Shown here: in pieces, positions 1 to 64,000 of the stretch
Layout of the letters: every line of letters starts with the position of its first letter
How positions within the stretch are numbered: the stretch's first letter is position 1
Assembly (NCBI GenBank): GCA_965215565.1
Contig: CBDCDZ010000004.1
Location: forward strand, 192,001-256,000
DNA from: Trueperaceae bacterium
Lineage (GTDB): Bacteria > Deinococcota > Deinococci > Deinococcales > Trueperaceae
DNA: 64,000 bases
Direction: 5' to 3'
Notes under the pieces: generated by a model
What the model was told of the DNA's origin: nothing
Database searches by the model: none
Seen by the model: the letters and a program-made list of their open reading frames with translations, nothing else
Position numbers and translations under genes: made by a program

Positions 1-615
1 TTCACGCGCCAGCTCGACGAGGAGTTCGTACACGGCTCTGGCGCTCTGGCGGTCCAAACTGCCGGTGGGCTCGTCCGCTAAGATGACGCCGGGGCGGTTG
101 TAGAGCGCGCGCGCCACCGCTACGCGCTGCCGCTCGCCGCCTGAGAGCTTTTTGGGCAAGAAGCGCATACGCTCCGAGAGCCCTACCCGGCTGAGCAAAT
201 CTCTACCCCTCGCCGCGTTCACCTCGCCGCCGATACGTCCTGGCAGCGTCACGTTTTCCAGCACGCTCAAATCTTCTAGCAAATAGTGTTGCTGGAAGAT
301 GAGCCCTATCTTGCGGGTGCGCAAGGAGGCGAGCACGCGCTGGTCCAGGGCGTGAACGGCTCTTTCGCCCCAATAAATCTCGCCCGACGTAGGTCTGTCC
401 AGACCGCCCAAAAGGTGCAAGAGCGTGCTTTTGCCCGAGCCTGAGGGTCCCAAAATGGCGACGACTTGTGCGGGCGCTAAGGTCAAGTTGACGCCCCTAA
501 GAATCTCGAGCCGCGCTTCGGGGGTGTCGAAAGCGCGGTGCACGTCTGAGCAGCGTAGCGGGGGCGGGCTCGTATGTTGAACGGACGCGCGTGGTGCTTG
601 AGGAGACACAGACAT
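1..615 (-). CDS. ABC transporter ATP-binding protein, LolD-like (3' end runs off the window)
   Basis: Manual minus-strand translation: Walker A AILGPSGSGKSTL, signature LSGGERQRVAVARAL, Walker B ILADEPTGSLD. ATG at 615 (in-frame GTG at 618). Confidence 0.88.
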   Translation of the reverse strand, partial: MSVSPQAPRASVQHTSPPPLRCSDVHRAFDTPEARLEILRGVNLTLAPAQVVAILGPSGSGKSTLLHLLGGLDRPTSGEIYWGERAVHALDQRVLASLRTRKIGLIFQQHYLLEDLSVLENVTLPGRIGGEVNAARGRDLLSRVGLSERMRFLPKKLSGGERQRVAVARALYNRPGVILADEPTGSLDRQSARAVYELLVELARE

Positions 616-823
616 CACGGACGTTAATATAACCACAGTTGTCCCAAACCCCTGTAACCGCGCACAGCGCTATGCTACGCTATGGGCTAATGATGTGTTC
701 TAGTAGCTATGACGACTTAGGGTGTAGACAGGGCGGGACAGTCGCATACGGTTTTTTCACCCATCCTTTAAGAGATAGGGCGCGGTATGTAGGCGCGCAA
801 CACCTCAAGGGAGTGAACGGCTG

Positions 824-1519
824 ATGGCGTCTCAGTTCACCCACTTTCTTTCGCAAGTCCCACTTTTCAAAGGTGCCCCCGAGCGCGCCCTGGAAATCGC
901 CGCTGAGTCCCTCCAGCCCAAGCGCATCGGCAAGGACGACATCTTGTTCCGCGAGGGCGACATGGGCGAGGTGCTCTACATCCTCGCCGAAGGGATGGTC
1001 AAGCTCTACAAAATTGACCTGGAGGGTCACGAGAAGACCTTGGCGGTCTTGAAGCCGCCCGAATTCTTCGGCGAGATGGCGCTTTTGGGCGAGCAAGGGC
1101 GCAGCGCCGCCGCTATCTCCATACGCGACACGCTCGTCTACATGCTCTTCAAGGACGACTTCAACAAGCTCATCGGCGAGTACCCGAGCATCAACTTGAA
1201 CGTGACCTATACGCTGGCGCAGCGCTTACGTGGCATGGGCGACGAGGCGCAGGTCTTGTCCTATAAGGACGCGCAAGGGCGCGTCGCTTACGTGCTTCTG
1301 CGGCTCTACCGGGGCGGCTTAATTGACTTCGCCGACGAAGGCACGGCGCTTTTGCGCCTCACCCATCAAGAGCTGGCGAGCTTAGCAGGTACGAGCCGCG
1401 AGACGGTGACGCGGGCGCTCAAAGCGTTGGAGGGCGAAGCGGTCATCAGCACGAAGCCGCGCGAGGTGTTCATTAACGATCCAGAGGGGCTCGAGGAGAT
1501 TTTGCACGGCGTCCGCTAG
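824..1519 (+). CDS. Crp/Fnr family transcriptional regulator
   Basis: cNMP-binding motifs (LFREGD, FFGEMALL..RSA) and HTH LTHQELASLAGTSRETVTRAL; SD AGGGAG upstream. Confidence 0.95.
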   Translation: MASQFTHFLSQVPLFKGAPERALEIAAESLQPKRIGKDDILFREGDMGEVLYILAEGMVKLYKIDLEGHEKTLAVLKPPEFFGEMALLGEQGRSAAAISIRDTLVYMLFKDDFNKLIGEYPSINLNVTYTLAQRLRGMGDEAQVLSYKDAQGRVAYVLLRLYRGGLIDFADEGTALLRLTHQELASLAGTSRETVTRALKALEGEAVISTKPREVFINDPEGLEEILHGVR

Positions 1520-1562
1520 ACCCCTGCCCCCTGCGCCGACAGGCTTAGCGCACCTGCGCGTC

Positions 1563-2828
1563 ATGGAGCGCGCGGCGGCGTATCCTAATGGCGCGGTAAC
1601 CATGCTCCACGAGCGCTACGGTCCCGTGTTCGCCTTCGGCTTCGGCGCGCTGCGCTTCACCTGGCTCATCGGCGCGGACGCCAACCGCTTCATGCTGCAA
1701 GACGCCGCCGAGCACTTCACGCTGCGCCGCGCTTACCGCTTCTTGCAACCCATCACGGGCGACTACGCCCTCATCACCAGCGACGAGCCCGCGCACCTGC
1801 GCCGCCGCAGGCTGGTGCAGCCCGCGTTTCACCACAAGCGGCTCACTAGCGTCGTCCAACTGATCGACAGGCATCTGAACGACCTCTTGACGTCGCTCCC
1901 TTTGGGGCGACCTTTCGACCTCTACGGCGCGGTGCGCCCGAGCATCTTGCGCGTCATCTGCGAGACGCTGTTGGGGCGCGAGACGCTGCAGCGCACACCC
2001 GACCTTGTGACGCACGTCGGCGCGATGATGGCGTTCGCGAATCGCCCTTTCTTGGCGCAGCAATTTAGAGTTCCGCTGCCTGGAACGCCCTGGCAGCGTT
2101 TCGTGCGCTCGAGGCGCAGCGCGGACACGCTCCTCTTCGCGGAGATCGCGCGGCGGCGTGGCGCTGAGCCGACGGACGACGTCATCGGGATGCTTCTAGA
2201 GGCTAAGGACGAAGCGGGCGAGGGGCTCTCTGACCGGGAGGTGCGTGACCAAGCCGTGAGCCTCGTCTCGGCGGGCTTCGACACGACGAGCGCCGCGCTG
2301 AGTTGGGCGGTGTACGCACTTCTGACGCACCCCGACGTTCTAGGGCGTCTACGCGAAGAGGTCAGCGTACTAAAGGAACTGACGCTGGCGTCGCTCTCTC
2401 TTCCACACTTAGACCGCGTCGTCAAGGAGACGCTGCGGCTCTATCCGCCTGCGCCAGCGGGCTTGCGGCAAGCGGACAGAGACTTAGAGTACGCGGGCTA
2501 CGGGCTTAAAAAGGGAGAGCTGGTGGCGTTCTCGAGCCACCTCACCCACCGCCTAGCGCCCTACCGGGACCCGCTCACGTTCAACCCCGAACGCTGGAAC
2601 CCCCAAAGCGAAGCGGCTGACAAGCCGCCGCCCTTCGCCTATCTCCCCTTCGGCGGCGGTTCACGCTACTGCATCGGCGCGTCGCTCGCCACCACCATCC
2701 TTAAAGTAGGTCTCATCAGGCTGTTGCAGCGCTACGACGTCCGAGCCGCTTGGACCTCGCCCGTGCAGGAAACCGGCAACACCGTTCATCCTAAAAATGG
2801 CTTGTGGGTACGCCTCAGCGTTCGTTGA
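1563..2828 (+). CDS. Cytochrome P450 (true start possibly ACG at 1506)
   Basis: I-helix AGFDTTS, K-helix ETLR, PERW, heme motif PFGGGSRYCIG. Confidence 0.95.
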   Translation: MERAAAYPNGAVTMLHERYGPVFAFGFGALRFTWLIGADANRFMLQDAAEHFTLRRAYRFLQPITGDYALITSDEPAHLRRRRLVQPAFHHKRLTSVVQLIDRHLNDLLTSLPLGRPFDLYGAVRPSILRVICETLLGRETLQRTPDLVTHVGAMMAFANRPFLAQQFRVPLPGTPWQRFVRSRRSADTLLFAEIARRRGAEPTDDVIGMLLEAKDEAGEGLSDREVRDQAVSLVSAGFDTTSAALSWAVYALLTHPDVLGRLREEVSVLKELTLASLSLPHLDRVVKETLRLYPPAPAGLRQADRDLEYAGYGLKKGELVAFSSHLTHRLAPYRDPLTFNPERWNPQSEAADKPPPFAYLPFGGGSRYCIGASLATTILKVGLIRLLQRYDVRAAWTSPVQETGNTVHPKNGLWVRLSVR

Positions 2829-2876
2829 TACGAGTCTCATCGTCCTCCAAAATGCTGCTCGGTTGAGGTGCGTTTT

Positions 2877-3470
2877 CTATGCGCGCTTCGCCTCGATTCG
2901 TTTTTTCAAACGCGCTTTGACCTCAGCCCAGTCGCTATAAATAATTGAGAAGACCATCGTGTCGCGGACGTAGTCTCCTTTGGCGACGTGGTGCGCGCGC
3001 AGCGTTCCTTCGTACTGCGCGCCGAGCGCGCGGATCGCCCGCTGCGAGTGCGAATTGCGTGTGTCGGTGATGATGTGAACGCGCAAAAAGTTGAGCACCT
3101 CAAAGGCGTGTCGCAACATCAGGTACTTGCTCTCCACGTTGACGCTCGTGCCGTACACGTCGGGCGTCAGCCAGGTGAAGCCGAGTTCGGCGTTGCGGTG
3201 GCGCGGCGCGATGTCGGCGAAGCGGCTCGTGCCGACGATTTCGCCGCTCGGCTTATGGACGAGCGTAAAGGGATACGCCCGCCCCTGCTCACGCTCTTCA
3301 AAGGCGCGAGCGAAGTAAGCCTCAGCCTGTTCGTCCGTGACGGGCGTTGAGGTGTACCTAAACAGTTCGGGCGTCGCTTTGGCGATGGCCATGAGCGCCG
3401 GGATGTGCGCTTCGGCTAGGGGCTCGAGCCTCACGACGTCACCTTCTAGAACGAGCGGATGGGAGATCAT
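2877..3470 (-). CDS. GNAT family N-acetyltransferase (RimJ/RimL-like)
   Basis: LEGDVVRLEPL, AELGFTW, NxxSQRAIRALGAQYEGTLR motifs. Confidence 0.9.
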   Translation of the reverse strand: MISHPLVLEGDVVRLEPLAEAHIPALMAIAKATPELFRYTSTPVTDEQAEAYFARAFEEREQGRAYPFTLVHKPSGEIVGTSRFADIAPRHRNAELGFTWLTPDVYGTSVNVESKYLMLRHAFEVLNFLRVHIITDTRNSHSQRAIRALGAQYEGTLRAHHVAKGDYVRDTMVFSIIYSDWAEVKARLKKRIEAKRA

Positions 3471-3494
3471 GGGCTAGTCTAAAACATGGGCGTA

Positions 3495-3524
3495 GAGATA
3501 GCCAAAAGGGAGATAGCCAAAAGG
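3495..3524. repeat. 15-bp perfect tandem repeat GAGATAGCCAAAAGG x2
   Basis: Read directly in the intergenic gap. Confidence 0.85.
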
Positions 3525-3558
3525 CTGAACGAAAGCGTTGTAGGAGCAGTAAGCTAAA

Positions 3559-3611
3559 AGCAATGAGTCTAAAGAATTTCACTCATTGCTCATTGCTCGG
3601 TACTCATGGCT
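3559..3611. repeat. Heptamer-built (GAGCAAT/ATTGCTC) palindromic intergenic repeat, copy 1
   Basis: Stem AGCAATGAGT...ACTCATTGCT plus extra CATTGCT units. Confidence 0.85.
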
Positions 3612-3616
3612 GCTTT

Positions 3617-4279
3617 TTACCTTACTTGCTCACGCACCTCCGTGATGACCGGCGTCGGCGCGCTGAAGTCCACGTGCATAGGCACAATTTCGGCGTGCTC
3701 GATCTGGCGCTGCTGACCCAACATGCTGGTGATGACGACGGCGTGCGACACGACGATGAGCGTCTGCATGTGCTGGTAGCGGCTCAACACGCCTAAGATA
3801 CGCTCGCGCACCTCTTCGACGCTCTCCCAACTGCGCGCGTCGGGGGGCGGCACCTCACGCTCGCGCACGGGCGTGCGGCGGTCCACTTGTGGGGCGCCGC
3901 TCGAGTCGCGGTTCATGCGCCTATCTGCGAAGGGGATAAAACCGGTGTAGTAACTGAGCTGCTTATTCGCTTCCTGCTGAATCTGCTCGTCCACGTCGCC
4001 CAAGGGGTCTTTTTGCGGCAGCCATTCGTGCAGATCATATTCGACGTAGAAGGGTTGGTTGAGCGAGCGGCTCAAAATACCGGCGGACTCCAGCGCGCGC
4101 GCATACGATGAGCAGAGGATTCCCTCGGCCTCCTCCAAGCGGTAGTCGTTGGCGATGACGCTGATCTGCATCCTGCCGAGCTGAGTCAGCGGCGCGAACG
4201 AGCGCGCCCAACCGCGCACACCCCGCGCTTCTAGAGCGTGCCAGTCCGTCTCGCCGTGACGGATAAAAAAAAGTTTCAC
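3617..4279 (-). CDS. Histidine phosphatase (phosphoglycerate mutase) family protein
   Basis: N-terminal FFIRHGET, SSYARALES and C-terminal IVVSH; start reassigned to GTG 4279. Confidence 0.88.
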   Translation of the reverse strand: MKLFFIRHGETDWHALEARGVRGWARSFAPLTQLGRMQISVIANDYRLEEAEGILCSSYARALESAGILSRSLNQPFYVEYDLHEWLPQKDPLGDVDEQIQQEANKQLSYYTGFIPFADRRMNRDSSGAPQVDRRTPVREREVPPPDARSWESVEEVRERILGVLSRYQHMQTLIVVSHAVVITSMLGQQRQIEHAEIVPMHVDFSAPTPVITEVREQVR

Positions 4280-4432
4280 ACCACTGCCTTTCGTGACCCT
4301 CTCGGGCACGCCGAGTCCACCCGGATGAGCGGCGCACGCGCATGAGAAAAAGTATAGACGTAGGTTAGCATCCAATTCACCCTCTAAGCTTAACGTGGCT
4401 TATAAGAACGCAGCTATGCGAAGTTTAACTTT

Positions 4433-4543
4433 TAGCAGGTATCATCTGGTCAGCTACACTCTCACTAAAAAGAACATCGCCTAGCACGCACGTTCAGGGA
4501 TGATATCTGCGGAGAAGTGTAGCAACGATAAGTGGAACTGCTA
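4433..4543 (+). mobile_element. MITE-like element, family A (TAGCAGGT...GGAACTGCTA)
   Basis: Terminal inverted repeats TAGCAG/CTGCTA; internal blocks shared with 5991-6189 and 18340-18493. Confidence 0.7.
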
Positions 4544-4715
4544 TTTATTCGTAGCAGGTTACTTCGTTCCGTCTCCTCTCGAAAGGAGCAGCCTACGCAA
4601 GGCTTTACTTCGCGGAGATAGCTTCGCTCAATCAAAGTCTAGTCTGCAGTCCATTTCAGTATGTTTCGGAACTTCTACCCGTGCAGGCGCACCAGAAACG
4701 CTCCTCTAGTTCATC

Positions 4716-4744
4716 TTGTGGAAGGCGTTCACATCCGCTACAAT
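4716..4744 (+). promoter_or_regulatory. Sigma70-type promoter TTGTGG-N17-TACAAT (upstream duplicate copy)
   Basis: Consensus match with 17-nt spacer. Confidence 0.55.
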
Positions 4745-4928
4745 AGTTCATGAATTTTACAGATGCAACAGTTACTTCGTTCCGTCTCCTCTCGAAAGGA
4801 GCAGCCTACGCAAGGCTTTACTTCGCGGAGATAGCTTCGCTCAATCAAAGTCTAGTCTGCAGTCCATTTCAGTATGTTTCGGAACTTCTACCCGTGCAGG
4901 CGCACCAGAAACGCTCCTCTAGTTCATC

Positions 4929-4957
4929 TTGTGGAAGGCGTTCACATCCGCTACAAT
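4929..4957 (+). promoter_or_regulatory. Sigma70-type promoter TTGTGG-N17-TACAAT for proline dehydrogenase
   Basis: Consensus match about 75 nt before GTG 5031. Confidence 0.6.
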
Positions 4958-5030
4958 AGTTCATGAATTTTACAGATGCAACAGATGCGCGCCCTTTACG
5001 CAACCCTTATCGCAACGTCAGGAGCGAGTT

Positions 5031-5960
5031 GTGAGTTTTGCCTCACTCTACAAGAGCGGCGTGTTAGGCGTCGCCGACGCGCCGCCCATATCGAACTTCA
5101 TCAAAAAACAGGGCTGGCGGTTGGGTGTCGGGCGCTTCGTCGCCGGAGAATCGCTGCCCGACGTGCTCGAGTCCGTGCGCGAGTTAGAGCGCAAAGACTT
5201 AGGAGCCATCCTCGACCTGTTAGGCGAATTCGTCGACACCGAAGAGGGCGCGGAAGCGATGACGAATGAGATTCTCGCTACGCTGGACGGGCTCGCTGAG
5301 CGAGAGGTCGAGCGCTACATGAGCGTGAAGCCAACCCAACTCGGGCTCGGCGTGAGCTTAGACCTCGCCGTCAAAAACGCCCGCCGCATCGCCGAAAGAG
5401 CGAGAGAAATAGACGCCGACATCTGTCTGGACATGGAGAACGTGACCTACGTCGACGGCACCTTAGACCTCTACCGCGCCCTCCACAAAGAGGGTTACCA
5501 CCACGTCTCCACCGTGCTGCAGAGCTACCTCTATAGGACGCTGGACGATCTTAAAAGCTTGCTCGAGCTAGACCCTAAGCCCACCGTTCGCGTCGTTAAA
5601 GGTGCATACTTAGAAGGTGAGGACGTCGCTTATCAAGACAAGACTGATGTGGATAAACAGCTCCGCGAGATGATCTACGTGGGGCTCGAGGGCGGCGCGA
5701 AGATAGGCATCGCCACCCACGACGAGGCGATCATCCGCGAGAGCGAGGCGTACGTTCGCGGCGCGGGGCTAGGACCGGAGCGCTACGAGTATCAGCTCCT
5801 CTACGGCGTTAAGCCCAACCTGCAAAAAGCCCTAGTTGAGCGCGGTCACATCGTGCGCATCTACATCCCTTACGGTGAAGACTGGTACGGCTACTTCAGC
5901 CGCCGCTTGGCGGAACGCCCAGCGAACATGCTTTTCATTGCGAAAGGGCTGTTAGGTTAA
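5031..5960 (+). CDS. Monofunctional proline dehydrogenase
   Basis: RFVAGE, SVKPTQLG, DME, VLQSYLYRT, RVVKGAY, IATHD, QLLYG, YIPYG..YGYFSRRLAERP; start GTG 5031 after SD AGGAG. Confidence 0.95.
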   Translation: MSFASLYKSGVLGVADAPPISNFIKKQGWRLGVGRFVAGESLPDVLESVRELERKDLGAILDLLGEFVDTEEGAEAMTNEILATLDGLAEREVERYMSVKPTQLGLGVSLDLAVKNARRIAERAREIDADICLDMENVTYVDGTLDLYRALHKEGYHHVSTVLQSYLYRTLDDLKSLLELDPKPTVRVVKGAYLEGEDVAYQDKTDVDKQLREMIYVGLEGGAKIGIATHDEAIIRESEAYVRGAGLGPERYEYQLLYGVKPNLQKALVERGHIVRIYIPYGEDWYGYFSRRLAERPANMLFIAKGLLG

Positions 5961-5990
5961 ATGTAGAAGAAAAGAGGTAGGTTGAGCAAA

Positions 5991-6189
5991 TAGCAGTTCC
6001 AAAACATACTGAGACGGATGAGCGCTTACGAAGTTTTGCCTCCGGCAAGGGTATCGTCCCTTAGAGTGCGTGCTAGTTACGCAGTTTTCCGCTTACGAAG
6101 TTTTTGCAAAGCAAAAGGAAACATTGTTTTGTGAAGTGAGAGTGTTGCTTCGCAAAACTTCGTACACTCTGACCAGATGATACCTGCTG
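5991..6189 (-). mobile_element. MITE-like element, family A (longest copy)
   Basis: Starts TAGCAGTTCC and ends GACCAGATGATACCTGCTG; reverse complement of the 4433 and 18340 copies. Confidence 0.7.
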
Positions 6190-6372
6190 AAAGTAGTCAG
6201 AGGTCAGAATTCAGTAGTCAGTGTAAAAGATGTTTACTGAGTTCTGACCCCTCTTCTTAGTGACCGTCTCTTTGCAATGTCTATACCCTGGTTTCTAACC
6301 TTTCATTCCTGTTAGGGTGTCGTTGCAAGCCGCAATAGGCACCTTATTTTATTCTTGTGGAGGAAAAACGAT

Positions 6373-7941
6373 ATGGAGAAACAAGTCGTCAATGACCTTT
6401 TCGAACCGTACAGCGTCGAGCCGTACTCGGACTTTACTCAGCCCGAGGTCGTAGAAAGTTACCAGAAAGCGCTCGCCGAGGTGCGTAACCAGCTTGGGCA
6501 AGACTATCCGCTTGTCATCGGTGGCGAGAAAATCGAGACGGGGGAGTGGCTCGAGTCCCACAACCCGAGTGACACAAAAGAGGTAGTCGGACGTACCGCC
6601 AAGGGCAAGAAAAAGCAGATCGAGAAGGCGATGGACACCGCCTGGGAGACGTTCGAATACTGGTCACAACTGCCAATGGCGCACCGCGCCAGAGCGCTTA
6701 TGAAACTCGCCGCCGTGATGCGCCGCCGCAAGTTTGAACTCTCCGCTTGGGAGACCTTTGAGGCGGCGAAAAACTACAAGGAAGCCGAAGCGGACGTCGC
6801 CGAAGCTATCGACTTCGTCGAGTACTACGCGCGGGAGTCGCTCAAGCTAGAAGGGCCGCTGCCCACCTATGACTACCCCGGCGAAGAGAACACCTCTTTC
6901 TACATCCCCATCGGCGTCGGCGTCGTCATCCCACCCTGGAACTTTTTGCTCGCTATCCTGACGGGTACAACGATTGGTCCCGTGGCTGTCGGCAACACTG
7001 TTATCCTCAAGCCCTCGCCCGACACCGTCATCATCGCGCAGAAATTCATGGAATGCGTCGAAGAGGCGGGCTTTCCGCCCGGCGTCATCAACCTCTTGAC
7101 GGGCGACGACGCCGAACTCGGCGACGCGCTCGTAGACCATCCGCGCACGCGCTTCATCAACTTTACGGGTTCGGTGGCGACGGGCCTGCGTATCAACGAA
7201 CGCGCCGCAAAGGTGCAACCCGGTCAGAAATGGATTAAGCGCGTTTGTTTGGAGATGGGCGGTAAAGACGCCCTCATCGTGGACGAAACCGCCGACTTGG
7301 ACTACGCCGCAGAGGTCGCGGCGGCGAGCGGTTACGGCTTTCAGGGTCAGAAGTGCTCCGCGATGAGCCGCCTCATCGTGGTGCAAGAGGTCTACGACGA
7401 ATTTTTAGAGAAGTTTATAGGGCGCGTCAAAGCGCTTAAAGTCGGTCCTGCCGAAGAGAACCCCGATGTCGCCGCCGTCATCAACCAAAAAGCGGTGGAT
7501 AAAATCATGAGCTACATCGACAACGGCAAGGTCGAGGCGAAGCTCGTAGCAGGGGGCGAACGTGGGGACGAAGCGGGTCACTTCGTCCAGCCCACCGTCT
7601 TCGCCGACGTACCCCAAAGCGCCTCCATCGCCTGTGAGGAAATCTTCGGTCCCGTCGTCTCGGTCATGAAAGCCAAGGACTTTGACCACGCTTTAGAGAT
7701 TGCCAACGCGACGGTTTACGGGCTCACGGGCGGCGTCATCAGCAAGAGCCGCGCACGCTTGGAGCAGGCGCGGCGGGAGTTTCAGGTCGGGAACCTCTAC
7801 TTTAATCGCAGCATCACCGGGGCGTTAGTCGGGATTCAGCCTTTTGGTGGGTATAAGCTCTCCGGGACGAACTCGAAGGCGGGGGGACCAGATTATCTGC
7901 GGCTGTTTTTGGAGATGAAGACGGTAGTTGAGCGGTTTTAA
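6373..7941 (+). CDS. pruA: L-glutamate gamma-semialdehyde (P5C) dehydrogenase
   Basis: ALDH motifs PWNF, FTGS, EMGGK, GQKCSA, EEIFGP, QPFGG; next to proline dehydrogenase; ATG 6373 after GGAGG. Confidence 0.93.
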   Translation: MEKQVVNDLFEPYSVEPYSDFTQPEVVESYQKALAEVRNQLGQDYPLVIGGEKIETGEWLESHNPSDTKEVVGRTAKGKKKQIEKAMDTAWETFEYWSQLPMAHRARALMKLAAVMRRRKFELSAWETFEAAKNYKEAEADVAEAIDFVEYYARESLKLEGPLPTYDYPGEENTSFYIPIGVGVVIPPWNFLLAILTGTTIGPVAVGNTVILKPSPDTVIIAQKFMECVEEAGFPPGVINLLTGDDAELGDALVDHPRTRFINFTGSVATGLRINERAAKVQPGQKWIKRVCLEMGGKDALIVDETADLDYAAEVAAASGYGFQGQKCSAMSRLIVVQEVYDEFLEKFIGRVKALKVGPAEENPDVAAVINQKAVDKIMSYIDNGKVEAKLVAGGERGDEAGHFVQPTVFADVPQSASIACEEIFGPVVSVMKAKDFDHALEIANATVYGLTGGVISKSRARLEQARREFQVGNLYFNRSITGALVGIQPFGGYKLSGTNSKAGGPDYLRLFLEMKTVVERF

Positions 7942-8032
7942 GAGTTTTAGAGGAGCGGCAGAGGCGAGAAGCACTGCGTCTCTGCCCTCTTTCATATTGC
8001 GATGAGATTGCACTTGTAACCGGGGTAGAGTA

Positions 8033-8695
8033 GTGAGTATTGACTATTTCAACAGTGGCGACGCTGTCGTTCACCGAGGCGTTTATAAAGGCAAAGTCTG
8101 GATTGCTCGAGCTGTAAGAGTCGTTGAGGATACGCTAACATGCACCAAACTCCTTCTTGCACCTGGAACGCTCTGTAAATTCTCGGCTGGACTTGTAGCT
8201 CGAAAGTACAGCAACGACTCTAAAAACGCGCCGCAAAGCCGCTGGGACGAACAAGAAACCGTAGACTGGCAACTTGTAGACCGAATTTGGCGAGAGAAGC
8301 GCTTTCTAATCCTTTTGCAACCCGGTCAATACTACTCTATTCAACTCTGTTGGCAGCACGATACCGGAAAGTTTCTCGGCTGGTACGTCAACTTCGAATT
8401 ACCCTTCACACGCAACCATATAGGTTTCGACACGCTCGACCTAGAACTTGACCTCATCATCAAACCAGACTTATCTCTCCACTGGAAAGACACCGATGAA
8501 TACTACGAGGGGGTTAGACGCGGCATTATCACATCCGACCAAATTTCAGGAATCGAAGAGGCTAAACAAGAAGTCTTCGATCTTATCAAGAGGAAAGTTG
8601 CACCCTTTGACGGAAGTTTGCTAACTTGGCGACCTCCTAATGACTGGTCCTTACCTACGCTTTCTCCAGGCTGGAACTCAACGCATGAAGATTGA
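8033..8695 (+). CDS. DUF402 (FomD-like) domain protein
   Basis: GWYVNFE..FDTLDLELDL..WKDTDEY motif; lower GC than flanks. Confidence 0.8.
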   Translation: MSIDYFNSGDAVVHRGVYKGKVWIARAVRVVEDTLTCTKLLLAPGTLCKFSAGLVARKYSNDSKNAPQSRWDEQETVDWQLVDRIWREKRFLILLQPGQYYSIQLCWQHDTGKFLGWYVNFELPFTRNHIGFDTLDLELDLIIKPDLSLHWKDTDEYYEGVRRGIITSDQISGIEEAKQEVFDLIKRKVAPFDGSLLTWRPPNDWSLPTLSPGWNSTHED

Positions 8696-8769
8696 TTCTA
8701 CTGCGAAATCTCGAGCCCTGAACTCGCCTCCAAAATATTGCATACTCTTTGTATCTACTTGGAGGTTTT

Positions 8770-9012
8770 ATGAAAACCAAAGTTCAAAAGTGGGGCAACA
8801 GTTTAGCTTTGCGCATCCCCAAATCGTTCGCCGCAGAGACGAAGATAGGGCCCGACACCGAAGTTGACTTGAGCTTAGTCGAGGGCAAGCTCGTCGTTAC
8901 ACCTCTCAAGAGGTCTAAGTATTCGCTCGAGCAACTCGTAGAGGGCATCACCGAAGAAAACACGCACGCCGAAGTAGATACAGGTGAACCCGTAGGCAAA
9001 GAGGTCTGGTGA
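8770..9012 (+). CDS. mazE: AbrB/MazE family antitoxin (no adjacent toxin)
   Basis: KVQKWGNSLALRIPK, YSLEQLV, GEPVGKEVW; SD GGAGG. Confidence 0.9.
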   Translation: MKTKVQKWGNSLALRIPKSFAAETKIGPDTEVDLSLVEGKLVVTPLKRSKYSLEQLVEGITEENTHAEVDTGEPVGKEVW

Positions 9013-9043
9013 TAAGCGGCTCGCTCGGTGTTCTCACATGAGG

Positions 9044-9985
9044 TTACGAGACGACGTTCTCGAGTTCCTCCCCTGCTAAAAAACGCGCCACGTTCCGTTC
9101 GATGAGGTCCTCTGCGCCGCGCGGTCTGCCCCCGGCAGCGTGCGGCGAGATAAAGGCGTTGTCTAGGTCCCAAAGAGGTGAGTCGCTCGGCAGCGGCTCC
9201 GTCTCGAACACGTCCAACATCGCGCCTGCAATTCTCTTCTCCTTCAAAGCGTCAGCGAGCGCCACCTCGTCAACGGTGTCGCCGCGCCCGACGTTGACGA
9301 GCCACGCGTGAGCGGGGAGCTGCGCTAACTTCTGCGCGCCGAGCGCGTGCTTCGTCGCGTCCGTGGAGGGCAGAATCATCACGAGCGCGTCGGTACGGGG
9401 TAGCAGCTCTGACAAGTCGTCCTCTTTGCGGACTGGGAAGCCCGCGCGTTCGCCCTCGCTGCGGGCGACGCCCGTGACTTTTGCGCCCAAAGTCTCGAGG
9501 AGGGGCGCGAGCGTCTGCCCGATGCTGCCGAAGCCCCAGATGGTGACGTTCGCGTCTTCCAAGGTGCGAAAGTCATCCCTGGGTTTGACGGGCTGCACGC
9601 CGCCGAGTTTACCAGGCCAGCGCCCTTCGCGCTGCGCGTCGCGCATCTCGTGAAAGCGCCGCGCCGCGACGAGCAGAAGCCCGAGCGCGTGCTCCGCTAC
9701 CGTCCGGTCGTGCAGCCCGCTCCCCGAAGTGACGATGATGTCCGAGTCGAAACCTGCCCCCAAAACCTTGTCCGGTCCCGCCGCCAACGACTGAATCCAT
9801 CTGAGCCTTGTGAGGCGCGCCGCCGTGTCGCGGAGCATCTCGGGCGTGTTGCCCCATACGACGAGCACCTCGGCGTCCTCATGCTCGGATGGGAGAGGTT
9901 GGTCAGTCGCGTAGGGGTGAGCCTCGACCTCGCTAGGCAAGGCGGAGAGGTCTAGGCCCGTGGAGGTAGGGTAGAGTAGCTTCAT
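9044..9985 (-). CDS. D-2-hydroxyacid dehydrogenase, NAD(P)-dependent
   Basis: GFGSIG, LVNVGRG, LDVFETEPLP, SPHAAG. Confidence 0.92.
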   Translation of the reverse strand: MKLLYPTSTGLDLSALPSEVEAHPYATDQPLPSEHEDAEVLVVWGNTPEMLRDTAARLTRLRWIQSLAAGPDKVLGAGFDSDIIVTSGSGLHDRTVAEHALGLLLVAARRFHEMRDAQREGRWPGKLGGVQPVKPRDDFRTLEDANVTIWGFGSIGQTLAPLLETLGAKVTGVARSEGERAGFPVRKEDDLSELLPRTDALVMILPSTDATKHALGAQKLAQLPAHAWLVNVGRGDTVDEVALADALKEKRIAGAMLDVFETEPLPSDSPLWDLDNAFISPHAAGGRPRGAEDLIERNVARFLAGEELENVVS

Positions 9986-10037
9986 AGCGCTACCTTATCA
10001 GAGTTTGGGGCGTCTGCGTCCTTGGGGGCGTCAGCAG

Positions 10038-10214
10038 AGAGGCTGCCCTGACTTCGGGCAGCCTCCGCGCACTTGATTGGGATATTCATCCTACCTCTTC
10101 GGGCGACGCCGCTACGTCAGGTATGCACCGAAACGGCTACCGGGGTCGGCGTCAGCGCTGTGAAGTGAGGCAAAATGCATCTCCCGCCCATATAGATCTG
10201 CTCTAGGATGAACC
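10038..10214 (-). ncRNA. Candidate structured ncRNA (6S-like?) ending in a GC-rich hairpin
   Basis: Long complementary blocks with G-U pairs on the minus strand (see findings); hairpin GAGGCTGCCC/GGGCAGCCTC at ~10039-10065. Confidence 0.35.
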
Positions 10215-10215
10215 T

Positions 10216-11865
10216 ATGGTCTGGTTTGTACCTTTTGCTATATCTATATTCGTTATATCTATAAGAGAACGGCACCCTGGCGCTTACGCCCGGCGCGCCA
10301 CCTTCGCGCTCGTCCTGCTCGCATCGGTGCTCACGTCCGCCGCTGCGCAGGGCGGCTTCAACGCAAACACTTACTATCAGCAATGCTTGCGGTTCGAGGC
10401 GGGGGGTGACCTCGAGACGGCGCGTCAGAGCTGTCTCAACGCGCTCAATATCCGCGCTGAATTCAGCGCGGCGACGCTGGCGCTCGCGCGTATCGAGCTA
10501 GGGCTCGGCAGACTCGGCGAGGCAAAGGCGCGTCTTTTGGAGCTTTCGCGGAGCGCCGCCCAAAGCGCTGAAGCGGCGTTGCTCCTCGCTGAAATTGCTC
10601 TAGAGGAGGGTGGCCTGAACGAAGCGGAGGCCTACCTGGAGCGAGCGCAGCGAGACTCGCGAGCCGGTCAATCCCTAGAGGCGCGGCAACACTTCCTCAG
10701 CGGTCAGCTCGCGCAGGCGCGTCGGCGCTCCGCTGACGCGCTCGCTTATTTTCAAAGCGCCGTCGAAGCGGAGCCGCAAAATATGACGTACCGCCTCGCG
10801 TTTGCGCGGTTGCAACTTGGACGCGGCGACGCGGCGGCGGCGGTGCAGACCTTGCAGAGCGCGTCCGGGCGCTCCGCTGACCTGCTCTCGCTGCTCGCGC
10901 AGGCGCAGTGGTTGGAGGGTGACTTGACGGGGGCGGCGCGCAACTTCGAGGCGGCCGTCGCCGCGCGGGGCTTTACGGATAGTGACAGGGCGGCGCGCGA
11001 TCTGCGCAACCTCGTTTTGGTCTATTACGGTCAAGGCGACGTGCAGCGCGGCGAACTCGCCCTTAAAACGGCGCTGCGGCGCGGCGACTTGCGCGAAACG
11101 GTCCTCGGGCAAAGCACGCTCTGGCTGGTTGGCTTCGTGGTCCTTTTGGCGCTTCACCTCATGGGGGAGAGCCGCGTCGAGCAGACCTCGAGCTTGGAGC
11201 CCACGCAACACCCCGAGCCCTGGACCGTCGGGCAGGTCTACCGCGTTCTCTTCGTCGCGCTCATCGCTGCGCTCAGCCTGGTGATTCTCTACGGCTATAT
11301 CCGCTACGAGAACCTCCTCGCTCTTTTGACGCCTTTACAAAGCGCCGAGATGAGGGCGCTCTTCTTGGCGGCGCTGGCGCTTCTGCTCGCGGGGCTCTCG
11401 CTCTGGCGCGTCACGGTGAACGGTTGGCAACCCGTCAAGACGCTCCTCGGACCCCCCTCTCAGGCACTTCTAGGCGTGGGGCTAGGCGGGCTCTTGCTCG
11501 CAGGGACGTTCGGCTTCCAAGCGTACGCGGCGGGGGCGTTCTGGGACGGACTCTACCCGGCGAACGTGCCCCTCTTTCCCGCGCTCATCGCGGTGCTCGC
11601 GCTGCCCTTCGCCGAACTCTTTTTCCGCGCCTTTGCCATTCCCTCGCTCGAGCGCCGCTACACCCCCTTCTACGGGGTGGCTATCTCGAGTGTGCTCTAC
11701 GCGCTTGTGCTCGGCACGCCGCTCTTGCTCCTCTTCATCGTTGGCACCGTCCTGGGCGTCGTCTACTGGCACACGAAGAGCGGCTTCACCCCGTTGCTCG
11801 CGCAGCTCACCTTTAACGTCGGGCTCTTGCTGAGCGCCAGCGGGCTGCTCACCCCGTTTTTTTAG
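10216..11865 (+). CDS. TPR-repeat protein fused to a C-terminal CPBP/CAAX-protease-like membrane domain (start uncertain)
   Basis: Signal-like hydrophobic segment, Ala-rich TPR helices, several TM helices, AELFFRA motif. Confidence 0.8.
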   Translation: MVWFVPFAISIFVISIRERHPGAYARRATFALVLLASVLTSAAAQGGFNANTYYQQCLRFEAGGDLETARQSCLNALNIRAEFSAATLALARIELGLGRLGEAKARLLELSRSAAQSAEAALLLAEIALEEGGLNEAEAYLERAQRDSRAGQSLEARQHFLSGQLAQARRRSADALAYFQSAVEAEPQNMTYRLAFARLQLGRGDAAAAVQTLQSASGRSADLLSLLAQAQWLEGDLTGAARNFEAAVAARGFTDSDRAARDLRNLVLVYYGQGDVQRGELALKTALRRGDLRETVLGQSTLWLVGFVVLLALHLMGESRVEQTSSLEPTQHPEPWTVGQVYRVLFVALIAALSLVILYGYIRYENLLALLTPLQSAEMRALFLAALALLLAGLSLWRVTVNGWQPVKTLLGPPSQALLGVGLGGLLLAGTFGFQAYAAGAFWDGLYPANVPLFPALIAVLALPFAELFFRAFAIPSLERRYTPFYGVAISSVLYALVLGTPLLLLFIVGTVLGVVYWHTKSGFTPLLAQLTFNVGLLLSASGLLTPFF

Positions 11866-11888
11866 GGGATTCAAAACAAGGCGTTAAA

Positions 11889-11916
11889 GGAGGGGAAGGC
11901 TCGAGCCTTCCCCTCC
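11889..11916. terminator. Perfect 28-bp palindrome between convergent genes
   Basis: GGAGGGGAAGGCTC|GAGCCTTCCCCTCC, centred on CTCGAG. Confidence 0.75.
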
Positions 11917-11972
11917 AAGTTATTCGCGGCGACGCGCTTCTAAAGCTTAACGGCGCGCTGCAAACGTGAAGG

Positions 11973-12518
11973 CTAGTCGTTAGGGTCTAAGATAACGGAC
12001 GCGCCGGAGACTCTTCGGTCAGCTTGATCAGGCGCTTCCTCGTCTCGAGTCCCTTGCGCGGACTCTTGCGCCGGCTCCGGCTGCGCGTCGAGGCTCCTTT
12101 CATACGCGCGGAGCATCCCGCGAAACTGCTCGCGGAAGAGCTTGTGCTCGCGCCTGGTGCGCTCCAACTCCGCCTTGAGGTTGTGAAGTTGCGCTTCGGC
12201 GTCGCGCAAGATATCGTCTCGCTTCGCCCTGCCCTCTTGAACGGTCAGCTCTGCCTCGCGCTGCGCCTGCTCTTTCAGCTCGTTGCCGATGCGCTCCGCT
12301 GAAACCACCGCGCGCCGCAACTCCAGCTCGCCTACCTGAAGTTCTTCGATGCGCTCGCTCTGCCCCTCCAACTCGTTTTGCAAGTCTTGATTGTCGCGCA
12401 AGAGGTCCTCAAAGGTGTCCGCGACGCGCTCCAAAAACTCGCGTACCTGTTTCTTTTTATAACCGCTCATGGCGGTGTCGAACTCCTGATGCTGAATGTC
12501 TAGCGGGCTTAGCTTCAT
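11973..12518 (-). CDS. divIVA: DivIVA domain protein
   Basis: MKLSPLDIQHQEF..GY..VREFLE followed by coiled coil. Confidence 0.9.
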   Translation of the reverse strand: MKLSPLDIQHQEFDTAMSGYKKKQVREFLERVADTFEDLLRDNQDLQNELEGQSERIEELQVGELELRRAVVSAERIGNELKEQAQREAELTVQEGRAKRDDILRDAEAQLHNLKAELERTRREHKLFREQFRGMLRAYERSLDAQPEPAQESAQGTRDEEAPDQADRRVSGASVILDPND

Positions 12519-12606
12519 GGGGAGAGTATAGCAGGTCTGGAAAATGCGCTGAAACGTTGTTTTCTATCTTTTTTTGGGAAGCGTTGCGGCGTGATTAGGA
12601 AGAGAA

Positions 12607-12680
12607 AAGCAACGAGTAGCGAGCAATGAGTGGAAGTCAAAGGCTCGAGAACTTAACGAGAGGGTGAAACCTCTTGCTCG
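12607..12680. repeat. Heptamer-built palindromic repeat, copy 2 (degenerate)
   Basis: AAGCAACGAGTAGCGAGCAATGAGT...CTCTTGCTCG. Confidence 0.65.
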
Positions 12681-12711
12681 TCTTCATAGCTTTCTCGAGC
12701 CCTTCAACTCT

Positions 12712-13347
12712 CTACTCAAACAGTGCCGAGCCGATACGTACGCACGTCGTGCCCTCTTCTACCGCAACCTCGAAGTCACCGCTCATCCCCATCGACAGTT
12801 CTTTAAGCCCTAACCTCTCGTTTAATTCCCTGAGCCTGCGGAAGACAGGGCGGGCGTCCTCGGGGTTGTCGGAGTAGGGCGCGATGGTCATGAGCCCCGC
12901 CACCTCGACGTGCGCCAAACCTTGCGCGTGCCGCACCAAGCTCTCGGCATTTGTAAGCGCTGCGCCCTCTTTGGAGTCTTCGCCCGCCACGTTGACCTCC
13001 ACCATCACCCGAAAGGTGTGCTCGCGCTTCGCGCCCTGCTTGTCTAACTCGTCGGCGAGCCGCGCCGAGTTGAGCGAGTGGATTGTGTGAAAGGGCGCGC
13101 AATACTTGACCTTGTTGCGCTGCAAGTTGCCGATAAAGTGCCACTCGGCCTGCAAGACCTCATATTTGTCCTGCCACTCCTGCACGCGGTTCTCGCCCAG
13201 AATAGCGTGACCATACTGGAGCACCGCGTCTTCGATCTCTTCGGCGCTATGTCCCTTGGTGACGGCGACGAGTTTGACCTCATTCGGGTCGCGGTCGGCG
13301 CGTTCGCAGGCTGCCTCGAGCCTTTCCCTGACCTCTTTAAGCGACAT
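12712..13347 (-). CDS. yggS: YggS family pyridoxal phosphate homeostasis protein
   Basis: LVAVTK, GENRVQE, WHFIGNLQRNKVK, LSMGMSGDFEVAVEEG, VRIGSALF. Confidence 0.96.
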   Translation of the reverse strand: MSLKEVRERLEAACERADRDPNEVKLVAVTKGHSAEEIEDAVLQYGHAILGENRVQEWQDKYEVLQAEWHFIGNLQRNKVKYCAPFHTIHSLNSARLADELDKQGAKREHTFRVMVEVNVAGEDSKEGAALTNAESLVRHAQGLAHVEVAGLMTIAPYSDNPEDARPVFRRLRELNERLGLKELSMGMSGDFEVAVEEGTTCVRIGSALFE

Positions 13348-13542
13348 CTTTAAGTAACATTGTGATCAGACATTAAGACTCAACCTCTTTGAACGCAGCG
13401 TCGTTCTTCTGTTGGGTCAAGAGGTGCGTGCGAACACTCGAGCCCGTTCTCCGCAACCTCTTCGTTAAAGAGAAGCTACAGTACCTTTCAGACATAATGA
13501 CTCGTTCATGACAATTTGTTACTCGAGCCCCACTAGACACCC

Positions 13543-14394
13543 TCACAGCTTAGGCAAAAGCGCCTTGACGAGCCGCCGAAACGCCGGACCGGACTTCGCT
13601 GCTGTTTCCAACACCTCGTCGCTGTCGGCGTGGTGCGCGCTGTCGGGCACCGCCATGTCCGTGACCGAGGAGAGTCCCAGCACGCGCATCCCTTCGTGGC
13701 GAGCGGCGATGACCTCGTGTACGGTGGACATGCCGATGGCGTCCGCACCCCACGCGCGAAAGGCGCGCAGCTCGGCGCGGCTCGCGTAGCTCGGACCGCT
13801 GATGGCTAAGTAGACCCCTTCGCGAAGCCCGATATCTTCAGCCCTCGCCGTCTGCCGCGCAAGTGCCAAGTAGTCGGGGTCGTAAGCGTCGAATAGGACC
13901 GGAAAGCGCGGTCCTAGCGCGTCGTCGTTGGGTCCGACGAGCGGGTTCGCGCCCGTGAAGTTGATGAAGTCGCGTTGGAGCATCAGCTCGCCCGCGCGCC
14001 AGTTTGGGTTGAGACCGCCACAGGCGTTCGAGACGAGCAAGGTGGACGCGCCGAGCGCGTGCATGACGCGCACCGGGAAGGCGGCGGCTTGCGCGGAGAT
14101 GCCCTCGTAGAAGTGGACGCGCCCATTCATCGCGACGATCTTTCTGCCCGCCAGTTCGCCCAGGATAAGCTCGCCCGCGTGCCCTGGCGCGGTGCTTGCG
14201 GCGAACCCTGGGATGTCGCTGTAGGAGAGCGTCGCGCTAGCGTCGATGTCGCCCGCCAAGGGACCCAAGCCGGAGCCTAGCGTAATGGCAACCTCGGGCG
14301 TGAGGTCCGTCGCCTCGCGGATTCTCGCGACTGCCTCGGTGACTTTGTCCTGCGTCAAGAGGTCCGCGTCGGGAAGGGTATGAGAGTCGGTCAT
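13543..14394 (-). CDS. punA: Purine-nucleoside phosphorylase (trimeric type)
   Basis: LGSGLG, GHAG, GRVHFYEG, GPSY, GMSTVHEV. Confidence 0.93.
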   Translation of the reverse strand: MTDSHTLPDADLLTQDKVTEAVARIREATDLTPEVAITLGSGLGPLAGDIDASATLSYSDIPGFAASTAPGHAGELILGELAGRKIVAMNGRVHFYEGISAQAAAFPVRVMHALGASTLLVSNACGGLNPNWRAGELMLQRDFINFTGANPLVGPNDDALGPRFPVLFDAYDPDYLALARQTARAEDIGLREGVYLAISGPSYASRAELRAFRAWGADAIGMSTVHEVIAARHEGMRVLGLSSVTDMAVPDSAHHADSDEVLETAAKSGPAFRRLVKALLPKL

Positions 14395-14485
14395 AGAAGC
14401 ATCATAACAACCGCGCTGGGCGCTGCAGTGGAGGCTGGGGAGCGGACCGCCGCAGGGTACACCCGCCGTGGTATGTTGGCGCTCT

Positions 14486-15766
14486 ATGGTTTACCCCGAT
14501 GTGCTCGCGATTGAACCCAAACGACTTATCGACGCCGAGCTGAGCGTCCCCGGCTCCAAAAGTTTGACGAACCGCGCCCTCATCGTCGCAGCGTTAGCGG
14601 ACGGCACCTCCGTTTTGGAGGGCGGGCTCGTCGCGGAGGACGCCGAGGTGATGCTCGGGGCGCTCCGCGCGCTCGGCTTTGGTGTCGAGGTGGACGGCGC
14701 GACCTTTACGGTGCATGGGCGAGGCGGGGAGATTCCTAGCACCTCGGCGGAGTTGGATTTGAAGCTTTCGGGCACGTCGATTCGTTTTCTCACCGCTTTA
14801 GTCGCCTTGGGAAGAGGTCACTACCGCTTGGACGGCAACGCGCGGATGCGGCAGCGTCCGATTCAGGATTTGCTGGGCGCGCTACAGCCACTTGGCGCAA
14901 CTGTGGGCACGCAGTTCGAGACGGGGTGTCCGCCCGTCATCGTCGAGGCGGCGGGGCTCTCAGGCGGCGAGGCGCGGATTGCGGGCAGCAGTTCGTCCCA
15001 ATACCTCTCCGCGCTCCTCATGGCTGCGCCTTACGCGGAGGGTCCCGTCACGCTCGAGGTCGAGGGCGAGCTGACCTCCAAACCCTTCATCGACATGACG
15101 TTGGACCTCATGAGCGATTTCGGCGCGCGTGTCGAGCGCGAGGGCTACGAGCGCTTCTCCGTCACGCCGCAGACGTACCAGCCGCAGACGTACCGCGTCG
15201 AAGGGGACGCGATGGCGGCGGGGTATTTCTGGGCGGCGGCGGCGATCACTGGGGGGCGCGTGCGTGTCGAGAACGTAGGCAGCCGCTCGTCACAAGGTGA
15301 CAAGCGCTTGGCTGACGTTTTGAGCGCGATGGGCTGCGCCGTGACCTGGACCGAGGATAGTTGCGAAGTTGCCGCGCCCGAAGGGGTGCTGAGGGGCGGC
15401 ACCTTCGACCTCAACGACATGAGCGATCAAGCGCAGACGCTCGCCGTCGTCGCGCTCTTCGCGGATAGCCCAGTGCGCATCACGAACATCTGGAACTTGC
15501 GCATCAAAGAGACCGATAGACTGCGGGCCCTCTACACCGAGCTGAGCAAGCTCGGCGCGGAGGTGGAGGAGGGCGAGGATTATATCGTCGTTTATCCGCT
15601 CGAGACCTTTTCCTCTCGGCGCGTAGAGATAGACACCTATGACGACCACCGCATGGCGATGGCGTTTGCGCTCATCGGCTTAAAGGTGCCAGGTGTTGTG
15701 ATTAGAGACCCAGGTTGCGTCCGCAAGACGTTCCCCGAGTTCTTCAAGGTGCTCGCTGCACTGTAA
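14486..15766 (+). CDS. aroA: 3-phosphoshikimate 1-carboxyvinyltransferase
   Basis: PGSKSLTNR, SGTSIRF, SSSQYLSALL, RIKETDR, DDHRMAMAF. Confidence 0.97.
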   Translation: MVYPDVLAIEPKRLIDAELSVPGSKSLTNRALIVAALADGTSVLEGGLVAEDAEVMLGALRALGFGVEVDGATFTVHGRGGEIPSTSAELDLKLSGTSIRFLTALVALGRGHYRLDGNARMRQRPIQDLLGALQPLGATVGTQFETGCPPVIVEAAGLSGGEARIAGSSSSQYLSALLMAAPYAEGPVTLEVEGELTSKPFIDMTLDLMSDFGARVEREGYERFSVTPQTYQPQTYRVEGDAMAAGYFWAAAAITGGRVRVENVGSRSSQGDKRLADVLSAMGCAVTWTEDSCEVAAPEGVLRGGTFDLNDMSDQAQTLAVVALFADSPVRITNIWNLRIKETDRLRALYTELSKLGAEVEEGEDYIVVYPLETFSSRRVEIDTYDDHRMAMAFALIGLKVPGVVIRDPGCVRKTFPEFFKVLAAL

Positions 15767-15842
15767 GCCGACGTCGCCGCTATTCTAAAAATCGCCAACA
15801 CGCAGCTTAGCGCGCACGAAGTAACGGGTTATGATGTACCTT

Positions 15843-16526
15843 ATGGACGTACTTGGTGAAGTGAGGCGCGTGGACGGTGAGGATGACCAGAAGAGTGGCA
15901 GGTTGATTGTGACCTTAGATGGTCCTGCTGCTTCGGGCAAGTCGAGCGTGGCGCGGCGCGTGGCGCAGGCGCTGGCTGTGCCTTTCGTCTCGAGCGGCCT
16001 GCTCTACCGCGCCGCAACCTATCTGGTTTTAGAACATGGCGTCAACCCGGCGGACGAACCCTCCGTGCTCGCCCTTCTAGCCCGACACGACGTCGAACTC
16101 GTCGCCCTGCAAGGTTCACCTGACCGCGTCCTCTTTGACGGAGAAGACATCTCCGCGCAGCTCCACACCACCCGGGTGGACGCGAACGTCTCCGCTGTCG
16201 CCCGTCACCCCGGCGTGCGCGCGTGGGTCAACGCGCGGCTCAGGGAGATTCGCGGCTCGTTCGTCACCGAAGGGCGCGACATGGGTAGGGTTGTGTTTCC
16301 GGGGGCGGCGCACAAGTTCTACCTGAGCGCCCCAGCCGAGGTGCGCGCGGCGCGGCGGGTGGGCGAACGCGACATGAGCTTGCAAGAGGTGACAAAGGCG
16401 CTAAAGTTGCGCGATGAGCGCGACGCAGGGCAGCTCACGCCCGCGCCCGACGCCGTCCACATCGAGACGCAGAACCTGACGCTCGAGGACGTCGTCGCCG
16501 CCATCCTCGAAGAGGTGCGGGTGTGA
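15843..16526 (+). CDS. cmk: Cytidylate kinase
   Basis: [28 protein letters not shown]; start could be 15831-15843. Confidence 0.95.
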
Positions 16527-17416
16527 ACTCCGAGTCGTTCGCTACGCCCGCCGCCGCCCTGGAGCGCGTCGTCATCACGAGTTCAAAGTATAAACCGCAA
16601 GCGCACGAACTCGTTGCGGCGGCGGCGAAAAAGTTGCGCGCGCTGGGCGCGGAGGTAACTGAAGACGCCGAAGGCGCGCTCCACCTAGCCCGAGACGCCG
16701 CCCACGCCGACCTCATCATCTCCATCGGCGGCGACGGCACGCTCCTCTCGACGGCGCGGCGTTTAGTCGGCGCTTCCGTCCCGACGATGGGCGTAAACTT
16801 GGGTAAGTTGGGCTTTTTGGCGGAGCATAGCACCGAAGATTTGTGGGCGTACCTGAGCGGCGACACCTCCGAGGAGGGCTGGCGCTTGGACCCTAAGATG
16901 ATGTTAGAAGTCGGCCTCCAACTGAACGGCGCAGCGCAAGAGACCACCCGCTACGCCCTGAATGACGTGATCATCTCGCAGGGCGTGATGACGCGCCTCG
17001 TCAGCATCGACATGGCCGTGGACAACTTCCACGCTTCGCAGTACCGCGCTGACGGGCTCGTCATCTCGACGCCCGTGGGCTCGACGGCGTACTCGCTCTC
17101 GCTGGGCGGTCCCATCTTGGCGCAAGGGCTCCGCGCCTTTGTGATTACTCCGATTGCGCCGCACTCGCTCACGAACCGCCCGATGGTCTTGGAGGGGTCC
17201 TCACGTGTCTCCTTCTGCGTGCACGGTCCCCTCAACGAGGTGGCGCTCGTCGTAGACGGTCAGGAGCGCCTAGAGCTGCAAGAGGGCGACCGCTTTACCG
17301 CCCAAGCTGCACCTACCGACTTCCTGCTCGTGTCGTCGGGCAAGCACAACTACTTCGACATCTTGCGCACGAAGCTTGCCTGGGGCGCGACGCCGGGGTT
17401 GAATGAGGCGAGTTGA
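16523..17416 (+). CDS. nadK: NAD kinase
   Basis: [36 protein letters not shown]. Confidence 0.96.
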
Positions 17417-17474
17417 GCGGTTCGTAACATCGCGCCTCTCTATAGGATTTTTGATTTTGTCGAGTTTGTATCAC

Positions 17475-17552
17475 GCAGGTATCACTATATAATGTGTGTT
17501 CTACGCGATGTTCTTGAAGGTGAGAGCGTTCGTAACCAGATGATACCTGCTA
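17475..17552. repeat. Short family-A MITE derivative with two left ends in inverted orientation
   Basis: GCAGGTATCA (17475-17484) ... TGATACCTGC (17541-17550); ACCAGATGATACCTGCTA matches the family-A end. Confidence 0.55.
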
Positions 17553-17607
17553 TAGAATCGTGAGGTGGCTTGCTGCTAGTCGCCTCATAAAGCGTCAGTC
17601 TAGGGCT

Positions 17608-18216
17608 ATGAGCAAGCTTCTTCCTGAATTTTTTCGCCGCCAAGACGAGCGTCCTGACGGTTACTTTTATCAGTACCCGCGTTTCGTCGCGCATATCGAC
17701 GAGGCGGCAATAGGTGCGGCTTACAACCTCTACGACGAGCTTTTGCCCGCTGGCGGTCACGTCTTAGACCTCATGGCGAGCCACGTCTCGCACCTGCCGG
17801 ACAAGTTCGCGGCAGTGACAGGCTTAGGGCTCAATTTAGAGGAGCTGTCGAACAACCCTCTCCTCAGCGAACCTCTCGTTTTCGACCTCAACCGCTCGGA
17901 GACGCTCCCCTTTGAGAGCGAGCGATTTGACGGCGCAGTCTGTACGGTGAGCGTGCAGTATATGACCCGCCCTGACGACACCTTTGCCGAGGTTGCGCGG
18001 AGCTTGAAGCCCAATGCGCCCTTTATCGTGACCTTTTCCAACCGGATGTTTCCTACCAAAGCCGTGCTCGCCTGGCGCGCAGGCGACGACGCCTCACACG
18101 TGCGGCTCGTACGCAGCTATTTTGAGCAAACGCCCGCGTTCGGCTCGACGTATAGCCAGCACCATCAGCCCGAGCAAGGCGACCCCCTCTACGCGGTGTG
18201 GGCGTATAAGAGGTAG
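17608..18216 (+). CDS. Class I SAM-dependent methyltransferase
   Basis: FYQYPRFVAHID, VLDLMAS, LGLN, FDGAVCTVSVQY, FSNRMFPTKAV. Confidence 0.9.
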   Translation: MSKLLPEFFRRQDERPDGYFYQYPRFVAHIDEAAIGAAYNLYDELLPAGGHVLDLMASHVSHLPDKFAAVTGLGLNLEELSNNPLLSEPLVFDLNRSETLPFESERFDGAVCTVSVQYMTRPDDTFAEVARSLKPNAPFIVTFSNRMFPTKAVLAWRAGDDASHVRLVRSYFEQTPAFGSTYSQHHQPEQGDPLYAVWAYKR

Positions 18217-18260
18217 AAAAGAAGTCGGACAGCATTGTGGTGGATGAAGGGTGATGAGGA

Positions 18261-18315
18261 ACGAGCAATGAGCAACGAGTGAAATTCTCGTTGCCCATTG
18301 CTTTTAACTCGTTGT
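18261..18315. repeat. Heptamer-built palindromic repeat, copy 3
   Basis: ACGAGCAATGAGCAACGAG...CTCGTTGCCCATTGC. Confidence 0.75.
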
Positions 18316-18339
18316 TAAATTGCTGGGTATAGCTGGTAT

Positions 18340-18493
18340 TAGCAGGTACCATCTGGTCAGAGTGTACGTAAGTTTGTCCCGGAGGGAAACTTCGTAAGCG
18401 AAGCAACACTCGCACTTTGTGAAACGATGTCGAGCACGCACTTTAAGGGATGATACTTGCGTTCAATTGTCTCAGTGTGTCGTGGAACTGCTA
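18340..18493 (+). mobile_element. MITE-like element, family A
   Basis: TAGCAGGTACCATCTGGTCAG...GTGGAACTGCTA. Confidence 0.7.
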
Positions 18494-18598
18494 TATTATC
18501 CGTGCTCCAAATGTTTTGAGCCGCTCGAGCCAATGATAGCAACCTGAGCCGCCAGTTTGAAATGTGAAAAATTTACAGCTATCCGCTATAGTGGGCGC

Positions 18599-20998
18599 AT
18601 GAAGCTCTTAGCCCTGGGGGGGCTTCGCCTCGAAGACAGTGACTTCTCGCGGGTCAAGCCGCTCTTGCTGTTGGCGTATCTCGCCCTGGAAGGTCCAAAG
18701 GAGCGGCGCTACTTAGCCGAACTCTTCTGGCCCGGCGCGAGCAGCCACCTCAACAGCCTCTCGGCGGCGCTGAGTCGTCTCCGCAAGGGCGCACCCGGCG
18801 CGTTAGAAGCCGACGAACTGCGCGTGTGGCCCGCCTTCTTTTCGGACGTAGCGGACCTCTTGGGGGCGTTAGAGCGTGGCGACGCAGAGCGGGCGTTGAC
18901 GCTCTACACGGGCGCGTTCTTGGAGGGCGTCTACCTCTCCGACTGGAGCCCCGAGCTAGAGGAGTGGGTCTACGCTTCGAGAGAAGACCTCGCGGCGAGG
19001 GTCCAACACGCCGCCCTGCGTCTAGCCGAAAGTGACGCCGCTCAGGGGCGTTTTGCCGACGCCGCGCACCGCGCCGAACGTGCCTTTACGCTCCCCGGCG
19101 CGCCCGAGAGTGAGCCCGAAGACCTGAGCCGCTTCTACCTCCTCTTACAAGCGGCCGGTCACCCCTCAGCTGCGCACCTCAGAGCGGAGGCGCAGGGGTA
19201 CGCCGTCACCCTCGAGTTTTCACCACGCGAAGCGCAAGCAAGGCTCCAGCGCGTGCTCGTCGGACGTGAGAGCGAAGCGGCGCGGCTCCTGACCCTGGCA
19301 CCGGGCGAATCCGCCTGGGTCTGCGGCGGCGCGGGCATGGGCAAGACGGCGCTCTTAAAGAGCGTTCAGGGAACCTATCTCCCCGGACGCTCGCTCTTGC
19401 CCTACGCAACGTTGGAGCCGCTCGCTGGAGCCGCCTTGCAAGAGGGCGAAGGCGCGGTGCTGCAAGCCCTCGCCAAGCTGGAGGGCTTTTGGCTCATCGA
19501 CAACTGGGAGAACGTAGACGCCGCCAGCCAAGTCCTCCTGCGCAAGCTCCATGACCTTCGCCCCAGAGCGCGTCTCGTCATCGCCTCGCGCGAGAATCCA
19601 CCTTTCGGGGTGGACATGCGGCTCGAGCTTTCCCCCCTCTCCGAACGCGATTTAGCAAGGTATACTGGCGCGTGGGAACGTACCCAAGGCGTCCCCGCGC
19701 TAGTCGAAGCCTTCTTGCGCGGCGAAGCGCCTGAAAAAGCGTTGGAGGCGCAACTCGCCGCCCTACCCACAATTGCCGAAGAGGTCTACTTAGCCCTCGC
19801 CCTCCTAGACGACGCCGACCCCGACACCGCGCTCGTGCGCCGCGCTCTGTCGCTCAACGCGCAAGAGATGGCGCGAGCCCTAGAGTCCTTGCTCGCCGCC
19901 GGTCTCGTCGAGCCCTCGGGCAAGGTGCGCGTGCGCCGCGTCGCGTTAGAACTTTTAGAGGCGCATCCCACCCGCTTGGGTCCTCTGTCGCTCCAACTCG
20001 CCCGCTGCTTGTCGGGCGTCGAGGCGTTTCCACTCTACGAACGCTCGAGACCTCTTTGGGCGCAAGAGGATGAAGCCAATGTTGTCGGCGCGTACCTCGC
20101 CTGGGCGGAGGAGTTGCTGCGCCGCGGCTTTCCGCAGCGCGCCTTCGAAACCCTAGAAGACGCGCCCGACACGCGCCCCGTGACCTTTTTGAAAGGGCGC
20201 GCCCTAGAGCGCTCTGGGCGCTATCAAGAAGCGTTCGCCTGCGTCCAAAGTCTCGCTGAAACGCCCGAAGTGCTAGCGCTCAGGGCGACGCTTCACTACC
20301 GCTTAGGTCATCCGAAAGAGGCGAAGCGCGCGGCGGAAATTGCCTTAAAAGGGAGTATCGAGGCGCGTGCGGAGGGGCAGAATGTGCTGGGAAATGTAGC
20401 CTATTCAGAGGGTCAATATACTGAATCGGCAAAACTGTTTCGCAGAGCAGCGGCGTTGTGGTTAGCTGTGGGACAGAAAGTAAGGTGGGTAGGTGCGCTC
20501 AACAACGCCGCAGTAGCGCGGAGTGATGCGGGTGAAGACGCTGAACAAGCGTATCAAGAAGCATTGGTGGCGGCAGGTGCAAATCAGGTATTACGTACTA
20601 TGGTGCTTACTAATCTCGGGTGCGTTTACGAAGATCGAGGCGAGTTCGGTAAAGCTATAAAGACATACGAAGACGTGATTACTTCAGCTAACGAAATTAG
20701 AGCTACCGTAGCTTTAGCGACAGCTTGGAACAACATAGGTGATTGTTATAAAGAAGATAAACCCGAAAAGGCTGTAGAAGCCTATAAGCAGGCATACGAG
20801 TTTGCTCAAGAAGCGGGAGACTCTTATATTATTGCCACAACGCTTGCTAACCTAGCAGAGGTCAGTAATGATTTTGAAGCTTGGCAAGAAGCTATGTACC
20901 TCTTTGAAGTAACTGGACACTCAGATCAAATAAGGCAGCACCGAACTCAACTCCCCGAAAGTCACCTGTTCAGGGTGCGGTCAGGGGTAAACGTTTAG
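18599..20998 (+). CDS. SARP/AfsR-like transcriptional regulator: wHTH + BTAD + P-loop NTPase + TPR repeats
   Basis: LLLAYLAL..RRYLAELFWP..LSAALSRLRK; YTGAFLEG..LEEWV; Walker A GGAGMGKT; Walker B FWLIDN; Asn-containing TPRs; start ATG 18599. Confidence 0.88.
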   Translation: MKLLALGGLRLEDSDFSRVKPLLLLAYLALEGPKERRYLAELFWPGASSHLNSLSAALSRLRKGAPGALEADELRVWPAFFSDVADLLGALERGDAERALTLYTGAFLEGVYLSDWSPELEEWVYASREDLAARVQHAALRLAESDAAQGRFADAAHRAERAFTLPGAPESEPEDLSRFYLLLQAAGHPSAAHLRAEAQGYAVTLEFSPREAQARLQRVLVGRESEAARLLTLAPGESAWVCGGAGMGKTALLKSVQGTYLPGRSLLPYATLEPLAGAALQEGEGAVLQALAKLEGFWLIDNWENVDAASQVLLRKLHDLRPRARLVIASRENPPFGVDMRLELSPLSERDLARYTGAWERTQGVPALVEAFLRGEAPEKALEAQLAALPTIAEEVYLALALLDDADPDTALVRRALSLNAQEMARALESLLAAGLVEPSGKVRVRRVALELLEAHPTRLGPLSLQLARCLSGVEAFPLYERSRPLWAQEDEANVVGAYLAWAEELLRRGFPQRAFETLEDAPDTRPVTFLKGRALERSGRYQEAFACVQSLAETPEVLALRATLHYRLGHPKEAKRAAEIALKGSIEARAEGQNVLGNVAYSEGQYTESAKLFRRAAALWLAVGQKVRWVGALNNAAVARSDAGEDAEQAYQEALVAAGANQVLRTMVLTNLGCVYEDRGEFGKAIKTYEDVITSANEIRATVALATAWNNIGDCYKEDKPEKAVEAYKQAYEFAQEAGDSYIIATTLANLAEVSNDFEAWQEAMYLFEVTGHSDQIRQHRTQLPESHLFRVRSGVNV

Positions 20999-21001
20999 TC
21001 T
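20970..21001 (+). promoter_or_regulatory. SARP-type promoter: TCAGGGT-N4-TCAGGGG-N8-TAGTCT
   Basis: Heptamer direct repeats with 11-bp period, 8 bp before a TAnnnT box; lies in the last codons of the regulator. Confidence 0.65.
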
Positions 21002-21068
21002 ATTTTTGAAGGAGATACTTTCGTATAAGCCGAAGATATTTCGCTCTAAAAATAAAAGGAGATCGGAC

Positions 21069-21224
21069 ATGAGTGACAGAAGTGATGAGGAAAAGAAAAA
21101 AGACAGCCCCAAAGAGGTGAGCGACTTTCTCAAACAACAGAAGAAAGGTTCACGCAACCCTTCAAAGGATGAAGATGCGAAAGATCAGGGCAATGACACA
21201 GATGGGATAAAAATAAGGGACTAA
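21069..21224 (+). CDS. 51-aa highly charged microprotein of unknown function
   Basis: Strong SD AAAGGAGA before ATG; followed by an intrinsic terminator. Confidence 0.7.
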   Translation: MSDRSDEEKKKDSPKEVSDFLKQQKKGSRNPSKDEDAKDQGNDTDGIKIRD

Positions 21225-21259
21225 GCGAACGGCGTGAAGTGACCTAAATTTTTATTAGC

Positions 21260-21295
21260 GAAAAGCGGTGCAAAAGTGATTTTGCACCGCTTTTC
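21260..21295. terminator. Bidirectional intrinsic terminator
   Basis: GAAAAGCGGTGCAAAA-gtga-TTTTGCACCGCTTTTC between convergent genes. Confidence 0.9.
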
Positions 21296-21318
21296 AACAC
21301 CAGTTCAAACCCTCAAGC

Positions 21319-22194
21319 CTACCCCCCACGCTTCTCAAACAGCGGAATAATATCCTCTAAAAAACGATTGAACGCCTCATTAAGCTGTTCAATATGTTCC
21401 GGCATCGCCTCGTCGAAGCTGTCCTCGCAACCTTGTAAGTAGAGGGCGCGGTTGACCTCTAGCGAGAAGCCGGGTTTATGATGCGCGAAGACGGGGTTGC
21501 TGTAGCGGCGCTGGATGTCCGCCATCGAAAAGGGCGAGTTGAGGAGGGCGCGGGGCGGTACGTTGGGGCAGACTTTCATCACATCGGCGAAGTGATGCTC
21601 GAGCCTCTCGGTAAGTACGTGCGCGGTCTCCGCGTCCACGCTGGTGTACGCCCCCGGTGTTTTTGGTTTACCCATTTCGTCGCCGCCGGTGATTAAAGTG
21701 AGCGCCGGACGCAGCTCGCCGGTGTCCGGTCCGATGGCGGGTCCGACGGGTGCCATCGCGTGGCCGTCTACGAAAAAGAGGATGTCGTCGCGCTCTAGGG
21801 CGTGCTCTATCGCCTTGTGAAAGGGGTCCCAGTAGGTTTCTAAGCGGGCTTCGGCGGCTTCTTGGCTGAGGTGATAGTCTTTGGGGTAGAGAGGTTCGGC
21901 GCTGAAGTCGGTGAGCTTGATGACGCCGTTCGCGCCGCCCTCGTCGCGCCGCCGGTTATAGTCCACCACAAAGCGCGACGCCGCCGCGTTGAAGTGCAGC
22001 GCCCCCTCCGCTTGGAAAATCTGATCGGTGTAGGGGTCGCCCTCGAAGAAAAGGCGCTTCAAGAACCGCTCGCGCAAACCTTTATCACTCGCTCTGTCGC
22101 CCAGCATTTCGGACAAAATGTCATTGGGGACGAAGCCGGAGGAGTGCGGGGTGGAGATGAGTACGGGGAGGTGTTTGATCGCAACGTCGAACAT
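21319..22194 (-). CDS. N-formylglutamate amidohydrolase family protein
   Basis: LISTPHS, DPYTD, SRFVVDYNR, YWDPFH, VDGHAM, LEVNRALY. Confidence 0.88.
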   Translation of the reverse strand: MFDVAIKHLPVLISTPHSSGFVPNDILSEMLGDRASDKGLRERFLKRLFFEGDPYTDQIFQAEGALHFNAAASRFVVDYNRRRDEGGANGVIKLTDFSAEPLYPKDYHLSQEAAEARLETYWDPFHKAIEHALERDDILFFVDGHAMAPVGPAIGPDTGELRPALTLITGGDEMGKPKTPGAYTSVDAETAHVLTERLEHHFADVMKVCPNVPPRALLNSPFSMADIQRRYSNPVFAHHKPGFSLEVNRALYLQGCEDSFDEAMPEHIEQLNEAFNRFLEDIIPLFEKRGG

Positions 22195-22254
22195 AAAGCA
22201 CTAGTATAAAGCAAGGCGTTTTCTCTGACTGTTCGGCTTTGCACGTCTTGACTT

Positions 22255-22345
22255 AGCAATGAGTTCCGAGCAATCCAGTCAAGCTGGACGGGCGGTGAGC
22301 AACGAGTCTAGAGGGTTTTACTCACCGCTCGTTGCTCATTGCTTT
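22255..22345. repeat. Heptamer-built palindromic repeat, copy 4
   Basis: AGCAATGAG...GAGCAACGAG...CTCGTTGCTCATTGCT; contains ATCCAGTCAAGCTGG, also seen at ~23713-23753. Confidence 0.8.
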
Positions 22346-22390
22346 TAACTTTCTAGGACAGAACCAAATGGTTGCAGAGTGTGAGCCTCC

Positions 22391-23656
22391 CTACTCCCCC
22401 AAATAAACCCTCGTCTCCGGCTTAAACGCTGCCCACGCGAACCAGAGCGTGTTGTCGTGGACGATAGGGGAGAGCTGTTCGCCCCTGAGTTCTCCCGCTA
22501 CCGCTTTGCCCAAAAGGTTCCAGGTGCTGTTCGTCTCGGAGTCTACGAACGCGCCCTCTTGCCACGCAAAGGTAAGCTCTCGGCCTCCCAAACGCCTGTC
22601 GAACACGCCGACTGCGCCCACGTCCTGACCCTGAGCGATGCTCTGAGTGTCTAACGCGCTCGCCGTGCCCTCTTGCCAAAGGACAGCGAGAGGTGTTCCG
22701 CCAAGTTCATCGTTAATCACGTGCTCTTGCGACAAAATCTCGAAAGGATACGCCGCCGTTTCCTCACCCTGCACCACGCTCACGATGCGCTCTTTGGGCG
22801 TGAGCCTGCCGTCCGTGACGCCCCGAAAGAGAAAGGCGGGGCTGCCCACTGCGTCGTAACCGACGTAGGGGTTTTGTCCGTAGGAGCGGCGGTAGCCGGT
22901 GTCTTGGGAGAGCACGCTCGCACTGGGGAAGGCTTCTCTAGCTTGCTCAAACGAGACGATTTGCGCGGGCAGGCGTAAGAGTTCTGTGTCCGTGAGCGTG
23001 CCGACGTTGCCCTCACCCAGAATTTGTGACCACAAGGTGCTCGTTTCAGAATCGAACATGAGCAAGTTGGAGTTGTACAAAAGCCCTGAAACGCCGAAGG
23101 TGACTTCTAAACCTCTTGAAACTTGGGTCTCTTCACCGACTTGCGCAGTGTAGGCGTCTATGAAGGTGGGCTCGAGCCTCGCAACCTTAGCCTCGGGGTT
23201 GACCTCTTGCACCCTCGAGAGCGCGTCCTCAACCAGCGGAATGCGGCGGTCAAACGCTAGCGCGCTGTTGCAGAGCGGGCAGAAGGTGACGGCGACGGGC
23301 ACGTCACCCAAGGTGTCGTTGACGATTTCGTGCCAGGTCAAAATCCGCAGCGGGTAGATTTTGGCGTCATCTCGCAACGAGAGTAGGACGACGGGCTCTT
23401 GGGGCTCCAACCACGCCGCCGCCTCGTCCTGCGAGACGAACGCAGGCGCTTCAGACGCGGATGCGACCTCTTGCCAGTCCCCGCTAAAGCCGAGCGCAGG
23501 GATGCCCTGCGGGGGAGGACCACCGCTCAAGACCTCTTCCAAGGGGATGTTGGCGCGTTCTGTATTCGCGCCGAGGCGACCGAATGCGGTGTCGAGCGTG
23601 CTCTGCGCCAAGGCGCTTCCGACGAGAAAAATTATCAAGCAAACGAGCTGTCTCAT
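22391..23656 (-). CDS. DUF3179 domain secreted protein
   Basis: Signal peptide; SGGPP..GIPA, WHEIVND, TFCPLC, FGVSGLLYNSNLLMFD, WFAWAAF. Confidence 0.88.
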   Translation of the reverse strand: MRQLVCLIIFLVGSALAQSTLDTAFGRLGANTERANIPLEEVLSGGPPPQGIPALGFSGDWQEVASASEAPAFVSQDEAAAWLEPQEPVVLLSLRDDAKIYPLRILTWHEIVNDTLGDVPVAVTFCPLCNSALAFDRRIPLVEDALSRVQEVNPEAKVARLEPTFIDAYTAQVGEETQVSRGLEVTFGVSGLLYNSNLLMFDSETSTLWSQILGEGNVGTLTDTELLRLPAQIVSFEQAREAFPSASVLSQDTGYRRSYGQNPYVGYDAVGSPAFLFRGVTDGRLTPKERIVSVVQGEETAAYPFEILSQEHVINDELGGTPLAVLWQEGTASALDTQSIAQGQDVGAVGVFDRRLGGRELTFAWQEGAFVDSETNSTWNLLGKAVAGELRGEQLSPIVHDNTLWFAWAAFKPETRVYLGE

Positions 23657-23880
23657 AGCGTCAGCTTAGCGGCACTTCGACCTCTTTGCGGTCAACCGCT
23701 TGACCTGAAAGAAGCAATCCAGTCGAGCTGGTTATGTGATCCAGTCAAGCTGGTGGTTTTAGCTTCCGCAGGAACGAACGGTCTTGCGAAGCAAACGATT
23801 ACGAAGTTTTCGTAGAAGCGAAACGGTAAGCAACGAGCATAGGTCAGAGCGAAGCTCAAAGCACTATGTGCTTCACCTAT

Positions 23881-23936
23881 TGAGCAATGAGTGAAAACCT
23901 TTAGACTCATTGCTTGGTACTCATTGCTCATTGCTC
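23881..23936. repeat. Heptamer-built palindromic repeat, copy 5
   Basis: TGAGCAATGAGT...ACTCATTGCT...CTCATTGCTCATTGCTC. Confidence 0.85.
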
Positions 23937-23984
23937 CTTAGAACAACGCCGCTACCTCATCTCCTTTCACGGTAAACTCCCCCT

Positions 23985-24485
23985 ATGCCCAATAAAGACG
24001 CACTATCCCATTTCGGTTCGGACCCAGGAGAGGCGCAGGCAATCCTCGTCCGCGAATTTGACGCTTTCGAAAAGGTCCAGACCTATTTACAGGAGCGCTG
24101 GACGGAGCCCCTGCGCCCCGATGCGTGGAGCCCCGCGCAGATTTTTGAGCACGTCTTAAAAACGAACGTCTCGATGAGCAAGGTGCTCTACCTCTTGCGC
24201 CGCGACGCGCCGCTGCCCGAGATGCCTAAAAAGCCCGCCAACGTCGAGAACGGAAAAGTGCAGTCGCCCGAGTTCGCGCTACCCGGCGAGCCGCAGCCTT
24301 TAGAAGCGCTGTTGCCCAAGTGGAAAGAGGTGAGAGAACGTCATCTGCAAGAGGTGGACAAGACGTCTACGTGGCGTGAGCGGACGGTGTTTCATCCTGT
24401 TTTTGGTGACTTAGACGCCCTACAGTGGGTGCAGGCGGCGAGCTTGCACATGGCGCATCATAGGAAGCAGTTGGAGGAGAGGTAG
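23985..24485 (+). CDS. DinB/YfiT family metalloprotein
   Basis: WSPAQIFEHV ... HPVFG ... HMAHH three-His pattern. Confidence 0.88.
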   Translation: MPNKDALSHFGSDPGEAQAILVREFDAFEKVQTYLQERWTEPLRPDAWSPAQIFEHVLKTNVSMSKVLYLLRRDAPLPEMPKKPANVENGKVQSPEFALPGEPQPLEALLPKWKEVRERHLQEVDKTSTWRERTVFHPVFGDLDALQWVQAASLHMAHHRKQLEER

Positions 24486-24536
24486 CAGCCATCTCTGCGT
24501 TCTGATTTAATGATGAGGTGGTGCTTTACTTGGCAT

Positions 24537-24600
24537 TTCAGCTTGTCAGCACTTCAGGAAAAACCTAAAAACCTGACTAGCTGACAACCTGACCTGCCGA
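24537..24600. repeat. Intergenic repeat family B, copy 1
   Basis: TGTCAGCACTTCAGGAAAAA..TAAAA.CCTG..GCTGAC, shared with 36493-36573. Confidence 0.7.
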
Positions 24601-24608
24601 TACGCTCT

Positions 24609-25061
24609 TTACTCTACAGCCAGCCCCTCCAACTGCTTAATTTCTTCGATAAACCTGTCCACCGAGTCGAAGTCGCGGTAGACGCTTAGAAAGCGGATGT
24701 AGGCGACGTCATCCAAACTTTTCAAGAACTTGAGCGCGCGAATGCCGATCTCTTCCGCACCGATTTCGGGGCTCTGCACGGTGTCTTCAAAGGTGTAGGC
24801 GAACTCTCTAAGTTGCTTCTCCGTCGCGGGGCGCTTGTTACAGGCGATGCGGAGTTTGTCCAGGAGCTTGTCGGGGTTAAACGCCTCGCGCCGCCCGGAG
24901 CGTTTGGTGACCATCAAGGCTTCGAACTGGGCGCGTTCGTAGGTGGTGAAGCGGCGATTGCAGACGGTGCATTCGCGCCGCCGCCGGATGGCGTTGCCCT
25001 CATCCGAGGGGCGCGAGTTGACGACGCGCGTCTCCAAGGATGAGCAGTAGGGACACTTCAC
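24609..25061 (-). CDS. nrdR: Transcriptional repressor NrdR
   Basis: MKCPYC..VNSR..IRRRREC..RFTTYE, ATP cone, DDVAYIRFLSVYR. Confidence 0.97.
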   Translation of the reverse strand: MKCPYCSSLETRVVNSRPSDEGNAIRRRRECTVCNRRFTTYERAQFEALMVTKRSGRREAFNPDKLLDKLRIACNKRPATEKQLREFAYTFEDTVQSPEIGAEEIGIRALKFLKSLDDVAYIRFLSVYRDFDSVDRFIEEIKQLEGLAVE

Positions 25062-25096
25062 AGTCTCTTCCTCACGCTACTTTTCGCAGTTCTTTC

Positions 25097-26014
25097 TCAC
25101 GAAACATCCTCCGTGCCGAGTGAAAAATAGTAGCGCTCCATTTCAGAATCGGCGTCGTCATACTCTTCGTCACCCTCAGCGTCATCGTCCATATCTAGGT
25201 CTTCCTCGGACTCTGAATCGTCGCCAAAGTTGTCCTCGTCTAAATCGTCTACGTCCACACCGTCAAGCTCGTCCTCTAGCTCATCCTCTTCGTACAGGCT
25301 CGCCTCGAGGTCATCCTGGCGCACGTTTTCGTCTAACGCCGCGCGCACCTCGGGCAGCAAGGATTCGATGACTTTGGGGGGCGGCGGCAGCTCGACGTAG
25401 AGCCTGTGACCGGAGAGCCCGGTTTGCCTCGAGCCCAGATACAGCACGTTTTGTACCAAAGGCGCGTCGTGTTTAGGGTCCGACGCCGAGCGCGACGGCA
25501 CCACGACGTTGACATTCAGGTTGTCGTAGCGCGATTCGAAGCCCGCCGCCATGCGCGTGATCGCGCCGCGCACCGCCACCATGTGCGGCTCGACGGCGTT
25601 GCGGGGCGGCGCAACCAAGACGAGCCAACTCTCGTTGAGGATGCGCGCGGCGGTTTTAAGGACTAAAAAGGTGCTCTTGAAGTTTTCGTCTAACAGCTCG
25701 CCGAACTCGCCTTCGCCCAGGTCACGAAAGCGCGTGTTGCTCTCGAAACTCGCCACGTGCACCACGCCTGTCAGGTCCCCAAAGATTTCGAACACCTTGT
25801 CGAAGGCGGCTTTGACGTCCATCTGGCTGGTCATGTCGGCTTGAATGGGGATGGCTTGACCGCCCAACTCCTCGATTTCGGCAGCGGTCTTAGAGGCCAA
25901 ATCCACGTCTCTGTCGGCGCAAACGACGTCGTAGTCGGCTTGCCCGTAGGCGAGCGCGACGGCCCTGCCGAAGCCCTGACCCACATTCGTGACGAGGATA
26001 ACACTTACACTCAT
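25097..26014 (-). CDS. Atypical SDR-fold protein with a long acidic C-terminal tail
   Basis: TNVGQGFG Rossmann-like motif, IQADMT; HxxxR instead of YxxxK; D/E-rich tail. Confidence 0.8.
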   Translation of the reverse strand: MSVSVILVTNVGQGFGRAVALAYGQADYDVVCADRDVDLASKTAAEIEELGGQAIPIQADMTSQMDVKAAFDKVFEIFGDLTGVVHVASFESNTRFRDLGEGEFGELLDENFKSTFLVLKTAARILNESWLVLVAPPRNAVEPHMVAVRGAITRMAAGFESRYDNLNVNVVVPSRSASDPKHDAPLVQNVLYLGSRQTGLSGHRLYVELPPPPKVIESLLPEVRAALDENVRQDDLEASLYEEDELEDELDGVDVDDLDEDNFGDDSESEEDLDMDDDAEGDEEYDDADSEMERYYFSLGTEDVS

Positions 26015-26153
26015 GAAGCCCTAGCATACCTACCTTTGTGCGCGTACACAAGAGCGTGAGGGACAAGGGCAGGCGTTCTCTGCTGATAGGTATTGGCGTA
26101 AGGGTGGTTTTCTGGTCCGCAAGAACGAGTGGAAGGAGGCTCGAGCGCGACCT

Positions 26154-27119
26154 CTACAGGGTTAGAGAACGACTCAAAGCGGTGAAGAGGCCTTTCTCGA
26201 GCCCCGCAATCTCCTGTGCAAGTTCTCCCGCTCGAGCGAGGTGCGCCGCTTGCTCACCCGCCTGAGCGAACGAAACGGCTTTGAGTTCTTGCGCGAGGTT
26301 TGTCCAGAGAGTTCCTGAACGTTCAAAGCCGGTGGTGAGGTCCTTACCGAGTTCTAGAATAGGGGAGACCTCTCCTAAAAAATCGCGGTACAAAAGCCGA
26401 AAGCCGCCCCCACCCGTACCCCGCTTCTCAATCCCTTGATACCCGTACCGCGCTGCCCACGAGAGGTCTGGGAGTTGCGTCCAGTTAGGCAAATCGGCGG
26501 CGAAGCGCCTGAGCCCAGCGAGTCCTTCGTTTTCTGAAGGCGGCTCGAGCATGTACTCAACAGTCTTTCGAATTGCTAGAGGTGCAAGCTCGGCAATGTT
26601 GACCTCTTTAATTTTAGGCGCAGGGGCGTAGTGGTAGGGTTTTAGAAGCGGTGGGCGAGGGTCCTTGACCGCGTCACGGAAGTTGTCCAAAGTCATTTTA
26701 GAGAACCCCTCTGCCGCGATGTCCGCTGTTAAGACCTCTTCAGCTTCTGAACCCACAACGACAAGTCCATGCCCCGTAAAATGTGCGTCGTCGTAATAAG
26801 GAATCGGGTGAATATTGGTCTGCGCCAGAACAGGACGGTTAGACGCTAAAGACTCGGCGATAAGCTCGGGTTGCCAAGAGGTCGCCCACGGAATCGGACA
26901 ACCCACCAAGCGGTAGAAGTTGCCTTCTAAGTCGGGGGCGCGTCCGTTGAAGCGGCGCGTGGGGCTGCTGTTAGGTTCCTCGAGGTAGAAAAACCCCAAG
27001 CCGCTCCCCAAGCCAAAAGTCAGCGCTTCGGAGAGGTTCACACCGTCAAAGGCGAGCACGCTTCTTAACGCGGACGAGGAGCAGTGTGCGCCGACGAGGT
27101 TGGGGAAATTAAGCCTCAC
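26154..27119 (-). CDS. BtrH N-terminal / DUF4872 domain protein (papain-like Cys-His)
   Basis: GAHCSS, LSEALTFGLGSGLGFFY, HFTGH, GTGGGGFRLLYRDFL. Confidence 0.82.
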   Translation of the reverse strand: MRLNFPNLVGAHCSSSALRSVLAFDGVNLSEALTFGLGSGLGFFYLEEPNSSPTRRFNGRAPDLEGNFYRLVGCPIPWATSWQPELIAESLASNRPVLAQTNIHPIPYYDDAHFTGHGLVVVGSEAEEVLTADIAAEGFSKMTLDNFRDAVKDPRPPLLKPYHYAPAPKIKEVNIAELAPLAIRKTVEYMLEPPSENEGLAGLRRFAADLPNWTQLPDLSWAARYGYQGIEKRGTGGGGFRLLYRDFLGEVSPILELGKDLTTGFERSGTLWTNLAQELKAVSFAQAGEQAAHLARAGELAQEIAGLEKGLFTALSRSLTL

Positions 27120-27207
27120 GTTATTGACCTTTTCGTTTTTAACCTCTTCACCTCCGGCCTCTTCACCTTTGACCTCTTTGAACCTGACCTCTTCTCAACC
27201 TCTTCGC

Positions 27208-28041
27208 TCAGTCGCCGTACTCATAAAACCCATGCCCACTCTTCCGCCCCAATCGCCCCGCTTCAACCAACTTTCTCAACCCCTGCGTTGGGCGAAAGCG
27301 CTCGCCCACCCCTTCGGTCATCGACTCGGAGATGTAGAGCATGGTGTCTAAACCGACGTAATCGGCAAGCTCAAGAGGTCCCATCGGGTGATTCAGCCCG
27401 AGTTTGACGGCGGTGTCGATGTCTTCGGGTGAGGCGACGCCCTCTTCTAACATCCGCATGGCTTCGGTTAAGAGGGCGGCTAGCGCCCGCGTGGTCACGA
27501 ACCCCTGTCTATCCTGTACGACAACCGTCGTTTTACCGCACCTCTCCGATAAAGTTTGCGTCGCCGCTAGCGTCTCATCCGAAGTCTGCACCGCCCGCAC
27601 GATTTCGATGAGGCTCATGCGCTCGGGCGGGTTGAACCAGTGCATTCCGATGACCTTGTCGGGGCGCTTCGTCGCGGCGGCAATCGCGGTGACGGAGAGT
27701 TCGCTCGTGTTGGTGGCTAGAATGGTGTGCGCGGGCGCAGCTTCGTCCAACTGCGCGAAGAGGGTGCGTTTGAGGTCCAACTTTTCCGGCACCGCTTCAA
27801 TCACATAGTCTGCTCTCGCCACCTCTTCTAAGTTCGAGGTAACAAAAAGACGTTCTAATGCCGCCTCGTCGTTGCGTTTGGCAATGCGTTTTCGTGCTCT
27901 TTCTAAAGCGCTGTCGGAGGGATCGAAAAGATGCACCTCGAGCCCGTTCATCAGAAGGAGTGCGGCGATGCCGCCGCCCATCGTACCTGCGCCGACGACG
28001 GAGACGCGCGCTACGTCTGTTTGAGAGGGTTGACTGTTCAT
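27208..28041 (-). CDS. hbd: 3-hydroxyacyl(butyryl)-CoA dehydrogenase
   Basis: GAGTMGGGIA, IEAVPE, ATNTS, GMHWFNP, HPMGPLELADYVGLD, GRKSGHGFY. Confidence 0.92.
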   Translation of the reverse strand: MNSQPSQTDVARVSVVGAGTMGGGIAALLLMNGLEVHLFDPSDSALERARKRIAKRNDEAALERLFVTSNLEEVARADYVIEAVPEKLDLKRTLFAQLDEAAPAHTILATNTSELSVTAIAAATKRPDKVIGMHWFNPPERMSLIEIVRAVQTSDETLAATQTLSERCGKTTVVVQDRQGFVTTRALAALLTEAMRMLEEGVASPEDIDTAVKLGLNHPMGPLELADYVGLDTMLYISESMTEGVGERFRPTQGLRKLVEAGRLGRKSGHGFYEYGD

Positions 28042-28182
28042 ACGTCATTCTATGCCCGCTAAGCGCCACTAGCGCTGTTGTTCTCGCATAGCCGAGCGCA
28101 ACTCTGTTCAAGACCCGGACGCCCAAAGAGGCTATGTTAGGCTGACGAAAGCGTTTCGTTCCACAGCTAAAAGGAGACCTCC

Positions 28183-30039
28183 ATGTCCGACGCATCCTCT
28201 CAGTCCAGCTATCAACCCATCGAAGACTACGGGCTCATCGGCGACATGCACACGGTGGCGCTCGTCGGTGAGGACGGCTCCATCGACTGGTGCTGCTTGC
28301 CCCGCTTCGACTCGCCCTCGGTCTTCGGGGCGATTTTGGACGACGAGAAGGGGGGCAGGTTCAAGCTCGAGATGATCGCCGAGACCGTCACTCACAAGCA
28401 GTTTTACTGGCCTGAGACGAACATCTTGGTCACGCGCTTTTTGTCCGAGGAGGGCGTTGGCGAGGTCACGGACTACATGCCTGTAAGTGACGAAACGTAT
28501 GACATAGGTAAGCGGCAGATTATCAGGACCGTCAAGGCGGTGCGCGGCACGGTGCATTTCAAGATGACCTGTGCGCCCGCCTTTAACTACGCGAGAGATA
28601 CGCATGAGGTCGAGGTGTATGAGGACGGGGTCTGCTTCTCGAGCGAACACCTCAGCTTAGGGCTCTCCGCCGAAGTTCCCTTAGAGAACGGCGGCAGCGC
28701 CGTCACCGCCGAATTTGCGCTCTCTGAGGGTCATACGACCACCTTTGTGCTGCGCGAAATCGGCGAGTTCAGAGGTTGCGGTGACGTCCTTTCTGAGCAG
28801 GGCGCGGTGAAGGTCTTCCGCGAAACGGTCAACTACTGGCGGCGCTGGCTCTCCCAATGTACCTACACTGGGCGCTGGCGCGAGAACGTCCACCGCTCGG
28901 CGCTGGCGCTCAAACTCCTGACCTATAAGCCCACCGGAGCCATCGTCGCCGCGCCTACGACGAGTCTGCCTGAAGGCATCGGCGGCGAGCGCAACTGGGA
29001 CTACCGCTACACCTGGATTCGCGACGCCGCCTTTACGCTCTACGCCTTTTTGCGCATCGGTTTTACGGAAGAGGCGGGCGCATTTATGAAGTATCTGGAA
29101 AAGCTCTGTGAAGAGGACAACGCGAACGGCTACCCCTTGCAAATTATGTACGGCATAGGCGGCGAAAAAACGCTCACCGAAGAGAATTTAGACCATTTAG
29201 AAGGCTACTGCCATTCCAAACCCGTGCGTATCGGCAACGCGGCGCACGACCAGCTTCAACTCGACATCTACGGCGAAATCATGGACGCGATCTACTTATA
29301 CAACAAGTACGGCGCACCGATTTCCTATGACCTCTGGTGCTCGGTGCGCGAGTTCGTGAACTGGGTCTGCGACAACTGGCGTCTCAAAGACGAGGGCGTC
29401 TGGGAGATGCGCGGCGGCAAGCAGCAGTTCGTCTACTCGAACGTGATGTGCTGGGTGGCGGTGGATAGAGGGTTGCGCTTAGCGGACAAGCGCTCCTTCC
29501 CCGCCGACCGCGCCCGCTGGCTCAAGGTGCGCGACGAGATTTACGAGGAGGTTATGACGAAAGGTTGGAGCGAGGAGCGCGAGGTGTTCGTGCAGCACTA
29601 CGAGAGCACCGCTTTGGACGCCGCCAACCTCATCATGCCTCTGGTCTTTTTCATCTCGCCCGTAGACCCGCGAATGCTCAGCACCTTAGACGCCACGCTC
29701 AAAACGCCCGAAGAGGGCGGGCTCGTGTCGAATAGCCTCGTCTACCGCTACAACATCAGCGAGAGCGAGGATGGGCTTTCCGGTGAAGAGGGCACTTTTA
29801 ATATCTGCACCTTTTGGCTCGTCGAGGCGCTGACGCGGGCAGGGCAGCTCGAGACCAGCCGCCTAGAAGACGCCCGTCTCATGTTCGAGCAGATGTTGGG
29901 CTACGCCAACCACCTAGGGCTCTACGCTGAGGAGACCGGGCATCACGGCGAAGCGCTAGGCAACTTTCCGCAAGCGTTTACGCATTTAGCGCTGATTAGC
30001 GCGGCGTATAATTTGGACAGGTCTTTAGGAAGAAGTTGA
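28183..30039 (+). CDS. Glycoside hydrolase family 15 (trehalase/glucoamylase-like)
   Basis: [48 protein letters not shown]. Confidence 0.95.
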
Positions 30040-30041
30040 AG

Positions 30042-30098
30042 GCAACGAGCAATGAGTAAAGACCTTTGATTTTCACTCATTGCTCGGAACTCATTGCT
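30042..30098. repeat. Heptamer-built palindromic repeat, copy 6 (between convergent genes)
   Basis: CGAGCAATGAGT...ACTCATTGCTCG. Confidence 0.85.
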
Positions 30099-30110
30099 GC
30101 TTCCCGCTCA

Positions 30111-30935
30111 TTACTTCTTTCTCGGACAATTCTTCCCAATCGGAATACACATCGGCGTGCCGCTCACCGGATCGGGGATGATGCAAGCCTCGAGCCCGAA
30201 CGCCTCTTTGAGGTTATCTGAGGTCATGACCTCTTGCGGCTCTCCTTGCGCGTAGATGTGCCCCGCTTTCATGATGACGAGCGTGTCGGCGTAGCGCGCG
30301 GCTTGGTTGAGGTCATGCAGCACGACGACGATAGAGGTGCCCTGACGCTGGTTGAGTTGGGCGAGCAGGTCCATCACCTCGATCTGATAGGCGAGGTCTA
30401 AGAAAGTTGTGGGCTCGTCCAAGAGCAGCGTGTCTGTCTCCTGTGCTAAGGTCATCGCAATCCAGGCGCGTTGGCGCTGCCCGCCGGAGAGCGCGTCGAG
30501 GGGGCGGTCTGCGAAGTCGGTCATGGTGGTGGTCTCTAATGCCTTTTGTAACGCCCTTTCATCCTCTTTTGACCACTGCTGAAAAAAGCCCTGATGCGGG
30601 TAGCGTCCTTGCGCCACCAACTCGCGCACCGTCAAGCCTTCGGGCGCGTCGGGACCTTGCGGCAAGAGTCCTAAATGCTTGGCAATCTGCTTCGTGGGGA
30701 CCTTTTGGATCGCTTTGCCGTCTAAAGTGATGCCCCCCTCTTTCGGCTTCATGAGCCGCGCAAGCCCGCGCAGCAAGGTGGACTTGCCGCAGCCGTTCGG
30801 TCCAATGAGCGCCGTTACTTTGCCCCGCTCTACTGAGAGGTTGAGGCTGTGAATCACGTCCGTTTTCTCGTACGCTAAGACGAGGTTTTCGGCGCTTAGG
30901 ACGGGTTCGGACGTGGTGTCGTAGCTTGCAATCAT
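30111..30935 (-). CDS. Iron-siderophore ABC transporter ATP-binding protein (FhuC/FecE-like)
   Basis: [37 protein letters not shown]. Confidence 0.95.
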
Positions 30936-31004
30936 AAACTTTCCTCTCTCGCTCGAGCCTCTACGTAAAACGAATATGCACAGACAACTCGGAAGAACTT
31001 AGCC

Positions 31005-32093
31005 TCACATATCCCGGTAGCGCCACAGCAGATACATAAAATAGGGTGCGCCAATCACGGCGGTGACGATGCCGGCGGGCAGTTGACTCGGCGCGATGAT
31101 GGTGCGTCCGATGAAGTCAGCAGTGAGAACCATCAAGCCGCCTGTGAAGGCTGTTGCAGGGAGCAACCCTTCGTGCCCAGGACCGACTAAGCGCCGCGTG
31201 ATGTGCGGGGCGACGAGCCCAACGAAGCCAATCGTACCCGCCGCCGCTACCGCGCCCGCTGCGAGGGCGACGCTCAAGAGGATGAGGAAGCCTCTGGTTA
31301 GCTCGAGCCTCAGCCCCAACCCCGCCGCGCTCTCCTCCCCGAGTGCCAATGTATTGAGCTGTCGCGCACTGAGAAAGGTGAGGGGCAGGAGAATGGCGAG
31401 CCACAGCGCCGTCGTGCGCACCTCTTCCCAGCCACGCCCGTACACGCTCCCGGAGAGCCACACGTACGCCCGCTGCACGTCGTTGATGTCGCCGAAAACC
31501 ACCATCAGTGTCGTCAGCGCTTGGAATACGGCAGCGAAGCCGACGCCGATGAGGATGAGGCGCAAGGGCGAACTCCCGCCGCGCCACGCGAAGAGGTAGA
31601 TGAGCGCCGCCGTAACGAGCGCACCCACGAACGCCGCCCAGGGTAGGAGTTGAATCGGGACGTTGTCGAAATAGATGAGGAGCGACACGGCTGCTAACGC
31701 CGCCCCGTTGCTGATGCCCAAAATACCGGGGTCCGCCAGCGCGTTGCGGGTGATGCCTTGCAAAATCGCGCCCGATACCGCGAGTGCCGAGCCGACTAGG
31801 ACCGCTAGCACGATGCGCGGCAACCGAAAGAGGCGCACGACTAAGCGGTGGTCATCGTTGCCCGTTTCCATGCCCAGCGTCGCTTTGATAACGTCAAGAG
31901 GTGCGATGCGGTACTCACCGTAGCTCACGCTCATGACGCCGACGCTTAGCACCAGAAGGAGGAGCACGAAGGTAACAGGCAAGGCGCGCTTGTCGATGCG
32001 GAAGGAGAACCGCTTCCCTAAGCGTATGGTGCGCCAGGTTCCTCTGCCGCTTTGTTGAACGTCGGCTCGAGGATTGACCTTGACTTGTGCCAT
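31005..32093 (-). CDS. FecCD family iron-siderophore permease
   Basis: RLPR, LQGITRNALADPGILG, IGFVGLVAPH; start ATG 32093 overlaps the upstream stop. Confidence 0.93.
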   Translation of the reverse strand: MAQVKVNPRADVQQSGRGTWRTIRLGKRFSFRIDKRALPVTFVLLLLVLSVGVMSVSYGEYRIAPLDVIKATLGMETGNDDHRLVVRLFRLPRIVLAVLVGSALAVSGAILQGITRNALADPGILGISNGAALAAVSLLIYFDNVPIQLLPWAAFVGALVTAALIYLFAWRGGSSPLRLILIGVGFAAVFQALTTLMVVFGDINDVQRAYVWLSGSVYGRGWEEVRTTALWLAILLPLTFLSARQLNTLALGEESAAGLGLRLELTRGFLILLSVALAAGAVAAAGTIGFVGLVAPHITRRLVGPGHEGLLPATAFTGGLMVLTADFIGRTIIAPSQLPAGIVTAVIGAPYFMYLLWRYRDM

Positions 32094-33121
32094 CAGCGCC
32101 GCACCTTGTACCGCGCCAAATAGATAAAGAAGGGCGCACCAACGAGCGCCATCATCACGCCGACGGGTAACTCCTGCGGTTGGATGACGACTCGAGCCCC
32201 GACGTCCGCGAGCGTCACTAAGACCGCGCCTAAAAGCGCCGAGTAGGGCAGTATCCAGCGGTAGTCCACGCCGACGAGAAAGCGCGTAACGTGAGGAACA
32301 ACTAGCCCGACGGAGCCGATAGGACCAGCCAACGCCACCGCGCCGCCTGCCAAAAGTACGACTATCACCGCCGCGAGAATTTTGAGCCAGCCCGTATTTT
32401 GCCCTAAACCCGTCGCTACGTCGTCCCCTAAGCTGAGCGTTGTGATCTGCCGTCCCAAAAGGAGAGCGCCGACGAGCCCGGCGAAGATGTAAGGCGAGGT
32501 CCATAAGAGCAGCGGCATCTCGCGCCCTGCCAGTGAGCCCGCCGTCCAGAAGCGCACCTGGTCTAACGTATTCTGATCCATAATGAGAATCGGGGTGGTG
32601 AACGAGCTGATGAACGCCGTGAAGACCGCGCCCGCAAGCGTCAACTTGAGCGGTGTCGCGCCGCCGCGCCCTACCGAGCCGAGCGCGTAGACGAAAACGG
32701 CGGCGAGTGCCGCGCCGATGAAGGCGAACAGCGCATACGTCGAAAGCGGTAGGCTGCCTAGAATGAGCACGGCTAAGACGACTGCAAACGACGCGCCCGC
32801 GTTGACGCCTAAGATGCTCGGCGACGCGAGCGGATTGCGCGTAAGTCCCTGCATGATCGCGCCCGCCACGGCTAATGCCGCGCCGACGACTGCGCCCGCT
32901 AAAATACGTGGCAAGCGCACCGTGCGGATGATGAGGTGATCGAACGACTCGTCGAACGCGAAGAGGGCGGCGTAGACCGTCCTCACCGAGATGTCTGCCG
33001 CGCCTAGCGTGATGCTGAACGCGAGACACGCGAGCAGCAGTCCCAAGCCGAGCGGCAAGCCCAGCCACTTGGAGAGGCGCAGGGTTCTTCGCTGTGAGGG
33101 AGAGGTAGAAGGGTAAGCCAT
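32093..33121 (-). CDS. FecCD family iron-siderophore permease
   Basis: [28 protein letters not shown]; alternative start 33136. Confidence 0.93.
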
Positions 33122-33155
33122 GATCGTCTCGAGCACACATCATCCTGAAATCAGC

Positions 33156-33180
33156 AATCCTGATCGCTGTGCTCGGAATT
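33156..33180. promoter_or_regulatory. Candidate Rrf2/IscR-like operator
   Basis: AATCCTGAT-N7-CTCGGAATT, just downstream of a TTGACG-N18-TACGCT promoter (minus strand). Confidence 0.45.
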
Positions 33181-33336
33181 AAGCGTACTCTATTTTGCAG
33201 CCGTTCGTCAAAGAGGTGAGGCACCGTAAGAGCTGTCCAGGACGAGAATCGTAATGATTCCGAGGTTTGCTTTTGCTTCACGCTTACGCTGATTTAGTCT
33301 TCAGCACACACTACCCTTCGAATCTGCGCGACTTTT

Positions 33337-34470
33337 TTACGCCTTGCGCCAGGGCTCAAAAATCTCTTGCGCCACGCCGCGCCCCTTAGGGGTCAAGAAC
33401 AGCGCCTCGCCCTCGCGGTTCACGAGCCCGTCGTCTAAGCTGCGCACGAGCACGCGCTGCGCTTTGGCGTCGTCCCAGCGCAGGTGCTCGCGTAGAGCGC
33501 TCACCACGTTCTCCTCCGCCTGGCGCGGACCCTTCTCGTGGTGGTAGAGGTGCACCGCCAGCGCCCGGCTCGCGTCCTCGTCGCGGCGCTGCAAACGCCT
33601 GATCTCTTGCGCGAGGAGCCCGTAGCGCGGTCCAAACAGGAAGGCGAGCGTCAAGAAAACGCCCGTCATGACTGCCATCATGCCGCCGATGGAAACGTCT
33701 AAGGGGACGGCGATAAAGTAGCCGCTGACGCTCGAGAAGATTGATATAAGCGAACCGTAGAGCATCATCTTCCAGAGCCTATCGGTCAAGAGGTAGGCGG
33801 CGGCGGGCGGCACGATCACAAAGGTGATAAAGAGCACCGCGCCCACCGCGTCAAAAGCGGCGACGGCGGTGGCGCTCGTCAGGGAAAGAAGCGCGTAGAA
33901 GAGCGCTGTGGGCGCGAAGCCGAGCGCTTTGGCTAAGGGGGCGTCGAAGGTGGCGAGCTTGAGTTCTTTGTAGAACAAGCTCACGAAGGTGAGGTTCACA
34001 AGCGTCATCACGGACATCCAGAGGAGCGCGTTCGGCACCTCCACGCCGCCCAGCGTCACCGTATCGAGCCAGACAAAGCCGATTTCGCCCAGCAGCACGG
34101 TGTGCTCGTCGATGTGTACGTCCCGGGCGTAGAGGTTGAGCAGCAACACTCCTATGGAGAAGAGCACCGGGAACACCAGACCGATAGCCGCGTCGTACTT
34201 GACGCGGCGGCTCGACGCCACGGCTTCGGTCAAGAAGACCGTCAGCACACCTGTGAGCGCCGCGCCGATGATCTGTACAGGTCCGCTCTGCTGATTTGTC
34301 AGTAACCATACGATGACGATGCCGAAGACGATGGAGTGGCTTATGGCGTCCGCCAACATGCTATTTTTGCGCAGGACTAAAAAGGTTCCTAAGAGGCTCG
34401 CCGCAACGCCGACGAGTGCGCCCGTCGCCATGATGGTAAAAGGAATGTTGGAGAGTAGACTCACCATCAC
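33337..34470 (-). CDS. Mn/Zn ABC transporter permease (TroD/MntD-like) with C-terminal wHTH-like extension
   Basis: DAISH, HIDEHTVLLGEI, YKELKLATFD. Confidence 0.92.
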   Translation of the reverse strand: MMVSLLSNIPFTIMATGALVGVAASLLGTFLVLRKNSMLADAISHSIVFGIVIVWLLTNQQSGPVQIIGAALTGVLTVFLTEAVASSRRVKYDAAIGLVFPVLFSIGVLLLNLYARDVHIDEHTVLLGEIGFVWLDTVTLGGVEVPNALLWMSVMTLVNLTFVSLFYKELKLATFDAPLAKALGFAPTALFYALLSLTSATAVAAFDAVGAVLFITFVIVPPAAAYLLTDRLWKMMLYGSLISIFSSVSGYFIAVPLDVSIGGMMAVMTGVFLTLAFLFGPRYGLLAQEIRRLQRRDEDASRALAVHLYHHEKGPRQAEENVVSALREHLRWDDAKAQRVLVRSLDDGLVNREGEALFLTPKGRGVAQEIFEPWRKA

Positions 34471-35603
34471 GCGCCCTGCGGGTTGAGCGCGTCCAGGATG
34501 CGCTCCGCCTCACGCCGCCCCTTATCGGTCAGCGCCCAGTGCTCGCCCTCGCCCGGCATGTGCGTCTCGCGCGCGACGAAACCGTCCTTTTGAAGACGCC
34601 CCAATGCCCCTGTCGCGTCGGCGCGGTAGTACACGTTGACCATCCCCTCCTCGGTGAGATAGCGGGGGTCTCGGTGTTTCTCCGTAAGCTGATAGAGCGT
34701 CGTCAAGACCCGCTGCGCCTCCAAGACGCGGCGGTTACGCCACCGCTGCAACGCCTCCCATACGACGCCGCGCCCCGGCGCGAACAAGATGGAGAGGAGC
34801 ACGAACGCCGAGATGCTCAAGATAATGAGCGGACCCGTCGCCAAGTTGCGCCCCGACGCGCTGATGAGCGCCCCTGTGACGCCCCCGGCTGCGCCGATGA
34901 GAGCGGACACGAGTACCATGCTCCCTAAGCTATTGACCCATTGCCGCGCCGCCGCCGCCGGCGCGATGATCATCGCCGCCATAAGGACGACGCCCACCAT
35001 CTGCAGACCCACGACGACGGCGAAGGCGATCATCGCGGTCATAAAGACCTCGAGCACCACCACGGGCAGCCCGAGCGAGCCCGCGAAGAGCGGGTCAAAG
35101 GTGACGAGTTTAAGCTCTTTCCACAAGAGCGCAACGAGCAGGAGCGCCACGCTGGTCACGCCGCCCATCACCCAGAGGTCACTGCGCAGCATCGCAGCGG
35201 CTTGACCGAACAAAAAGGAATCCAGCCCGCCCTGCGAGGCGTTACCCGTCCCTTGAATGTAGGTGAGAAGCACGATGCCCAGCGCGAAAAAGAGGCTCAG
35301 CGAGATGCCCAGCCCCGCGTCCGTCTTGAGGCGACTGCGGCGCGTGAGGAGGAGCATAAAGAGCGCGGCGAGGACGCCCGTAAAGAGCGCCCCCGCCAAG
35401 ATGCTGCCGAGCTGCCTCGAGCCCGCCACGATAAACCCCAGACAGATGCCGGGCAGCGCCGCGTGCGAAAGCGTGTCCCCCAAGAGGCTCTGCTGCCGCA
35501 AGACCGCGAACGTGCCGAGCACGCCGCTGCTCACGCCTAGGAGTGCCGCGCCCATCGCGACGTTTTGGACTGTGTAGTCACCTAAAAAGCTGAGGAGCGA
35601 CAC
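34467..35603 (-). CDS. Mn/Zn ABC transporter permease (TroC/MntC-like) with C-terminal wHTH-like extension
   Basis: GDTLSHAALPG, FLFGQAA, WALTDKGRREA. Confidence 0.92.
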   Translation of the reverse strand: MSLLSFLGDYTVQNVAMGAALLGVSSGVLGTFAVLRQQSLLGDTLSHAALPGICLGFIVAGSRQLGSILAGALFTGVLAALFMLLLTRRSRLKTDAGLGISLSLFFALGIVLLTYIQGTGNASQGGLDSFLFGQAAAMLRSDLWVMGGVTSVALLLVALLWKELKLVTFDPLFAGSLGLPVVVLEVFMTAMIAFAVVVGLQMVGVVLMAAMIIAPAAAARQWVNSLGSMVLVSALIGAAGGVTGALISASGRNLATGPLIILSISAFVLLSILFAPGRGVVWEALQRWRNRRVLEAQRVLTTLYQLTEKHRDPRYLTEEGMVNVYYRADATGALGRLQKDGFVARETHMPGEGEHWALTDKGRREAERILDALNPQGA

Positions 35604-36439
35604 TAGTTGACCTCTTGAGCGGCGGGGTCTCGAGGCTCCACCTCTTTCGGGGCGTCTTGCGAGTCCTCTTCGTCCTCGAGCTGCTCCGCGAACGCCTCGC
35701 TCTGTAAAAGTGCGATCTGCCCGCCATACGCCGCGCGCAAGTTCTCCGCCGTGTAGACCTCTTGCACGGGTCCTTGCGCGATGGTGCGCACGTTCAAGAT
35801 GAGCATCCAGTCGAAGTAGCTCGTGACGGTCTGCAAGTCGTGGTGCACGACGATGACGGTCTTGCCCTCGTCGCGCAGCTCGCGCAAGATGTTCACGATG
35901 GCGCGTTCCGTGGTGGCGTCTACACCTGCCATCGGCTCGTCTAAAAAGTACACGTCGGCGTCTTGGACCAACGCCCGCGCCAAAAAGACGCGCTGCTGCT
36001 GTCCGCCCGAGAGTTGGCTGATCTGCCTGGGCGCGTAGTCCTGCATCCCGACGAGTTCCAGCGCGTGCTCCGCCTTCTCACGCTCGCGCCGCCCCGGACG
36101 CCTGAACCAGCCGAGCTGCTCGTAGAGCCCCATCGTGACGACGTCGATGGCTGTCGTCGGAAAGTCCCAGTCCACCGACGAGCGCTGCGGCACGTAGCCT
36201 ATTCTGCGCCGCTGCTCCTTATACGACTTACCGTACACGTAAATATGGCCCGCGCTCTTCTTGACGAGCCCCAAAATCGACTTGATGAGCGTACTCTTGC
36301 CCGCGCCGTTCGGTCCGACGATAGCGGCTAAAACGCCCGGCGGCACGTCGAGGTCAATGTCCCACAGGACGGGCTTAGAGTGATAACTCACCGTCAAATC
36401 TTCGATGTGCAGGGCTAAATCGGGTTCGTGTTGTGCCAT
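35603..36439 (-). CDS. Mn/Zn ABC transporter ATP-binding protein (TroB/MntB-like)
   Basis: [45 protein letters not shown] 36439 after AGGAG. Confidence 0.94.
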
Positions 36440-36492
36440 GTTGCTCCTAAATATTACAGGGAGATAGTCGTTAGTAATAGGTCGTTTAGAGA

Positions 36493-36573
36493 ATGTCAGC
36501 ACTTCAGGAAAAAGCTTAAAACCTGTTACGGAGTTTTCGGAACGAAACAAGCTGAAATGCTGACTGGCTGATA
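36493..36573. repeat. Intergenic repeat family B, copy 2
   Basis: TGTCAGCACTTCAGGAAAAAGCTTAAAACCTG...GCTGAC. Confidence 0.7.
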
Positions 36574-36586
36574 CGAGAGAATAGCG

Positions 36587-37549
36587 CTACGGGTTCGCCG
36601 CAACGTCCCACTGCGCCGCCCATTCGCTGAGGGCTTCGGGTAAGGGGGGCACGTCGCCGCCCAGCGCCTCGACGATCGTCCTTGTATTTTCAAAGAGCAT
36701 CCCGATGTATGTTCCCCCTACGGTTCCTTCTTGCCCCATCGCGTCGGAGTACAGCTCGCCGCCGACTTCGACTTGATGACCGCGCTGCGCCGCCGCGTCG
36801 ATGACTGCCCGGACGGTGCGCGGGTTGATGGTGCTCTCGATAAAGACAGCGGGCACCTGACGCTCGGCGATGACCTGCGCCATATTGCGGATGTCCGCGA
36901 CACCCGCCTCGGACTCGGTGCTGATCCCCTGGACGCCTTCAACCTCGATGCCGTAGGCGCGTCCGTAGTAGGCGAAGGCGTCGTGCGCGGTAACGAGGAC
37001 GCGCTGCCCCTCGGGGATGCTCGAGACCGCCGCTTCGATCCAACCGTTTAGCGCTTCTAACTGCGCGGCGTAAGCCTCTGCGTTGCTTCTAAACCGCTCG
37101 GCGCACTCGGGGCGCAACTCTGCGAGGGCGTCTGCAATCGTAGGCGCGATCTGGGCCCAAAGCCCCGCGTCCATCCACAGGTGCGGGTCAATGCCGTATA
37201 CATCTTGCGTGGTGATGAGGGCGTCCGGGTTGATGGATTCGGGCGAGACGGCGAGGGTAGGCTTCCGCTCTGCGAAGCGCTCCAACACGTTGCCGAGCTG
37301 CCCCTCCAGCGAATACCCCGAGTAGAAGATGATGTCCGCGCTACTAAAGGTCCGCACGTCGCCCGAGCTAGCCTGGTAGAGGTGCGGGTCGATTCCCGGT
37401 CCCATAATAGCGGTCACGTTCGCGCACTCACCGCCGACGTTTTGCGCTACGTCACCGATCATGCCGATGGTAACAACCGCATTTATAGGTTCCTGCGCTA
37501 CCCCGTAAGCTGAAACGCTCAGCGCGAGCGCCAATACCAGCATCTTCAT
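36587..37549 (-). CDS. Mn/Zn ABC transporter substrate-binding protein (TroA/MntA-like)
   Basis: GPGIDPHLY, DPHLW, TAHDAF, LYSDAMG metal-ligand motifs; signal peptide. Confidence 0.94.
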   Translation of the reverse strand: MKMLVLALALSVSAYGVAQEPINAVVTIGMIGDVAQNVGGECANVTAIMGPGIDPHLYQASSGDVRTFSSADIIFYSGYSLEGQLGNVLERFAERKPTLAVSPESINPDALITTQDVYGIDPHLWMDAGLWAQIAPTIADALAELRPECAERFRSNAEAYAAQLEALNGWIEAAVSSIPEGQRVLVTAHDAFAYYGRAYGIEVEGVQGISTESEAGVADIRNMAQVIAERQVPAVFIESTINPRTVRAVIDAAAQRGHQVEVGGELYSDAMGQEGTVGGTYIGMLFENTRTIVEALGGDVPPLPEALSEWAAQWDVAANP

Positions 37550-37593
37550 TTAGAGACTCCTTAACTTTGTGGGCATAAAGGCAAAAAATCTTA

Positions 37594-37637
37594 TTTGCTT
37601 TGCCTAAAATTATGCCACGCGGTTTTACGTCTGTCAA
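37594..37637 (-). promoter_or_regulatory. Promoter TTGACA-N17-CATAAT with adjacent DtxR/MntR-like box
   Basis: -35 at 37632-37637, -10 at 37609-37614; TTTGCTTTGCCTAA at 37594-37607. Confidence 0.7.
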
Positions 37638-37896
37638 TCTGTTCCCTTTCATTTGAGTTTCATAGAAGTAACGGGTAATGCTCTAAACATGGTTTTTTAT
37701 GGAAAGCCCTTAGCTTTTAGCGGTTAGCCTTTAGCCGAAAAGCCTTTTTCGATGATTCTAAAGCGCATCGTAAGTGCTGCTCGGTTGCAACGTTCCTGTT
37801 CGTATTGACGACTAAAGCTTCACTCCACATTTCCTCGATAAGTGCCGAAGACATACCGAGGTCTTATCTGGTTAACATTGTACTAAAGCGGACATG

Positions 37897-38562
37897 TCAA
37901 GTCATCTGACCCTCGATCTGCTGCGCCAAGTCTCCTGAGAGGGCGAACGCTCTGCCTTGACTCGCGACATAGAACAGCTTGCCGAAAGGTTCGATGCTCT
38001 TGACCTCGAGCGCCGCGCCAGGCTTCACACCGAGGTCGAAGAGGTAGTTGAGCACTTCGCTCTCTTGGCTCAGGATGCGGTTGACCGCGAGCGTGTCGCC
38101 CACGTTAAGGTTCGCCAAGGATTCACCTGAGCGTTGTGGCAGGGTGCCGTCTGCTGTAGGGATGGGGTCGCCGTGCGGGTCGAAGGCGGGCTGCCCTAGC
38201 TTCTCGGCTAGGCGCTCCGTGAAGCGGTCGGTCATGGTGTGTTCCATCAGTTCGGCTTCTGCGTGAACCTCGTCCCAGGTGTAGTCGAGGTAGTCGATGA
38301 GAAAGGTCTCGATAAGCCGGTGGCGGCGCAGTAGGCGCAGCGCCGCCAAGCGTCCTTGTGGCGTCAGCGTCGCGCCGTGGTAGCGCTCGTAGGTCACGAA
38401 CTCGAGCCGCGCCAGCTTGCCCAACATGCCTGTGACCGAGGGCGCGGTTACGCCCAGGTGCTCAGCTAGGTCCTTCGTGCTGACGCTGCCGTCTTCAGCC
38501 AGCACCCAGATTGCTTTGAGATAGTCCCCCACCGCGTTCGACACGGGAATTGTTTTAGCCAT
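37897..38562 (-). CDS. mntR: DtxR/MntR family metal-dependent repressor
   Basis: DYLKAI, RRHRLIETFL, EAELMEH, DPHGDPIP, FeoA-like C-terminus. Confidence 0.93.
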   Translation of the reverse strand: MAKTIPVSNAVGDYLKAIWVLAEDGSVSTKDLAEHLGVTAPSVTGMLGKLARLEFVTYERYHGATLTPQGRLAALRLLRRHRLIETFLIDYLDYTWDEVHAEAELMEHTMTDRFTERLAEKLGQPAFDPHGDPIPTADGTLPQRSGESLANLNVGDTLAVNRILSQESEVLNYLFDLGVKPGAALEVKSIEPFGKLFYVASQGRAFALSGDLAQQIEGQMT

Positions 38563-38568
38563 GCCTAA
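38555..38568. promoter_or_regulatory. DtxR/MntR-type operator overlapping the mntR start codon
   Basis: TTAGCCATGCCTAA near-palindrome. Confidence 0.65.
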
Positions 38569-38731
38569 TTCTAGCATTTAGGCAAGAGGTCTACAACCGC
38601 TGCGCTAAACTTCGGGGCGAGATTTACCGCGTCATCGCTTCGAGCCATGAGACACGTTTCAGTCTGCTACGCCTCGAGGCGGACGGGCAAGGTTTTAGGT
38701 AGAAGAGGTCTCGAGCCGCACCGCTCTATGC

Positions 38732-38818
38732 TGCAGGTAGCTCGAGGGTTGCGCCTCATTCGTTTTCGCAGGTGTTTCCACTACGTGGCTCTGCGTCACG
38801 CGGTAGTCGAACGTCTGC
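38732..38818. repeat. 87-bp direct repeat, left copy
   Basis: Identical to 39461-39547. Confidence 0.97.
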
Positions 38819-38830
38819 TACAATCTTTTT

Positions 38831-39397
38831 ATGCCCAGAACGCAAGATGCCGAACGCATGACAGTCGAGGAATATCTCGAGTTTGAAGCTAAAGCTGAGG
38901 TCAAGCACGAGTTCGTGGACGGTTTTGTATTTGCAATGGCAGGCGCGAGTAACCATCACAATCTCATTAGCGTGAATCTTATCAGCGCAATTCGTCCTGC
39001 AACGCGCGCTAAAAACTGCCGAGTCTATGCTAGCGACATGAAACTGCGTGTTCCCACGGGTAACTATTACTACCCTGACGCTTTTGTGACCTGCCAAGAA
39101 GATGATTTTGACGGTAACGAAAAAGCGAGCGCTTGCTTCGTTATCGAGATTCTGTCGGATAGCACCTCGGATATTGACCGGGGCGAAAAGCTCCACAACT
39201 ACCGGAAGCTGAAGGGCTTAAAGGCTTACGTGCTCGTATCTCAAAAGAGCAAACTGGTTGAAATCTACCGTGCCCTAGAAGACGGCAGTTGGCGCTACGA
39301 AACCCTCGAGGAGGGCTCGTTCAGCCTGCCCTGCTTAGACCTCGAGCTGAGCTTGGAAGAGGTTTACGAAGACGTTGATTTAGCACCATCTTCCTGA
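38831..39397 (+). CDS. Uma2 family PD-(D/E)xK endonuclease-like protein
   Basis: MTVEEYL..KHEFVDG..MAGAS..H, YYPD, VIEILSDST..DRGEKLHNY. Confidence 0.93.
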   Translation: MPRTQDAERMTVEEYLEFEAKAEVKHEFVDGFVFAMAGASNHHNLISVNLISAIRPATRAKNCRVYASDMKLRVPTGNYYYPDAFVTCQEDDFDGNEKASACFVIEILSDSTSDIDRGEKLHNYRKLKGLKAYVLVSQKSKLVEIYRALEDGSWRYETLEEGSFSLPCLDLELSLEEVYEDVDLAPSS

Positions 39398-39426
39398 CGA
39401 AAGACGTTTATGGCAAATTTGAATGT

Positions 39427-40389
39427 CTACCGGGCGGGCTCCAAAGCCACCGCTCGGTATTGCAGGTAGCTCGAGGGTTGCGCCTCATTCGTTTTCGCAG
39501 GTGTTTCCACTACGTGGCTCTGCGTCACGCGGTAGTCGAACGTCTGCCATTTTCCACCGAGTTTCGCTTTGAGGCTCACCTCTTTCCAACCGTTGCCCTC
39601 TTTTACAACCTCTCCAGCTTTGGGCGCATCCAACCACGTCCAGCCGTGCTCGAGCATCAACGCCTTCTCTGCGATTTGCAAAAACGGGCTTACCAAGCCT
39701 GCCCAACCGCGATAGTGCCCATCTAAGACGCCGATGTCGCCTGCCAACCTCATCAACACCTCGAGTTCCGCCGTACCTAAGTGCGCCCAGCAACGAGCAG
39801 CGGGCAATTCCAACACAGTCGGCGCGAACACGTGACCGCCGAAGTGCGCCGCTCGCCACACCCGCACGTTCGGATCATCCTGCGCCATCTCTCGTGCTTG
39901 CTGATAGAGCCGATAGCCGAACTTGCCACACGCCGCGTCCACCGCGCCCTGCGTGCAGATGAGGAAGTCACGGCAAGTTGCGTGGACGCGGTAGGGTTCA
40001 AAGTCGGATAAGTTTTCAGTGCCTACGAGCGCCGCCCAGATGAGGTCGCTCAACCGCTCTTCAGGGACGAGGTATTCGGTGCGCCGATAGTCTACAAACG
40101 CGCCCTCGGGTTGCTCGAGCACCCAAAACCGCCTATATCCCTCGGGCGCATAAGCCTCATCCGGCGTAACCATGAGCGGGCGGATGCTCAGGGCGGCTTG
40201 TTCCTCCGGTGAGAGGGTATCAAAATACTCGAACAGTTTAGGGATAGCGTCGGGGACGTGTTTAGGGTTGAACCACATCCCTTTGGGCCAGGGGAGCGGG
40301 TTCTCGAGCGCGAAAAACCGCTTCGCGCTCGTTGTGTAACCTGCTGGGTCTAAACCTATTTTTAGGGCTAATTCTGAGCAGAACTGCAT
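39427..40389 (-). CDS. Sucrase/ferredoxin-like (Apd1/Aim32-type 2Fe-2S) protein
   Basis: FLICTQGAVDAACGKFG and WRAAHFGGHVFAPT (C-x8-C...H-x3-H); start ATG 40389 after GGAG. Confidence 0.88.
   Translation of the reverse strand: MQFCSELALKIGLDPAGYTTSAKRFFALENPLPWPKGMWFNPKHVPDAIPKLFEYFDTLSPEEQAALSIRPLMVTPDEAYAPEGYRRFWVLEQPEGAFVDYRRTEYLVPEERLSDLIWAALVGTENLSDFEPYRVHATCRDFLICTQGAVDAACGKFGYRLYQQAREMAQDDPNVRVWRAAHFGGHVFAPTVLELPAARCWAHLGTAELEVLMRLAGDIGVLDGHYRGWAGLVSPFLQIAEKALMLEHGWTWLDAPKAGEVVKEGNGWKEVSLKAKLGGKWQTFDYRVTQSHVVETPAKTNEAQPSSYLQYRAVALEPAR
39461..39547. repeat. 87-bp direct repeat, right copy (inside the 3' end of the sucrase/ferredoxin gene)
   Basis: Identical to 38732-38818. Confidence 0.97.
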
Positions 40390-40390
40390 C

Positions 40391-41329
40391 TCACTCCACC
40401 GTCGCGGCAATCTCGGGAACGAGGTTTTCCAAGAGGTGGTCCAAGCTCAGCACCGTACCGAACTGCAAGGCGTCCACCTCTCACCCCGTGACGTTCAGCA
40501 CGCGCCCCTCTTGCACTGCGCCGAGTCTTGACAGGAGCGGGTTCTCCTCCAGAGGCGGCGTGCCCTCCTCAGCGAAGGGAACGTCCAGAAAGACGAGCAG
40601 GTCTCGGTCCAAGAGGTCTAAACGCTCTTCGCTCAGGTCGGCGTAGAAGCTCTCGCCTGCAATTTGGACGAGTTCTTGCGGCACAACGAAGCCTAAGTCC
40701 TCGAAGAAGCGGGCTCTCGAGTCCTGCGCCGTATAGAAGCCGTACGCGCCGCTGCTGTTCTGATACGCCACCGCCACCGTCTCGTCCGCGAACTCAGGGT
40801 GAGCTTGGCGCACCTCTTCGAACTTCGCCTCCAAGTTGCTCACAAGTCCTTCCGCCCGCTCCGTCTCGCCCACAGCCTCGCCTATGCGTCTCACTTGTTC
40901 TTGCCAAGGCGTGCCGAAGTCGATGTACTCGCCCGACTGCGCGAGCGTGGGAGCGATTTGTGAGAGGGTGTCGTACTCCTCTTGGGTGATGCCCGCGTCT
41001 ACCGCTGTGATGAGGTCGGGCTCCAAAGCTAAAATCGCCTCGTAGTTGAGGCTGCCGTAGGGCATGTTGAGGACTTGAGATTGAGCGCCATTCGCCTCCT
41101 CCTCTGCCCAGGGGAAAATAGCGTCATCCTCATCACCGAAGAAGTAGCGCACCGCGACGGGCTCTACGCCTAGCGCGAAGAGCGTGTCTTGCTCGGTATA
41201 GCCTAAGCTAACGACGCGCTCGGGTCTCTGTTCAATCGTCGTCTCGCCGAGTTTGTGCTCGAGCGTAACGGGAAATTGAGCGTAACCGAGATTTATAAAG
41301 AGGCTGAAGAGGATAAGTATGTGTTTCAT
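40391..41329 (-). pseudogene. Iron-siderophore substrate-binding protein with an in-frame TGA at 40481-40483
   Basis: FPVTLEHKLGETTI..PERVVSLG, EAILALEPDLI, LSQIAPT; the frame continues after TGA as EVDALQFGTVLSLDHLLENLVPEIAATVE*. Confidence 0.75.
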
Positions 41330-41338
41330 CCTGAACTC

Positions 41339-42268
41339 CTAGTTACTCGAGGTTGCTGCACGGGTTTCGGCGTCCGCGAGATAGATCAAGAGGTCGTCCA
41401 AGATGCGCTCCGCCCCAATGAGCCCGATGCCTAAAAACCAGTGGTCGTCACTGACCCTGTAGACCTCATCCGCTTGCACGGCGCTTAAAGACTGCCATAG
41501 CGGACTGCTCGTAAAGGCGTCTAACGCCGTATCATCCGCAGCACCAAAGACACTCATGAAAATGATGTCGCCGTCCATGAGGTTGATTTCCTCTTGGCTA
41601 ACCTGCACCATAAATTCGTCACTGCGTTGCGACTTAGGGCGAGCGAAGCCCACGTCCTCCAAGACCGTGCCGACGAAATTGCCCTTTTGCATCACGCGGT
41701 TTTGCCCCGGCACGAAGCGGATGACGGAGACCTCTTGGGAGGTGTCGGCGGCGTTACGGACAGCCTCTAAGTTCGCCTCGTACTCCCCCATGCGAAGGTC
41801 TAAGACCTCTCGCCGCCCGAGCGCCTCGGCGTAGACCTCGAGATTGTCCTGCCACGCCACCCCGACAGTCTCGGTGAAGACGGTAGGCGCGATTTCGCTG
41901 AGTTGGTCGTAAATCGCTTCGTGGCGCAGGTTGCTACTCAAGATGAGGTCGGGCTGAAGCCCTAAAATCACCTCTAAGTTTGGCTCGCTTATCGTGCCAA
42001 CGAGTTCGACGCCTCCTGTCATCTCGGAGAGGTATGCGGGTAAGCCTAAGCCGGGCAGTGCCTCGACTGCGCCGACGGGTTTCACGCCCAGTGAGAGTAC
42101 TCCGTCTAGTTCGCCCGTGTCTAAGACCACGACGCGCGCCGGGTTCTCAGGCACGCAGGTCTCGCCTGCTGCGTGCGTGACGTTGCGGAAGCCCTCGTTG
42201 CAGGACTGCGCCTGAGCGACGCTCAAAAGAACAAGAAGAGAGGTCAGAAAGAGAAAATAAGGTTTCAC
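41339..42268 (-). CDS. Iron-siderophore substrate-binding protein
   Basis: HAAGETCVPENPARVVVLDTGELD, PNLEVILGLQPDLI, LSEIAPTV; GTG start overlaps the fur stop (GTGA). Confidence 0.93.
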   Translation of the reverse strand: MKPYFLFLTSLLVLLSVAQAQSCNEGFRNVTHAAGETCVPENPARVVVLDTGELDGVLSLGVKPVGAVEALPGLGLPAYLSEMTGGVELVGTISEPNLEVILGLQPDLILSSNLRHEAIYDQLSEIAPTVFTETVGVAWQDNLEVYAEALGRREVLDLRMGEYEANLEAVRNAADTSQEVSVIRFVPGQNRVMQKGNFVGTVLEDVGFARPKSQRSDEFMVQVSQEEINLMDGDIIFMSVFGAADDTALDAFTSSPLWQSLSAVQADEVYRVSDDHWFLGIGLIGAERILDDLLIYLADAETRAATSSN

Positions 42269-42690
42269 TGTGCTCCTTTGCTTGGTTGAAGTTTCGTAGC
42301 TTGGGACGTCTGACACTGCGGACAACGCCCGACGAGGGTGAGTTGACGAGGTTCAAGCCGCCACCCCAACGCGCTCGCCTGCGCTTCTAAGTCGCGCAAG
42401 CAGGCTTCAGAAAGCGCGTCCGGCGCTAAGTCCTGCACCTCGCCGCAGCCTCCGCAGATGAGGTGCGGGTGCGGCGCGGCGCGGCGTTCGAAGAGGCGTT
42501 CGCCTTCGCTGTAGACCTCGCCGATAAGCCCGGCATTGGCGAGTGCGTCCAGGTTGCTATAGACCGTCGAGAGCGCTATCTTGTGACCTTTCACGGCGAG
42601 CCGGTGGTGAACTGTCGTCGCGCTTAGATGCTCGCGTTCGTTCGCCTCGAGCAGCCGCACGATAGCTTGACGGTTAGGACTCTCTTTCAC
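42265..42690 (-). CDS. Fur family transcriptional regulator
   Basis: HLSA, IALSTVYSNL, HPHLICGGCG, CPQC. Confidence 0.92.
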   Translation of the reverse strand: MKESPNRQAIVRLLEANEREHLSATTVHHRLAVKGHKIALSTVYSNLDALANAGLIGEVYSEGERLFERRAAPHPHLICGGCGEVQDLAPDALSEACLRDLEAQASALGWRLEPRQLTLVGRCPQCQTSQATKLQPSKGAQ

Positions 42691-42706
42691 GCGGGCTCCG
42701 AAACGT

Positions 42707-42868
42707 TCACGGACGCTTGCCCTTTAAGGTCAGAGCGCGGCTCACACCGAAGATGACGAGCGCGGCGAGTGAGGCGAGGGCGTAGGCGCTAGGAGCGCTC
42801 AGCGGGGTCAGCAGCCCGAGCGCCAAGATGCTCAGCGTGAAGCTACCGAAGCCTAGTCCTAGTTCCAC
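42707..42868 (-). CDS. Small two-TM membrane protein (53 aa), below the ORF-track cutoff
   Basis: Manual translation MELGLGFGSFTLSILALGLLTPLSAPSAYALASLAALVIFGVSRALTLKGKRP*; purine-rich upstream; first gene after the promoter. Confidence 0.6.
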   Translation of the reverse strand: MELGLGFGSFTLSILALGLLTPLSAPSAYALASLAALVIFGVSRALTLKGKRP

Positions 42869-42920
42869 TGTCACCCTTCTTCCACCTCTTCAGTAGCGGG
42901 CTCGAGTGCGAGCCCTCCTT

Positions 42921-42989
42921 AAACCCGAGCTATCAACTCGGAATAAAGGCATCTTGGCAGATTTAATCCTGTGTGTCAAGGTTGGAATT
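42921..42989 (-). promoter_or_regulatory. Promoter TTGACA-N17-CAAGAT flanked by two candidate Rrf2/IscR-like operators
   Basis: -35 at 42974-42979, -10 at 42951-42956; operator-like 25-mers at 42921-42945 and 42965-42989. Confidence 0.55.
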
Positions 42990-43092
42990 ACGAGAAAGCG
43001 CGTGCTAGACGTGAATCAGAACGATTCCTAACAATGAAGTAGTCGATTTTCTATACGTTTTAGAGAGGTGAATTTGGCGTATAGTAGTTGAA

Positions 43093-43152
43093 AGCAACGA
43101 GCAATGAGTGAAAAGCTTTAGACTCGTTGCTTTCAACTCATTGCTCATTGCT
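43093..43152. repeat. Heptamer-built palindromic repeat, copy 7
   Basis: AGCAACGAGCAATGAGT...ACTCGTTGCT...CTCATTGCTCATTGCT. Confidence 0.85.
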
Positions 43153-43210
43153 GTTTTTATCCTGCAAGCCAGCGCCCTGTCTTTTACACGCGCACGCTGT
43201 CTCATGGGGT

Positions 43211-44134
43211 ATGGACTGCACCACCCTCACGCTAACGCCGACGCCACCTTTTGATTTTGAACAGACTTTGAACTTTGTGAGGCGCTTTCGCGCTCGAGAC
43301 TACGAGCGCAACCCTGCGCATGAGCAAATAGAGGGAAGTGTCCTGCAAAGAGTCGCAAGCGTGAACGGTGAGCCCGTGTTTTTTCGGGTTAGAGATGTGG
43401 GGACGGGTGAGGAATTGGGGCTCGAGATTACCCTTCACGCCAAATCGCTAACGGATGAACTCGTCTATGCTACCCAAGACCGCATCCGCTTCTTTCTCTC
43501 TCTAGACGACGACCTCACGCCCTTTTACACACTCGCCAAACGTGATCCCGCCTTTTCAGACGTCGTTCAAAACCTCTATGGCTACCACGCTTTCAAAGTT
43601 CTAACACCCTTTGAGGCGGCGTGCTGGGCGCTCATCCAGCAGCGCACGCCGAACAGCTTCGCGCACCTCACGATGAAGCGGCTCACAGAACTGTTCGGTA
43701 AGAGTTTGGAGGTTGACGGTGTCACCCACCGCGCCTTTCCCGAAGCGTCGCAGATGTTAGGTAATCCTGAAAAGCGCGTTTTAGAGGCGACGAACAACAC
43801 CCGCAAGACGGAGCGGTTTTTAGACCTCATCCGCGTTTTCACGACTGCCGACGAGGACTTTTTGCGCACTGCGCCTTATCAAGAGGTGTCGAAGTGGCTC
43901 ACGGGAATCAAAGGCATCGGCGCGTGGTCGATTGACTTCATCATGCTGCGCGGGTTGGGGCGCTACGAGCGCACGCCCTGGACGGACACGGGGTTGTTGC
44001 CTGCTATTTCAGGCGTTTACACGGGGGGGCTCGAGATCAGCCAGGGCAGTGCGCGAGAGCTTGCCGAGCGCTACGGCTGGTATCAGGGGCTGTGGGCGCA
44101 TTACGTGAAAACGCACTATTGGGGTGATCGGTAG
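43211..44134 (+). CDS. alkA: DNA-3-methyladenine glycosylase, AlkA/HhH-GPD family
   Basis: TPFEAACWALIQQ, AFP, LTGIKGIGAWS..MLRGLG..PWTD. Confidence 0.85.
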   Translation: MDCTTLTLTPTPPFDFEQTLNFVRRFRARDYERNPAHEQIEGSVLQRVASVNGEPVFFRVRDVGTGEELGLEITLHAKSLTDELVYATQDRIRFFLSLDDDLTPFYTLAKRDPAFSDVVQNLYGYHAFKVLTPFEAACWALIQQRTPNSFAHLTMKRLTELFGKSLEVDGVTHRAFPEASQMLGNPEKRVLEATNNTRKTERFLDLIRVFTTADEDFLRTAPYQEVSKWLTGIKGIGAWSIDFIMLRGLGRYERTPWTDTGLLPAISGVYTGGLEISQGSARELAERYGWYQGLWAHYVKTHYWGDR

Positions 44135-44188
44135 TTAGGGTATAGGGAAAGGTTGACGTGTATAGACCAGTCCGTCAGACTAGTTACT

Positions 44189-44437
44189 ATGCAAACGCCC
44201 GGTGCAAGCGACTTTGAAAAGAAGTGCGCCGCTATCCTAAACGCAATCGACCTGACAGGTGAAACGGTGACGATCTTAAAGGGTGGAAAACTGTTTGCTC
44301 AGCTCATTCCTTCCGAGCAGAGGGTGGTGTATCCGCAAGATACGCTCGAGGGAACGGCGAAAATTGCAGGCGACATCATCGAGCCGCCCTTACCGCCCGA
44401 AGCCTGGGACGCTGAACGCGGTGAGTACGAACCCTAA
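44189..44437 (+). CDS. Phd/YefM family antitoxin, divergent (no adjacent toxin)
   Basis: ASDFEKKCAAILNAIDLTGETVTILKGGKLFAQLIP; promoter TTGACG-N17-CAGACT 7 nt before ATG. Confidence 0.75.
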   Translation: MQTPGASDFEKKCAAILNAIDLTGETVTILKGGKLFAQLIPSEQRVVYPQDTLEGTAKIAGDIIEPPLPPEAWDAERGEYEP

Positions 44438-45513
44438 GAGACCTGCCTCAAACTAGGAAAAAGTCCAAGCTGCACCACCTTACTCGGTCCTTGCAAATTG
44501 CTCACGCTCACCCCAGCGAGCCGCACGGGTAACTGGTTGAGGTTGGCGCGTACAAGCTGCTGAACAAATAAGGTCATCGTCTCTACGTTTTGGAGCGGCT
44601 GCGCAGGCGTCACGGAGCGGGTGACGCTTCGGTAGTGCTGGTCTTTCAGCTTGAGTGTCAGCGTGCGGGCGCAGAGGTCGGCGTTCTCGAGATAAAGCGC
44701 AACGTGTTCTGTAAGTGGCGTGAGCACACTTAATACCTCTTCCTCACGCTGCAAAGGCGTTGTAAAGGTGCGCTCCGCCCCGTACGACTTACGCTCTCTC
44801 GCCTTGACAGGGCGCTCGTCTTGACCTCTCACAATCTGATAGAGAAAGCTGCCGAACTTGCCGAAGTGCTGCTCGAGTTCTCGCAACGGGCACTCTAGCA
44901 AGTCACCTCCGGTAAAAATGCGACGTTCATGCAGCCTCTGAGCCGTCACCGGACCGACGCCGTGAATTTTGGCGACGGGCAAAGCGGTCAAAATCGCGGC
45001 GGCGTCCTCCGGTGTAATCACAGTGAGACCGTCGGGCTTGTTCATCCCACTAGCGAGCTTCGCTAAGAACTTGCCTGCTGCTACCCCTACGGAGACGGTG
45101 AGCCCCGTCTCCTCTTTGACCTCTCGCTTAATGGCTCTGCCGATGAGCGTGCCCGACGCCGGACCCTGCTTGGGCTGCGTTACATCTAAATACGCCTCGT
45201 CGATGGAGACAAGCTCGAGCACATCCGTGTAGCGTCCAAAGACCTCACGGATGGCGAGGCTGAGTTCTTTATAGACGTTCATGCGAGCAGGTACGAAGAT
45301 GAGATGGGGACATAAACGTTTCGCTTGTACGGACGGCATCGCACTATGGACGCCGTAGCGCCGCGCCTCGTAGCTCGCGGTCAAGACCACCCCGCCCTGC
45401 TCGGACCACCCTACCGCGACGGGCTTACCCCTCAACTCGGGTTTATCACGCTGCTCCACGCTGGCGTAAAAGGCGTCGGCGTCGATGTGGAGGATGCGGC
45501 GTATAGGGGGCAC
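44434..45513 (-). CDS. dinB: DNA polymerase IV (Y family)
   Basis: ILHIDADAFYASVE, ASYEAR, SIDEAYLD, AKLASGMNKPDG, VRLAGV. Confidence 0.96.
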   Translation of the reverse strand: MPPIRRILHIDADAFYASVEQRDKPELRGKPVAVGWSEQGGVVLTASYEARRYGVHSAMPSVQAKRLCPHLIFVPARMNVYKELSLAIREVFGRYTDVLELVSIDEAYLDVTQPKQGPASGTLIGRAIKREVKEETGLTVSVGVAAGKFLAKLASGMNKPDGLTVITPEDAAAILTALPVAKIHGVGPVTAQRLHERRIFTGGDLLECPLRELEQHFGKFGSFLYQIVRGQDERPVKARERKSYGAERTFTTPLQREEEVLSVLTPLTEHVALYLENADLCARTLTLKLKDQHYRSVTRSVTPAQPLQNVETMTLFVQQLVRANLNQLPVRLAGVSVSNLQGPSKVVQLGLFPSLRQVS

Positions 45514-45649
45514 AGTCCAGTTTACCGGAGCGCAGCCTCCGCGCCTCTTCGTTCGTTTTTGTTTATGCTCGCTACACCGCTCCTGACAGAACGTTGTCCC
45601 AACCTCTTGTTAGGCTCGAGCCCGTAGACACGAATAGAGAGGTTACGCT

Positions 45650-46039
45650 ATGAAATTCACCCACGCCCGTCTGCTAGTGAGCAACTACGCCGCTTGCTTC
45701 TGCTTCTACCGCGATGTGATGGAATTCGAGGTGGTTTGGGGTGATGAAGCGGGGAGTTACGCCGACTTTAGAGCGGGAGGCAGCGTACTTCTTGCCATCA
45801 ATGACCAAGAGGTGATGAAAGAGGTCGTCGGAGAGTCGGTGGCGAGTGAGAGGTCAGAGAAGGTCGTGCTCATCTTCGAAGTTGACAATTTGGAGAGGTC
45901 GGTTCAAACCTTGACAGGTAGAGGCGCAACTTTCGTTACCGAGATTCAAGAGAGACTTACCTGGGGAATTCGCACGGCGCACCTTAGAGACCCGGCGGGG
46001 AACTTGCTCGAGCTAAACACGCCCTTAGAAACGGTATAG
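45650..46039 (+). CDS. VOC/glyoxalase family protein
   Basis: RLLV..FYRDV, LIFEVD, WGIRTAHLRDPAGNLLE. Confidence 0.9.
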   Translation: MKFTHARLLVSNYAACFCFYRDVMEFEVVWGDEAGSYADFRAGGSVLLAINDQEVMKEVVGESVASERSEKVVLIFEVDNLERSVQTLTGRGATFVTEIQERLTWGIRTAHLRDPAGNLLELNTPLETV

Positions 46040-46044
46040 GGAGC

Positions 46045-46407
46045 GTGACGCTCGCTGACTTACGCGCCCTGTGCCTCGCTAAACCGGGTGCATACGAAGA
46101 CTTTCCTTTCGGTCCCGTCACACTTACTTTCAAGGTTGCGGGCAAACTGTTCGCGCTCTGCAACGTTGAGAAAGAACCTTTAGCCGTCAACTTGAAGTGC
46201 GAGCCCGAACTCGCCGAATTATTGCGCCATAAGTACGACGCTGTCACGCCCGGCTACCATATGAATAAGCGCCACTGGAATACCGTGGTATTAGATGGTA
46301 GCGTACCCTTCAGCGAAGTTGCAACGCTACTTGACCTCTCCTATACGCTCGTCGTAAAAGGGCTCAAAGCGTCGGAGCGAGCCAAGTTACAACTCAGGGC
46401 GATATAG
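46045..46407 (+). CDS. MmcQ/YjbR family DNA-binding protein
   Basis: PFGP..FKVAGKLFAL, NLKCEP, PGYHMNKRHWNTV. Confidence 0.93.
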   Translation: MTLADLRALCLAKPGAYEDFPFGPVTLTFKVAGKLFALCNVEKEPLAVNLKCEPELAELLRHKYDAVTPGYHMNKRHWNTVVLDGSVPFSEVATLLDLSYTLVVKGLKASERAKLQLRAI

Positions 46408-46485
46408 AGCTGCGCCAAAGCTCTAATTTAGAAAGCGTGAACTGTTCTTTGAGGGGGATCAATTCGTCGTGCTAGCTATTTTTCC

Positions 46486-47823
46486 ATGACCAGCTTAAAG
46501 CAACTTTTCGGGCGCTTCACTAGGGGAGACTCGAGCGGCTTCTCCGCCTCGGTGCAGACGCTGGGCGTCAACGTGGCGGTCTTGCTCGTCAACGTGCTGA
46601 CGGGCATTATCACCGCGCGCGTGCTCGGTCCGGTAGGGCGGGGGGAACAAGAAGCGCTCATGCTGTGGCCCGTCTTTTTAGCGCGCGCGTTTACGCTGGG
46701 TTTGCCCTCAGCCTTTGTCTTTCACGTGCGCCGCAACCCCAAAGTTGCGCCCTATCTGGTGAGCGCGAGCTTCTTAGCTGCGCCCGCCGCAGGTCTTTTG
46801 GCGACGCTCGTGGGCGTCACCTTTATCCCGTATTGGCTGGACGAATACAACGCCGACATCGTTCGGATGGCGCAGCTCTTTATGCTCTTTACGCCCGTCG
46901 TCTTAATTGAAGAGCTGTGTATCGCGGCGATGCTCGCGAGAGACGAGTTCAGTCGCTTCAATACCATCCGCATTGTCCGCCCCAGCGCGACGCTGGCGCT
47001 GCTCGTCGCGCTAGTGCTCTTCGGCGCTCTAACGCCCTCTCTAGCGGTGTTCGCGTACATCGCGCCGACGCTGCCCATTACCTTTTACCTCTCGAGGCTC
47101 CTCTGGCGCAGTTATCAACCTCGCTGGTTTGAGGGCGCTAGGCAACTGCGCCGTTCGCTCGTGATGCTCTTCTCTTACGGGCTGCGCTCTTACGGCAACG
47201 AACTCATGACGACGTTGTCCGAAAACCTCGGACGGGCGCTCGTCGTGGGGCTGCTCACGCCCGGTAACATGGGGCTCTTCGTGGTGTCCTTGAGCTTAGC
47301 GCGGATGCTCAACGTCTTTCAGTTCGCGGTGGTCACGGTTTTATTCCCCAGGGCGTCGGGGCAGCCCCTGGCAACCGTTATGGAGATGACGGGGCGGGCG
47401 GTGCGCGTGAGCACCGCCGTGACGTGTGTGGCGGCGCTTACGCTAGGCGCATTAGGACCCTTCGCTCTCACCTTACTCTACAGCGCCGAGTTCAGCGAAG
47501 GCGTGACCTTGATGCGTATCCTCATCGTCGAGACGGTCATTAACGGCATTATCGCCGTGCTGATACAGGCGCTTATGGCGACGGACAGACCGGGCGTCGC
47601 TACGATACTCCAGAGCGTCGGCATCGCCGCGAGCGTGCCGCTCTTGCTCATTCTCGTGCCGCTCCTCGGTCTGAACGGCGCGGGCGTCGCGCTCCTAATC
47701 AGCGCCGTTATGCGCCTCGCGTTCGCGCTGGCTTCCTTTCCCATCTTTTTAGGCGTGCGCGTCCCTTCGCTCCTCATCACGTTGGAGGACTTTAAGGTGC
47801 TCAAAAAGAGGCTGTTGGGATAA
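46486..47823 (+). CDS. Oligosaccharide flippase (Wzx/MOP superfamily)
   Basis: ARVLGPVGRG, about 12 TM helices, LGLNGAGVA. Confidence 0.85.
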   Translation: MTSLKQLFGRFTRGDSSGFSASVQTLGVNVAVLLVNVLTGIITARVLGPVGRGEQEALMLWPVFLARAFTLGLPSAFVFHVRRNPKVAPYLVSASFLAAPAAGLLATLVGVTFIPYWLDEYNADIVRMAQLFMLFTPVVLIEELCIAAMLARDEFSRFNTIRIVRPSATLALLVALVLFGALTPSLAVFAYIAPTLPITFYLSRLLWRSYQPRWFEGARQLRRSLVMLFSYGLRSYGNELMTTLSENLGRALVVGLLTPGNMGLFVVSLSLARMLNVFQFAVVTVLFPRASGQPLATVMEMTGRAVRVSTAVTCVAALTLGALGPFALTLLYSAEFSEGVTLMRILIVETVINGIIAVLIQALMATDRPGVATILQSVGIAASVPLLLILVPLLGLNGAGVALLISAVMRLAFALASFPIFLGVRVPSLLITLEDFKVLKKRLLG

Positions 47824-48240
47824 TCAGAGGTGGTTCCTCAACTTCAACAGCGTAGGGATAAAGAAGAGTGGATAGAGTAGCAAAAAGAGGTTAGGCAGCC
47901 ACCACACGAGGTCAAAGTCAGCTCGGAGCGTCCAAAATGCGAGGGCTTGCAAACCGGAGCAAGAGGTCAGGACGAGCGAGATGAGCGCGAGGCTTCGCCA
48001 CATCGGGTTTCCTTGCCGCATCAGGTATAGACTTCCTAGACCGGTTGTGGAGATGAAGAGGTCTAAGGGAAGAAAGGACCAGTTCCAAGCGGCGAGAATA
48101 GGGTCATCGTAATCTTTGAAGAGGTACGCTTCAGGAATAAGGTGCAGAAGCGTCACCGTCCAGTAGAATATGAAGCCAATATCGACAATCAGAAAGAAGG
48201 GCTTGAGGGTGCGAGCAAAGTTAGATTTGGTGAGAAGCAT
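47824..48240 (-). CDS. YvaD / DUF5360 family membrane protein
   Basis: DIGFIFYW, FKDYDDP..WNWSFLPLD, SGLQALAFW, WWLPN. Confidence 0.85.
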   Translation of the reverse strand: MLLTKSNFARTLKPFFLIVDIGFIFYWTVTLLHLIPEAYLFKDYDDPILAAWNWSFLPLDLFISTTGLGSLYLMRQGNPMWRSLALISLVLTSCSGLQALAFWTLRADFDLVWWLPNLFLLLYPLFFIPTLLKLRNHL

Positions 48241-48242
48241 GT

Positions 48243-48569
48243 TTAGTGAGGCTGGCTCGAGAGATTGAGCCCCACCACGCCCACGATGATGAGACCAATC
48301 GACGCCCCTTGAAACCAGCCCAAGGTTTCGCGGAAGAAAAAGACGCCGATAAGCGCCGCTGCCGCCGCGCCTGCGCCAGACCAAATGGCGTAGGAAATAC
48401 CTATCGGGATGCGCTGAATGCTCTGTGACAGTAGCCAGATGGCCGCGCCGTATCCTGCGACGACGAACACGCTCGGTAAGAAGCGGGTAAAACCTGCCGA
48501 GAGCTTGAGCGCCGTGGTGCCGACGAGTTCGCCTAGAATGGCGAGCGCGAGAATAAGCCAGGGGTTCAC
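48243..48569 (-). CDS. SMR (DMT) small multidrug resistance transporter
   Basis: WLILALAILGELVGTTALKLSAGF, ISYAIWSG; GTG overlaps the P450 stop. Confidence 0.92.
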   Translation of the reverse strand: MNPWLILALAILGELVGTTALKLSAGFTRFLPSVFVVAGYGAAIWLLSQSIQRIPIGISYAIWSGAGAAAAALIGVFFFRETLGWFQGASIGLIIVGVVGLNLSSQPH

Positions 48570-49969
48570 GCAGGAACCTCTACTTCGACAGGAACACGCG
48601 CCCTCAACCTCACCTTGACGCCGCGCTTTGGTCTCAGCGTGATGGCGGGCTGCGGGATGACCTCTTCGGGTTGGGTCAGGTGGAGGCTGTAGCCCTGCGC
48701 CAGGGTTGCCAAGAGCAGTACAGCCTCCATCATCGCGAAGTTGTTGCCGATGCAGAGCCTCGGACCGCCGCCGAAGGGGAAGTAGGCGTATTTGGGTAAG
48801 CTTTTCTCGAAGCCCTCTACCCACCTTTCGGGCTTAAAGTCTTTCGCGTCCTCGAAGAAGCGTTCGTCGCGGTGGACGAGCCACTGCGGGAGGGAGAGTT
48901 GCATCCCTTTGGGCACCGCGTAGCCGCCGATGTCGCAATCCTCTAGCGCCTCGCGCCCGACGCCCCACACGGGCGGGTAGACGCGCATGGACTCCTTGAT
49001 GACCTGTTCGGTGTAGCGCAGGCGCGGCAAATCTTGCATAGTGGGCGCGCGTCCGCCCAAAACTTCGTCAAGCTCTGCGTGCAGCTTCGCTTCAACGTTG
49101 GGATGTTGCGCTAGTAAGACCCACGTCCACGAGAGCGCGTTCGCCGTGGTTTCGTGACCCGCCATGAGGATGGTCAGGAGTTCGTCGCGGAGTTGCTTGT
49201 CCGTCATCCTTTCGCCCGTGTCGGCGTCCTCGGTTTCCATCAGCATCGACATCAAGTCGCCCTTGTCGCTATTACCCTCCGGGCCGCCCGCCTCGTAGTC
49301 GCGCCGCCGCTCTTCGATGAGGTCGTAGACGAGCCTATCCATCTCCTCGTTCGCCCGCTTGAAGCGCACGTTGGCGGGCGTCGGAACGCCTCTAGGAATG
49401 AGCATCTGCCAGAGCGGTTTGTCGGTGCGGGTATTGTGCATGAACACGTCGAGCGCGTCACTTATCTCGTGTGCGCCGTCCGCGATGTCCACGTGGAAGA
49501 GGGTTTTGGCAACGATCTCCAACGTCAAATTCACCATGTCCTCGTTCACGTCGCGCACTGCGCCGCGCTCTGCGGACGCCTGCCAAGAGGTTAGGAGCCT
49601 CTCTGCGTAATTCACCATCGTCTCGCCGTACGATGCGACGCGCTTGCGGTGAAAGGCGGGTTGCGCGAGCCGCCGCTGCCGCAGCCAAAAGCTGCCCTCG
49701 CTGCTGATAAGCCCGTTGCCTAGAAACCCTAACTCGTTGCGGTAGTCCTTGCTCTTGATGAACGATGTCGACTTCGTGACCAAGACCTCTTCGATGAGCT
49801 TGGGGTGCGACAGGAGGATGAAGTCGTAGTCCAGGACGCGCAGGCGCACCGCGTCGCCGTGCGTTTGCGTTATGCTCTCTAAAAAGCCGAGCGTGTCTTT
49901 GCGGTACTCGTTGAGGAAGCCGACGAAAGGGGTTCCTTTGGGGGCGGGCGGATGCTGGAGCGTCGTCAT
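48566..49969 (-). CDS. Cytochrome P450
   Basis: AGHETTA, ESMR, PERW, FPFGGGPRLCIG. Confidence 0.96.
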   Translation of the reverse strand: MTTLQHPPAPKGTPFVGFLNEYRKDTLGFLESITQTHGDAVRLRVLDYDFILLSHPKLIEEVLVTKSTSFIKSKDYRNELGFLGNGLISSEGSFWLRQRRLAQPAFHRKRVASYGETMVNYAERLLTSWQASAERGAVRDVNEDMVNLTLEIVAKTLFHVDIADGAHEISDALDVFMHNTRTDKPLWQMLIPRGVPTPANVRFKRANEEMDRLVYDLIEERRRDYEAGGPEGNSDKGDLMSMLMETEDADTGERMTDKQLRDELLTILMAGHETTANALSWTWVLLAQHPNVEAKLHAELDEVLGGRAPTMQDLPRLRYTEQVIKESMRVYPPVWGVGREALEDCDIGGYAVPKGMQLSLPQWLVHRDERFFEDAKDFKPERWVEGFEKSLPKYAYFPFGGGPRLCIGNNFAMMEAVLLLATLAQGYSLHLTQPEEVIPQPAITLRPKRGVKVRLRARVPVEVEVPA

Positions 49970-49995
49970 CGTCTCTCCCTTTATATGTCAAAAGT

Positions 49996-50054
49996 AATGA
50001 CTGACTGTCAGTCATTTATAAAGATAAGATAGACGCTGGCGCACCTTTTGTCAA
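49996..50054 (-). promoter_or_regulatory. Promoter TTGACA-N17-TATCTT plus a perfect TetR-type operator
   Basis: AATGACTGAC-T-GTCAGTCATT at 49996-50016; -10 at 50026-50031; -35 at 50049-50054. Confidence 0.8.
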
Positions 50055-50057
50055 GCG

Positions 50058-50295
50058 ATACGGATTCCGGGTGAATCCACTACAAAATACATACGTATTT
50101 TTCCGTTAAGTAGGTGCGTGGAAATAACCTAAACTAGAGAGGTTGACGAAACGCATCTTACAGGGAGAAATCTTTCCAAAATAGTTTAGATTATTTAGGC
50201 TGGAGTACTTACTTACCGGAATCCGTAGCTGTTTGTGCTCGCATCCGCTCGGGTTGAATACAAAACTTTATTTCGTATTCAACCGGAAAGGGTAT
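50058..50295. mobile_element. MITE-like element, family C (TACGGATTCCGG...CCGGAATCCGTA) with a second degenerate right end
   Basis: 12-bp perfect inverted repeat at 50059-50070 / 50216-50227; GGTTGAATAC...GTATTCAACC hairpin, then CCGGAAAGGGTAT. Confidence 0.6.
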
Positions 50296-50418
50296 GACCT
50301 AGTCCCACTGTAAGCTCGTTAGGTTTTATTACGTCTTGCCAGCCATATCTCTCTCGAGATGCTTAAACAGTCCTCCGCCACCCATTTGCCGCGCTTTCGA
50401 ACCGTGGGGGAGATGGTG

Positions 50419-51006
50419 CTAGTCACCTGTAGGCGCTAGCGCCTGCAAGATGAAGCGCGTCACCTCTTCGATATAGGGCTCACGCGGCAGTTCGGGGCGG
50501 TAGAGGAGGCAGTCTTCGGTGGCGCGTTCTATAAGTCCCACGACGAGCCGCGCCGAAAGGTCAGGGTCCGCGTCACTGCGAACCTCGCCGGAGGCTTGAC
50601 CTCTTTCAATAAAGCTTGCGACGAGCTGATAATAAGGCTCGTCCAGCTTGGCTAGCTCACTCGGCGTGCTTAAAAAGCCGAGTCTGGCGTTGATGATTTC
50701 CAGCACGTCCTGATAACTCCGACTCTCTTCGAACACCGCCCGGACGCCCGCCTCGAGCCCTACCGCGAAACTCTCCGCCGAGGTGATCGCCGCCTGAACC
50801 GCCTCTAGTATCTGCGCGAACATCTCTTCGCACAACGCCTCGACTAGAGAGACTTTGGAGGGGAAGTAGAGGTAGAAGGTGCCTTGCGCGACGCCCGCGC
50901 TCGCCACGATTTCAGACACGGTGGTGGCTTCGAAGCCCTTTTCGGCGAGGCTGCGCCTGGCGGCGTTTAAGATTTGGGTACGGCGAGAGGTCGCTTGAGT
51001 CGTCAC
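50419..51006 (-). CDS. TetR/AcrR family transcriptional regulator
   Basis: ILNAARRSLAEKGFEATTVSEIVASAGVAQGTFYLYFPSK. Confidence 0.95.
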   Translation of the reverse strand: MTTQATSRRTQILNAARRSLAEKGFEATTVSEIVASAGVAQGTFYLYFPSKVSLVEALCEEMFAQILEAVQAAITSAESFAVGLEAGVRAVFEESRSYQDVLEIINARLGFLSTPSELAKLDEPYYQLVASFIERGQASGEVRSDADPDLSARLVVGLIERATEDCLLYRPELPREPYIEEVTRFILQALAPTGD

Positions 51007-51189
51007 GTGTTTATCATACTGCTAGGGAAGGCTCGAGTGAAAAGGTGTTAACGTGAGTTGACCAAAGAGATACGAGCAAACTTTTTTCCGCAAATTCCGT
51101 GATCAGGCAAAGGCTTATCCTTGTAGGGAAATAAAAACCGAGAAACTTGGAAGGTTCCTCGGCTCAAGTAGTTGGCAATGGCCGACTAC

Positions 51190-51492
51190 TTATTCGGCGT
51201 CAGAGTTCTGGTCCGTAAGGTCTTCCTCAGAAGCATCCCGAATTTGCCGTCGTACAGCGTCCAGGTCATTCTGGAAACGCGCCTCTCGCTCGTTCTGGTA
51301 TCTTATGCTCCTGACCGTCAGCAGGAGTGCTACGAGGGGCCAAGCAGCGAGCGTTGCTAGAAGTCCTTTAGGGCTCGTTAAATCTCTGTAACCGACTTGC
51401 ACGCTTACTATCAGTGTGATAAACGCTCCAGCAGTGTATACGACTGCCAGAGAGGTAAAGTAAACTAGTGCAAATATTTGATTGTAGTCCAT
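51190..51492 (-). CDS. Hypothetical two-TM membrane protein, low GC
   Basis: SD GGAGG; two hydrophobic helices followed by a charged tail. Confidence 0.6.
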   Translation of the reverse strand: MDYNQIFALVYFTSLAVVYTAGAFITLIVSVQVGYRDLTSPKGLLATLAAWPLVALLLTVRSIRYQNEREARFQNDLDAVRRQIRDASEEDLTDQNSDAE

Positions 51493-51578
51493 GAATCATT
51501 CCTCCGATTCAATAAAGGGACCTTTCTAACTTACACAATTTTTTGCCTACTGTTTCGCATAGCGAAGTGAAACCATTC

Positions 51579-53903
51579 TCACCGCCGCAGATACGCCACC
51601 GTCACCCCGTGCCCGCCTTCGTACGGCACGGCGTCCTCATAGCGCTCCACCTTCTTCTCGTCCTTGAGGTAGTTGCGCACCGCGTCACGGAGCGTGCCCG
51701 TTCCCTTGCCGTGCAAAATCCGCACCGAGGGGACTTTGAGCGAGTGCGCCTCTAGGACGAAGTCGCGTACCTTTTCCAAACCTGGCTCGACGCGCTCCCC
51801 GCGTATGTTGAGTTCTTCTTCGAAACGGGCAGGACCCGTAAGACCTGCTGTGAAACTGCCAGATGCCTGTTTGACTTTCGGCTTAGGTTGCTCCGCGAGT
51901 TTCACGCCGCGTTTCGGTACGGTGACTTTCAGCAGACCGAGTTGCACCACTACCTCATCGCCGCGCACCTCTACGACGGGACCTTTCGCGCCGTAGTCCT
52001 CGACGTGAACGAGCGCGCCGGGCTCCAAACTCGGGCGCTTGGGCTGCTGCTTGGACTGAGGGCGCGTTTGCGGCTGAGATTTCTGCACGGTTTTCTGCGC
52101 CGTCCTGCGGAGTTTTTGTAGTTCGTCCAGCGCTTGCGAGCGTGACTCTCTATCCGTCGTCGCGGTGCGCTTGAGTTCTTTGGCTTGTTGCAAGGTGTTT
52201 TGCAACATCTCGTCGGCGCGTTCGGCGGCGGCGGCTAAGACCTGATCCTCTTTGGCGCGCAGCGTGTCGATTTGCGCGCGCAGCACCTCGGCTTCGCGGA
52301 CGGCCTGCTCGCGGACCTCTTGGAGTTCTAACTGGTCTAGCTCGAGCCTCTCCCTCTGATTTTCCAACGTCTGCAAAAGAGACTCTAGCGCCGCCCCTTC
52401 CGGGCCCAAAATCTCGCTCGCGCGTCCTAGGAGGTCGTTCGGCAAGCCTAGCCGCTCGGCGATGGAGAGGGCGTAACTCCTGCCGGGTTGCCCGATGACG
52501 AGTTCGAACTTAGGGCGGAGCGCGTCCACGTCGAAGCTCATGGCGGCGTTCTGCACGCCCTTTGTCTCCGAGGCGAAGACTTTGAGAGGTGCAAGGTGCG
52601 TGTTGATGAGACCGCGCGCGCCACTTGCTAGAACGTTTTCCAAGACCGCTTGTGAGAGCGCCGCGCCCTCATCGGGGTCCGTACCCGAGCCGAGTTCGTC
52701 GATGAGAATGAGGATGCCCTCGTCGGCTCGCTCCACCACAGCTTTCAAATTCTTGAGGTGCCCCGCATACGTGGACAAGCTCGCCTCGATGCTCTGCTCG
52801 TCGCCGATGTCGGTTAGGAGCGCGTCGAAGGGGGGGAGGCTCGGCTCCTTGGCGGCGACGAAGAGCCCACTGTGCGCCATCACAGCGGCGAGCCCGAGTG
52901 TTTTGAGAAGCACGGTTTTACCGCCCGCGTTCGGACCCGTGACGATGAGCAGGCGGCGTTCGGCGTCCAGGGTAATGGCGTTCGGCACGCAGTTCTCGAT
53001 CAAGGGGTGGCAGGCGTCCTCCAGGCTGATCTCGCCGTTCTCGCTAAAGGAGGGTTGGGCGAGCCGCCAATCTTTCGCCAGCCGCGCGCTCGCCGCGATG
53101 AGGTCCAGTTCGGCTAGGACCTCTAAGCTCTCCTCCAAACCGGGCTCGTACGCCAAGCGCTGACCCAGCGCGAGCAAAATCCGCCGCACCTCGTCGCGCT
53201 CCTCGAACTCCAAAAGCGCCAACTCGTTGTTCATGGGCACGACGCTCTGGGGCTCCATGAAGACCGTCGCGCCCGAGTCGGAGGAATCTAAAGCGATGCC
53301 GGGAACTCTGGACTGCGCGCTCGCCCTGACCGGAATCACGTAGCGGTCGCGGCGCAGGGTGATGATGGCGTCCTGCACGCTGTCGGCGTAGCGCGTGAGT
53401 AGCTCCTGAAGCTTGCTGCGGATGCGCCCGCGTAGCGGATTCAAGCGGCGGCGAATGTCGCGCAGCTTGGGCGTGGCGTCGTCGCGGACGCTGCCGTCCG
53501 TGTCGAGCTGTTCGCGCACGAGCCGCAGTGCGCCGTCGAACGAGCCGAGCCCCTGCGCGAGTTCTGAGAGTGCCGGGCGCTCCGAGGTGAGAATCGCGCG
53601 TTTGATGGTGCCAGCGGCGTCCATCGTGTAGGCGATTTCTAAAATCTCCAAGCCCTCTAAGACGCGCCCGTCCTTGACCTTATAGGTGAGCGGGCGCACG
53701 TCGTGGACGCCGCCCAGCGAGAGGTCGGTGCCGCCCACCGCTTCGCCGAGCCGCGCCCAGGCGCGTTCGATCTCAAAGCGGCTCAGCGTGGGCGCTAGCG
53801 CCCACGCCCGCTCCACGCCTAAAGATGACGCGGCGCGTTCCGCTAGCGCCCGCTGCACGCGGGCGAAGTCGAGCTTTTGGAGGGTTGCAGGGCTCACATT
53901 CAC
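51579..53903 (-). CDS. mutS2: Endonuclease MutS2
   Basis: TGPNAGGKT, DIGDEQSI..LSTYAGH, DELGSGTDP..G, Smr domain ILHGKGTG..GGHGVT. Confidence 0.96.
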   Translation of the reverse strand: MNVSPATLQKLDFARVQRALAERAASSLGVERAWALAPTLSRFEIERAWARLGEAVGGTDLSLGGVHDVRPLTYKVKDGRVLEGLEILEIAYTMDAAGTIKRAILTSERPALSELAQGLGSFDGALRLVREQLDTDGSVRDDATPKLRDIRRRLNPLRGRIRSKLQELLTRYADSVQDAIITLRRDRYVIPVRASAQSRVPGIALDSSDSGATVFMEPQSVVPMNNELALLEFEERDEVRRILLALGQRLAYEPGLEESLEVLAELDLIAASARLAKDWRLAQPSFSENGEISLEDACHPLIENCVPNAITLDAERRLLIVTGPNAGGKTVLLKTLGLAAVMAHSGLFVAAKEPSLPPFDALLTDIGDEQSIEASLSTYAGHLKNLKAVVERADEGILILIDELGSGTDPDEGAALSQAVLENVLASGARGLINTHLAPLKVFASETKGVQNAAMSFDVDALRPKFELVIGQPGRSYALSIAERLGLPNDLLGRASEILGPEGAALESLLQTLENQRERLELDQLELQEVREQAVREAEVLRAQIDTLRAKEDQVLAAAAERADEMLQNTLQQAKELKRTATTDRESRSQALDELQKLRRTAQKTVQKSQPQTRPQSKQQPKRPSLEPGALVHVEDYGAKGPVVEVRGDEVVVQLGLLKVTVPKRGVKLAEQPKPKVKQASGSFTAGLTGPARFEEELNIRGERVEPGLEKVRDFVLEAHSLKVPSVRILHGKGTGTLRDAVRNYLKDEKKVERYEDAVPYEGGHGVTVAYLRR

Positions 53904-54186
53904 AAAGAGAGAGTATACCGCGCCCAAGGCGCTAAGTTAGATGAGGGGCTACGGTTACGGCGTACTTGAATCCTCGAGTCCGTTTCTTGCGTTCTGGAGA
54001 CTTGGCAGGTCGAGCCGTACGCCCGGCTTAGAAGGCTCCAAAGTGCGCAATATGCGAATCCATGACGCGCCACCGCATTTATAGGTAAGATGAATAAACT
54101 TCGTCACCTTACGCCCGAATGAGCGAGATGAGCGTACAAGCTTAGGTCTATCTAGCTCGCGAAGGAACTCAATATAGAGGAGCGAT

Positions 54187-54921
54187 ATGACGGTCAGCCT
54201 CTTTATCACCTGCTACAACGACACGCTCTACCCCGAAACGGGCAAAGCGATGGTCGAACTTTTTGAGCGTCTAGGGCTCGAGGTCCACTTTCCCTTCGAG
54301 CAGACCTGTTGCGGTCAGATGCATTTCAACACGGGCTATCAGCAAGAGACCTTGACGATGGCGCGTAAGTTCGTAGAGATTTTTAGGGATGCTGAGGTCG
54401 TGGTGTCGCCCTCGGCGTCGTGCGTGGGGATGGTGCGCGAGTTCTACCCATATCTGGCGCGTGAGCATGGTGACGACGCGCTCCTTAGTGAGTTGGAGAC
54501 GCTCGCGCCTAAAGTCTTCGAATTTTCCGAGTTTTTGGTCAAAGAGTTGAACGTTACGGACGTGGGCGCGTACTATCCGCACCGCGTCACCTACCACCCG
54601 ACGTGCCACAGCTTGCGCGGGCTCAAAGTCGGCGACGCGCCCTTGACGCTCCTAGAGCACGTGCGCGGTTTGGAACTCGTCCCCTTGCCTGAAGCGGAGT
54701 CGTGCTGCGGCTTTGGCGGCACCTTCGCCGTTAAAAACGCCGACACCTCAGCCGCGATGCTCGGTGATAAGCTTAAAAACGTCCAGAACACCCACGCTGA
54801 GGTGTGCGCGGCGGTGGACAACTCGTGCTTGATGCACATTGGCGGCGCACTTCACCGGCAGCGTAGCGGCGTGAAGACGATCCACCTCGCGGAAATCTTG
54901 GTGGCGACGGACCAGAGTTAG
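54187..54921 (+). CDS. lutA: Lactate utilization protein A (CCG domains)
   Basis: FITCYND, QTCCGQMH, YHPTCH, CCGFGGTF, SCLMHI. Confidence 0.93.
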   Translation: MTVSLFITCYNDTLYPETGKAMVELFERLGLEVHFPFEQTCCGQMHFNTGYQQETLTMARKFVEIFRDAEVVVSPSASCVGMVREFYPYLAREHGDDALLSELETLAPKVFEFSEFLVKELNVTDVGAYYPHRVTYHPTCHSLRGLKVGDAPLTLLEHVRGLELVPLPEAESCCGFGGTFAVKNADTSAAMLGDKLKNVQNTHAEVCAAVDNSCLMHIGGALHRQRSGVKTIHLAEILVATDQS

Positions 54922-54988
54922 CGGGAAGGGAGAATAGAAGGTACGCAACCTTCTATTCCCCCTTCTACATTCTTAGAGAGAGGTTCAC

Positions 54989-56440
54989 ATGGCACTGAGA
55001 CCGAGCACGACCCCCATCCCCCTCCCGATGGCGTTCGAAGAGGCGGCGAAGCCCGAGTTGGAGAACGCCCAACTGCGGCGCAACCTGCATAAAGCCACCC
55101 ACACGATTCGCGCCAAACGCGCCGAGGTCGTGAACGAACTGCCCGATTGGGAGGCGCTGCGTGACGCGGGGCAAAAGGTCAAAGCGGAGGTCATGCGCAA
55201 CCTGGACACGTACTTGGAGAGGCTCGAGGCGTCCGTCACCAAGGCGGGCGGGCACGTCCACTGGGCGAGGGACGCGGCGGAGGCGCAAGAGGTCGTGACG
55301 CGCCTGGTCAAAGAGACCGGCACGCAAGAGGTCATCAAGGTCAAGTCGATGACCACCGAGGAGATCAAGCTCAATGACGCGCTGGACGCGGCGGGCGTTC
55401 ACGCCATTGAGACCGACTTAGCCGAACTCATCATCCAACTCGCCGGGGAGGAGTCCTCGCATATCCTCGTTCCGGCGATTCATAAAAACCGCGCCGAAAT
55501 CCGCGAACTCTTCTTGCGCACGCTGGACGTGGACGAGCTGTCCGATGACCCTACCGAACTGACTGCGGCGGCGCGGCGCTATCTGCGCGAGAAATTTCTA
55601 AATGTCGAAGTGGGCATCAGCGGCGCGAACTTCGCGGTGGCGGAGACGGGTACGATAGGCGTGGTGGAGTCCGAGGGCAACGGGCGCATGTGCTTGACGC
55701 TCCCTAAAACGCTCATCAGTGTGATGGGGTTGGAGAAAATTCTTCCCTCCTGGCGTGACTTAGAGGTTTTCTTGCAGCTCTTGCCCCGCTCCTCGACGGG
55801 CGAGCGGATGAATCCCTACACGACGATGTGGACGGGTCCCTACACAGATGAAAGTGGCGGCGACGGACCGCAGACCTTTCACCTCGTACTACTCGACAAC
55901 GGGCGCACCGACGTGTTGCGCGATGAGGTCGGGCGGCAGGCGCTCCACTGCATCCGCTGCAGCGCGTGCTTAAACGTCTGCCCGGTCTACGAAAAGGTGG
56001 GCGGGCACGCCTACCGCTCCATCTACCCCGGACCCATCGGCGCGATCCTGACGCCGCAACTGAAAGGTGTCGAGAACGCCTCCTCGCTCCCCTACGCCTC
56101 GTCCCTCTGCGGCGCGTGCTATGAGGTGTGCCCGGTCAAGATCGACATCCCCAAAGTCTTGGTACACCTGCGCGGCAAGGTCATCGAGCACAAAGAGGGA
56201 ACGTTGAAGGGACGCGCGACTCAAGAGGCGCTAGCGATGAAGGGGGCGGCGGCAATCTTCGCAAGCCGACAGCGCTACGAGCGGGCGCAGCGCCTCGCGA
56301 AGCTGGCGCAGACGCCCTTCGTGCGGCGCGGAGCCGTCGAGTATTTGCCCGGTTATCTGTCGGGCTGGACGGCGACGCGGGACGTGAAAGCGGTGCCGCA
56401 AGAGTCTTTCCGTGATTGGTGGCGCAAACGTGGACGGTAA
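54989..56440 (+). CDS. lutB: Lactate utilization protein B (Fe-S)
   Basis: KSMTTEEI, SHILVPAIH, CIRCSACLNVCPVY, SSLCGACYEVCPVKI. Confidence 0.95.
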   Translation: MALRPSTTPIPLPMAFEEAAKPELENAQLRRNLHKATHTIRAKRAEVVNELPDWEALRDAGQKVKAEVMRNLDTYLERLEASVTKAGGHVHWARDAAEAQEVVTRLVKETGTQEVIKVKSMTTEEIKLNDALDAAGVHAIETDLAELIIQLAGEESSHILVPAIHKNRAEIRELFLRTLDVDELSDDPTELTAAARRYLREKFLNVEVGISGANFAVAETGTIGVVESEGNGRMCLTLPKTLISVMGLEKILPSWRDLEVFLQLLPRSSTGERMNPYTTMWTGPYTDESGGDGPQTFHLVLLDNGRTDVLRDEVGRQALHCIRCSACLNVCPVYEKVGGHAYRSIYPGPIGAILTPQLKGVENASSLPYASSLCGACYEVCPVKIDIPKVLVHLRGKVIEHKEGTLKGRATQEALAMKGAAAIFASRQRYERAQRLAKLAQTPFVRRGAVEYLPGYLSGWTATRDVKAVPQESFRDWWRKRGR

Positions 56441-57077
56441 AGTGGAGCGCCGAGGAAGCGCGAAAGAGGTCATTTTAGGGCGCATCCGCGAGATCATGCA
56501 GGATGCGCCCGCCGCCGAGCCGATTGCGCGAGACTACGTGCAGACGTCCGGGGATGATTCGGCGTCGCGCCTAGAGCAATTCACCGAGCGCCTCGTCGAT
56601 TACGGTGCGGAAGTTCACCACGTGACCTCGGGGGAAATCGCAACGAAGGCGGCGGAACTCTGCGAGGCGAGAAACGTCGAGAGCTTGGTCGCGCCATCCG
56701 ATCTGCCGCAAGCGTGGTTGCCCGAGGTCGAGATTCGCCCTGACGAGGCGTTGGGGAACGATAGGCTCGAGTCTACCGGCGGCGTCATGACGGGCTGCGC
56801 CCTCGCTATCGCCCAGACGGGCACGATCATCCTAGACGGTGGCGAGCGGCAGGGGCGGCGCGTGATCTCCCTGCTCCCCGACGTTCATATCTGCGTCGTC
56901 TTGTCCGAGCAGATTGCGGGCATCGTCCCCGAGGCGGTAAGCCGCCTAAAGTCCTCCGCGACGCGCCCGCTGACCCTGATTTCGGGACCGTCCGCCACCT
57001 CCGACATCGAACTGAGCCGCGTCGAAGGCGTGCACGGTCCGCGCGCGCTGTGCGTGCTCGTGATAACACCGGAGTGA
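56430..57077 (+). CDS. lutC: Lactate utilization protein C
   Basis: AIAQTGTI, SLLPDVH, ISGPSATSDIE..GVHGP. Confidence 0.93.
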   Translation: MDGKVERRGSAKEVILGRIREIMQDAPAAEPIARDYVQTSGDDSASRLEQFTERLVDYGAEVHHVTSGEIATKAAELCEARNVESLVAPSDLPQAWLPEVEIRPDEALGNDRLESTGGVMTGCALAIAQTGTIILDGGERQGRRVISLLPDVHICVVLSEQIAGIVPEAVSRLKSSATRPLTLISGPSATSDIELSRVEGVHGPRALCVLVITPE

Positions 57078-57158
57078 AGTTCTAAAGATATTTTTATTCT
57101 TGGTACTGTTCAACCTCTTTAGTCACACCACCATCTTTCTCAACAGGGGAGTGCGCAG

Positions 57159-57188
57159 CGCAGGGGAGACTCGCGAATCTCCCCTACG
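57159..57188 (-). repeat. GTAG-type REP-like hairpin between convergent genes
   Basis: Minus strand CGTAGGGGAGA-TTCGCGAG-TCTCCCCTGCG. Confidence 0.55.
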
Positions 57189-57237
57189 TCAGCAGTGTGA
57201 GTTAAGGTGGAAAAGCACTGAGCATACGGCGCGGACC

Positions 57238-60072
57238 TCACTGCACTGCCGTCGGCCACACGCACTGAAGACCGTCCGCGTTTCGTGCGTCGGTCAGGGG
57301 GCTCGAGACGCTCACCGCGCCGCTCAGCTCGCAGAGCGCCATAAGGTGAATAAGCGGGTTGTTCGTGTCGCGCTCGAAGATGGACTCTAGTGAGCCGTCG
57401 TCGCCGGGCGCAAGAATCTCCTCGAGGCGTTCACCGTTGAGGCTCGAGGGCAGCTCGGCTTGGTTGCCTTCTTCGTCCACCACGAACGTCGCCCCGCTCT
57501 CAGTCCCTAAAACCGTCTCCATCTCGCTGATGGGAACGCCGTCAACTGCGCTAATCTTAAAGGCTGAGCCGCCGTAGTGGGGTGAGCCCGCCGGATGAAC
57601 ACCGCCCGCTACCGCGCTGACCTCGATCTCATAAAACTCGGCGATGTCTAGTAGCCCCTCCAACATCTCCGGGTTGAGCCACGTCTCACCGCTCGGCACG
57701 CCCCCGAACTGCGTGCGCTTAGCGGGCTCACCACTTGCCGCAGCTTGAATGTTGCTGAGGGGGTCCGAGCCGTCGCTCAGTTCAACCACTGCGAGTAGCT
57801 CTCGCTCTTCCTCGGGGCTCAGATTGAGGTCGGCGTCTAGGAGTTTGCGGCGCTCGAGTTCGCTCACCTCGTCTCCGTTTAGGAGCGTGATCTCGGATGC
57901 GCCCAAGACTTCGCTTGCAAGCTCTTGCGAATTCGGGGGTGGCGGAGCCGGTTCGCCGCCCTGAGCTGGCTGACCTTGCCCTGGCTGAGTAGGATCGCCC
58001 TCCGCTGCTGGAGGAGCGGCTGGATTTTCGTTACTCGGTCCGTTCTCGGGAGGCGCATTAGGATCGGGCGCAGGCGGACTTGGAAGAGTCAGCTTGGCGC
58101 TTGGCCAGAGTTGACCTGGGGCTAAGCCTGCTCTAGGTGACACATAACTGCCAGGATCGGGCTGATCGCCAGCAGCGGCGTGCAGCGCCGCCCAGGTCTC
58201 GGGACCCGTCACGCCGTCAGGCTCCAAACCCATGCGCGCTTGAAAGGTTTTGAGCCGCTGTTCAGTCTCCTCGGTGAAGCGGTTGCCGAGGATGCTCACG
58301 CCGCCGAGGTCAACGCCCGTTACGCTGACACCCACGTTGCCCTGCGCGTTCACGCTTCCCTGAACGCCGACGCCCGCGCCGGTCTCTACCTGACCACCTA
58401 GCAACGAGCCGCCAGCCTGCTCTGCCCTCGCGAGTAGCCGGTCTAGCGCCGCGACCTCACTCCCCTCGTCGCCGAGGCAGAGTACGCCGCTCGAGCCCGA
58501 GCCGCCGAAGAGAGGTAGCGATTCCGCCGGGAGTTTAGAGGTGATCTCGCCCAAACCGAAGCCGAAGCCGCCGCCGCTCGTCGTCTGCCACGTGTCGGGG
58601 TAGGTAGCGCGAGGTAGCGTATAAGCACTTTGGAACCTCCCAATAGCGGCTTTCGTCGCGCCGTCAAAGAGGTGGTCGGCGTTGTCTCTAAAGAGGTATT
58701 GAATCGTCTCGTTCAGATTGAGGGTGCGCGTCACGCCGGTTTCGTCTAAGTGGACGATGGGATAGGTCTGCGCTCCGGTAGGTCCGACGGTAACAGGCGG
58801 GCAGTTGAGAACGTCCGCGAGCGACTCCTGCTCCTCTAGTAAACCGCTCAAGCTGAACCCTTGCGCGGCGTCTGCAAGACCTTCACCTAACCCATTTGAG
58901 CCACCGCTCTTCGCGTCGTCGATGACCTCTTGAGTGATGCTCCTATCTTTAGCGAGTAGAATGCGCAGTTGCAAAAAGGCCGCCAAGCTGAACCTCGGGT
59001 CACCTTCGAAGAGGTCGAGTTCCGAAGGGTCTAAGCCGATCAAAAAAGGTGCTTGCTTATTGATTAGAACGCGGTCAGCAGCCTCCTCTAACGTGTTGGG
59101 CGTATAGGCGGCGGTGGGGTCAGGCATCCAGGGCGTTTCGCCGACGTTGGGAAGGGGATAACCTTCTGCAGTGGTCGTCCAGCGGGTGTAAGCCTGAGGC
59201 AGCCAGGGAACGAGGAAAACCGCAAAGGGCGAGGTTATGGGGGAGGGCGGACACGGAGCGAACACAGAGAACATGTCGAACACGTTGCGCTTGCCGTAGA
59301 CCTCGAAGAAGCTGCCGTGACCGAACTGGCTATACTCGAGCACGCTCGCCGTCTTCCACGCCCGCTTGAGCGGCTCTTTGCTCGCGAGTCCAGGTAGACC
59401 CGGTCGCACCTCGTTCGCGCCGAATGGGATGTTCTGGTCAGGAAAGGCGGGGCGCTGGAAGTAGTAGATGCCGTTCTCCGTATCTCTGGCGAGTCTGGCA
59501 TATTGGTTAGGTTTGGGGAGGAGCGAAAAGCTCGGCACGATGATGCGGTCGCTGTCGTCGTCTGAAAGATCATCTAAACCGGGGAAAGGGAATTGCCACC
59601 AGAGTGCCGAGGGCAGATAGTAAGAGGACGCCACAGCGACCTCAGACCAGTAGCGCAGGCTGGCGTCACCGCTCGCGTAGAGAGCGACGTCGACCGCGAC
59701 TTTAGGGTAGGCTTTCAGAAGGCAACCGACCTCAAACCAAGCCTCTTGCGCGTAGTCTGTAACATCGTCTACGTAACGCTCCCAAAGCTCGTCATAGGTG
59801 TCTTCTAGCTGCAAACCGAGCTTCTCGGGAAAGAAGGGCACGGGGTAGGCGGCGCGTTTACAGTCGCCGCCCTCGTTGCATTCCTTTAACGCTTCGGTAT
59901 CCACAATTTCAGCGTTGCTGGTACATTCCCCGAAACCGTAGATGTCGCGCACGTCGTTTAAGCACGCCCTAAAAAGCTCGAGTGGCGTCGGGTCCATATC
60001 GACAAATGAGAAAACGCCCGCGTGCGCCGTACTGAGGAATAAAGCGATTAAAACGGTGTATAGTGCCTTCAT
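57238..60072 (-). CDS. Large secreted multidomain protein with peptidoglycan-binding domain(s), Pro-rich linker and degenerate M15-like C-terminal domain
   Basis: Signal peptide; LCLGDEGSEVAALDRLL...FTEETEQRLKTFQARMGLEPDGVTGPETWAAL; SPHYGGSAFKI. Confidence 0.75.
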   Translation of the reverse strand: MKALYTVLIALFLSTAHAGVFSFVDMDPTPLELFRACLNDVRDIYGFGECTSNAEIVDTEALKECNEGGDCKRAAYPVPFFPEKLGLQLEDTYDELWERYVDDVTDYAQEAWFEVGCLLKAYPKVAVDVALYASGDASLRYWSEVAVASSYYLPSALWWQFPFPGLDDLSDDDSDRIIVPSFSLLPKPNQYARLARDTENGIYYFQRPAFPDQNIPFGANEVRPGLPGLASKEPLKRAWKTASVLEYSQFGHGSFFEVYGKRNVFDMFSVFAPCPPSPITSPFAVFLVPWLPQAYTRWTTTAEGYPLPNVGETPWMPDPTAAYTPNTLEEAADRVLINKQAPFLIGLDPSELDLFEGDPRFSLAAFLQLRILLAKDRSITQEVIDDAKSGGSNGLGEGLADAAQGFSLSGLLEEQESLADVLNCPPVTVGPTGAQTYPIVHLDETGVTRTLNLNETIQYLFRDNADHLFDGATKAAIGRFQSAYTLPRATYPDTWQTTSGGGFGFGLGEITSKLPAESLPLFGGSGSSGVLCLGDEGSEVAALDRLLARAEQAGGSLLGGQVETGAGVGVQGSVNAQGNVGVSVTGVDLGGVSILGNRFTEETEQRLKTFQARMGLEPDGVTGPETWAALHAAAGDQPDPGSYVSPRAGLAPGQLWPSAKLTLPSPPAPDPNAPPENGPSNENPAAPPAAEGDPTQPGQGQPAQGGEPAPPPPNSQELASEVLGASEITLLNGDEVSELERRKLLDADLNLSPEEERELLAVVELSDGSDPLSNIQAAASGEPAKRTQFGGVPSGETWLNPEMLEGLLDIAEFYEIEVSAVAGGVHPAGSPHYGGSAFKISAVDGVPISEMETVLGTESGATFVVDEEGNQAELPSSLNGERLEEILAPGDDGSLESIFERDTNNPLIHLMALCELSGAVSVSSPLTDARNADGLQCVWPTAVQ

Positions 60073-60305
60073 AGCCGCCACTATAGCGAGTCCGGCTTCT
60101 GTTAAAGACGTTAAGCACTGGCTTTACAAGGAGTTGTTATGCCGGGAGTTATCAAAGCGACTCGAGGCTGGTGCGTTGGTCTATCTTTCAAGGCTTGATG
60201 AGCGCAACTTCGCGTTTTGTAACCTTGGTTTCGCCAATGACCCTAAAGCCCTTGTGTTTCTAGTGAACCGCGTTGCCAAGTGAGACATAGTACGGCTCGG
60301 CGAGC

Positions 60306-63300
60306 TTACTCCATATGCGCCGCCCACCTGACCGCGGCGTCGAAGAGCGCCCAGGCGTCCTCGCTGTACGCCACTTCGTAGTCGTGAAAGAGCCCGACGC
60401 GGCGCTCTGGCGCGGTCATCCCGATCATCGGCGCGTCCGCCTCGTAAGCGAAGACGGCCGCCTTCGTACTGTCACCTGGAACCGTTGCGACGACGACTGC
60501 GTTAGGGCTCGGCGCTCCCCAAGCGAGCCCGTAAGGTCCTGCGGAGACGCTGACCGCGCCGGAAAGTCCAGCCCTGAGCGGGTGATCGGCAGAGGTGAGC
60601 TGAACCTCCATGTATCCTTCGGACTCGCCGAAATAGATGGACTCGGCGTCGCCCGTCATGCCGAGCGGCGCGAAAAGTTTCTCTTCGGAGGTGACCACAG
60701 GCACCGCAACGTCGCGTAGCGAGAGGTCTATCTCGTCACTATTAACTGAGGGCGATACCACCACGATACCAGCGGCTGCCAGGTCAGTGTCGGTGACTAA
60801 AGTGTCGTCAATCATGGTGACGCCCCAACCGAGTTGCTCGAGCCTCGTCCTAAACATAGGGTCTACCTCGTTGGGCTTATCTGCGCCAACGACGAGGAGC
60901 GCGCTCGGCTTGTCTAGGAGCTGAGCGGGGTTGCTGGCCTCGCTCGACCGTTCGTTTTCAGCGATCAACATGATGTTGTCGAGACAGACTCGGTAAGGTT
61001 CGCTCCCACCCCCTACGCGAAAGATGATGCGGCTCATCTCACTAATCTGCGGTGCACGAAAGTTGTACTCATAAGACTTCTTTTGCGCGTCAAGCCTCTC
61101 CGTCCATCCGAAGTAATTTGCCCACGGCGCTTGGTCTATGCCCACGGCCGCGTAAATTTCCGTGGGCTTATCCGCGTAGGCGTCGAAGTTTAGGCGGTAC
61201 GCCCGATCCGTCTCGAGGGGAATTTTCGAAAAGCCAAGTATGACGTCTTGCAGCTCTTCGCCGCCTCGCGCGACGTTTAAGCAAGCTGCGCCGTCTTCAG
61301 CGACACGCTCAGCGGCAGCGCCGGAATCTTCAGTTACGTAGCGCCACCAACCCTCTGTGCCGCCCTTACCGTCGAACGTGTTGCTCACAAGGATGGTGTC
61401 GTCTATGCTCGCGCGAGCGTCCTCGTTAGCCGCACTGCTCACAACCCTTGCGCTGTCTACGTCTGCGCTTGCACCCGCGTTTTCGTCAGTCGCTTCTTCG
61501 TCAGCCGCCCCGCTAAGCTGCGCGCCGCTTTGAACTAGCTCGACGTTGTCGAAGCAGACGCTGTAAGGCGTGTTTTCGTTTGCACCTATAAAGAAAATAA
61601 GGCGGTTGTCTTCGCTGCTCTGCTCCATCTCGAACGTATAGGAGAAGCTTTCCGCCTGCGGTCCGAGCGTCTCTACACGTCCGAAGAACTCCGTCCAAGG
61701 TGCTTCACTCAAGGTGATAGCCGGACGAAAGGTGACGGGTTTATTTGCGTAAGCGTCGAAGCGGAAGAGGTACGTTTGACCCTGCTCGAGGGGAATGCCC
61801 GTCTGCGCGAAGCCGAGGCTCCACGGCTCTTCGCCGCCCTCGGCCACGTTTGCACACGCTTCGCCATTTTCGAATATGCGTCTAGATTCCGTTCCGACTT
61901 GTGCGTGCAGCGTCCAGACCTCTCTCGCGCTTTCGCCCTCGAAGTCTTCGCGGACGAGCGCAGCATCAGGTGTCGGCGGCGCGCCCGCGTCCTCCGCGCG
62001 CCCAGGCGCTCCGGTGTCGCCCTCGGTTTCAGGCGCACGCGCTGCGTCAGCCTCCGCGCTGCTGTCCGCAACGGTCACCGTAGACGCCCTGTCGTTCCAA
62101 TACAAAGTTTCGTCCCAGCCGTTGCGAAAAACGCCGACTCTCGCCGTGTAGATACCCGCTTCTGGTGGCGTCCAAGTAAAGGTTCGGCTGAGGGTGTCAC
62201 CTTCGCTGAGCACGATATTGTCTAAAAATTGCTGCTCAACGCTCACGTTGTCCGAGGCGAAAATTTCGAAGTTGAGGATGCCACCCTCTAGACGCCCTGC
62301 CTCAGCGGTTACTTCGACCGAAAAGGTCAGCTCCTCGCCTACGCCAGCGCTCTGCAGCTCAGGTGTAACCACCGAGGCGAAGGTGGGCGCGGCTCCGCTG
62401 CCATCGACCTCGTTTGCGGTAGGCAATTCGCTTTCGGCGAGTGGTTCGCTGTCAGTCGCTGCCTCACTTTCAGCGGTTGCCTCACCCTCAGGGGGGGGCG
62501 CGGTGCCCTCGGTAGGTGGTGCAGTGCTCTCTGAAGGGGGCGCAGTGAAGTCGCTAGAATCCGGCATCTTTTCACCCAGGGCAGCCAACAAGTCGACGGT
62601 CTTTCGGTAGACCGTTCCGGGTCCAACCTCGACTAGCGTCCATTCTAACTCCAGGCTGCTCGCATTCGCGGGCACGCCAGGAATCACGATCTGACCGGGC
62701 TCGGAGTCACCTATGGAGAGGCGTCCCGGCTGTCCGGGCACGGGCGAGCCGATGCGTTCGTAGTACTTGGTCACGTTATCTTGATAGATGCGTAGACGCT
62801 GCGGATCGTTGACGAAAGGGTACTCGGTGTTGTTGACAATAGCGTACTGGACGACGACGGCTTCGGCGTTAGGGCGGTAGGCGCTAATCTTGAATTCGAG
62901 ACCGGGTGGCGGCGGCGGAACGTCGTCGTTGTCAGGTTTGGCGAGACCTCCCGGCAAGCTGTTGCCCTGGAGCCCTCTATCAAACGGTTTTTTATCGCGC
63001 ACGATGTAGCGCCTCGGGTTTTCGGCGTCGGGCGCGGACACGAGCTTAAAGAGCGCCGTGCGCCCGCCTACACGGACGAAGAGGTCAGTATTGACTGTTT
63101 CCGGCGTCGCGGCCCTTATCGTCACGATATTGTCGAAAGGTTCTACGACGAGTTGGTCGGGGCGTCCCGACTGTGCGGACTCGACGCTCATCCCCTCGAA
63201 CTCGATGATGGTGAGAAAGTTGGGCGACACCTCGATAACAGCAGGAACGTTGCCCAGGGTATTGAGGTCTAGCTCCTTTGCGACGACGGTTTGGGCTGCG

Positions 63301-63365
63301 CCGAAGCTTCCCAAGTACAGAAGTGTCAATAAAATGGCGAAGCGTAAAGAGTGGCGACTCAACAT
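60306..63365 (-). CDS. Large secreted protein: putative VirB9/TraK-like N-terminus, Ig-like domain, two CBM4/9-like domains and a C-terminal domain
   Basis: Signal peptide MLSRHSLRF..; duplicated ACxNVAxGGEE..IPLE..YxxxFDAYAxKP..PW..VCxDNI/V repeats; start ATG 63365. Confidence 0.7.
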   Translation of the reverse strand: MLSRHSLRFAILLTLLYLGSFGAAQTVVAKELDLNTLGNVPAVIEVSPNFLTIIEFEGMSVESAQSGRPDQLVVEPFDNIVTIRAATPETVNTDLFVRVGGRTALFKLVSAPDAENPRRYIVRDKKPFDRGLQGNSLPGGLAKPDNDDVPPPPPGLEFKISAYRPNAEAVVVQYAIVNNTEYPFVNDPQRLRIYQDNVTKYYERIGSPVPGQPGRLSIGDSEPGQIVIPGVPANASSLELEWTLVEVGPGTVYRKTVDLLAALGEKMPDSSDFTAPPSESTAPPTEGTAPPPEGEATAESEAATDSEPLAESELPTANEVDGSGAAPTFASVVTPELQSAGVGEELTFSVEVTAEAGRLEGGILNFEIFASDNVSVEQQFLDNIVLSEGDTLSRTFTWTPPEAGIYTARVGVFRNGWDETLYWNDRASTVTVADSSAEADAARAPETEGDTGAPGRAEDAGAPPTPDAALVREDFEGESAREVWTLHAQVGTESRRIFENGEACANVAEGGEEPWSLGFAQTGIPLEQGQTYLFRFDAYANKPVTFRPAITLSEAPWTEFFGRVETLGPQAESFSYTFEMEQSSEDNRLIFFIGANENTPYSVCFDNVELVQSGAQLSGAADEEATDENAGASADVDSARVVSSAANEDARASIDDTILVSNTFDGKGGTEGWWRYVTEDSGAAAERVAEDGAACLNVARGGEELQDVILGFSKIPLETDRAYRLNFDAYADKPTEIYAAVGIDQAPWANYFGWTERLDAQKKSYEYNFRAPQISEMSRIIFRVGGGSEPYRVCLDNIMLIAENERSSEASNPAQLLDKPSALLVVGADKPNEVDPMFRTRLEQLGWGVTMIDDTLVTDTDLAAAGIVVVSPSVNSDEIDLSLRDVAVPVVTSEEKLFAPLGMTGDAESIYFGESEGYMEVQLTSADHPLRAGLSGAVSVSAGPYGLAWGAPSPNAVVVATVPGDSTKAAVFAYEADAPMIGMTAPERRVGLFHDYEVAYSEDAWALFDAAVRWAAHME

Positions 63366-63445
63366 AGTCAGGTCCTTTGATGAAATTTGCGTGCTGTCTC
63401 GGCGTACTTTTGCGCTCAGCGCGCCCGGTGCGAAGTCCATTGGGG

Positions 63446-63901
63446 TTACTCTAAGAAGTCCAGATTTTGTGCGTTCATCTCGTCAAAGTGCCGCGTAAGC
63501 GCGTAGCGCGTGTTGGGACCCACCTCGGTAAGCCGCCAATAGAACGCTAAATTGTCCGAGTCAACCGGCGCGTCGCGGATAATGACCGCGCCGTACTCGC
63601 TCTCGCCCGCCTTTAGTAGATTGAGTGCGCCTGGCGGCGACGTCCGCACAACTTCTATAGGAACAGGGTCCGCGCCGTAAAGGACAGCAATCTGTTGAGC
63701 ATCGTTAATAATAGGGTTGAGCCCATCGTTGCGGAGTACATACTGCAAGGTGAGCGCGCCGCTGCTCGAGTACGAAAGTGCGCCTTGAAAGAAGAGTCCT
63801 TGGGGCGGACTCGAGCGGTAAAACGTCCCCTGAGCTAGTCCAGCCGAAAGGGTACAGCCGACGATTAAAAGAGCGCTTACAAGCTTCCTGTATATCTTCA
63901 T
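63446..63901 (-). CDS. Small secreted protein homologous to domain 2 of the downstream protein
   Basis: SD GAGGAGG; signal peptide; QYVLRN..PIINDAQQI..GESEYG..WRLTEVGP vs QYAIVN..PFVNDPQRL..GDSEPG..WTLVEVGP. Confidence 0.78.
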   Translation of the reverse strand: MKIYRKLVSALLIVGCTLSAGLAQGTFYRSSPPQGLFFQGALSYSSSGALTLQYVLRNDGLNPIINDAQQIAVLYGADPVPIEVVRTSPPGALNLLKAGESEYGAVIIRDAPVDSDNLAFYWRLTEVGPNTRYALTRHFDEMNAQNLDFLE

Positions 63902-64000
63902 CCGAACCTCCTCGACTCGGTTTTTGTAAGGCACTATATAAAATCTATATCTTGCGCGTATCTTCAAGGGTGGCGCGCTCGAGCTGAGGCAAAAAGGCTA

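Follow-up and report, generated by a model that had tools for sequence, protein, structure and literature searches.

The closest described counterpart of the locus analysed here is the AfsR-AfsS pair, an example of a regulator-microprotein design described until now chiefly in Streptomyces, which make antibiotics. AfsR, of about 980 residues, combines a SARP fold with a NOD and tetratricopeptide repeats (TPRs), and the small gene afsS lies directly downstream, with an activator box of two 11-bp repeats over its -35 position. AfsS contains 2-5 short repeats, through which it binds AfsR and raises AfsR DNA binding (PMC10832544); the portion of that source available to us gives no mapping of the AfsR domain that is bound and describes the role of the repeats as unclear. 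ATP-dependent release of autoinhibition has been shown for AfsR only, and whether any ligand binds the TPR sensor in AfsR-type regulators is described as open (PMC10936776). In SARP-activated promoters, as a rule, direct repeats recur every 11 bp and some 8 bp separate the 3' repeat from the -10 element (PMC10936776), and at AfsR site A (-40 CGTTCAGC -33) the TCA is read by helix 3, according to the available part of PMC11301090.

Two further groups resemble the present regulator in part. STAND activators (MalT, GutR and the archaeal 6MFV protein) share with it Walker A and B motifs, helical and winged-helix subdomains and a TPR array, but their effector is a C-terminal LuxR HTH rather than an N-terminal SARP domain, and their ligand is a sugar rather than, as we suppose here, a gene-encoded peptide. 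In the RRNPP pairs Rap-Phr, NprR-NprX and PlcR-PapR, a TPR receptor is encoded beside a small peptide gene and the receptor end and peptide diverge as pairs, as at the present locus; for Rap-Phr, the peptide gene often has its promoter inside the receptor gene. RRNPP receptors consist of an HTH or 3-helix bundle and TPRs and, to our knowledge, carry no NOD and SARP domain, whereas the present receptor consists of SARP, NOD and TPR parts. Membership in the RRNPP class, to which an earlier note on this DNA had likened a possible feedback, was rejected on this ground and because the peptide has no signal peptide (it contains no hydrophobic stretch), so that export and re-import as in RRNPP would not be expected.

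The window, i.e., the whole stretch analysed, comprises 64,000 nucleotides of a Trueperaceae genome (G000), and the features considered are the following:

18564-18592, + strand: putative regulator promoter, GTGAAA-17-TATAGT
18599-20998, + strand: SARP-STAND-TPR transcription activator, 799 aa, member of a Deinococcota subfamily of about 800 aa
18599-19243, + strand: SARP domain (winged HTH and BTA), residues 1-215, supported by AF2 pLDDT of 94.7, fold matches and helix/box covariation; recognition helix (NSLSAAL) at about residues 50-64
19325-19510, + strand: P-loop core, from Walker A (residues 243-250) to Walker B (298-304)
20057-20970, + strand: TPR array, about residues 487-790, with an exchanged, variable segment after residue ~596
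~20387-21300, + strand: recombined cassette of distal TPRs, box and -10, peptide gene and hairpin, delimited by changepoint and DNA identity
20968-20987, + strand: SARP box, direct repeats GTTCAGG and GGTCAGG of period 11, read as codons of the regulator tail
20996-21001, + strand: -10 element TAGTCT, its TAG being the regulator stop
21055-21062, + strand: Shine-Dalgarno AAAGGAGA, of which AAGGAGA is kept in the orthologue
21069-21224, + strand: charged microprotein of 51 aa, ATG at 21069 and TAA ending at 21224, supported by selection and conserved motifs
21201-21221, + strand: conserved C-terminal DGIxxRD of the microprotein
21260-21295, no strand assigned: hairpin of 16 bp with runs of A and T, probably a bidirectional terminator
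21319-22194, - strand: convergent formylglutamate amidohydrolase (FGase family) gene

The regulator ATG lies 6 nt after its -10 element, a leaderless layout of a kind common in Deinococcota (PMC12340547, in the part available). For the AF2 model of residues 1-215, the top folds were AfsR (8K60 and 8HVR, E 2e-5 to 2e-4, TM 0.66-0.69), followed by EmbR, with sequence identity to AfsR of about 21%, while the model of the whole regulator best matched the archaeal STAND-TPR protein 6MFV (E 1.8e-12). The STAND NTPase order is present, Walker A/B leading into helical and winged-helix domains and then a repeat sensor; G248, K249 and D301 are found in all 62 aligned homologues and T250 in 61. A Pfam scan of the regulator returned TPR families only, with no BTAD or Trans_reg_C at E<=0.1, PF03704 appeared in 1 of 120 homologues among the matches listed, and a profile of 21 N-terminal (SARP) domains found no match among PDB sequences. 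As Pfam gives no BTAD by sequence, the SARP assignment rests on the fold, and the regulator is, as modelled, a divergent SARP member that is AfsR-like by fold. The SARP/NTPase/TPR architecture proposed earlier is thus supported by the fold, the conserved Walker motifs and the TPRs.

The positions given earlier for the ORF, repeats, spacer, -10, Shine-Dalgarno and small ORF were all reproduced. TCAGGGT (20970-20976) and TCAGGGG (20981-20987) are followed by 8 nt and TAGTCT, an arrangement that follows the SARP promoter rule of period 11 and a 3' repeat ~8 bp from -10, and transcription is predicted to start near 21008. The box core, GTTCAG, equals that of AfsR site A; with a start at 21008, the TCA of the first repeat is at -38, one base further than the -37 of afsS. 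In both systems the two repeats lie over the -35 position of a small gene directly downstream, but here the box is found inside the coding tail of the regulator, in a different phylum. The 4.49-Mb genome has a single match to TCAGG-N6-TCAGG-N10-TAnnnT, where 0.10 would be expected, and one genome by itself is therefore weak evidence. Across the family, 40 of 66 homologous gene 3' ends carry TCAG-N7-TCAG-N11-TAnnnT, as compared to 0-2 with any one of 24 alternative spacings, and box scores of at least 10 of 11 are seen for 30/66 3' ends but only 1/198 gene-body windows and 0/66 reverse strands. By sequence conservation, the exact-spacing count is far beyond chance, even though kin loci are not independent. 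The box is also the best site in the genome (30.8 bits) for a PWM built without the window locus, and an ATG or GTG lies 5-7 nt after the -10 hexamer in 36 of the 48 box-bearing loci. The SARP-type geometry noticed in this one sequence is thus conserved across Deinococcota. By contrast, the overlap of stop codon and -10 element, pointed out earlier, is incidental, as box offsets range from -32 to +56 in most loci (counted over loci other than L039 and L016).

Recognition helix and box core vary together: NSLSxAL pairs with TCAG, NSLAxAL with TCAT, ASLST with TTAG, RSNLSM with TGAG and LGKLSVV with TAAG. We infer from this covariation that the SARP domain binds the repeats and activates; the promoter architecture itself is read from conservation. 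The regulator tree is a quick IQ-TREE result for 54 rows, all full-length proteins. A search of the open-licence literature found no paper on a recognition code for a Deinococcota SARP subfamily.

The 51-aa peptide, described earlier as charged and poor in hydrophobic residues, indeed has 13 K+R, 14 D+E and only 7/51 hydrophobic residues. Two such sequences are known, that of the window and an orthologue in G001. Both have DFLKQxKK, PSK, KDQ and the C-terminal DGIxxRD, and over 47 hand-paired codons pS is 0.97 versus a pN of 0.26; in-frame indels of 12 and 42 nt separate the genes, which end in TAA and TGA, respectively. At the end of the orthologue stand four DGINKR repeats, among which 24 nucleotide differences over 6 pairs cause 0 residue changes, all being synonymous, whereas in the window peptide the motif is intact once and degenerate once, with no repeat array. 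Judged by the substitution pattern, the 51-codon gene is under purifying selection and is a real small gene, as had been claimed, with frame, Shine-Dalgarno, stop and promoter kept. As AfsS binds AfsR through 2-5 short repeats and the orthologous peptide has four, the afsR-afsS analogy is closer than originally drawn, although database searches by sequence, Pfam and NCBIfam gave no link of the peptide to AfsS or to any family. Sequence searches returned only the peptide itself, with no homologue among 1.84 billion representatives, the ESM Atlas gave no usable match, and the DGIxxRD-stop pattern in 128 family genomes occurred in G000 and G001, plus one non-stop match. A 72-aa ORF from a TTG start at 21006 was discarded, its frame not being kept in the orthologue, as was a structured 5' UTR (z of -0.03 and -0.93).

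The hairpin downstream, shared by the microprotein gene and the convergent formylglutamate amidohydrolase gene, has a free energy of -27.7 kcal/mol (z -3.8) and is conserved in the closest relative (z -4.8). Of the strong terminator once proposed here, the stable, conserved hairpin stands, but the U-run is only 4 long and a terminator scan did not list it. The neighbouring genes, encoding a methyltransferase-fold protein and the FGase, belong to a housekeeping block syntenic with G001, and no protease, exporter or modifying enzyme of a RiPP-type cluster was found in this neighbourhood.

The slot behind the regulator is occupied by an S8 protease lipoprotein in 46 of 65 loci, including the four nearest relatives outside the G000/G001 pair. 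The small downstream gene is thus lineage-specific (2/65 loci), and of the earlier expectation for homologues, the repeat spacing holds and the small gene does not. From these gene neighbourhoods, the usual target in the family is the S8 lipoprotein, swapped for small-peptide genes twice, which is new here. The small ORF might then be a decaying remnant of a lost S8 gene with a vestigial promoter; its occurrence where close relatives carry S8, and the lack of homologues for the peptide, fit such decay, but retention of the reading frame and its signals despite saturated synonymous sites makes this very improbable. Moreover, when scored with a profile made from 46 S8 junction regions, 91/187 and 142/188 shuffles came out as high as the peptides, and derivation from an S8 junction was rejected.

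In genus g35, orthologous regulators are followed by ORFs of 58-66 aa with signal peptides, and elsewhere in G000 there is a 42-aa signal-peptide ORF ending in two GFKISN units; the leader ORF of relatives gave no Pfam match in 6 of 6 cases. These ORFs, the family's tie to S8 proteases and the orthologue's KR-containing hexapeptides in tandem would suit a multi-core precursor, from which a protease acting in trans cuts DGIxxR or GIxxRD units that leave by a non-Sec route as a cell-to-cell signal. We consider this improbable, given that the peptide has neither a signal peptide nor, in the window, a KR pair, that the neighbourhood offers no processing or export genes and that six queries found no cognate S8 orthologue in G000 (best 25-37% identity).

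The distal TPRs of the regulator and the peptide gene lie in one recombination block. A changepoint lies at codon 596, with 0/300 permutations as strong, and DNA identity to the closest relative is 0.61-0.75 in the cassette versus 0.77-0.97 in flanking coding bins. Synonymous sites in the cassette are near saturation and GC3 falls from 0.75 to 0.4, but 44/53 family members show such a GC3 drop toward the 3' end, so that base composition by itself does not prove exchange. The nearest relative differs between the two parts: identities over residues 1-590 are 91% for P0002, 90% for P0004 and 84% for P0003, while over residues 591-790 they are 76% for P0003, 70% for P0002 and 59% for P0004. Contigs from two DNA runs of one sample, probably the source of this DNA, are identical to 20419-21289 and 20369-21433 and should not be taken as independent support. 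On these comparisons, distal TPRs, promoter and peptide gene are swapped between species as one block, a finding that is new here. Joint exchange of sensor end, switch and tiny gene is suggestive of a receptor paired with its own peptide, although neighbouring DNA is co-transferred in any recombination tract and binding is not thereby proven. Complex prediction for TPR residues 487-799, with a two-row peptide alignment led by the G001 peptide, scored 0.02 and gave no verdict either way.

We thus favour, at about even chances, an AfsR-AfsS-like autoregulatory module of Trueperaceae in which the peptide acts on the distal TPRs. Made from a leaderless mRNA, the regulator would rest autoinhibited by its NOD/TPR part, as AfsR and STAND biology suggests. 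In the active state, very likely, adjacent SARP domains would occupy the two TCAG repeats, which span the -35 position, and bring the housekeeping RNA polymerase to the -10 element within the regulator's stop codon, yielding a transcript of ~290 nt from ~21008. It is equally well supported, by selection, that this transcript is translated into a disordered, cytoplasmic 51-aa protein. That the C-terminal DGIxxRD binds its own regulator at the distal TPRs is somewhat favoured. By analogy with AfsS and AfsR, the bound peptide would most likely keep the regulator active (positive feedback), and read-through from the regulator's own promoter could seed the loop, there being no terminator between the genes. 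Exchange of receptor end, promoter and ligand gene as one cassette would keep the pair matched, with the same slot given to the S8 lipoprotein in most relatives.

The same cassette evidence would also serve a peptide that inhibits through the distal TPRs, as a negative-feedback anti-activator turning the response into a pulse. A ligand could lock the state in which the TPR/NOD parts inhibit the SARP domain of AfsR (PMC10936776), but AfsS, the one tested analogue, raises AfsR promoter binding (PMC10832544, in the part available) and inducer binding switches on the STAND sensors MalT and GutR (PMC10936776), making this reading distinctly unlikely. Somewhat less unlikely is that the microprotein is a downstream effector on another partner (a TPR sensor, RNA polymerase or a protease) and never acts on its own activator. 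The secreted protease in 46/65 slots is more an output than an obvious ligand, the genome has several other TPR sensors and AfsS may have further partners (available part of PMC10832544); against this, the TPR array is itself split by the breakpoint, its ligand-facing half moving together with the peptide gene, and repeats that vary only synonymously are what a motif bound by a repeat receptor might look like.

Autoregulation by the peptide need not be the regulator's only output. Conserved boxes precede a second SARP gene and a 62-aa ORF in both G000 and G002, and 6 genomic sites exceed 20 bits versus 0-2 with shifted spacing, a small excess. Such matching boxes suggest a small regulon, also new here, in which the active regulator would drive the leaderless second-SARP gene and the conserved 62-aa ORF, although the distant boxes could be shared with or owned by the genome's other SARP paralogues. 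The module is thus probably not the self-contained switch inferred earlier.

A broader reading, which we regard as doubtful, is that the SARP-STAND-TPR loci of Deinococcota are swappable receptor-ligand ('pherotype') cassettes, with a ligand encoded in the tail-promoter slot in one of three forms: in most loci an S8 lipoprotein's self-cleavage junction, in g35 a secreted pre-peptide and in the window a cytoplasmic repeat microprotein. Among S8 loci with at least 72% identical regulators (pairs mostly from Meiothermus and not independent), junction identity correlates only weakly with that of the distal TPRs (rho 0.29). For the complete S8 N-part and the prodomain, the values are 0.71 and 0.68 with the distal TPRs and 0.32 and 0.22 with residues 1-590; the case for the junction as ligand is thus weak.

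The five helix/box pairs provide a DNA-recognition code for a Deinococcota SARP subfamily, and the locus offers a minimal test case, in which a sensor end of 200 residues occurs as two natural alleles, either one paired with a 7-residue motif of its own. The candidate protease-linked signalling family includes cultured Meiothermus, Calidithermus and Deinococcus species. If the pherotype reading is true, it would bring AfsS-type microproteins and protease-derived peptides under one signalling principle and would give the TPR sensors of AfsR-type regulators their long-sought class of ligand.

All elements of the module described in the earlier note were found in place, beside a convergent gene:

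18599-20998 (+): 799-aa regulator
20970-20987: two TCAG-type direct repeats with a period of 11 (the box)
20996-21001: TAGTCT, the -10 hexamer
21069-21224 (+): 51-codon ORF of the small peptide
21260-21295: hairpin
21319-22194 (-): formylglutamate amidohydrolase gene

The SARP/NTPase/TPR architecture proposed for the regulator holds by fold: the model of residues 1-215 (pLDDT 94.7) best matched the SARP domains of AfsR and EmbR, the whole-regulator model best matched a STAND-TPR protein, and the Walker A and B residues are conserved in 61-62 of 62 aligned homologues. A Pfam scan matched TPR families alone. Judged from these models, the regulator is thus a SARP/STAND protein. Its subfamily of about 800 aa gave 390 matches (120 listed), and its C-terminal part was detected in 30 of 128 family genomes (E<=1e-25); Trueperaceae, Meiothermus, Calidithermus and Deinococcus are among the titled records. 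The regulator ATG lies 6 nt downstream of TATAGT, the same leaderless arrangement described for the phylum in PMC12340547. Upstream, at about 18335-18500, is a dispersed, REP- or MITE-like intergenic repeat with up to about 87 overlapping genome matches (137 BLAST pieces). A paralogue in the same genome (G000:C4:120409-122622) aligns to regulator residues 1-523 and carries a hydrophobic, probably membrane-spanning C-terminus in place of the distal TPRs. In searches of open-licence literature, no paper was found on SARP or AfsR in Deinococcus, Thermus or Chloroflexi, and the matches listed by wider searches were unrelated work.

The exact repeat/-10 pattern occurs once in the 4.49-Mb genome, where 0.10 copies are expected by chance, and evidence therefore had to be sought in relatives. 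Among 66 distinct regulator 3' ends in 65 loci, drawn from everything fetched, TCA[GT]-N7-TCA[GT]-N11-[TC]AnnnT was found in 40, while 24 alternative period/distance pairs occurred 0-2 times each, so that the spacing which the earlier note wished to see compared across homologues is indeed kept. Box scores of 10 or 11 out of 11 were reached by 30 of the 66 ends; among the controls, a single gene-body window of 198 and none of the 66 reverse strands scored so high. As the box lies anywhere from within the coding tail to 56 nt past the stop, the protein sequence cannot account for it as a side effect. At 9 of the 66 ends, which belong to two clades, half of the -10 is supplied by the regulator stop; this overlap is thus real, yet dispensable. 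An ATG or GTG follows the hexamer by 5-7 nt in 36 of 48 box-bearing loci, so the hexamer acts like a -10 and transcription is predicted to start near 21008. The GTTCAG core is identical to that of AfsR site A, where helix 3 reads the TCA bases (PMC11301090), and the geometry fits the SARP promoter rule in PMC10936776, with a possible one-base offset.

The box core shifts with the recognition helix: NSLSxAL is paired with TCAG, NSLAxAL with TCAT, ASLST with TTAG (2 loci), RSNLSM with TGAG (3 loci) and LGKLSVV with TAAG, while no box was found at some scanned loci, such as those with an NSLKV helix. Such pairing speaks for the box as the putative own site of the neighbouring regulator, and we infer that the regulator binds it. 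Orthologous regulators with an altered helix and TGGTGAG boxes are seen at three loci of genus g35 (L219, L220, L221). At L244 and L248, the genes behind related regulators of about 730 aa encode secreted proteins that contain long tracts of P-D/N-R/K-P repeats; at L248 these genes are preceded by GTTAAG boxes.

With a weight matrix trained without the window locus, the window box ranked first in the genome, and six sites exceeded 20 bits, as against 0-2 with shifted spacing. Two of the strong sites are also conserved in another genome, G002: one lies 6 nt ahead of a second SARP-type gene, and the other (G000:C4:1194324-1194356, G002:C4:163590; L231, L229) precedes a conserved 62-aa ORF, a candidate second small target. 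SARP paralogues could share these distant boxes. Separately, a 42-aa signal-peptide ORF with two terminal GFKISN units (G000:C4 about 982404-982532 (-), L222) is preceded by GGCAACC repeats phased at 11 bp and TAGACT; its G002 orthologue (L234) differs in the tail. By appearance this is a further gene for a peptide signal, controlled by a different activator.

The small downstream gene that the earlier note proposed to look for across homologues is the exception, as the gene after the regulator has the catalytic motif of an S8 protease in 46 of 65 loci, several of the remaining 19 ending at contig borders. The three slot proteases tested gave S8 and a weak TIG match in Pfam. Small-peptide genes were substituted for S8 twice on a quick tree, the 2 changes being required by its starred branches: once at the cytoplasmic-peptide locus of the window, nested among four S8 loci, and once in genus g35 by 58-66-aa signal-peptide ORFs, which at L219, L220 and L221 number one or two and have two cysteines and a Gly-rich end. 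That the microprotein is a downstream effector, filling a slot usually held by a protease, should be considered a minority prospect. In S8 loci the protease N-terminal part follows the distal TPRs more closely than it does the rest of the regulator; the junction peptide follows them weakly, so that the junction as ligand remains a lead. Six queries found no orthologue of the slot S8 in the window's genome, which has four other S8 lipoprotein genes (C4 near 3639292, 942140, 1215329 and 4208698) whose prodomain/catalytic junctions carry W-S/A-G repeats of 7-8 residues in tandem; each adjoins a gene that, judged from its sequence, is a probable TPR-GGDEF, TPR-HD-GYP or TPR-CHAT sensor. A leaderless ORF beginning M-P lies 5-7 nt past the -10 in 32 of 48 box-bearing loci, for example:

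L098:6462-6680
L062:6449-6706
L084:6395-6610
other S8-bearing loci

Most have a conserved head of about 17 residues ending EV(x)D, within which the S8 gene has its SD, and extend 57-99 codons across the S8 start in a different frame. This leader, missing from the window and without a Pfam match, is possibly a translational control element.

The regulators of the window and of G001, the relative with the orthologous peptide, are 90-93% identical to residue 590 (pS 0.32-0.41); past it, identity is 73% and 66% (pS 0.73 and 0.82), and it is restored beyond about 21300. The changepoint lies at codon 596 (window ~20387), and 0 of 300 permutations equalled it. Window GC3 drops from about 0.75 to 0.4 in the regulator 3' part, a reduction frequent in the family (44 of 53). 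The closest relatives are not the same for the two parts, and nowhere does the family vary more than in the distal TPRs (column identity 0.38-0.43 vs 0.47-0.64). The changepoint, recovery of identity, differing relatives and TPR variability together indicate a cassette exchange that took along the sensor end, the promoter and the peptide gene as one unit, although any recombination tract carries its neighbours along. In runs X1/X2, a contig of low depth agrees with the distal TPR part (20419-20924) at its two ends but has diverged between them, and a second contig matches the box and -10 alone (20971-21006) within unrelated flanks; they hint weakly that the same sample contains a further allele and a further target.

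The searches run found one peptide orthologue, at the syntenic G001 locus. The two genes differ by in-frame indels of 12 and 42 nt and in the stop (TAA/TGA), while SD and start are conserved; a manual pairing of 47 codons gives pS 0.97 vs pN 0.26. The G001 C-terminus consists of four DGINKR units, which show 24 base differences over six pairwise comparisons and 0 residue changes, while the window peptide has a single intact unit, DGIKIRD, preceded by a degenerate copy. These patterns mark a gene under selection, and that it is a relic is very improbable. Of the strong terminator reported behind it, the hairpin stands, being strong and conserved; its U-run is short, the terminator scan did not list it, and it probably also serves the convergent gene.

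According to PMC10832544, AfsS proteins have 2-5 short repeats, through which AfsS binds AfsR (Kd 4.7 uM in one species), increasing AfsR binding to promoters. By sequence the window peptide is no homologue of AfsS, and the proposed likeness is one of mode of working; the RRNPP-like membership once suggested was dropped, as we judge the module not to be RRNPP. Set beside the positive action of AfsS, an inhibitor of the regulator is a rather unlikely role for the microprotein, and a processed signal, beside the cytoplasmic character of this peptide, is less likely still. Peptide binding, the sign of feedback and the input signal are what we infer in the reading we prefer, which we hold with about even confidence: the activator would transcribe the microprotein gene, the C-terminal motif of the microprotein would bind the distal TPRs, and the bound microprotein would keep the activator active, in an AfsR-AfsS-like loop.
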